A stretch of DNA of 32,000 bases from Prochlorococcus marinus subsp. pastoris str. CCMP1986 (GTDB lineage Bacteria; Cyanobacteriota; Cyanobacteriia; PCC-6307; Cyanobiaceae): positions 600,001 through 632,000 of the forward strand of contig NC_005072.1 in assembly GCF_000011465.1 (NCBI RefSeq), read 5' to 3'. A program made the translations under genes and the position numbers. Numbering within the stretch: position 1 is the first letter of the stretch; every line of letters starts with the position of its first letter. Below are positions 1-32,000 of this stretch, piece after piece. The notes below the pieces were generated by a model, which did not search any database, was not told the DNA's origin, and saw only the letters and a program-made list of their open reading frames with translations.

Positions 1-181
1 CATTATTTTTTTTTAATAAAATTGGAACAGTTTTTGTCCTTGATTTATTCATGAATTCGATGGGCTTATTTTTTAAATCAACTTCTCTTATTTCTACTTT
101 GATTTCGCAAATTAATAATGCCCATCTAACTCGAATTGCATATGGACATCTACGAAATGAATATAAAATATCTGTTGTCAT
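1..181 (-). CDS. Thioredoxin-fold GST-N/glutaredoxin-2-like protein, first 60 codons only (gene runs off the window start)
   Basis: Hand translation of the minus strand from ATG at 181..179 gives MTTDILYSFRRCPYAIRVRWALLICEIKVEIREVDLKNKPIEFMNKSRTKTVPILLKKNN... The YSFRRCPY...VDL.NKP...TVP pattern is typical of GST N-terminal/Grx2-type domains. It is absent from the ORF track because the window edge truncates it. Confidence 0.5.
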   Translation of the reverse strand, partial: MTTDILYSFRRCPYAIRVRWALLICEIKVEIREVDLKNKPIEFMNKSRTKTVPILLKKNN

Positions 182-255
182 TTTGTAAAAAAATAAAAAT
201 TTTTTGATTCTTTTAGTATTATCTACATAGGAATAATCTTAACTTTACATCGAAA

Positions 256-798
256 ATGGCGGGATATGTTTACCTCATAAGAGTTGGAGATCTTTATCGT
301 ATTGGTAAGGCAGATAATCTTGATAAGAAAATTAGAAAACTCAAGCCAGATGAATTACTTACTTCCATCATGACTAAAGAACCTGAAACACTTGAAGCAA
401 GGTTATTGAGAAAATATAAATCCCAAAGAATTCCTGAAACGGGATATTTGAAGCTCACTAAAAGACAAATATCTGAATGTAAAAAACAATTTGACTTAAA
501 AGGAAATTTACCGCATACACTTGATGCTGAGGTCTCCATAACTTTATTTGCATCTTTTTTATTATTTGGAACAAATTTTTTAATTCTTAATTACTTTAAT
601 GTTGGATTTTTAAGAAATATTTCCTATTCATTCGGTTTTGCCTCGATACCTATGATAATTTTGTTTCTAACAGGTAGTTTTGGAGGATATTTCTCTGATG
701 ATTTATCTCTATTTTCGTTATTAACAAATCGAATAAAAGGTTTATTTATAGCTATTGCGATGATAACAATGGCTTTTTTAATGTTCAGACTAAATTAA
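256..798 (+). CDS. T5orf172/MUG113 (GIY-YIG-like) domain protein fused to a C-terminal multi-pass membrane region
   Basis: The N-terminus GYVYLIRVGDLYRIGKADNLDKKIRKL...EARLLRKYKSQRIPETGYLKL matches the T5orf172 pattern (G.vYli....yKIG.t.n...R...l....E..lh..f...r....E.f.l). Residues ~95-180 form 3-4 hydrophobic helices. Confidence 0.6.
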   Translation: MAGYVYLIRVGDLYRIGKADNLDKKIRKLKPDELLTSIMTKEPETLEARLLRKYKSQRIPETGYLKLTKRQISECKKQFDLKGNLPHTLDAEVSITLFASFLLFGTNFLILNYFNVGFLRNISYSFGFASIPMIILFLTGSFGGYFSDDLSLFSLLTNRIKGLFIAIAMITMAFLMFRLN

Positions 799-1502
799 AT
801 TTCATAATTACAATTTAATGCTATTTCAAATGGAACTGACTGCATTGGTAATTTTAGTATTGTAGAACATATTTCAGCTATATCCCCTGGTTGAGTCATT
901 TTTGACTTTTCTATGGATGATATTTTCTCAGCCATTTTTGTATTAACCCAACTAGGACAAATAGCAGTAACTCTAATATTTTCTTCCCAACCTTTGTTCT
1001 TCATCGTTTGACAAAGGCTCATTAAAGCAAATTTTGATGAGGAATATGCTGCTAAATCTCCCTTGGACCTTTTGCCGCTCATTGAAACTAAAACGATAAT
1101 TCTTCCATTATTTGATTGACTTAAGTGCTTCCAGGAAATTCTGCATAAATGCCATATGGCTAAAAAATTTATATTAAAAGTATTTAAAATCTCTTCTTCA
1201 TCCCCATCTTTATATAAAAAAGGAACTTTTGAAAGGACTCCAGAACAGTTTATTAAAGTATCAAAACCTCCAAATTTACTAACTGTATTTTCTACCCACT
1301 TTTTGGCGGAAAATTTATCTAATGCATCATATTTATTTAGGAGTATTTTTTCATTAGTCCAATTATTAGGATCAATAACGCTTCCTTTAACAGACTCTAA
1401 ATCTCTTAGCCCAATACTAATTCTATTTCCTGCTTTTAGTTCTTTATGTGCAATATTTAGTCCAATTCCGCTATTGGCACCACTTATCAAAATAGTTCTC
1501 AT
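795..1502 (-). CDS. Short-chain dehydrogenase/reductase (classical SDR)
   Basis: Has the N-terminal ILISGANSGIGLNIA (TGxxxGxG) dinucleotide motif and the catalytic YSSSKFAL (YxxxK) motif. At 235 aa the size is typical. Confidence 0.8.
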   Translation of the reverse strand: MRTILISGANSGIGLNIAHKELKAGNRISIGLRDLESVKGSVIDPNNWTNEKILLNKYDALDKFSAKKWVENTVSKFGGFDTLINCSGVLSKVPFLYKDGDEEEILNTFNINFLAIWHLCRISWKHLSQSNNGRIIVLVSMSGKRSKGDLAAYSSSKFALMSLCQTMKNKGWEENIRVTAICPSWVNTKMAEKISSIEKSKMTQPGDIAEICSTILKLPMQSVPFEIALNCNYEI

Positions 1503-1514
1503 TTTAAATTTTAA

Positions 1515-2798
1515 TTATATATTTGGTAAAACTATCCTCAATAACATTCTTAGTTCTTTACCATGCATAATCATTAACCCTTTTTTTACACTCCAAGGGG
1601 CCCTTATAAACATTATGCACATTGCATACACGATTTCCCTTAAGGATAATGTATCAGTTAGAAATCCATACCATTGAGTTTTAGGTAATTTAAAGAAACT
1701 ACCAAAAAATTCTCTTAATAGTTTTTCATCGAATCTCATAAGTTTTTCCAAACCAAATTGGTAGATTGATTTCTTTCTTATTAATTCTTTAGGCCATAAA
1801 CTCTCCCAGCCTTTTCTGGCAATATGATAAGTACTTAATTTCTTATCATTCATTGCAGTTGATATAGCTTTTGCCACTAGTGGAGCTCTCCTTAAAACAT
1901 TACCAATTAGATATCCTGATGCTGGGTGAACCATTGAAGCTGCTCCACCGTACCCCAATACTTGTTGTTTAAAATCTGGGATAGGCATATTCATGGGTAA
2001 AAATAAACCAAGTTCTTCATGTTGCATGCTAGTAATTGAGATGTTTCTGTAAGAAAGTCTTTTTTCTAACCTTTCTTTTAAATCCTCCATCGTTAAAGGA
2101 TTTACTAATCCAAGCGAAGTCTCTTCAAGAAAATACTTTCCATTCCCCATATCCATTGCATAAAGAAAAGTAGGTGGTTCTTTTTTTTGTTCCTCATTTA
2201 AATGATCATTACGATAATCCATTAAGACAAATTGCCCTTTTTTAAGTGGAGGCTTACTAAAACTTCCTACTATCCCGTAACAAGTCTGGACTGCTAATGG
2301 TCCACATGATTTTAATTTAAGAAATACAGGATCATAACCTGTTGCATCTACAACTAATCTTGCTGAGTAGGTTTTGCCATTACTTGTTATAACAGTACTT
2401 TTATGTTTCTGAAAGGTTATCTTCTCTGCAAAACCCTCATGCCATTTAATTAGAGACTTATTACATTCATTTAACCAGTAACGATGTAATTTCTTCTTGT
2501 CAAATAATCCATAATCTAAAGAATGCTCAGTTGCTTTATTCTCATAGTGATGTTCTTCAAGAGAACCATGCCCAAAAAAACTAACAGTATTTTTCCACCT
2601 ATATTCAAGTAAATCCTGAAGACCAAGTTGATCTACTTCCTTTCCCCAAATCCCATAGGTATTTGGCCAAGGCTCGTCAGGACCATTAGGGGAAAGAACC
2701 TCTACCTCTAATTTTTCTTTCCCTAAAGCTGAGGCAATCGCCATCCCCGCAGGTCCTGCTCCTAAAACTAATACATCGGGCAATCTTTTAGAAGGCAT
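1515..2798 (-). CDS. crtL: CrtL-family lycopene cyclase (beta or epsilon; cannot be resolved by eye)
   Basis: Has the N-terminal FAD/NAD fold DVLVLGAGPAGMAIA. The length (427 aa) and overall pattern (WPNTYGIW, FLYAMD, GGAASMVHPASGY) are characteristic of plant/cyanobacterial CrtL cyclases. Confidence 0.85.
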   Translation of the reverse strand: MPSKRLPDVLVLGAGPAGMAIASALGKEKLEVEVLSPNGPDEPWPNTYGIWGKEVDQLGLQDLLEYRWKNTVSFFGHGSLEEHHYENKATEHSLDYGLFDKKKLHRYWLNECNKSLIKWHEGFAEKITFQKHKSTVITSNGKTYSARLVVDATGYDPVFLKLKSCGPLAVQTCYGIVGSFSKPPLKKGQFVLMDYRNDHLNEEQKKEPPTFLYAMDMGNGKYFLEETSLGLVNPLTMEDLKERLEKRLSYRNISITSMQHEELGLFLPMNMPIPDFKQQVLGYGGAASMVHPASGYLIGNVLRRAPLVAKAISTAMNDKKLSTYHIARKGWESLWPKELIRKKSIYQFGLEKLMRFDEKLLREFFGSFFKLPKTQWYGFLTDTLSLREIVYAMCIMFIRAPWSVKKGLMIMHGKELRMLLRIVLPNI

Positions 2799-3026
2799 TA
2801 ATTATAAATTCTGAAGTTAAAAAAGTTTTTGAAAAAATAAAAAATATCTAAAACTTCATTTTTATAATTCATTCAAAAATTTTACAAAGAGAATAAATTT
2901 AATAATAAGCAAGAGACTCTATAACTAGTCCTTTTGTTTTGAGTGTTTTAACAATAATTTATAAGAAATTAAAAGAAAAAATAATATATAATTTTCTTAC
3001 TATAAATAATTGATTGTTTAATAGAT

Positions 3027-4028
3027 ATGATAAAAGATAAAAATATCTTAATAACAGGAGGTAACTCCGGGATTGGTTTTTTTACAACAATTAATTTGTT
3101 GAAAACTCAAAATAATCTATATATTCCAATTAGATCAATATCAAGAAAAGAAGAATTTTTATTAAAACTAATAAAGTATTTTGATAAAAAATATATAGAA
3201 AAACATTTAAATCTAATTGATAATATTGATTTATCTGATTTGGAAAATATTTATAAAGTAAGAGATTTTTTAATCAGAAAAAATGTTTCTTTAGATGTAG
3301 TTATTTTAAATGCAGGCTTACAATATACTGGATCTTTTTATCCTAAAGTCTCAAAACAGGGAATTGAATTAACTTTCGCTGTTAATCATCTCGCACATTT
3401 CTATTTGGTTAATATTCTTATAGAATTAATAAATAGTAAAAAAGAATCTAGGATAATTATTACATCATCAGATGTTCATGATCCAAAGAGTTCAGGAGGA
3501 AATGTTGGAGAGAAAGCAGGTTTAAATAATTTAATAAACTTTAAAGAGGAAATTTCAGGAAAATATACAAATTTTAATTCTGATAAGGCTTATAAAAATA
3601 GTAAATTATGTAATGTTTTATTTGCTAAGGAACTTTCAAAAAGATTACAAATTAAATCTAGTAAAATAACTGTTATTTCTTGGGCTCCTGGTCTTGTAAT
3701 TCCTAATGAAGATTTGGGTTTTTTCAGATATAGTACCAAATTTAATTTCTTTGGATATATTGTTTTTTCAATTATTGCAAAAAATATTTTAGGTATTTCT
3801 GAAAATGTAGAAAATGCAGGGAAGTTGCTTTCTGATATCGTTTTTGATAATGATTTCAATAATATTAAGTACTTACATTTAAGCAATAAGCTTGTCTTTT
3901 ATAAAAAACATAAATTACTTAAAAGTGAAGTAAGTGAGGAAGCTAGTAAAAAAGAACTTGCTTCAAGACTTTGGAGTTTTAGTGAGGAATTATGCCGATC
4001 ATTTGGATTCGTTTCTTTCAATATTTAA
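3027..4028 (+). CDS. Extended SDR resembling light-dependent protochlorophyllide reductase (POR-like, function unknown)
   Basis: Has the ILITGGNSGIGFFT glycine motif, NAG, and YKNSKLCNVLFAKEL (the YxxxK with the KLCN context seen in POR/retinol dehydrogenase-like SDRs). Confidence 0.7.
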   Translation: MIKDKNILITGGNSGIGFFTTINLLKTQNNLYIPIRSISRKEEFLLKLIKYFDKKYIEKHLNLIDNIDLSDLENIYKVRDFLIRKNVSLDVVILNAGLQYTGSFYPKVSKQGIELTFAVNHLAHFYLVNILIELINSKKESRIIITSSDVHDPKSSGGNVGEKAGLNNLINFKEEISGKYTNFNSDKAYKNSKLCNVLFAKELSKRLQIKSSKITVISWAPGLVIPNEDLGFFRYSTKFNFFGYIVFSIIAKNILGISENVENAGKLLSDIVFDNDFNNIKYLHLSNKLVFYKKHKLLKSEVSEEASKKELASRLWSFSEELCRSFGFVSFNI

Positions 4029-5030
4029 TGTTTGAGTTGGGAATGCAAATTCTATTTTATTTAAAGAAAATTCTTCAATAATTCTTAAGTTGATACTTTG
4101 TTGTGCTTCCATAGCAGCTAAATAATTATTGGTTGGGATGTAATAAACTAGTTCAAAATTAAGACTGAAGTCTCCAAAATCTGTAAAGTGACATCTATCA
4201 AAAGAAGCATCTTTAGTTTCTTCAATGATTTTTTTTATTATTTTTGGAATCATTTTCATCAGGGATGGAGAAGTTTCATAAACAACTCCTAATTTATGGA
4301 CTAGTCTCCTTTTCTTCATCTGAGCATAATTTGAAATGATCCCATTAGTTAATGCACTATTACTCATAACTATTACTTCTCCGTTAATACTTCTTATTCT
4401 TGAAGATCTTACCCCTACTCTTTCTACCATTCCTAATACGCTATCTGACTTTATAAATTCGCCTTTTTGAAAAGGTTTATCAAGTAAAATTGTAATGTAT
4501 TCAAAAAATTCTTGCACTGGATCTTTTAATGCTAAACCTGCCCCGATTCCACCTGCGCTAAGCAAAGCCCAAATTGCGGTCATTTGTACTCCTATATTTT
4601 GTAAGAAAAATATTGAACCTATGGTCCAAGTAAAAGCCTTAATTAAAGGTGTTAATGATGAGATCATTGAACTAATCGAAGAGTCATCAATTTTTGCTGT
4701 AGATTCTGTTAGCGATCTTATTAATACTTTATTTAAAGCTTTAATGATAATTATTAATATAAATAATTTTTGAATATTTAATAGTACAGATATAAAAGTT
4801 ATTTCATCAATGAAAAAATAATCAATTGCGAAATAGGCTGAGAGAAGAAAACCTATTGGTTTTATAATTCCAGTAAGTGTTTCAAAAATAAAATCATCAA
4901 AATTTGTTTTTGTTCTTTTAGAAATCCTTTTAAAAATAATCTTTGAAATTTTAGATATTATTATTGATAATATTATTCCAATAAAAAATATAGAAATTGC
5001 AAAAAACAAGTTTTCCGTAAATAATTTCAT
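3999..5030 (-). CDS. MscS-family small-conductance mechanosensitive channel
   Basis: N-terminal TM helices are followed by the MscS pore/beta-domain pattern (ALLSAGGIGAGLALKDPVQEFF..., PFQKGEFIK..., GMVERVGVRSSRIRSINGEVIVMSNS). Its 3' end overlaps the convergent 3027..4028 gene by 30 nt. Confidence 0.8.
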   Translation of the reverse strand: MKLFTENLFFAISIFFIGIILSIIISKISKIIFKRISKRTKTNFDDFIFETLTGIIKPIGFLLSAYFAIDYFFIDEITFISVLLNIQKLFILIIIIKALNKVLIRSLTESTAKIDDSSISSMISSLTPLIKAFTWTIGSIFFLQNIGVQMTAIWALLSAGGIGAGLALKDPVQEFFEYITILLDKPFQKGEFIKSDSVLGMVERVGVRSSRIRSINGEVIVMSNSALTNGIISNYAQMKKRRLVHKLGVVYETSPSLMKMIPKIIKKIIEETKDASFDRCHFTDFGDFSLNFELVYYIPTNNYLAAMEAQQSINLRIIEEFSLNKIEFAFPTQTLNIERNESK

Positions 5031-5103
5031 ATCTAATAAATCCTTAAATAACTAATATTTAAAGTTTAAATTATCTCTAAAAATAAACCAGTCTTAATTA
5101 CCT

Positions 5104-5661
5104 TTAACTTTTGATGATATTACTAATTTCTTTGAATTCTTTTCTATCTGAGGTTTTACAAATTTCGAAAATTATTGATTCGGTTGTAGTAATAATTGCT
5201 CCTTTATGAAGCATTCTTTGTAGTGCTATTTCGTGATCTGAATTATTTCTGCTTCCCATTGCGTCAGATATGATTAGTACTTCATATCCCTTTTTTAAAA
5301 ATTCTAGGACACTTTGTTGAATACAAATGTGTGTTTCAAATCCGCAAATTATCAAATTACTAATCTTTTTATCATGAAGTTCCTCAAAAAGAACTTTACT
5401 AGTAGCTAAGCTAAAATCCATTTTTTGAATATTAGTAAAACCTACTTTGGGTAATAACTTTGGGATTGTTTTGCCCAGTTTTAGAGGGTTTTGTTCTGAG
5501 ACAAATATGTTCTCATCCAGGATTTGGTAAGCGCTTAATAGCTTTTGAATATTTTTGATTATTGAATCTTTGTTAGTAATTCGGGATATAATCTTTTCCT
5601 GAACATCTACTAATAGTAAAGCGTTTTTGATTGGTAATTCGCTTTTAGAAGAATGAGTCAT
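5104..5661 (-). CDS. Isochorismatase-family cysteine hydrolase
   Basis: Has NALLLVDVQEK (the D of the catalytic triad), ICGFETHICIQQS (the nucleophile Cys context CG.et..CV) and IISDAMGS. At 185 aa the size is typical. Confidence 0.75.
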   Translation of the reverse strand: MTHSSKSELPIKNALLLVDVQEKIISRITNKDSIIKNIQKLLSAYQILDENIFVSEQNPLKLGKTIPKLLPKVGFTNIQKMDFSLATSKVLFEELHDKKISNLIICGFETHICIQQSVLEFLKKGYEVLIISDAMGSRNNSDHEIALQRMLHKGAIITTTESIIFEICKTSDRKEFKEISNIIKS

Positions 5662-5812
5662 TAATTTCTTTTCTACAATATTTAAAGATATACCTTAAAT
5701 ACAGATATGTTTTTAATTTAATCTTTTTGAGGAACTTTAGTAAATATTTATTAGTTAAAAGTTGATTTACTCTCATCAAGAGTTATTATTGAGAATAAAT
5801 ATTGCTTTTTAA

Positions 5813-6265
5813 TTGTCCTTTTCTTCTCAATATCAAGTTATTACATCTCCTTTAGGAGATGGCTTGCATAAAGATGGTAAGAGATTAACTCCCCAAAGAC
5901 TTAAAGTTTTAAATTTATTTGAGAATATTGGAGCAGGTAATCATTTAAGTGCGGAAGAAGTTCATGCAAAATTAATTAAATCTAGTTCCAAAGTTTCCCT
6001 CGCAACAATATATAGAACTTTGAGACTTCTCGTTCAGATGGGGTTGTTACATGAATTGGAGATTAGTGAAGGCGGTCATCGATATGAATTATTAAGTAAT
6101 GAAACAGCAGATCATCATCACTTGATTTGTATTAGATGTGGAAGAACTGAAGAATTTGAAAGTGATGAAGTATTGAAGGCCGGAAAAGTCGCCGCTAAAG
6201 TTAATGGTTTTACACTTATTGAATCTTCTTTAAATGTTAGAGCTATATGTCCTAATTGTATTTAG
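5813..6265 (+). CDS. Fur-family metalloregulator (Fur/Zur/PerR paralogue not resolved)
   Basis: Has a winged-helix region LTPQRLKVLNLF...LSAEEVHAKL...VSLATIYRTLRLLVQMGLLHEL, then HHHLICIRCGRTEEF and CPNC metal sites. The only in-frame start after the upstream stop is TTG at 5813. Confidence 0.85.
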   Translation: MSFSSQYQVITSPLGDGLHKDGKRLTPQRLKVLNLFENIGAGNHLSAEEVHAKLIKSSSKVSLATIYRTLRLLVQMGLLHELEISEGGHRYELLSNETADHHHLICIRCGRTEEFESDEVLKAGKVAAKVNGFTLIESSLNVRAICPNCI

Positions 6266-6271
6266 CAGAAA

Positions 6272-7204
6272 CTAAGTTAAAGTTCCTCCACAGCTTGATC
6301 CAGCCCCTGCTGTGCAAGCAAAGCAATGTTCCTTAACAGCTACTCCATAATCAAATTTAAATGATTTGCTCATTAAATCAGAAAGTGTCTTTGGTCCTTT
6401 ATTTCCTTTTAAATTTATTTGCTGATTAAAGTCACAATCATAGATTTGCCCTTGCCAATTAACACTTATCGTTTTTTTACACATAAGTTTTTCTAAATTA
6501 TTTTTATTAAAATTTTCTTTAAGTAATTTGTAATATGAATCAAGTTTGTTTTCGCTATTAAGAGAGTCTGCGTATCTATTAATTGGCATATTGGTTATTG
6601 TATAAAGATTATTAAATGAAATATTGTACTTTTCAAAAAGTATTCTTTTATAGTCTTCTTTTAGGATTACTTGTGATGGAGGAAGGATAGGATTTACGGG
6701 ATTATAAACTAGATTTAATTGAAGTCCATCTTTTTGTTTCCCATATCCTAAGTCATTAAGTATTTTTAAAGCATTAATACTTTTATCAAAGACTCCATAA
6801 CCCCTTTGTAATTCTACATTATCCTTTTCATAGCACGGGAGTGATGCTGTTACTATTACGTTATTCTTAGCAAGAAACTGGGGTAAGTCTTCGAATCCAT
6901 CTTCAAAGAAAATTGTTAAATTACATCTATCAATAATATCAATATTTTTATCACTTAAAGTAGTAATTAAATTTCTAAATTCAGGATGCATTTCCGGAGC
7001 CCCCCCGGTAATATCTAAAGTTTTAATTTTATATTTTTCTATTACTTTTGGAATGAGTGAAATTATTTCATAAGACATCTTTTCGCTACGTAATGGACTT
7101 GAATTTACATGGCAATGTTTACAAGCCTGATTACATTTAAGGCCAATATTTATCTGGAGTGTTTCAATATGTTCTTTCTTTATTAAGGGAAAACTATCTA
7201 TCAT
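6272..7204 (-). CDS. arsS: Radical SAM/Cys-rich protein of the arsenosugar-biosynthesis ArsS type
   Basis: Has LQINIGLKCNQACKHCHV (a CxxxCxxC radical SAM cluster) and the distinctive C-terminal HCFACTAGAGSSCGG motif of the radical SAM/Cys-rich (ArsS) family. It lies 28 nt downstream of, and co-directional with, 7233..8444. Confidence 0.7.
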   Translation of the reverse strand: MIDSFPLIKKEHIETLQINIGLKCNQACKHCHVNSSPLRSEKMSYEIISLIPKVIEKYKIKTLDITGGAPEMHPEFRNLITTLSDKNIDIIDRCNLTIFFEDGFEDLPQFLAKNNVIVTASLPCYEKDNVELQRGYGVFDKSINALKILNDLGYGKQKDGLQLNLVYNPVNPILPPSQVILKEDYKRILFEKYNISFNNLYTITNMPINRYADSLNSENKLDSYYKLLKENFNKNNLEKLMCKKTISVNWQGQIYDCDFNQQINLKGNKGPKTLSDLMSKSFKFDYGVAVKEHCFACTAGAGSSCGGTLT

Positions 7205-7232
7205 GATGTGGGAAGTTTTAATTACAGTATAA

Positions 7233-8444
7233 TTAAATATTAGTTTTTAATTTTGATCTATTTTTTGCAAATTTAATAAACCAATCTAAATATTCCTTAG
7301 GACCATTCTGAAAAATCATATCGAACTTTAAGTTGTCATCATCATCACTTATTCCTTTTAGACCAGATATTTTTGTAGAAGGTCTATAAACTTCTCCTGA
7401 ACTACTATCAACGAAAATTATTTTATTATTACTCTCAAACTCTTGTCCTAGTAATTGTATAAATTCTAAGAAAGATCGATCACTTCCACCTCTTGAGTAA
7501 CCATTATTTGGAATTTTTTGGGATGTAACTGTGTCACCAATCCCAATAATTGTTGGCATATCTTCGGGTTTAATATGTTTTTTGCAGAAATTCACTTTTT
7601 CTATTAACGATTTAGGAGAGTCTTTAAAATTAAAGTTTCTACCAAATGGAGCTATGCCAGTAGAATCATAAATAAATTTATTTAATAAAAAGAGAACCCC
7701 AGAGTCTTTGACTGCACCTTTAATAAGTAACTGTATGTCAGTTGATCCAATATCATTTTTACTAGAAAGTTTTATTATTTCATTTCCATTTTTGCTCCCT
7801 AGATTTGGAGATATGTGAAGAAAAAATGAGTTTTCAAGTCCTTGAGTTTTGGCTTTGTAAATAATTTCATTCATCATATCTTCAAAGCTCTTTTGAATAA
7901 TTTTTCTTTTTTCAGAATCATCTTTTACTAAATCGAAAAGGCTATTAAAGTTTATTGTTGGAGAGAACCTTGTTTTACATATTGATTTTGAAGCATGAGA
8001 ATTTATTTCTTCTTGAACGAGATTAGGAAAAATTTTCTTTACTATTTGTTCAAAGCTAGGCCTCATTAAGTCTGGAACTTTGGCTAAGAAATCGACCTCT
8101 TCTTTTGATACTCCCTCAAAACTTATATTCCCATTATTATCTTGATATTCCACCCCGCATGCAGCTAAACCTCTTAAATAAAGGCCTTTTTCTTTTGGCT
8201 GATCAATACCTATTAAGCTCCTTTCAACTATTCTGTTAACCCCTCTTGGACCTTCATGTTCTCCGCACGTTAAAACATAAAATTCTTTTTCTAAATTTTT
8301 AACGGCAAATATGAATTTCGATTCCAGTTTTCTAGTCATTGGGTCTTTTACCAATGGAATACATACTCCATCTATATCTTGAATAAATAAGATATTTTTA
8401 GAATTAATTATTATTTCTTCAAAATCTAAATTAATGTTTTCCAT
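7233..8444 (-). CDS. HAD-superfamily phosphatase resembling glucosylglycerol-3-phosphate phosphatase (StpA/GgpP-like)
   Basis: Has HAD motif I in ILFIQDIDGVCIPLV, then YVLTCGEHEGPRGVNRIVERS and GIGDTVTS. The size (~400 aa) and N-terminal pattern match my recollection of StpA. Family assignment needs a database check. Confidence 0.55.
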   Translation of the reverse strand: MENINLDFEEIIINSKNILFIQDIDGVCIPLVKDPMTRKLESKFIFAVKNLEKEFYVLTCGEHEGPRGVNRIVERSLIGIDQPKEKGLYLRGLAACGVEYQDNNGNISFEGVSKEEVDFLAKVPDLMRPSFEQIVKKIFPNLVQEEINSHASKSICKTRFSPTINFNSLFDLVKDDSEKRKIIQKSFEDMMNEIIYKAKTQGLENSFFLHISPNLGSKNGNEIIKLSSKNDIGSTDIQLLIKGAVKDSGVLFLLNKFIYDSTGIAPFGRNFNFKDSPKSLIEKVNFCKKHIKPEDMPTIIGIGDTVTSQKIPNNGYSRGGSDRSFLEFIQLLGQEFESNNKIIFVDSSSGEVYRPSTKISGLKGISDDDDNLKFDMIFQNGPKEYLDWFIKFAKNRSKLKTNI

Positions 8445-8595
8445 TTCTATTTTAAAAATTCCCTCTCTTTTGAATCCATAATAAAGCTTGAACTTGAAAA
8501 TATAAAATTCAATATTTATATTAAAACGATTTGCGATGGCAATAAATTGGTTTAATGTATAAAAATGCTATTTATAAAAAATATTAAGATGATTT

Positions 8596-10122
8596 ATGGA
8601 TAAAAAGTACAAAATGAATAATAGTTTTTTTAGGCAGTTTAATAACAAAGAATCTTTTTATTCATTGTTAGAAGACATTGAAAGCTGCAAAGTGGGATTC
8701 TATAGTGTTGGGTTATATCCAGCATCATTAGCATATAACTGTGCAATGCATTCTGAGTCAAATAATATTCTTTTAGCTCCAAGACCTGGAAGAGATTTAT
8801 TAGGTGCTTTTTCTAAAGATGTTCTTTCTAATATGGAACACAAAATAATAGAAAAAGTAGAAGGTATGGGAAATTACTTTTTTGAGGGCAAAAGTAAGAT
8901 CAATACACTCGAAGATCTTCTTTTAAAATGTAATATCGTTATTCTAGCTTCAAATAGTAATCACATACAAAATGATATTCGTTATGCCATAGAATTAAGA
9001 AAATCTTTAAATCGTGAGAATGTAGTTCTTGCATGTCTTGTGGGCTCTTTTTGTTTTGATGATGGAGATAAAAAACCATACATTTTATGTAATCAATATC
9101 CTGATTTAGCTTTCTTTACAGGCTTTCATCGTCATGGTGCATTACGAAACCCTAAAGATAGTTTTACCGCTAATTTTTGTCATCCTGACTCATTAACAGC
9201 TCTAATTGGTGCAAGAATTTTAAATCAATTGTCTCCAAATATTCAAGTATCCCCTGGAGTTCATAATATTGAATGCCAGTACATTAAGTCCATAAAAAAT
9301 ATTTCTTCAATATTCGCAGGGTTTGTCACTAACTTTCATTCAGAAAAGCCTGGAATGTTGCCCACAATTAATACTGTTTTATTAACTCAGTGCTTGGATC
9401 AAGCAGCCACTGTTTCTTTAAAAGTTAGAAAAGAAAATAAATTTCAAAACGTAAATTTTTCATTAAAAGAACTTGGATATGGTGAAGATATTATTATCTC
9501 TAAAGAAAATCTTGGTAACAAATATGTTGAATCAGCTGATTATACTTTTTCTCAACTAAATGCTGTTAAAGCTGATGTTTTAGGGAGCATGTCGTTGCCA
9601 ATAGAGGGAAATCCAACAAGGAATTTTCAGGCAGGACAAGTTTTATCAGATATGCTTTTAAGACTTAAGAGATGTCCTAATGATGTCGGTGAATTTATTA
9701 ATTGGTGTGAAAAATTTAGCTTAGGTCAAGGAGGCCTTGAGGGATTGAAATCGCTAATATATTGGCCCAAAATTTACAGGGAATTTAATATTAAAAATAA
9801 TAATTGCTCGATGATTAATCTAATTTATTTATGCTTTAATGCAGAAGCTGAAGAAAAAAAAGATATTTATGAAGTATTAATTAATTCAGATGCAATAACT
9901 AATTTTTGTCAGGAATCTGTAAAGCCTAATTTATGTTTAGAACTAAATTATAAACTTCAAGGAATGGATATTTTTGATAATAAAAAATTATTTTATGAGA
10001 AATTAATTTCAAATAATAATAAAATGAATTTTGAAAAAAAATTATACGAAAAATTATCTTCTAAAAAAAATCCAAATTACATTAAAGCAATAAATATAAT
10101 AAATAAATACTTTACTAATTAG
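8596..10122 (+). CDS. Divergent NAD(P)-dependent glycerol-3-phosphate dehydrogenase (GpsA)-like protein with a long C-terminal extension
   Basis: Pattern-level alignment to GpsA: VGFYSVGLYPASLA sits where GpsA has GAGSYGTALA (degenerate), VILASNSNHIQ matches VVVPSH, and IKSIKNISSIFAGF matches AVKNVIAIGAGM. A Lys/Asn-rich tail follows. This is a remote similarity only. Confidence 0.4.
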   Translation: MDKKYKMNNSFFRQFNNKESFYSLLEDIESCKVGFYSVGLYPASLAYNCAMHSESNNILLAPRPGRDLLGAFSKDVLSNMEHKIIEKVEGMGNYFFEGKSKINTLEDLLLKCNIVILASNSNHIQNDIRYAIELRKSLNRENVVLACLVGSFCFDDGDKKPYILCNQYPDLAFFTGFHRHGALRNPKDSFTANFCHPDSLTALIGARILNQLSPNIQVSPGVHNIECQYIKSIKNISSIFAGFVTNFHSEKPGMLPTINTVLLTQCLDQAATVSLKVRKENKFQNVNFSLKELGYGEDIIISKENLGNKYVESADYTFSQLNAVKADVLGSMSLPIEGNPTRNFQAGQVLSDMLLRLKRCPNDVGEFINWCEKFSLGQGGLEGLKSLIYWPKIYREFNIKNNNCSMINLIYLCFNAEAEEKKDIYEVLINSDAITNFCQESVKPNLCLELNYKLQGMDIFDNKKLFYEKLISNNNKMNFEKKLYEKLSSKKNPNYIKAINIINKYFTN

Positions 10123-10225
10123 TACAATACTTACTAAATTTATCTAAATCAATTGAGTTGCTCTTTTCTATTATTTACTTATCCTAATTTGAGAGTTAGA
10201 CTTATTAAGTTAAAGTAGGTTTTTT

Positions 10226-10885
10226 TTGAATAAAGAATTATCGCACCGCTCTCCTGAACTCAAAGCTCTTGGTTGGAACCAAGAAGATTTAACAAGGTAT
10301 GAGGATTTATGGGACTATAGTCAAAGATGGGGATTGATAAATCTTGAAAGAGAAGACAGACAATTTTTGAAAAAAGCAGAGAAGTTACTTCCTAAAATTC
10401 AAAACAAAAAAGCATCTGTTAAAAAATCTATTGAAGAGAAATCTTATTATTTATGGTTAAATTTCTATCTTGAAGAAATTAAAATTTTTAGTGAATCTAA
10501 CGTGCCCAAAAAACAAGTAAGTGTTTGGACTCTTTTGATTCAAGAGGAGTTGAAACTTCTTAAAGAGCTACAACCAGTAATGGGATTACCAGATACTTTG
10601 AAGGCTAAAAATTTGTTTGTTAATAGAAAACAAATTATTGAAAAAGCTTTTAAAGAATACGATGCTAAAAATAATAACGTGCCTTTTGATTTCATTAATA
10701 TATTTAATAAATCTGAGAAAGATGTGATTAAAAGCTGGAAATCTATTATTGAAAAAGATCCTGAAGCAAACAAAAATTTCCCTATTGTTGATATTAATAA
10801 TGTAGAAGATTTGAGATCTGAAATAAATGAAGATTTAAAATCATTTATGAGGGGAAATTATCCATCATTAAGAGAGGATTTATAA
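10226..10885 (+). CDS. Conserved-looking hypothetical protein (charged, helical)
   Basis: A 219-aa ORF with a TTG start, no competing ORF except a short antisense one, and codon usage like its neighbours. I recognised no motif. Confidence 0.5.
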   Translation: MNKELSHRSPELKALGWNQEDLTRYEDLWDYSQRWGLINLEREDRQFLKKAEKLLPKIQNKKASVKKSIEEKSYYLWLNFYLEEIKIFSESNVPKKQVSVWTLLIQEELKLLKELQPVMGLPDTLKAKNLFVNRKQIIEKAFKEYDAKNNNVPFDFINIFNKSEKDVIKSWKSIIEKDPEANKNFPIVDINNVEDLRSEINEDLKSFMRGNYPSLREDL

Positions 10886-10930
10886 AGATTTATCTTCTTT
10901 ATATTTATTTTTAGGAAGTTTTTAAGTTAA

Positions 10931-12286
<1,356 letters not shown>

Positions 12287-12300
12287 ATAATGGAGATTCT

Positions 12301-13191
12301 TTGGCTTTAATAATACCTAGTAATTATCACAAGATTAGTGATGTAGAGAAAAATCATATTTCTTGGATTGAACCCGATTTGGCTGAAAGACAGGATATAC
12401 GACCATTAAGGATTGGTATTTTAAATATCATGCCTCTTGGTAAGCAATATGAATTTAATTTATTACATCCTCTTGGTTTATCCCCTCTTCAAATTGAGCC
12501 TGTTTGGATAAAGTTAAAAACTCATTCATATAAAACATGGGATCTTAACCATTTAAATAATCTTTATACAACATGGGAGGAGGCAAATGATCCAGAACCA
12601 TTAGATGGAGTAATTATTACCGGAGCACCTGTTGAGCATTTAGCTTTTGAAGAAGTTAAATATTGGGATGAATTCGTAAATATTACTAATGAAGCAAGAA
12701 ATTCTTGTGCAAGTACCCTTGGGTTGTGCTGGGCAGGATTCGCACTTGCTTATTTGGCAGGTGTTAATAAAACAGTATTTGATAAGAAATTATTCGGGGT
12801 ATTTCCATTAAAGAGTCTTGCCCCTGGTCATCCTTTAATGGGTACGCAAGATGATGAGTTTATTTGTCCTCAAAGTAGATTTGCAGGGTTACCTGATCTT
12901 GAAATGGAAGAAGCTCAAAAAGAAGGGAAATTAAATTTGCTCGCATATGGCAAGGATGTTGGTTACACAATATTTGAAACAAAAGATCAAAAACAACTCA
13001 TGCACTTAGGTCATCCTGAATATACAGTGCATAGAATAATTAGCGAAATTAACAGAGATAAAGAAAAGGGAGATGTACCTCCTCCTGAGAATTTTGATAT
13101 TAATTCTTCAAATACATCTTGGAGATCCCATCGGAATCTCCTTTTCCAGCAATGGCTATGGTTTTGTTATCAGCAAGTTAGTCTCAGTTGA
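12301..13191 (+). CDS. metA: Homoserine O-acyltransferase (MetA family)
   Basis: Has IRPLRIGILNIMPLG, GVIITGAPVE, LGLCWAG (active-site Cys) and LGHPEY. The start is TTG at 12301, with GGAG 6 nt upstream. It lies 14 nt after metY, so the two probably form an operon. Confidence 0.9.
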   Translation: MALIIPSNYHKISDVEKNHISWIEPDLAERQDIRPLRIGILNIMPLGKQYEFNLLHPLGLSPLQIEPVWIKLKTHSYKTWDLNHLNNLYTTWEEANDPEPLDGVIITGAPVEHLAFEEVKYWDEFVNITNEARNSCASTLGLCWAGFALAYLAGVNKTVFDKKLFGVFPLKSLAPGHPLMGTQDDEFICPQSRFAGLPDLEMEEAQKEGKLNLLAYGKDVGYTIFETKDQKQLMHLGHPEYTVHRIISEINRDKEKGDVPPPENFDINSSNTSWRSHRNLLFQQWLWFCYQQVSLS

Positions 13192-13197
13192 ATTTAA

Positions 13198-14766
13198 TTA
13201 GTGAGAGGTTTCAAGACCTCCTAGTCTTTCAAATAAGTTCAAGCTTTCTTTATTTAAACCAATAATTTCAACTTTTGAGCCGCTATTTTTGAATTTTCTA
13301 ATAATTTGATCTAAAGCAACAACCCCGCTCTGATCCCAAATATGAGCTAAAGACATGTCAATTAAAATATCTTTTGGATGCTCATGAATATCGAATCCTT
13401 GTAGAAAATATATTTTACTGACAAAAAACAATTGACCTTCAACTTTGTAAGTTATTTGGTTTTTACCTTTAACTCTTGAAACCGTTATTACTTTTGCAAC
13501 TTTCCTGCTAAAAAGTATTGCAGCTAAACCAACTCCTGCAATAACACCTAGGGCAAGATTATGTGGTTTTGTAAGCATCGTAACCGCAAAAGTCATAAGC
13601 ATTACTGCGGTATCACTTTTTGGTATCTTTCTAATATTCTTCAAACCAGTTAAATCAGCAGTGCTTATTGCAATTGTTATCATTATTGCTACTAAGGCGG
13701 CCATGGGTATGGCCCCTATCCAAGGCTTTAGAAGGATGATCATTAATAATAATGATAATCCTGAAATTAAGGTTGATAACCTAGATTTACCTCCATTCTC
13801 ATTATTCATAACTGATTGCCCTACTAACGCACAGCCTGCCATGCCTCCAAATAAAGAGGATATTATATTAGCTATACCTTGTCCCCTTGCTTCTTTATTT
13901 TTGTTGGAACTTGTGTCTGTGGCATCATCTAAAATATCTTGAGTTAAGAATGTTTCCATTAAACCAACCAGCGATATCGCTAAGGATGTTGGCAATATCA
14001 CACCCAAAGTTGAAAGGTTGAATGGTACTTTCCCATTCGCTAATTCACCAAATGGTAAGGAGAGACTAGGGAATCCATTTGGTAATGTCCCTAAATCACT
14101 TACGGTAGGGATTTCTAATTTAAAAAATACACTTATTAAAGTAAGCAAAACAATTGCTACTAATTGAGAAGGAATTACTTTTGTTATTTTGGGAAATCCG
14201 TAAATAACAATTAATCCTAAAATTACAAGAATCCAAACGGTAGGTATTTGACTATTTGTTGGATATTTTGAAAGTTCATTTTCTAATAGTTTCCCTTCAT
14301 TAATGCCAATTCCTAGTTGAAGGAATTGAGCTTGAAATATTAATAAAGCAAGAGCATTTACAAATCCGCTTAATACACCTGTCGGTACAAACCTCATTTG
14401 ATAAGCCAGCCTTAGATATCCCCAGAGTATTTGAAAAACACCTGTTAATAATCCTGCTGCTATTAAATAGGAAAGACCAAGATTTGTTCCAGGGGCCTGA
14501 GCTTCTCCAATAGCAACAACCCCAGTCATTAGGAGAGCTGTTGATCCTGTCGCGGAAGTAATCATTCCCCTTCTGCCACCAAGAATCGCAATTGTTATAG
14601 ATAAGCAGAATGCGCCATAAAGTCCAACTTTAGGATCAACCCCAGCAATTCCTGAAAAAGCAATCGCTTCAGGAATCATTGCAAAAGCCACTACTAATCC
14701 CGAAAGAATATTAGATTTTGGATCGTCTAACCAATTTTTAGATAAATATTTGGTGAAATTTGACAT
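13198..14766 (-). CDS. SulP-family anion transporter with a C-terminal STAS domain (sulfate permease/BicA-like)
   Basis: Has the N-terminal SGLVVAFAMIPEAIAFSGIAGV SulP signature, about 10-12 TM segments, and a C-terminal STAS-like part (ILIDMSLAHIWDQSGVVALDQII...VEIIGLN). It is convergent with metA, with a 6-nt gap. Confidence 0.9.
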   Translation of the reverse strand: MSNFTKYLSKNWLDDPKSNILSGLVVAFAMIPEAIAFSGIAGVDPKVGLYGAFCLSITIAILGGRRGMITSATGSTALLMTGVVAIGEAQAPGTNLGLSYLIAAGLLTGVFQILWGYLRLAYQMRFVPTGVLSGFVNALALLIFQAQFLQLGIGINEGKLLENELSKYPTNSQIPTVWILVILGLIVIYGFPKITKVIPSQLVAIVLLTLISVFFKLEIPTVSDLGTLPNGFPSLSLPFGELANGKVPFNLSTLGVILPTSLAISLVGLMETFLTQDILDDATDTSSNKNKEARGQGIANIISSLFGGMAGCALVGQSVMNNENGGKSRLSTLISGLSLLLMIILLKPWIGAIPMAALVAIMITIAISTADLTGLKNIRKIPKSDTAVMLMTFAVTMLTKPHNLALGVIAGVGLAAILFSRKVAKVITVSRVKGKNQITYKVEGQLFFVSKIYFLQGFDIHEHPKDILIDMSLAHIWDQSGVVALDQIIRKFKNSGSKVEIIGLNKESLNLFERLGGLETSH

Positions 14767-14797
14767 TTTAATTTCTTCTTATACTTAAAAAGTTACC

Positions 14798-16075
14798 TTA
14801 TAGAGGAGGCAAAATACTTTCTGGATCACAAATATTCTTTAAAGTTTTTAATTCACTAAGTCTTTCTCCAAAAGATAAATAGACTTCTTCTTCGTGAGAA
14901 TTTAAATGATTATGAATCTGAGCTAGATGTATGTTTGGGAAAAATATTTTTAGTTTCTTCCAAGATTCATTCATCCACTTCAAAACAATTTCCTTTTCTT
15001 TAGGATCACCTTTTTTCCATGCGGCATAGATCCAAGGTTTCCAAGTGCTTGCCCGATGAATAAAGAAACTTGATTTATGGTTTAATTCTTTTGTCTTTCC
15101 TCCAAGCTGTTGTGAGGCAACATAACAAGATTTATTTGGTTTGTCTCTAATTATTTCGTTCATACATTTAACAAAAATTTGAACATTATCTTTTAAATCT
15201 CCTCCAAGAAGGCTTATTACTTCTGAATGGTTATTCTTATTTAATTCGAATAGATCTAATTCTTTTGGAAAAAAATTTACCTGATTATAGTTCTCGTAAC
15301 TTTTTATTTTGAGAGAATTAAATTTTTCAAGTTTTTTTAAATAGTTTTTGGTGATTTTGTTATCTGAGTCATTTTTTATCTCCGCGAAGATATAAATATA
15401 TATATCTTCGGCATAAATCCATTGTAGGCTTAAATTCTCTGGGAATCCCTCAGCCAAATTAATAATCTTTGAGAGTTCATTATCATCTACAAATCCTTCA
15501 ATAATTTGTATAGGGTGAGATTGGAATGTTTTAAGACCAATTTCAGTAATTATTGCGAGAAAGGGAGCAGCACCTTTAAGCCCTTCCCATAATAGTTTTT
15601 GGGAGGAATCCAGACTGTTTTGCTCTAATGATATAAAATTTCCGTTCCCTAAGTATCCTTTTATAGACTCAATATTATCAATAGCTAATCCATATCTTCG
15701 ACTCATCGGACTTATTCCTCCGGTTAATATGTAACCTGCTCCGGGCAGTTTTGATAGGCCTGTTGGGAAGGTCTTATTATGTTTTTCTAAATAATTCATA
15801 AGATCCTTCATAATCACCCCACCTCCAATTTTTATTAGATTCTTTTCTTTCTCAAGATGAATTTGGTTATATTCTTTTCTTAAATCAAGAGTAATTAAAC
15901 CATTTCTAGCGCAGCTTGATGTAGTACCCCCGCTGCAAACACAAAGATATTCTGATTTTTGGGATGATTTGTAATGGCTATTAAATAAATCATCTATTTT
16001 ATAAATTAGGTTTTTAACGTGTGCATCACTGGAATTAATATTTGGAACTTCAAGTAAATTATTATTTTTTTTCAC
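14798..16075 (-). CDS. FAD-binding PCMH-type (FAD_binding_4) oxidoreductase with a BBE-like C-terminus; substrate unknown
   Basis: CSGGTTSSCARNGLITLDL...IKIGGGVIMKDL...PTGLSKLPGAGYILTGGISPMSRRYGLAIDNIESIKGYLGNGNFISL follows the FAD_binding_4 pattern. The C-terminal LKTLKNICDPESILPP resembles the BBE tail. Apparent GTG start. Confidence 0.65.
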   Translation of the reverse strand: MKKNNNLLEVPNINSSDAHVKNLIYKIDDLFNSHYKSSQKSEYLCVCSGGTTSSCARNGLITLDLRKEYNQIHLEKEKNLIKIGGGVIMKDLMNYLEKHNKTFPTGLSKLPGAGYILTGGISPMSRRYGLAIDNIESIKGYLGNGNFISLEQNSLDSSQKLLWEGLKGAAPFLAIITEIGLKTFQSHPIQIIEGFVDDNELSKIINLAEGFPENLSLQWIYAEDIYIYIFAEIKNDSDNKITKNYLKKLEKFNSLKIKSYENYNQVNFFPKELDLFELNKNNHSEVISLLGGDLKDNVQIFVKCMNEIIRDKPNKSCYVASQQLGGKTKELNHKSSFFIHRASTWKPWIYAAWKKGDPKEKEIVLKWMNESWKKLKIFFPNIHLAQIHNHLNSHEEEVYLSFGERLSELKTLKNICDPESILPPL

Positions 16076-16122
16076 TACTAAATATTCTTCTTTACTATTA
16101 TGTTATTAGTTATTCCTTACAA

Positions 16123-17265
16123 TTGGATACTTTTGATTCGAACTTAAATAAGCAAATTGGCATACTCATTTGTGGTCATGGGAGTAGAAATAAATTAGCT
16201 ATTACAGAATTTCAGGAATTAACTAGGCTTATACAAAAGAAATTCCCATCAATATTAGTTGAATTTGGTTTTTTGGAATTTGCAAAGCCATCTCTTACTG
16301 ATGCTTTGGATAAATTAAGAAATAGTTCTATTAAAAAAGTAATAGCTATACCGGCTATGCTTTTTGCTGCTGGGCACGTTAAAAATGATATACCAAGTTT
16401 GCTTATGAATTATGCGAAGAAAACAGATATAGAAATAATTTATGGAAGAGAATTAGGAATTAATAATTTAATGATTAGTGCAGCTTGCGAGAGAGTTAAA
16501 GAAGTGTTCAAAAAAAATAACTCTCTTATTCCTGAAGAATCATTATTAGTTGTTGTTGGAAGAGGTTCTTCTGATCCTGATGCAAATTCTAATGTATCTA
16601 AAATTACAAGAATGGTTGTTGAAGGAGTTGGTTTGGGCTGGGGAGAAACTGTATTCTCTGGGGTAACATTTCCATTAGTAGAACCTGGGTTGCGGAATGT
16701 TGTAAGACTTGGTTATAAAAACATAATTATTTTTCCTTACTTTCTTTTTTCAGGGGTACTGGTAACAAGAATAAAAAGGCAAAGCGATATAGTGGCGCTT
16801 GATAATCCACATGTTGAATTCCATGAGGCAAAATATCTTTCATCTCATAAATATGTTGTTCAAACATTTGTAGAAAGGATTGAAGAAATTTTTAATGACG
16901 AGAGCAACAATTTTATGAATTGTTCCTTGTGCAAATATAGATCGAACTTATTTGGTTTTGAAAAAGAAGTTGGTTTAGTACAAGAAAGTCATCATGATCA
17001 TGTTGAGGGCATAGGACTTAGTTGTGATTTGTGTGATTCTGAATGTAACGGGGCATGTGAAACTAATAACCAAAGCTTGAGTGATGTTGATGATCACTCA
17101 GTACCTTTAGTAGAAAAAAATAATGATGAACATCATCATAAACATGGTGAGCACCATCACCATCATCATAGTATTTATCCAAATTCAAAACATCCCTTGG
17201 GCCCTGTTACGCTTCGCTTGCTTAGTGATGATCAAATCTTAAGAAATTCAGTTGAAAAAGACTGA
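16123..17265 (+). CDS. cbiX: Long-form sirohydrochlorin cobaltochelatase CbiX with a Cys-rich region and His-rich tail
   Basis: Has duplicated CbiX modules (GILICGHGSRN..., LLVVVGRGSSDPDANS), MNCSLCKY (an MxCxxC Fe-S motif), CDLCDSECNGAC, and the tail DEHHHKHGEHHHHHH. The track ORF opens at 16042 and overlaps the divergent gene. I prefer the in-frame TTG at 16123, just before the conserved part. Confidence 0.8.
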   Translation: MDTFDSNLNKQIGILICGHGSRNKLAITEFQELTRLIQKKFPSILVEFGFLEFAKPSLTDALDKLRNSSIKKVIAIPAMLFAAGHVKNDIPSLLMNYAKKTDIEIIYGRELGINNLMISAACERVKEVFKKNNSLIPEESLLVVVGRGSSDPDANSNVSKITRMVVEGVGLGWGETVFSGVTFPLVEPGLRNVVRLGYKNIIIFPYFLFSGVLVTRIKRQSDIVALDNPHVEFHEAKYLSSHKYVVQTFVERIEEIFNDESNNFMNCSLCKYRSNLFGFEKEVGLVQESHHDHVEGIGLSCDLCDSECNGACETNNQSLSDVDDHSVPLVEKNNDEHHHKHGEHHHHHHSIYPNSKHPLGPVTLRLLSDDQILRNSVEKD

Positions 17266-17616
17266 ATCAACCGTCTCTTTCTTAATTTGGTCTCAATAGA
17301 CTAATCATATATAAGTATTCCTAATAGATATTTGGAAATGTATTTTGGGCTATATTTTCCACAGTTAGTAATAAGTTTTCCACGTCCATATCCACATGAA
17401 ATTAGGTATAAAGCCTTATCTCGAAAATAACAGCACTTCAACATTATTATTGACTTTTCTTAAACCTTTTTTCAATTTACCCCTTTGGAAAACCGTTTTT
17501 GTTGAATCTAATTTATAACATGAGTCTCATTTGATAATGGTGTAGAAGTGATAAAAATATATTTTTGACTTTTAAAAAAAAATAGACAATTATATTTGTA
17601 TACGAAGTTTGTATTT

Positions 17617-17874
17617 ATGAATCAAATAAATCAAGAAAATAACATTGAAGTAAAATTTGATAATTCTTTCCCATCAAAAGTTTCTTTAGAAACTGAGCTT
17701 TCAGAAAGTCTTTATGAAACTATGAAAGATTTTGTTTTACATAATCCTACTTGGGATCAATACAAACTTATAAATTCTGCTTTAGCTACTTTTCTTGTCC
17801 AAAATGGATGTACTGATAGTTCAGTTTCAGAGATTTATATAAATCAACTTTTTAGACCTTCTAATTCTTTTTAA
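17617..17874 (+). CDS. Small cyanobacterial hypothetical protein (DUF2811-like by recollection)
   Basis: The track ORF starts at TTG 17596, and the first ATG (MNQINQEN...) is at 17617. The ...LYETMKDFVLHNPTWDQYKLINSALATFLVQNG segment resembles a conserved cyanobacterial family. Its 3' end overlaps the convergent GMC gene by 14 nt. Confidence 0.5.
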   Translation: MNQINQENNIEVKFDNSFPSKVSLETELSESLYETMKDFVLHNPTWDQYKLINSALATFLVQNGCTDSSVSEIYINQLFRPSNSF

Positions 17875-19507
17875 TATTTAAACAAGCTCTTCTGCTTATG
17901 GCCATCATCGTCAGGGTGGGACTTTGCCATGAAGAAGTTGGCCAACATGCACCATCTAGTACAAGGACATTTTTGCATCTCCATAGCTGATTTGATTTAT
18001 TGACGACACTTTCTTCCTCACTAAATCCCATAGCTGCTCCCCCTACTTCATGAATATAATATCCTGGTGGTGGTGGACTTCCTGACAGTGCAATAGATTT
18101 TTCTGTAAATAACCCTATATATGGGATATTTATGAGCTCATCCATTCTTCTGATTTTTCCATCTGCCGCTTTTATTGAATCTCTTATCGTACTTTCCATA
18201 TGTTTAGCCATATTTAATTCGTTTTCACTCCATTTGAATTCAATATGAGGGATTGGAATCCCCCAGCTATCTGTTCTCTTAGAGAGAGTTACTGAATTTT
18301 CTTTTCTTGGTAGGACCTCACCATGGGCGATTAGAAACCCCGTAGAAGAATTTAATTCTTTTTGTAAAAACTTAGGAATTCCAAGCCTATCAATTGCTCC
18401 CCAAATTCCATAGCCTCTTAAAAAGTTAATACTTTCAGGTTTAGGTAAGTTTGACCCGAAGGGTATGAAAAAACTCCCTGCGCCCGATAGGTCAGGATAA
18501 GAATTAGAATTAAAATTATTTTTTTTCTGAATTTTATTAGGAATTGAAAAAAACCTACAGATAGAAATATGATCCATCAAATATTTTCCTAACTTGCCGG
18601 AGATATCTTTAAAACCTGAAGAATTTGATTTGGATTCCGAGTTAAGTAGAATTCTAAGTGTTGATATTGTGGATGCACATAGAATAATTAAATCGCAATT
18701 TAATGATATTCTTTTACCATTTACTAGATTTACAATGATTATTTTTGTAGCCAGCTCAGTTATTTTGTCTGTTTCGAATGATTCTACGAGGTGATTAGAA
18801 AGTATTTGAACATTTCCGGTGCTTATGGCTTTTTTAAAGGTGGTCCCGACACTTGAAGATCTTGGCCATTGGTCTTCTTTAACTGAGGAGTTACGGTCAA
18901 ATCCTCTAGATTGAATAAATGGGTAGTTTAATTTTAATTTAACTTGATTCCCAAAAATACTTTCATTACTTGTGAGAGGTATTTCACCAATATATTTCCC
19001 ATCTGGAACTTCTTCAATGTTATCTTTTTGTCCATAAATTCCACAAAACTTCTCAATAAAATCATAATGAGGCGACAATTCATCGTAGGTTATAGGCCAA
19101 TCTGGTCCGTACCCATCTTTTTTTGATGGGTGAAAATCATCTGGAGAAAATCTCAAGGTAATACCTCCCCAAGTTAATGATCTACCTCCAAATTGCTTCC
19201 CTTGAGTCCAAAGGAATGGCTTCTCTTTTGATTGGCTATAAGGATGATTTAATTCATTTGAATATAAATCAGGGTTATTTTTCCAATAACCAGGATGTTT
19301 ACTTTGATTAGCATGTTTCTTTGAGATTATTCCCGAAAATCTGTTTAAGGTATCTTTCGGCTCATTACTACTGGCCTCATTTCTTTTAATTTGAGGTCCT
19401 GCTTCTATTACTAGAACTCTAATTCCTTGTTCGGCCAAAGTAAGTGCAGCTACTCCTCCTGTTGCTCCTGAACCTACTACGATTGCATCAAAAGGATTTA
19501 TATCCAA
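17861..19507 (-). CDS. GMC-family FAD oxidoreductase
   Basis: Has the N-terminal FDAIVVGSGATGGVAALTLAEQGIRVLVIEAGP (GxGxxG plus the EAG signature) and the C-terminal HEVGGAAMG....NVLVLDGACWPTSS typical of GMC oxidoreductases. Confidence 0.85.
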   Translation of the reverse strand: MDINPFDAIVVGSGATGGVAALTLAEQGIRVLVIEAGPQIKRNEASSNEPKDTLNRFSGIISKKHANQSKHPGYWKNNPDLYSNELNHPYSQSKEKPFLWTQGKQFGGRSLTWGGITLRFSPDDFHPSKKDGYGPDWPITYDELSPHYDFIEKFCGIYGQKDNIEEVPDGKYIGEIPLTSNESIFGNQVKLKLNYPFIQSRGFDRNSSVKEDQWPRSSSVGTTFKKAISTGNVQILSNHLVESFETDKITELATKIIIVNLVNGKRISLNCDLIILCASTISTLRILLNSESKSNSSGFKDISGKLGKYLMDHISICRFFSIPNKIQKKNNFNSNSYPDLSGAGSFFIPFGSNLPKPESINFLRGYGIWGAIDRLGIPKFLQKELNSSTGFLIAHGEVLPRKENSVTLSKRTDSWGIPIPHIEFKWSENELNMAKHMESTIRDSIKAADGKIRRMDELINIPYIGLFTEKSIALSGSPPPPGYYIHEVGGAAMGFSEEESVVNKSNQLWRCKNVLVLDGACWPTSSWQSPTLTMMAISRRACLNIKKN

Positions 19508-19615
19508 AATCTACTTTTATATTTTTCATATCAACAAATATAGCATTCAGTTAAATATATATTTCTTGTTTTCAACTTAAGAAGTTAGAATTTATTTAAA
19601 CATTTTTAGATTTAA

Positions 19616-20089
19616 ATGAGATTTATAATATTGATTATTTGCTCGATTACTTTAATCTTTCCATTGAGTTGTTTCGCAGCATTAGATTACGGTAAACAAT
19701 CATTATTAGGAACTGATTTTTCGGGATCTGATTTACAAGGTGCAACTTTCTATTTGACAGATTTACAGGATGCAAATTTGTCAGATTGTGATCTTCAAAA
19801 TGCAAGCTTATATGGAGCAAAATTAAAGGATACTAATTTAAGTAATTCTAATTTAAGAGAAGTTACTCTAGACTCCGCAGTGTTGGACGGAACTGATCTA
19901 ACAAATACTAATTTAGAGGATTCTTTTGCTTATAGTACACAATTTGAAAATGTAAAAATTCAAGGAGCAGATTTCACAAATGTCTACTTGCCAAAGGATG
20001 TTTTAAGGGAATTTTGTAAAGACGCCTCTGGAACTAATCCTTTTACTAATAGAGAAACTAGAGAAACTTTGGAATGCGATTATATTTAA
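19616..20089 (+). CDS. Secreted/lumenal pentapeptide-repeat protein
   Basis: A signal peptide (MRFIILIICSITLIFPLSCFA) is followed by tandem A(D/N)LxX pentapeptides (LQGATFYLTDLQDANLSDCDLQNASLYGAKLKDTNLSNSNLREVTL...). Confidence 0.85.
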   Translation: MRFIILIICSITLIFPLSCFAALDYGKQSLLGTDFSGSDLQGATFYLTDLQDANLSDCDLQNASLYGAKLKDTNLSNSNLREVTLDSAVLDGTDLTNTNLEDSFAYSTQFENVKIQGADFTNVYLPKDVLREFCKDASGTNPFTNRETRETLECDYI

Positions 20090-20090
20090 A

Positions 20091-20477
20091 CTAAACAAAT
20101 GAAAGTTCTTTCTTTATTGTTCTCTGTTTATAAAGTGATCGCCCCACAGGCCAACCTAAAGTAAATAAATGTCTTATTAAAGTATTTGAGTATCTGTAAT
20201 TTAATTTACTAGAAAAACTTATTTCCAATTCATTTAAAGTTTTTATTAATAAACTAAGGTCTTGCTTTTTACCTTTCTTTTTATCTAATAAAATCAAATC
20301 GCTACGCAGTAGCTTATTTTTCAGGATTCTATCATTTTCAGCAAAGCCTACTTCTATTGAATTAAACCTATCAGAATAAAGAGAATAAAGTATTCCAAAT
20401 TTAGATTTTTGAGGTACTAAATTTAAAGATGATGAAATAAATTTCCGATATTCTTTATTTAATTTTTTTGATACCAT
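20091..20477 (-). CDS. Hypothetical basic protein, translationally coupled to the upstream RHH-domain gene
   Basis: The track ORF reaches 20507. An in-frame ATG (MVSKKLNKEY...) at 20477 lies 1 nt after the upstream gene's stop codon (20479..20481), which suggests coupling. I recognised no motif. Confidence 0.5.
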   Translation of the reverse strand: MVSKKLNKEYRKFISSSLNLVPQKSKFGILYSLYSDRFNSIEVGFAENDRILKNKLLRSDLILLDKKKGKKQDLSLLIKTLNELEISFSSKLNYRYSNTLIRHLFTLGWPVGRSLYKQRTIKKELSFV

Positions 20478-20478
20478 T

Positions 20479-20976
20479 TTATTTTTGTTCGTTTTGAGAA
20501 ATCTCATATTTTTCTAATAAATTATTCACTTCTGCTAAGGCAATTCTTTTCTGACAAGCAGAATCATATCGATTAATTGCTATCGATGGAATCGAACCTT
20601 TGCTCTTCATTTCTCTTAGACCAGTTTCTAAACACTGAAATGCAACACTTGATAGATCGCGGCCTTCTGCAGCTGCCCAAACTTTTAAAAGATAATTGAG
20701 ATTTGAAGGAACGGATATTTGAACCTTGTTTGAATTAGAAGTATTTAAAGCAATGTCATCGAGGCTTATTTCTTTTGAGGATATAGTTTCTTTAACTTTT
20801 TTCTTTAAATTTCTAACTTGTCCTAATGCATCTTGATTGTTTTTAAATTTTCTCTCTATTTCAAATAAATCTTCTTCGGTATTAATTAAAGCTTCTAACG
20901 CCCACTTTGCGTCATCCTCCGCAATAGTTGTGCTCTTAAGCCATTCATCTCTAATGTAAGACCAATTCTTGGACAT
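20479..20976 (-). CDS. Hypothetical protein with a C-terminal ribbon-helix-helix (CopG/Arc/MetJ-like) DNA-binding pattern
   Basis: VQISVPSNLNYLLKVWAAAEGRDLSSVAFQCLETGLREM follows the RHH beta-strand/helix-G-x-S/helix pattern. The N-terminal half is charged and coiled-coil-like. Confidence 0.5.
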   Translation of the reverse strand: MSKNWSYIRDEWLKSTTIAEDDAKWALEALINTEEDLFEIERKFKNNQDALGQVRNLKKKVKETISSKEISLDDIALNTSNSNKVQISVPSNLNYLLKVWAAAEGRDLSSVAFQCLETGLREMKSKGSIPSIAINRYDSACQKRIALAEVNNLLEKYEISQNEQK

Positions 20977-21166
20977 AAATTCTTAGCTATAATCTAAGAA
21001 TAGTTTAATCTATTTAAATTGTCTATAGATTCTATTCAGAATATGTTTAGACTGTAGTATTTATATCAGCATTATAAATTTTTTAAAAAACAATAACTTT
21101 TTTCTAATCTGATTAAGAATTTCGACCTTTGGGACGACACACAGTTCTATGCAAATAAAAATAGCT

Positions 21167-21544
21167 TTAAGGATCAAAGTCTTTACATCTTGATCTTTCG
21201 TTTTCGTAATCTTTGATTGCATTATCCCATTCTGATAAATCTGCATCTTTCCTAAAAATATATAAATCCATTTGCTTGGAATAATTTAGTGATTCAATCC
21301 AACTATTCATTGAGGAATTACAAAAAATTATACTTCCAAATTTGTCATAGTCTATAGAATCCCTTTTTGCAGCAAATTCCGCATTTGCACGTTTCTTATC
21401 TAATTCTTTATATTTCAAATCCTCAATAGTAGGTTTTGAAAAAATTAAGGATGCTTTTTTCTCTAAGTTTAAATATATAAGAAGGCATCCTCCCATAAAA
21501 ATAAGAATAGCCACTCTAATTAGCCAAGTTATAGCTTTATCCAT
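21167..21544 (-). CDS. Hypothetical membrane-anchored protein
   Basis: A 125-aa ORF with one N-terminal TM helix (WLIRVAILIFMGGCLLIYL) and a charged soluble part. No motif recognised. Confidence 0.5.
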   Translation of the reverse strand: MDKAITWLIRVAILIFMGGCLLIYLNLEKKASLIFSKPTIEDLKYKELDKKRANAEFAAKRDSIDYDKFGSIIFCNSSMNSWIESLNYSKQMDLYIFRKDADLSEWDNAIKDYENERSRCKDFDP

Positions 21545-21571
21545 TAATACTTAATTTTGTCTTGACACGGC

Positions 21572-21620
21572 AAAGTAAAAACAAGAAACCCTTCCAGAAA
21601 TTCCCACTACCAGAAGGGTT
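21572..21620 (-). terminator. Rho-independent terminator (minus strand)
   Basis: On the minus strand, AACCCUUCUGG-uagugggaauuu-CUGGAAGGGUU forms an 8 bp Watson-Crick stem, extendable to 11 bp with two G-U pairs. UUCUUGUUUUU follows immediately. Confidence 0.5.
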
Positions 21621-21734
21621 ATTAAATTGAATACACTACTATACGTAATCAATCTATGTCTTGGAGTTAAACATATATTCAACTCATTGAGGTTTGGCCT
21701 CAATTAATTTATAGCAAAATAATTAGAAACCAAC

Positions 21735-21887
21735 CTATTTATTTACTACTTTTCCTCCATACTGTCTAACTATTTTATCTAACAAAATACGCATATCTTT
21801 ATTTTTAAGTTTCTCTATTTGCTGCAAATTTTCAAGAAGATCACATATTTGATCCTGTGTATCTTCATTTAATTCAGAAATTGCCAT
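21735..21887 (-). CDS. Unannotated 50-aa ORF directly downstream of gloA
   Basis: Hand translation gives MAISELNEDTQDQICDLLENLQQIEKLKNKDMRILLDKIVRQYGGKVVNK*. The ATG is 2 nt after the gloA stop (21890..21892). It falls below the ORF-track length cutoff. Confidence 0.4.
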   Translation of the reverse strand: MAISELNEDTQDQICDLLENLQQIEKLKNKDMRILLDKIVRQYGGKVVNK

Positions 21888-21889
21888 AA

Positions 21890-22279
21890 CTAATCTCTTT
21901 CAATAAGTTCAATCTTATATCCATCAGGATCTTCAACAAATGCAAGAACAGTTGTGCTGTTTTTCATCGTTTTTGGTTTAGTCGTAACATTACAGCCGTT
22001 ATCTTCTAATCCCTGGCAAATGTCATATATATCTTTTACACCAATAGCGATATGTCCATACTTATTTCCAAGCTCGTAGTCTTCTGATTTCTTGCTCCAA
22101 TTATGAGTCAACTCAATTACTGCATTATCTTTCTCAGAACCATAGCCAACAAAAGCTAAAGTAAATTCTCCATGAGGATAATCTTTCCTTCTTATAAGAT
22201 TCATCCCTAATATATTTACATAAAAATCAATAGACTTATCTAAATCACCAACTCTCAACATGGTGTGTAAAATTCTCAT
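21890..22279 (-). CDS. gloA: Lactoylglutathione lyase (glyoxalase I)
   Basis: MRILHTMLRVGDLDKSIDFYVNILGM...ELTHNW....YELGNKYGHIAIGV...AFVEDPDGYKIELIE is a near-textbook GloA pattern. Confidence 0.9.
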   Translation of the reverse strand: MRILHTMLRVGDLDKSIDFYVNILGMNLIRRKDYPHGEFTLAFVGYGSEKDNAVIELTHNWSKKSEDYELGNKYGHIAIGVKDIYDICQGLEDNGCNVTTKPKTMKNSTTVLAFVEDPDGYKIELIERD

Positions 22280-22369
22280 TTAAAGTTTAATTGTTTATAT
22301 ACAATGATATTTAGTAAAGTTGGTTTTTAGGAAAATACGTTAAATTAAATATTAAAGAGTAGGTTTTAA

Positions 22370-22804
22370 TTGAATCAAATAATTCAACGAGCAACTTCAG
22401 TTATTTTTTATACTTTGCCATTAAAGGCTTCATTGCCTTTTGGATACTATTTATTATATAAATTTTCTTTTTTAAAAGTACTTTTATTTCTCACATTCCC
22501 TGTCGCGATAATTGAAAGATCCTTACCTTTTGGGGGTTTATTATTCTTTATAATATTGTTTGCAGGAGTTGTAAGAAATCCAAATGTCCCCTATTTCATA
22601 AGATATAACGCTTGCCAAGCATTACTCCTTGATATTGCCTTGATCATAATTAGTTATCTATTACGTATTTTGCCTTTAGTTGAATTTGGTTCAATAGTAT
22701 TTGTATTTTCACTATCTATTTTTATTTTTTCTATCTTCCAGTGTATTAATGGCGTTGAACCCGAAATACCGTTTATTAGCAAATCTGTAAGAATGCAAAT
22801 TTGA
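22370..22804 (+). CDS. Tic20/Ycf60-like integral membrane protein
   Basis: Has four TM segments and the Tic20-family cues YTLPL...P... and RYNACQALLLDI. Confidence 0.65.
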   Translation: MNQIIQRATSVIFYTLPLKASLPFGYYLLYKFSFLKVLLFLTFPVAIIERSLPFGGLLFFIILFAGVVRNPNVPYFIRYNACQALLLDIALIIISYLLRILPLVEFGSIVFVFSLSIFIFSIFQCINGVEPEIPFISKSVRMQI

Positions 22805-22838
22805 ATACCTTCATAAATTTTTGTTTACTTGCGAATTT

Positions 22839-23168
22839 TTAACATTCATTGAAAATAGATTCCCATCTTTTTTGACTAAATTTTATAGCTTCCAACGGTG
22901 GTTCTGTTCCTCCTACTTCAAATGCTTTAATTAAGGATTTATTAGCTAATAATCCTAACCTTGCAGCTTCTCTCTGTCTTGAACATACATTTTTTCTAGA
23001 ACCATCTTTGAGATTAGTTTCTATTTCTTTGAGAATTTTACTGGCTTCATTTGATTTAGAGTAAAAATCATTCATATAAACATCAAGAGGTGTTTCAGCT
23101 AGTGTTTTATTTGGTGAAAAGATGAAAGTTAGCAAAATTAAAAAAGAGATAATGATAAATCTGCTCAT
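22839..23168 (-). CDS. Hypothetical secreted protein
   Basis: Has a signal peptide (MSRFIIISFLILLTFIFSPNKTLA). Its ATG overlaps the upstream gene's stop (4-nt overlap at 23165..23168), which suggests an operon. Confidence 0.5.
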   Translation of the reverse strand: MSRFIIISFLILLTFIFSPNKTLAETPLDVYMNDFYSKSNEASKILKEIETNLKDGSRKNVCSRQREAARLGLLANKSLIKAFEVGGTEPPLEAIKFSQKRWESIFNEC

Positions 23169-23761
23169 TTCAAAATCTTAGATAATTTATTTTTTGACCT
23201 TTTTAATACTAAATAAAAAGTTATTACACTAATAGTCCCTGATGGGCCAATAAAAACATGCCAAATTTGATTTCCAGTTATTGATAGATTTGTTCCAAAG
23301 AAAGTTGTAAAAAGAATGCCAAATATTGGGTAAGCAATGAAGATCCAATCTTTAAACATTCGTTGCCAATTTATAATCAAGAATATACTAATAATTACTT
23401 GTAAAGAGAGAGCGATCGTTTTATCTATTAATAAATAGGAAACTATTGAGCAAAAACAAAGGAAGATATTTGTTCCAATAGCAAATTTATTTTTAATAAC
23501 TGATATGGTAAAACTTGTTAAGCCTAATGCAAGAAAAGTATAAAAAAACCAATTAAAGAGAGAAGAATGATCTATATAAATCCAATTTGTTTTTGTATGA
23601 TCAATCATCTCAAACATTGAGGCTAAACCTAAAAAAATAAAACCAAAGGGAATAAGAATATGGTTTTTAATATTTTTAAATTTATTAATTGATTTAATTC
23701 CAAAAATTATTGGAACAATTACTGCTTGCAAATGTGCAGAAAATAAGAGAAAGAAAAACAA
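23165..23761 (-). CDS. Hypothetical polytopic membrane protein
   Basis: A 198-aa ORF with about 6 hydrophobic helices and an apparent TTG start. No motif recognised. Confidence 0.5.
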   Translation of the reverse strand: MFFFLLFSAHLQAVIVPIIFGIKSINKFKNIKNHILIPFGFIFLGLASMFEMIDHTKTNWIYIDHSSLFNWFFYTFLALGLTSFTISVIKNKFAIGTNIFLCFCSIVSYLLIDKTIALSLQVIISIFLIINWQRMFKDWIFIAYPIFGILFTTFFGTNLSITGNQIWHVFIGPSGTISVITFYLVLKRSKNKLSKILK

Positions 23762-23817
23762 ATTTATTTAAATATCCTCAACTTAATTTAAATTCAAATT
23801 TAATATGAAGGTGTAAA

Positions 23818-24030
23818 TTATCTCAAAAGAGAAATATACCATTGCCCAACCAAGACAATTAATAATGTGAGAACCAAGGGAAAAGCAGGATAGCGAGTTT
23901 GGAAATTTGCTGGTGGCCAAGGAGACCATGAGATTAATCTACCTTTGGGTTCTTTTGAAGTAATTATTTTTTTTGTTTTATTGGTACTTTGTGTTTTTGT
24001 TGCAAATCCTTTTCCCATAGCTATTGCCAA
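23818..24030 (-). CDS. Small hypothetical protein with a C-terminal TM helix
   Basis: A 70-aa ORF with a basic N-terminus and a WSPWPP...FPLVLTLLIVLVGQWYI anchor. There is no competing ORF. Weak support. Confidence 0.4.
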   Translation of the reverse strand: MAIAMGKGFATKTQSTNKTKKIITSKEPKGRLISWSPWPPANFQTRYPAFPLVLTLLIVLVGQWYISLLR

Positions 24031-24122
24031 AAATTAACTCTAACAAAAACAAAAATAAACAGTGTATTTAAAACCAAATAAGATCTGTATTGGATTACCA
24101 TTTGAATAGTCTTGTTTTTAAT

Positions 24123-24326
24123 ATGGGAGAAGCTAAAAGAAGGAAAGATTTGGGTTTACCACCTAGAGAAAAAGAATTTGTTTTACCCGAATTTAATAAA
24201 GATAAGGTCAAGCAGAAAGTTAGAAATACTTTATATAAATATCCGATTATTCCTTTCGTATTTTATGGTGTTGCAATTGTTATCCTTTTTGTTGGCGTAT
24301 TTGGTGTCATTAAATACTATAAGTAA
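24123..24326 (+). CDS. Small membrane protein of the MGEAKRRK-type (DUF2839-like by recollection)
   Basis: The internal ATG at 24123 gives MGEAKRRKDLGLPPREKE... with one C-terminal TM helix, which is the usual N-terminus for this cyanobacterial family. The track ORF extends to 24090. Confidence 0.55.
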   Translation: MGEAKRRKDLGLPPREKEFVLPEFNKDKVKQKVRNTLYKYPIIPFVFYGVAIVILFVGVFGVIKYYK

Positions 24327-24355
24327 TGATTGATTATTTTTTTGAATAAATAATA

Positions 24356-24646
24356 ATGTGGGAATTAGAAAAGATTGCAAAAGTTTTAAAATATAGAATG
24401 TTGAAATCAGAAGAAGGATTAGATAATAAACCCTCTATATTATTCTGTGGAATGGATTCCTATCAAAAGAGAGATCTTCACAGCGAAGCAAAAAAAGCAG
24501 GATTCAAACCTGTATATTCAATGAAGCATCCATCAATAAAAGTCTTAATGCAAAGGTCATCATCAAGAAAAATAGAAACTGATAAGTACAAAACGACCAC
24601 TATCGACATAGAACATTTTTGGTATATGTGTAGACATCTTTTATGA
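24356..24646 (+). CDS. Small hypothetical protein with a BRCT-like sequence pattern
   Basis: SILFCGMDSYQKRDLHSEAKKAGFKPVYSM...IKVLMQ...TTTIDIEHFWYMC follows the BRCT beta1-alpha1-beta2-beta3...W..C layout. This is a pattern-level call only. Confidence 0.4.
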   Translation: MWELEKIAKVLKYRMLKSEEGLDNKPSILFCGMDSYQKRDLHSEAKKAGFKPVYSMKHPSIKVLMQRSSSRKIETDKYKTTTIDIEHFWYMCRHLL

Positions 24647-24954
24647 AAAATGATTTATTAATATTCAGATTAATGAAGCAAGCGCGCTAAGAGTTAATCA
24701 ATAAAACCTTAAGATCAAAAAATAAGTAGTTCTATTATCTAAATATAAATCCGTAACTTGGTAAGTCATCCTCAGACTCTAAAGAAAACTAGAATTTAAA
24801 CAATCAGTAGTAGATCAATAGTAAAAGTCACAACAAGATCCCTTCAAAGTTTCAGTTTAACTATGCTTACTAAATCAATTGGTTAAAATAAAATAAATAA
24901 TTTTTTTCGAGAGAATAACTTAATTTCAAATAATTAAAAGGTAACTTTGACAAA

Positions 24955-25677
24955 ATGGCAACTAGAATAAATAAATATTTAAGTGAAGTCGGCTACTGCT
25001 CTAGAAGAGTAGCAGATAGTCTAATTGAAGAAGGAAAAGTAACTATTAATGGTGAAATTCCAGAAATGGGTACCAAGGTAGAGGAAGGAGATCAAGTAGA
25101 AGTTGAAGGTCAAAGAATTGAAAAATCAATGAAACATGAAAAAATATACTTAGTTTTTAATAAACCTGTTGGAATTGTTTGCACAACCGATAGAAGAGTA
25201 GAATCCGACAATATAATAGATTTTATTAAATATCCCACAAGAATTTTTCCAATTGGAAGATTGGATAAGCCCAGTGAGGGATTAATTTTCTTAACTAACG
25301 ATGGCGATATCGTAAATAAAATACTCAGAGCAAGAAATAATCATGAAAAAGAATACATAGTAAGCGTTAATCGACCGATTAATAGAGACTTTATTCAAAG
25401 CATGAGTAATGGCGTTGAAATATTAGGTACCATTACTAAGAATTGTTTCGTAAAACAATTGGGGCCAAAAAAATTCAGAATCATACTCACTCAAGGACTT
25501 AACCGTCAGATTAGGAGAATGTGTGAGTCTTTAGGATTCAGAGTAAAATCATTAAAGCGTGTAAGAATTATGAATATTAAGTTAGACGTATCAATAGGAG
25601 AATATCGCGAATTTACCAAAGAAGAACTCTTTGAATTGAATAAATTACTCGAAAACTCTTCAAAAACATATGACTAA
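24955..25677 (+). CDS. rluF: 23S rRNA pseudouridine synthase, RluF/RsuA family
   Basis: Has an S4 domain (RINKYLSEVGYCSRRVADSLIEEGKVTING), the catalytic FPIGRLDKPSEGLIFLTNDGD, plus HEKEYIV and QGLNRQIRRMCE. The similarity to E. coli RluF is very close throughout. Confidence 0.9.
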   Translation: MATRINKYLSEVGYCSRRVADSLIEEGKVTINGEIPEMGTKVEEGDQVEVEGQRIEKSMKHEKIYLVFNKPVGIVCTTDRRVESDNIIDFIKYPTRIFPIGRLDKPSEGLIFLTNDGDIVNKILRARNNHEKEYIVSVNRPINRDFIQSMSNGVEILGTITKNCFVKQLGPKKFRIILTQGLNRQIRRMCESLGFRVKSLKRVRIMNIKLDVSIGEYREFTKEELFELNKLLENSSKTYD

Positions 25678-25756
25678 TCAAAAAGCCTATATTTCCAATA
25701 AAAAAGTGCTTTTGGTTTTCCAAAAACACAAGTTAAATTTGCTTGTCTATTAATTA

Positions 25757-25846
<90 letters not shown>

Positions 25847-26012
25847 AGGTGAAAAATATTAAATTTTTAACGTTATTATTATAGCAAAAGAAGGTTAATT
25901 TTTTAGGGAACTTTTGTGAAACACGTGTATAATTTTATATGAAATCGGTTGATATAACTAGATATCAATCTAGTTTTCAAGAAATATATGACATTAAAGA
26001 AGTCAATAAATT

Positions 26013-26762
26013 ATGAAAACATATCTAGAAGAGAGACTTGAATGGTACGACCACAATTACAGAATAGGAAATTCCTTAATTACAGATAAACAATTTGATC
26101 AGTTAGAAAAAAATCTTTTAAGAATAGATCCTGATTGTGATTACTTCACTAATAAAAAATCTCTCCCATTACCTTCATTAAAAAAGAATTCTATTGATGA
26201 ATTTTTAGAAGGATTGCTACCTGATACTCGATTATTAATAGAACCTAAGATTGATGGCATTGCTATTGCTTTGCAATACAGAGATGGCACTTTAGAAAAG
26301 TCCATTTCTAGAAAAGGTATAGATGTCACAAACAAAATTGCTGAAATTCAAGACATTCCCCTCAAACTTCCTGTTTCAGGAATTTTGCAAATTAGAGGCG
26401 AACTTTTCACTCCAAATAGATCTCCCAACTTTTCCCAAAGAATTGCATCAGGCTTCGTCCGAGCTGCAGCAGGGTCTCCAGAAGGTATCAGCTTTTGCGG
26501 TTTCCAAATTATTAATGGAAAGCTTAATCAATACGAAACCATTCAATATCTTAAAAAACTTGGCTTCAACACCCCAGACATTAAAAGCTGTAATTACACA
26601 AGCCAAGTCCAAGTCTTTAGGAAACAATGGTTAGATAAAAAAATATTTACTGAATATCCAACTGACGGAATAGTAGTCAAAATAAATTCTAGAAAATTAC
26701 AATTAATTAGAGAGAAATCAAAGATTGATTATCCTCACTGGCAGATCGCCATAAAGGATTAA
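26013..26762 (+). CDS. Stand-alone NAD-dependent DNA ligase (LigA) domain Ia plus adenylation domain; OB, Zn, HhH and BRCT modules absent
   Basis: Has a domain Ia-like LEERLEWYDHNYRIGNSLITDKQFDQLEKNL, the catalytic-lysine motif EPKIDGIAIALQY, LQIRGELF, TDGIVVKIN, and ends at HWQIAIKD (equivalent to LigA WAIAYKF). Confidence 0.8.
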   Translation: MKTYLEERLEWYDHNYRIGNSLITDKQFDQLEKNLLRIDPDCDYFTNKKSLPLPSLKKNSIDEFLEGLLPDTRLLIEPKIDGIAIALQYRDGTLEKSISRKGIDVTNKIAEIQDIPLKLPVSGILQIRGELFTPNRSPNFSQRIASGFVRAAAGSPEGISFCGFQIINGKLNQYETIQYLKKLGFNTPDIKSCNYTSQVQVFRKQWLDKKIFTEYPTDGIVVKINSRKLQLIREKSKIDYPHWQIAIKD

Positions 26763-27255
26763 TGTTGTTTTTTGGAATAGGTAAAAAAGGAGATCTTCTT
26801 TTTAAAGACTCGTTATAAAGAAAAAACAACATGTAGCTGCGAGTGATCACTACACAAAAGTTGAAAAATGCTAGAGCCACACAAATAGGGCAATGTGGAA
26901 ATCCCATTAAAATTACGTTCTAAAGTTTGTTTTTCATTCTGTCTATAATGTTTATCATTTCATCTAGCCATTCTGAATTACTTTTTGACTGTCTCTTATG
27001 ATTTTGACTTCTTTGAATACTCATAAAATAAACCTTTTATAAATTTAGTTTATATTATTGGAAGAATTTATTGGGATCAATAAGCAAAAATACTAGATTG
27101 ATTGATATGACTTAGTTCTATTAATAAATCTATACAATTAATAAAAAAGGAACATAGGGGGTACTATTCGATATTAATCTTCATGAGGGAACTAAAGAAC
27201 AGGTTATTGTTTTTTTCAATGAAGAAGATATTAGATTACTTATTATCAAAATGAA

Positions 27256-27405
27256 TTAGCCAAAATTAACATTTTGTTGAAATATCCCAAATAAATTATT
27301 ACCAACTATGGCAGCAATAATTAAAACAAAGGCTACTATCGCAAAAAGAGCACTTACATCTTTAATATCATAAGGAGTTTTAAATAGAGGTTTTTCCTCT
27401 GTCAT
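27256..27405 (-). CDS. Unannotated 49-aa single-pass membrane peptide
   Basis: Hand translation gives MTEEKPLFKTPYDIKDVSALFAIVAFVLIIAAIVGNNLFGIFQQNVNFG*. A good Shine-Dalgarno (AAGAGGAAAAUC-AUG) precedes it. It falls below the track cutoff. Confidence 0.45.
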   Translation of the reverse strand: MTEEKPLFKTPYDIKDVSALFAIVAFVLIIAAIVGNNLFGIFQQNVNFG

Positions 27406-27531
27406 GATTTTCCTCTTAAGGTTTAATATTTAATCATCTTATATCATTGTTTGAAAGTACAATTGAGTATTTCTTCGCTTGACTTCAGATGTTGACTCGT
27501 TTTATAGAGTAACTAGTTACAAAGGAAGGTT

Positions 27532-27696
27532 ATGAAACTTACAACACCTTTTACTATCCTCAATAATTCACTGAATGACATATGGAGGATGCACGATTTT
27601 AATTATCAATTACCAAAAGATACTTTTAATGAGTACTGGGATGAGGAATGTATTTTGCATCCTACAAATTCTCATTGTAAAATTTATGATGGTTAG
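27532..27696 (+). CDS. Unannotated 54-aa CP12-like peptide (C-terminal Cys loop only)
   Basis: Hand translation gives MKLTTPFTILNNSLNDIWRMHDFNYQLPKDTFNEYWDEECILHPTNSHCKIYDG*. The C-terminal C-x3-P-x4-C-K-I-Y-D matches the CP12 GAPDH-binding loop (e.g. C..NP....EC[RK].YD), and WDEE resembles the CP12 AWD.VEE core. RBS AAGGAAGG lies upstream, and a strong terminator lies 30 nt downstream. Confidence 0.55.
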   Translation: MKLTTPFTILNNSLNDIWRMHDFNYQLPKDTFNEYWDEECILHPTNSHCKIYDG

Positions 27697-27728
27697 TTAT
27701 AAATTGAGATTCGGATATTTTGAGCCAT

Positions 27729-27765
27729 AAAAAAGGCCACGTAACGTGGCCTTTTTTTATTTTTG
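27729..27765. terminator. Bidirectional rho-independent terminator between convergent small genes
   Basis: A perfect GC-rich hairpin GGCCACG-uaa-CGUGGCC (27735..27751) is flanked by an A6 run upstream and a T7 run downstream. It therefore works on both strands. Confidence 0.75.
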
Positions 27766-27773
27766 TATAGTAA

Positions 27774-27875
27774 TTAACTTGTGTAAGCTTTGCCTCTATA
27801 AGTTAATTCTGTATGCTGTTTTTTTGCAGCTACTTTGTTTTGGACGTATTTTTGTCCTCTGTAGATAAGTGTCAT
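27774..27875 (-). CDS. Unannotated 33-aa YRG-repeat peptide (DUF4278-like)
   Basis: Hand translation gives MTLIYRGQKYVQNKVAAKKQHTELTYRGKAYTS*. The two Y-R-G-x-x-Y units are the hallmark of the small cyanobacterial peptides found downstream of the Downstream-peptide/glutamine-II RNA motif. SD GGAG lies 9 nt upstream, and the terminator is immediately downstream. Confidence 0.6.
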   Translation of the reverse strand: MTLIYRGQKYVQNKVAAKKQHTELTYRGKAYTS

Positions 27876-27972
27876 CTATTTTCTCCGGTTTCGCCCAAGT
27901 CCCCGTTCCATGGCTTAAGTCGATTTGCGGCTTGCATTATTACAAGTTGAACGTTTTGGTAGCGGTTGCTAC
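27876..27972 (-). promoter_or_regulatory. GC-rich structured 5' leader; candidate glutamine-binding (Downstream-peptide/glnA-like) riboswitch
   Basis: The minus strand reads GUAGCAACCGCUACCAAAACGUUCAACUUGUAAUAAUGCAAGCCGCAAAUCGACUUAAGCCAUGGAACGGGGACUUGGGCGAAACCGGAGAAAAUAG-AUG. The 5' CGUUCA can pair with the downstream GAACG. UUGG-GCGAAA-CCGG can sequester part of the SD. The last 53 nt are 31/53 G+C by hand count in a ~30% G+C genome. A -35 TTCACA (28007..28002), 17-nt spacer and -10 TAATAT (27984..27979) lie just upstream. Confidence 0.35.
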
Positions 27973-28177
27973 AAATTAATATTAACACATTGGTAATTTT
28001 TTGTGAAGGCTTTAAATGACATTTATACTATTTAATCGAAGAAAATTTATCTATTAAGTGATACGAAATCTCTTTTTAGAATAATTTAATGATTTAGACA
28101 GGTTACATTTTGTTCAATTAATCTATTTATTTTTAATAACTTTACTTTTTAAATGTAAAATTCAGAGGATTATAACG

Positions 28178-28378
28178 ATGTTTATGTTCTCAAGAAACAA
28201 AAAATCTCCTAGTAAAAAAGCTTCAGTAGTTGAAGAAAAACCTTTGTATGCGCAGTTACTTCCATTCGCGAATGTCATGACTGAGAAGGTTCAAGTGGTT
28301 AATGCTTTGGCTTTTACTTTAATAATGGGTGTTTCAATTTTTGGGATAGCTCTTTGGAGGCTTTCTGCTCTAACTTAA
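28178..28378 (+). CDS. Small hypothetical protein with a C-terminal TM helix
   Basis: A 66-aa ORF with ATG preceded by AGAGGA. It has a basic N-terminus and the hydrophobic segment ALAFTLIMGVSIFGIALW. Confidence 0.45.
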   Translation: MFMFSRNKKSPSKKASVVEEKPLYAQLLPFANVMTEKVQVVNALAFTLIMGVSIFGIALWRLSALT

Positions 28379-28382
28379 TTAT

Positions 28383-28646
28383 CTAATTTTTCAGAGAATT
28401 AATTTTTGACTCTTTGTCGTTAATCATTGTAATTAGCCACTTAGAAGCTAAAGCTCGAGATATAGATCTATTTTTAAGAAATCTACATATATAAATATGT
28501 AGATTTTTTTCGTTTCTAGAGTTAAATTTCTCTTCAAATTCTAATATTGATTCTTCTGTATTTCTTTTCCTAAGCACGTCTACTAAAGCATGAGTAGATG
28601 AATCATTAAAAAAATTACCAATATTTAAGCTTAATGTCATAGTCAA
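28383..28646 (-). CDS. Hypothetical protein
   Basis: An 87-aa ORF, convergent with 28178..28378 (4-nt gap). No motif recognised. Confidence 0.4.
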   Translation of the reverse strand: MTMTLSLNIGNFFNDSSTHALVDVLRKRNTEESILEFEEKFNSRNEKNLHIYICRFLKNRSISRALASKWLITMINDKESKINSLKN

Positions 28647-28725
28647 TTTATATACCTACTTAAGATGTAGCCATAAATTAAATTTTTAAACACAAAATTA
28701 AATTAATTTACAAATAATTTAATAT

Positions 28726-31059
28726 TTAATTTTCTGGTTTAGCTAACGGAAGTAAACACTTATCTGAATCACAACCAGCTGGTCCTGCTTCGGAGAGCTC
28801 TCCAATATCATATTTATTAAGTGCATCAAAGAAATCATTATTTACTTTCCTTTCAGTTACCTGTGCCTGCAAAGATAAATATTCCTCTTTACTTATAGGT
28901 TCAAAAGGTAATCTTGGGAATGTAGCATTTGCACTGAATCGAGCTAATAATGCTGCAGAAATATACCCTTCGTTATTTTCTATCGCATTATGTATTGCTT
29001 TTGCTAAATCTTCAATTTCACTTTCTCTAAATTCAACAGTTGCAGAAGTATTATGTTCTGTATAAAACTTTTGAACTTGCATATAAAAATCGAATTGTGC
29101 AAGGGCAGAGAAGTTATTGATATCTATTTGATCTGCTCCTTCTATGTTTGCCCAACTTACTTCTGTTGGAATTTCAACGAGCCATTCAGTACATCTTGGG
29201 TCAAATGGATTATCAAGTAAGCATCCTTTTTCATCTTTATCGGATTGAGATGGAACAACAGAGTAACCATAATCCATACAAGCTAAAGCGATAGGATCAT
29301 TCTTTCTGAAAGTTATTCTTCTTAAAAATCTTTGTGCTTTAGGTGGATGCCATCCAGGAGCAGCTCCAGTTAAAAGACTTTTGGTGCCAGCAGGTTGAAC
29401 TGTTGTGCATCTATTAGGTCTTCTGAGATTATGTTTGTCGCAGTATTCCCAAACAGTTTCTTTTACAGTTTTTCTCCATGAATCTAAGAATTTAGCTTCT
29501 TGCTTTTTAAATTCTTTTCCTTCTTCGTTGTCAGGTCTCCCAGCTTCCCACCATTTCAACCAAGGTGTTCCAAACGCATGTACAAAGAAATCAAATAATC
29601 CTGTAAAACTAACTCCCACAATAGGATCATACTCCCTACTTTTTCTATATCTCTCAACTTCGAATTCATGATTTAGTAAACATGCCACTGAAAGAGCTGC
29701 AGCTTTAAAGGCTTTTTTTTGTTCTTCAATATTTTCTGGATCTATTTGATTTAGGTGAACTTCGGCCAAGTTACAATGAAAATCGTTGCCTAATATTTCT
29801 CCGCAAGGATTAAGTCCATATCTACTCATTCTATGATCTAGTTCTTCTTCAGAAAAAGGTCCGTAATTTAGATTAATCCAATTTCTAGCTTCCTCTTTAC
29901 CTTGTTCCGAATATATTTCTATGAATTCATTTTTGAGATCTTCTCCTTTCAAAATATCTGCATTTGATCTTGCTATTGCTTCTGGCGCAAATTGAATTGC
30001 TCCTTCACCTGAATGAAATTGCTTGGTTACAGCATCCAGAATTGTTTGATAAGAGGGCTTTGTATGATAAACCCTTGTATGATTTGCCATTCTAAGAGCG
30101 TCCTTTTCAGGATCGATTCTCCAATTACCTTCTTCGTCTTGACTCCATAGATTCTCTTTAGCTGAGGCTGCTTCTTTGTCATCAGATGCAAACTGCCTCA
30201 TGCCAGCGCTTCTTCTTATATTACCTGCAACTATTGTTACAGCTGCTTCGTCAATAAGTAAGCAACACTCAACTGTATTTAGCTTTCTACCAATCGCTTT
30301 TCCTAATAAAGAAGCAACTCGAGAGTATAGATCCTTTAATTTAATAGGATTCGCCATACCTCCAAAACCTTTTAATGATTCTCCTGCTGGCCTAATATCT
30401 TCTAAGTTAATATGAACATTAACTTCTTTCTCAAGACTTTCATTGCTTGATGCTTCAAGAAGATATTTATAACTATCTACCCAGCCTCTTCTGCTATCCC
30501 CAACTTTTATAAAAATATCGTTTCCTTTAATTTCTAAAGAAGATTTTTCCTGCCTTTGATCTTTAGGAGTTATTCCTACTTCGCTTACTGATTTAATAGT
30601 TATTTTATTTTTTACTGTTGGAAGCTTATTTATAAAATGGGGCTCTATTATTGCTCCTGTGCCGCAACCCATCATTGCTAAATCCATCATTAAGGCAAAA
30701 GCTTCCCAATCAATTAAATTTGTCGAAGTACAATTATATGCTCCTGAAAAATTCTGGTTTTTATTAATCCATGGAGTCCCTCCGATCCATAACCATCTTC
30801 CAGATGGTTGAGCCTTTTGGTTGCTCTGCATTTCTCTCATTAACATCAATTCTTGATCAGAGAGTTTTCCTAATTCTTTTAATCCAGATAAATTTCTTTC
30901 TCCAACTTCACTCCAATTCTCTCTTTTCCCGGAAACTGTCTTTCTGCTATATGACCTAAAGAAGACAGGATAAGCAGCAGGAGCTGTTTTTGGGAAGTCA
31001 TCTTTTCTAAGATTATTAGAATTGCTCTCAGAGGAAGCTTTATTTGGTGCAATTGTCAC
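28726..31059 (-). CDS. nrdJ: Class II (adenosylcobalamin-dependent) ribonucleotide reductase
   Basis: The long ORF has class II RNR hallmarks (FFRSYSRK, NCTS..., NPCGEI active-site Cys context, SATVEF, C-terminal CxxxxC redox tail GCDSDKC). The track ORF runs to GTG 31134. The first 25 codons look non-conserved, so I prefer the in-frame GTG at 31059 (..TIAPNKASS..). Confidence 0.9.
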   Translation of the reverse strand: MTIAPNKASSESNSNNLRKDDFPKTAPAAYPVFFRSYSRKTVSGKRENWSEVGERNLSGLKELGKLSDQELMLMREMQSNQKAQPSGRWLWIGGTPWINKNQNFSGAYNCTSTNLIDWEAFALMMDLAMMGCGTGAIIEPHFINKLPTVKNKITIKSVSEVGITPKDQRQEKSSLEIKGNDIFIKVGDSRRGWVDSYKYLLEASSNESLEKEVNVHINLEDIRPAGESLKGFGGMANPIKLKDLYSRVASLLGKAIGRKLNTVECCLLIDEAAVTIVAGNIRRSAGMRQFASDDKEAASAKENLWSQDEEGNWRIDPEKDALRMANHTRVYHTKPSYQTILDAVTKQFHSGEGAIQFAPEAIARSNADILKGEDLKNEFIEIYSEQGKEEARNWINLNYGPFSEEELDHRMSRYGLNPCGEILGNDFHCNLAEVHLNQIDPENIEEQKKAFKAAALSVACLLNHEFEVERYRKSREYDPIVGVSFTGLFDFFVHAFGTPWLKWWEAGRPDNEEGKEFKKQEAKFLDSWRKTVKETVWEYCDKHNLRRPNRCTTVQPAGTKSLLTGAAPGWHPPKAQRFLRRITFRKNDPIALACMDYGYSVVPSQSDKDEKGCLLDNPFDPRCTEWLVEIPTEVSWANIEGADQIDINNFSALAQFDFYMQVQKFYTEHNTSATVEFRESEIEDLAKAIHNAIENNEGYISAALLARFSANATFPRLPFEPISKEEYLSLQAQVTERKVNNDFFDALNKYDIGELSEAGPAGCDSDKCLLPLAKPEN

Positions 31060-31191
31060 GATAAAAAAAGTATGTAAATTTACCCGTAAAGGAAGAATAA
31101 CTCTACCTGTGGCGTCTGCAACTATTCTTACCACTATTTAACGGTTTGTGTAAAAATATGTTTATTATGAAATCTTTGTTCACGGAAGTTT

Positions 31192-31887
31192 ATGGAAAGA
31201 ACTGTTGAACCTGAATTAATGGAAAGAGAAGATCAAGTTGATTCTTATGCTAAAGCTGACTTTTCAGAGGGAGAGAATAATCTTATTAGTCAAATAAATC
31301 ATTACTTGATTAAAAATAATATTTATTTGAGTGAAAAAGAATTGATTGTTGATTTAGGATGCGGGCCTGGCAATATTTCTGAAAAGTTATCAACTAAATG
31401 GCCTAATGCCAATGTTATTGGTATTGATGGCTCCAAAGAGATGATTCGAATAGCTGAGTTAAATAAAAAGAATTCCTTAAATCGGAGTCGATTAAAAAAT
31501 TTGCGTTACATTTGTGCAGATATAAAAAGCCTTAAATCAAGTGATATTTCTTTCGAAAAAAATATAAGTTTATTAGTCAGCAACAGTTTAATTCACCATA
31601 TTACTTATCTGGATGATTTTTTTAATTGCATAAAGAGATTATCAAGTGATTTGACTATAAATTTTCATAAAGATCTTAAAAGACCGATTGATGAACAATC
31701 AGCTTTATATTTAAAGGAAAAATGTGGGGAAAAATATAATGAAATTCTGACTAATGATTATTACGCATCATTAAAGGCTTCTTACACATCAAAGGAATTA
31801 AAAGATTTTATTTTTGAGAATAAATTATCCTCTTTAGAGGTGTTCGAAGAAGGTGATCAATATTTAGTCATTTATGGTAAGGTTTAG
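31192..31887 (+). CDS. Class I SAM-dependent methyltransferase
   Basis: Has motif I VDLGCGPGNISEKL, a post-I acidic residue (GIDGS) and motif II/III spacing typical of the Methyltransf_11/25 fold. Substrate unknown. Confidence 0.8.
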   Translation: MERTVEPELMEREDQVDSYAKADFSEGENNLISQINHYLIKNNIYLSEKELIVDLGCGPGNISEKLSTKWPNANVIGIDGSKEMIRIAELNKKNSLNRSRLKNLRYICADIKSLKSSDISFEKNISLLVSNSLIHHITYLDDFFNCIKRLSSDLTINFHKDLKRPIDEQSALYLKEKCGEKYNEILTNDYYASLKASYTSKELKDFIFENKLSSLEVFEEGDQYLVIYGKV

Positions 31888-31916
31888 AGTTAATGGGATT
31901 GTTAAAATAGAATTTA

Positions 31917-32000
31917 ATGAGTTCAAGTACTGAAAACTTAAATAATAAAAATATCTTAGAGGCGGTAAATAAAAGAAGGAACTTTGCGATTATTTCACAT
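31917..32000 (+). CDS. prfC: Peptide chain release factor 3, first 28 codons only (runs off the window end)
   Basis: Hand translation gives MSSSTENLNNKNILEAVNKRRNFAIISH..., and RRNFAIISHPDAGKTT is the conserved PrfC N-terminus leading into the G1 motif. Confidence 0.8.
   Translation, partial: MSSSTENLNNKNILEAVNKRRNFAIISH

Follow-up and report, generated by a model that had tools for sequence, protein, structure and literature searches.

The minus-strand locus described here is the published yfr6 gene of Prochlorococcus marinus MED4, whose essentials are already known, and we consider it very probable that this gene combines a glutamine riboswitch, a nitrogen-regulated promoter and the coding sequence of a 33-aa peptide. 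The stretch of DNA analysed (the window, 32,000 nucleotides) corresponds to MED4 600001..632000, and the offset of 600000 agrees with the coordinates of Yfr13 and of the RefSeq genes. The 244-nt Yfr6 transcript, reported as complement(627729..627972) of MED4 with a mapped start at a G that is position 27972 of the window (Axmann 2005), occupies positions 27729..27972 of the minus strand and is a monocistronic mRNA made up of a 5' hairpin, a riboswitch leader, a 33-codon ORF and a terminator. The bidirectional intrinsic terminator (27729..27757, both strands), described as such in the earlier note, was recovered by a terminator scan and agrees with the sequence and with the 244-nt transcript length; its GC-rich stem GGCCACG/CGUGGCC (27735..27751) lies between runs of A and of T, and the last U at 27729 is the 3' end of Yfr6. 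The flanking nrdJ, trnS(UGA) and DNA-ligase fragment are those of Axmann 2005, and no difference was found between this locus and Yfr6/TX50_RS09260 of MED4: the transcript ends, the 33-codon ORF, the peptide accession, the NtcA site over the transcription start site (TSS) and the neighbours PMM0659, PMM0660, nrdJ and trnS are all identical to the published ones. The Yfr6 leader had been assigned to the Downstream-peptide motif (Weinberg 2010), and the logic of NtcA plus glutamine riboswitch was already described for WP_071812974 (Klahn 2018, PMC6212724). What is added here beyond the published Yfr6 work is only the statistics of orthologues and paralogues and a candidate OFF-state pairing.

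The covariance model and the covariation among orthologues confirm the leader, at the level of sequence, as a Glutamine-II riboswitch (type 2, Downstream-peptide), the class proposed in the earlier note. To our knowledge, no RNA sensor of glutamine other than the glutamine riboswitches is known. The aptamer (27894..27956, minus strand) matched the Rfam model RF01704 over its full length (model positions 1-60 of 60) at 64.7 bits, far beyond chance (E 1.2e-13; the gathering score is 33), and is the single copy within the window. Its parts, all on the minus strand and placed via the crystal-structure numbering of Huang 2019, are the stems P1 (27946..27931) and P2 (27919..27894), the complementary pseudoknot strands CGUUC (27953..27949) and GAACG (27908..27904) within the segments CGUUCA (27953..27948) and GGAACG (27909..27904), and the linking strand CGC (27929..27927), the last C of which pairs over a long range with the G at 27903. 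Across 13 orthologues, 99.5% of cells pair (100% in P1 and P2), and the pseudoknot C20-C24 with G65-G69, the linking C44-G45-C46 and the long-range C46:G70 are all invariant. The compensatory changes in orthologous leaders that had been named as a check on the riboswitch are present in both stems, as double-sided changes at 31:38 in P1 and at 54:79, 55:78 and 56:77 in P2, and the covariation values of P1 and P2 were reached by at most 1 of 500 shuffles. The pairing of CGUUCA with a downstream GAACG was also predicted correctly, but the leader does not begin with CGUUCA as had been supposed: it is 97 nt long and opens with a palindrome, the distance from the TSS to CGUUCA being 19 nt, and the 3' end of the aptamer lies 18 nt upstream of the start codon of the ORF for the 33-aa YRG-repeat peptide. 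Similarly, the G+C content of 31/53 that had been given for the stretch just before the AUG, as the highest in the window outside tRNA, is 27/53 there; the value does occur at 27883..27935, where it is tied with 26449 and lies below the 32/53 of tRNA.

The Yfr6 aptamer has the conserved core of the crystallised aptamer of Prochlorococcus sp. RS01 (Huang 2019), with CGUUCA and GGAACGG as pseudoknot strands, CGC as linking strand, a long-range C:G pair and, where the pseudoknot meets P2, an A:G pair, whereas the sequences of P1 and P2 are unlike. The residues that it shares with RS01 are the CGUUCA and GGAACGGG segments, CGC, and the A (the equivalent of A33) preceding the pseudoknot strand. A leader search of 596 Gb of genome contigs with the pattern CGTTCA-N{8,38}-CGCA-N{8,38}-GGAACGGG, which has 18 specified bases, was too loose; among the matches listed, nearly all were chance occurrences in GC-rich bacteria, and only L014, L020, L062 and L109 were picocyanobacterial. 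Metagenome contigs were searched with a 23-base core, and this pattern worked. The RS01-like aptamers L014 and L020 differ from Yfr6 in that the ORF downstream is not DUF4278-like and no palindrome lies upstream. Binding of L-glutamine has been demonstrated for other members of the family (Ames and Breaker 2011; Huang 2019), and a GFP fusion of the Yfr6 5'UTR in Synechocystis showed an NH4+-induced increase, which makes it an ON switch (Klahn 2018, Fig. 3G), with a response slower and weaker than that of the type 1 riboswitch in this heterologous host (Klahn 2018).

The palindrome at the start of the transcript is supported as a putative gif-like NtcA operator, in agreement with the earlier note, by the position of the site, its conservation and expression data. 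A sigma-70-type promoter, TTCACA-17-TAATAT, was found by the promoter scan where it had been described (27979..28007, minus strand) and carries a TG extension as well; the end of its -10 hexamer is 6 nt from the TSS, and the same spacing to the G of the palindrome recurs in 15 AT-rich homologous promoters. The perfect GTA-N8-TAC palindrome GTAGCAACCGCTAC (27959..27972, minus strand; sequence and motif search) covers +1..+14 of the mapped TSS, and it thus lies over the TSS and not over the -35 region, which is the gifA/gifB-type placement. The motif is weak evidence when taken alone, because the window holds 7 copies against 3.7 expected, about a twofold excess (the chance number had been put too high, at about ten), and its weight comes from position and conservation: it stands 19 nt upstream of CGUUCA in 14 of 14 distinct leaders of Yfr6 orthologues, the -35/-10 regions of which diverge, and 60 of 80 DUF4278-type leaders contain it, versus 1 of 24 phage-like leaders. 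A perfect NtcA site over the Yfr6 TSS was reported by Klahn 2018 (PMC6212724) and also appears in the motif table of a 2026 preprint. The Northern signal of Yfr6 is lower on nitrogen depletion (Axmann 2005), and in the NtcA iModulon of MED4 the Yfr6 gene has a weight of -0.140, compared with +0.175 for ntcA and +0.186 for glnA (2026 preprint); no EMSA, ChIP or footprint of NtcA at the Yfr6 site was found in the literature searched. We propose that transcription starts from the sigma-70-type promoter at the G of the NtcA palindrome, and that scarce nitrogen would lead to high 2-oxoglutarate and active NtcA, which on the +1..+14 palindrome would prevent initiation in the way known from gifA and gifB of Synechocystis.

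The 33-codon ORF MTLIYRGQKYVQNKVAAKKQHTELTYRGKAYTS (27774..27875, minus strand) was correctly recognised in the earlier note together with its own Shine-Dalgarno sequence (SD), GGAG (27886..27883), 7 nt upstream of the AUG. It had been called unannotated, but RefSeq NC_005072.1 lists it as TX50_RS09260, a DUF4278 domain-containing protein (627773..627875), and the peptide is an exact match to WP_071812974.1. The peptide has two L-x-YRG-x-x-Y repeats, a mass of 3.9 kDa, a pI of 10.1, a GRAVY of -0.94 and 7 K+R, without a hydrophobic stretch. The suggested relation to DUF4278 held up in the Pfam search (PF14105, 33.6 bits against a gathering score of 25.3, E 5e-8), in which residues 1-32 aligned to profile positions 1-34 of 57, that is, to the N-terminal part only. 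Solved structures (PDB) and NCBIfam models gave no match to the peptide, and the literature searched after 2018 contained nothing relevant on the function of DUF4278 in picocyanobacteria. DUF4278 is the N-terminal moiety of IF17 and is dispensable for the inhibition of glutamine synthetase (GS). The ORF product is a very basic peptide corresponding to this N-terminal part, and we hypothesize that it may have a GS-related role; a C-terminal IF7-like region with the conserved GS-binding Arg/Lys residues of IF7/IF17 was not found in it, and a GS-inactivating role is doubtful because the peptide lacks this part, which binds GS.

The closest known parallel is gifB (IF17) of Synechocystis sp. PCC 6803, which has the same logic of an NtcA-repressed promoter plus a glutamine-activated translational ON switch, with the involvement of NtcA being putative in our case, and whose product also carries DUF4278. 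However, the gifB aptamer is of type 1 (glnA motif, RF01739) with a three-way junction, whereas that of Yfr6 is a coaxial P1-PK-P2 pseudoknot, and IF17 is a 17-kDa protein whose C-terminal region, IF7-like and GS-binding, has no counterpart in the 33-aa peptide. Within MED4, the longer DUF4278 paralogue PMM1846 (TX50_RS02240) likewise combines a Glutamine-II riboswitch with an NtcA-type palindrome (AGTAGCTATTGCTACA) and also carries a negative weight (-0.114) in the NtcA iModulon; its product has about 57 aa and three YR[GR] repeats, in contrast to the 33 aa and two repeats of Yfr6. In environmental relatives of PMM1846 the spacing of the palindrome drifts to N7/N6, which is not the case in Yfr6 orthologues. 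DUF4278 micro-peptides are very abundant and multi-copy in picocyanobacteria.

The expression platform (27883..27893, minus strand), placed by the minimum free energy (MFE) structure and base-pair probabilities, probably consists of the P2 extension CGA (27893..27891) followed by CCGGAG, which contains the SD. In the ligand-free ensemble, C86-G87-G88 are paired with G45-C44-C43 at a probability of about 0.98 (MFE, base-pair probabilities), and once the residues of the pseudoknot and the linking strand were withheld from folding, the accessibility of the SD rose from 0.48 to 0.98, compared with 0.66 +/- 0.22 in the control with random leader positions withheld. According to these models, pairing of the linking strand with the SD is most likely the OFF state of the MED4 leader, in which C43-C44-G45 would pair with C86-G87-G88 of CCGGAG and hide half of the SD. 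Glutamine would stabilise the CGUUC/GAACG pseudoknot and draw the CGC linking strand into the pseudoknot major groove, a structural basis taken from the homologous aptamer, and the glutamine-bound leader would allow more translation of the ORF; in each of the two states modelled, the AUG lies inside a 7-bp hairpin. The helix between linking strand and SD has only 3 bp, is the same in 12 of 13 orthologues, and showed no covariation among these 13; in L238, the orthologue that diverges most, CCGGAG is changed to AAGGAG, one pair is broken and the helix is weakened. Across 104 leaders the partner of the SD varies: leaders of the Yfr6 type use the linking strand, and many of the Synechococcus type use the 5' strand of the pseudoknot through a GGAAC mimic. 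Because the SD partner is heterogeneous and the helix between linking strand and SD lacks informative variation, no single model of the expression platform can be claimed. Taken together with the promoter, cellular nitrogen status would control Yfr6 at two levels, transcription and translation.

The earlier note had a different element in mind for the gating of the SD, a hairpin UUGG-GCGAAA-CCGG at the 3' end of the leader, for which four pairs (two G-C and two U-G) can indeed be drawn in MED4, but we give this hairpin hardly any chance. UUGG is the 3' strand of P2 and paired in 100% of the orthologue cells, so that the hairpin would have to compete with P2; it is missing from the MFE and centroid folds, its pairing exceeds neither the shuffle nor the slide control, and both G-C pairs are gone in 9-10 of 13 orthologues (UUGG to UUAA). 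The comparative data of the 13 orthologues thus refute it. A further layer of control may come from Yfr14, a 252-nt antisense RNA known from the literature (27811..28062, plus strand; 627811..628062 in Steglich 2008, Table 1), which overlaps the leader and spans the 5' half of the ORF, the whole riboswitch leader and the Yfr6 promoter, and which is up-regulated early in phage infection (Steglich 2008). On the proposal of Steglich 2008, Yfr6 and Yfr14 would be a type I toxin-antitoxin-like pair, with the peptide as toxin and the antisense RNA as antidote, or Yfr6 would be an RNAIII-like bifunctional riboregulator. Consistent with this are the position of Yfr14, which overlaps both the leader and the beginning of the ORF, the early induction of Yfr14 in phage infection, the short lifetime of Yfr6 (about 2 min, Axmann 2005) and its strong structure (-64.2 kcal/mol for the whole transcript, z = -6.2). 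Nevertheless, we regard the proposal as very improbable. Type I toxins are small, hydrophobic and membrane-active, whereas the peptide is hydrophilic and basic without a hydrophobic segment, which its GRAVY and pI make plain; the DUF4278 family includes many paralogues that stand behind glutamine riboswitches and NtcA-type sites, wide conservation is limited to the 5'UTR (Weinberg 2010), and no homologues of Yfr14 have been reported (Steglich 2008).

The palindrome can also be viewed as RNA, in which form it is a 5-bp hairpin with a 4-nt loop at the extreme 5' end of Yfr6, lacking a 5' overhang because the stem begins at the TSS itself. The idea that GTAGC-N4-GCTAC acts mainly as such a 5'-terminal stem-loop, for protection of the 5' end or insulation of aptamer folding, and is at most secondarily an NtcA operator seems unlikely to us, although several observations speak for it. 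The hairpin is present in the MFE and centroid folds, 84% of the stem cells pair across 68 distinct cellular leaders, the innermost pair in these leaders changes from C:G to U:A (9), U:G (2) or A:U (1), and the loop AACN is conserved beyond the needs of the N8 spacer of NtcA. In PMM1846-type paralogues the stem is kept at N7/N6 (L192 GTAGC-TTT-GCTAC, L201 GTAGC-TAT-GCTAC, L221 GTAGT-ATT-ACTAC, and L161), and in L187 the spacing of the palindrome is N11, all of which misfit the fixed spacing of a CRP-family dimer. On the other hand, the GTA/TAC core that NtcA contacts is nearly invariant and not covarying, the exact N8 is found in all 14 Yfr6 orthologue leaders, L186 and L194 retain GTA-N8-TAC with pair 5 broken, and repression by NtcA agrees with the expression data. 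With a core that hardly varies and covariation confined to the innermost pair, the pair counts are ambiguous as to operator or hairpin; a high-affinity dimer site would also be a perfect palindrome, and the two roles are compatible. Somewhat less doubtful, but still tentative, is a reading that joins both, in which the palindrome is an NtcA-type operator and at the same time a selected 5'-terminal RNA stem-loop, and in which the target of the peptide is other than GS. In this case, GUAGC-N4-GCUAC would stand at +1 of most cellular Glutamine-II mRNAs of Prochlorococcus and Synechococcus, and the stem would be upheld by compensatory changes even where the PMM1846-type spacing (N7, N6, N11) misfits NtcA.

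Prochlorococcus is the most abundant phototroph of the ocean, and glutamine riboswitches and NtcA are thought to couple its nitrogen status to the control of GS. Because the type 2 class already has Yfr6 as its reference example, no new biology follows from the locus, and its value is that of a positive control, in which a published three-part regulatory module was recovered from raw sequence. If the reading that joins operator and stem-loop is true, one 14-nt sequence would have two uses, as an operator in the DNA and as an element of stability or folding in the mRNA.

The minus-strand locus described here is yfr6 of P. marinus MED4, which Axmann et al. (2005, PMC1242208) placed at complement(627729..627972); the published ends correspond exactly to window positions 27729, the last U of the terminator, and 27972, the first G of a palindrome. 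A promoter, TTCACA-17-TAATAT with a TG extension (28007..27979), is followed after 6 nt by this palindrome, GTAGCAACCGCTAC (27972..27959), and the 97-nt leader between the transcription start site (TSS) and the AUG carries a GGAG Shine-Dalgarno (SD) at 27886..27883. The 33-codon ORF extends from the AUG at 27875 to 27774, and a GC-rich terminator stem (27751..27735) and six U lead to the end at 27729. Sequence, ORF and promoter/terminator scans showed that the coordinates of the earlier note for this region were correct, and the TSS it had predicted is the mapped one, as Axmann et al. (2005, PMC1242208) found a 5' end at a G downstream of a TATA element, then a leader of ~97 nt and a 33-aa frame. 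Its observations stood with small numerical corrections, and so did its interpretation apart from an SD hairpin. However, the ORF it called unannotated is present in current RefSeq (TX50_RS09260, 627773..627875 (-), WP_071812974.1, in the table of a 2026 preprint, doi 10.64898/2026.04.15.718746), and an exact-sequence look-up returned WP_071812974.1, 'DUF4278 domain-containing protein [Prochlorococcus]'. The gene's neighbours are nrdJ, a truncated DNA-ligase gene and trnS. The tRNA-Ser(UGA) at window 25757..25846 (-) agrees with published MED4 coordinates, and the Yfr13 sRNA (Rfam RF02364, 105 bits) lies at window 21601..21701 (-), published as complement(621601..621701); with the yfr6 ends and the RefSeq entry, these matches place the window at MED4 600001..632000.

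Using Rfam release 15 with gathering thresholds, we found the Glutamine-II riboswitch aptamer (RF01704) at 27894..27956 (-); the hit scored 64.7 bits (gathering score 33; E 1.2e-13; 60/60 model positions), so the riboswitch first proposed from sequence is borne out by the covariance model; a permissive rerun gave no second RF01704 copy in the window. The yfr6 5'UTR had been described as a Downstream-peptide RNA, with transcription starting ~20 nt 5' of the motif (Weinberg 2010, PMC2864571), the class was named type 2 glutamine riboswitch, NH4+ addition gave higher fluorescence from the MED4 5'UTR fused to sfGFP (Klahn 2018, PMC6212724), and a homologous aptamer structure has been solved (Huang 2019, PMC6698751). 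Scanning metagenomes for the invariant core of the aptamer gave 110 usable instances (104 distinct leaders), and there were 14 distinct Yfr6-orthologue leaders, window included, with the peptide MTLIYRGQKYVQNK...TYRGKAYTS. The structure tested was based on the crystal model (5' hairpin, P1, pseudoknot (PK), long-range C:G pair, P2 and a 3-bp P2 extension), and 99.5% of cells were paired in 13 orthologue leaders. The same leaders contain compensatory changes, double-sided at transcript pairs 31:38 in P1 and 54:79, 55:78 and 56:77 in P2; at most 1/500 shuffles matched the observed values, and slid controls were all far below.

The UUGG-GCGAAA-CCGG hairpin that the earlier note had drawn over the SD was rejected, as it needs the 3' strand of P2, is absent from the MFE and centroid folds, and in orthologues has UUGG changed to UUAA, with both G-C pairs lost in 9-10/13. 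Huang (2019, PMC6698751) proposed that the ligand-stabilised pseudoknot competes with an RBS-occluding structure, and in the crystal a linking strand, C17-G18-C19, occupies the major groove of the pseudoknot, where it stacks on glutamine and closes the PK helix. Its counterpart in the MED4 leader is C44-G45-C46, and in the ensemble predicted for this leader without ligand, G45-C44-C43 pair with C86-G87-G88 of CCGGAG (p ~0.98). In an ON-switch of this kind, glutamine would pull the anti-SD (linking) strand into the pseudoknot and free the SD; with PK and linking-strand residues withheld, the mean unpaired probability of GGAG in the MED4 leader rose from 0.48 to 0.98. We can only infer this model, because the helix is 3 bp, without covariation and weaker in the most divergent orthologue, because random withholding already left GGAG unpaired at 0.66 +/- 0.22, because the AUG, too, is sequestered, by a hairpin that is particular to the MED4 clade, and because the SD partner varies across the 104 leaders. 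The AUG hairpin (window 27862..27878 (-), transcript nt 95-111) forms 7 bp with codons 3-5 (P unpaired 0.01) and is mostly gone in HLII-type orthologues. In many Synechococcus-type leaders the SD region itself includes GGAAC, a mimic of the PK 3' strand; between aptamer and AUG, this region (e.g. loci L165, L193, L226) frequently contains GGAAC or GAACG with predicted pairing to the 5' CGUUC, and the predicted OFF state would be a different and more intuitive design than that of MED4.

NtcA repression at the palindrome is the best reading of transcriptional control. The Yfr6 level drops on N depletion (Axmann 2005, PMC1242208), and the 2026 preprint (doi 10.64898/2026.04.15.718746) lists an NtcA motif, GGTAGCGGTTGCTACA, at 627957-627973 and assigns yfr6 to the NtcA iModulon. 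Since its gene-coefficient matrix gives weights of opposite sign (yfr6 gene -0.140, the longer paralogue PMM1846 -0.114, ntcA +0.175, glnA +0.186), the Yfr6 transcript falls as the NtcA regulon rises. GTA-N8-TAC is located exactly 19 nt 5' of CGUUCA in 14/14 distinct orthologue leaders, while the -35/-10 regions vary and the N8 spacer differs in three (GCAACCAC, GCAATGGC, GCGCACGC); where promoters are AT-rich, the end of the -10 hexamer lies 6 nt ahead of the palindrome G, in agreement with the mapped TSS. The window holds 7 perfect GTA-N8-TAC sites against 3.7 expected, and a second one near yfr6 (GTATGCGCAGTTAC, 28246..28259) lies within a small + strand ORF (28178..28378, PMM1859). As transcription starts at its first G, the palindrome also gives the RNA a 5-bp stem-loop at the 5' terminus, present in all folds, and it may have an additional role at the RNA level. 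Across 68 distinct cellular leaders, this stem is paired in 84% of cells, its innermost pair shows 10 double-sided changes, four PMM1846-type leaders (~57 aa; L161, L192, L201, L221) keep a GTAG[CT]/[AG]CTAC stem with N7/N6 spacing ~20 nt 5' of CGTTCA, and the Synechococcus-type L187 has GTTGAG-ACT-CTCAAC (N11); N6, N7 and N11 are unfit for a CRP-family dimer or canonical NtcA, which suggests selection on an RNA hairpin. Nevertheless, the GTA/TAC core is near-invariant rather than covarying, N8 is retained in all Yfr6 orthologues, and two leaders with pair 5 broken have GTA-N8-TAC intact.

Leaders were classed by peptide type, and a perfect NtcA-type site was found within 30 nt 5' of the aptamer in 60/80 leaders with N-terminal YRG (DUF4278-like) but in 1/24 from phage-like contexts. 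In the latter 24 the aptamer begins a few nt past the upstream gene's stop codon, and the peptides (16-40 aa) have a single C-terminal KYRGxxY; these copies (L129, L132, L135, L140, L154, L200, L206, L220 and others) are probably cyanophage. The aptamers of L014 (3069..) and L020 ((-) 2754..) are near-identical to the crystallised RS01 sequence, with a non-DUF4278 ORF (MNNLLQIREKIKRANRLYEAQL...) behind and no NtcA-type palindrome upstream. A conserved GAACR, often TGAACGAC, occurs at -39/-38 from the palindrome's first G in 21/28 GC-rich promoters, ~5 nt upstream of the canonical -35 position (e.g. Synechococcus-type loci L144, L157, L171, L173), and might represent either an atypical -35 element or the site of a second protein.

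The peptide (3.9 kDa, pI 10.1, two L-x-YRG-x-x-Y repeats) matches the Pfam DUF4278 profile suggested for it (33.6 bits vs a threshold of 25.3), and PDB and NCBIfam searches gave no solved-structure or NCBIfam model match. In IF17, DUF4278 forms the N-terminal moiety, which stabilises the protein and is dispensable for GS inhibition (Klahn 2018, PMC6212724); our literature search turned up no functional paper on DUF4278 after 2018. The GS-binding IF7-like C-terminus is absent from the 33-aa peptide, and it should not be classed as a GS inactivating factor. Yfr14, a 252-nt antisense RNA at window 27811..28062 (+) induced early in phage infection (Steglich 2008), covers the 5' half of the ORF, the entire riboswitch leader and the Yfr6 promoter, an overlap unconsidered in the earlier note; a weak promoter-like TTAACT-17-TATAAG lies on the + strand within the ORF's second YRG codons. 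This antisense RNA is the basis of the idea that Yfr6/Yfr14 form a toxin-antitoxin pair (Steglich 2008), which is unlikely, as the peptide is strongly hydrophilic (GRAVY -0.94). The Yfr6 level is light-dependent (Axmann 2005, PMC1242208), and the 2026 preprint's motif table has an RpaB/HLI-type motif, GTTACATTTTGTTCAA (p 0.0136), at window 28101..28117, ~130 nt 5' of the Yfr6 TSS. [quoted passage not shown]
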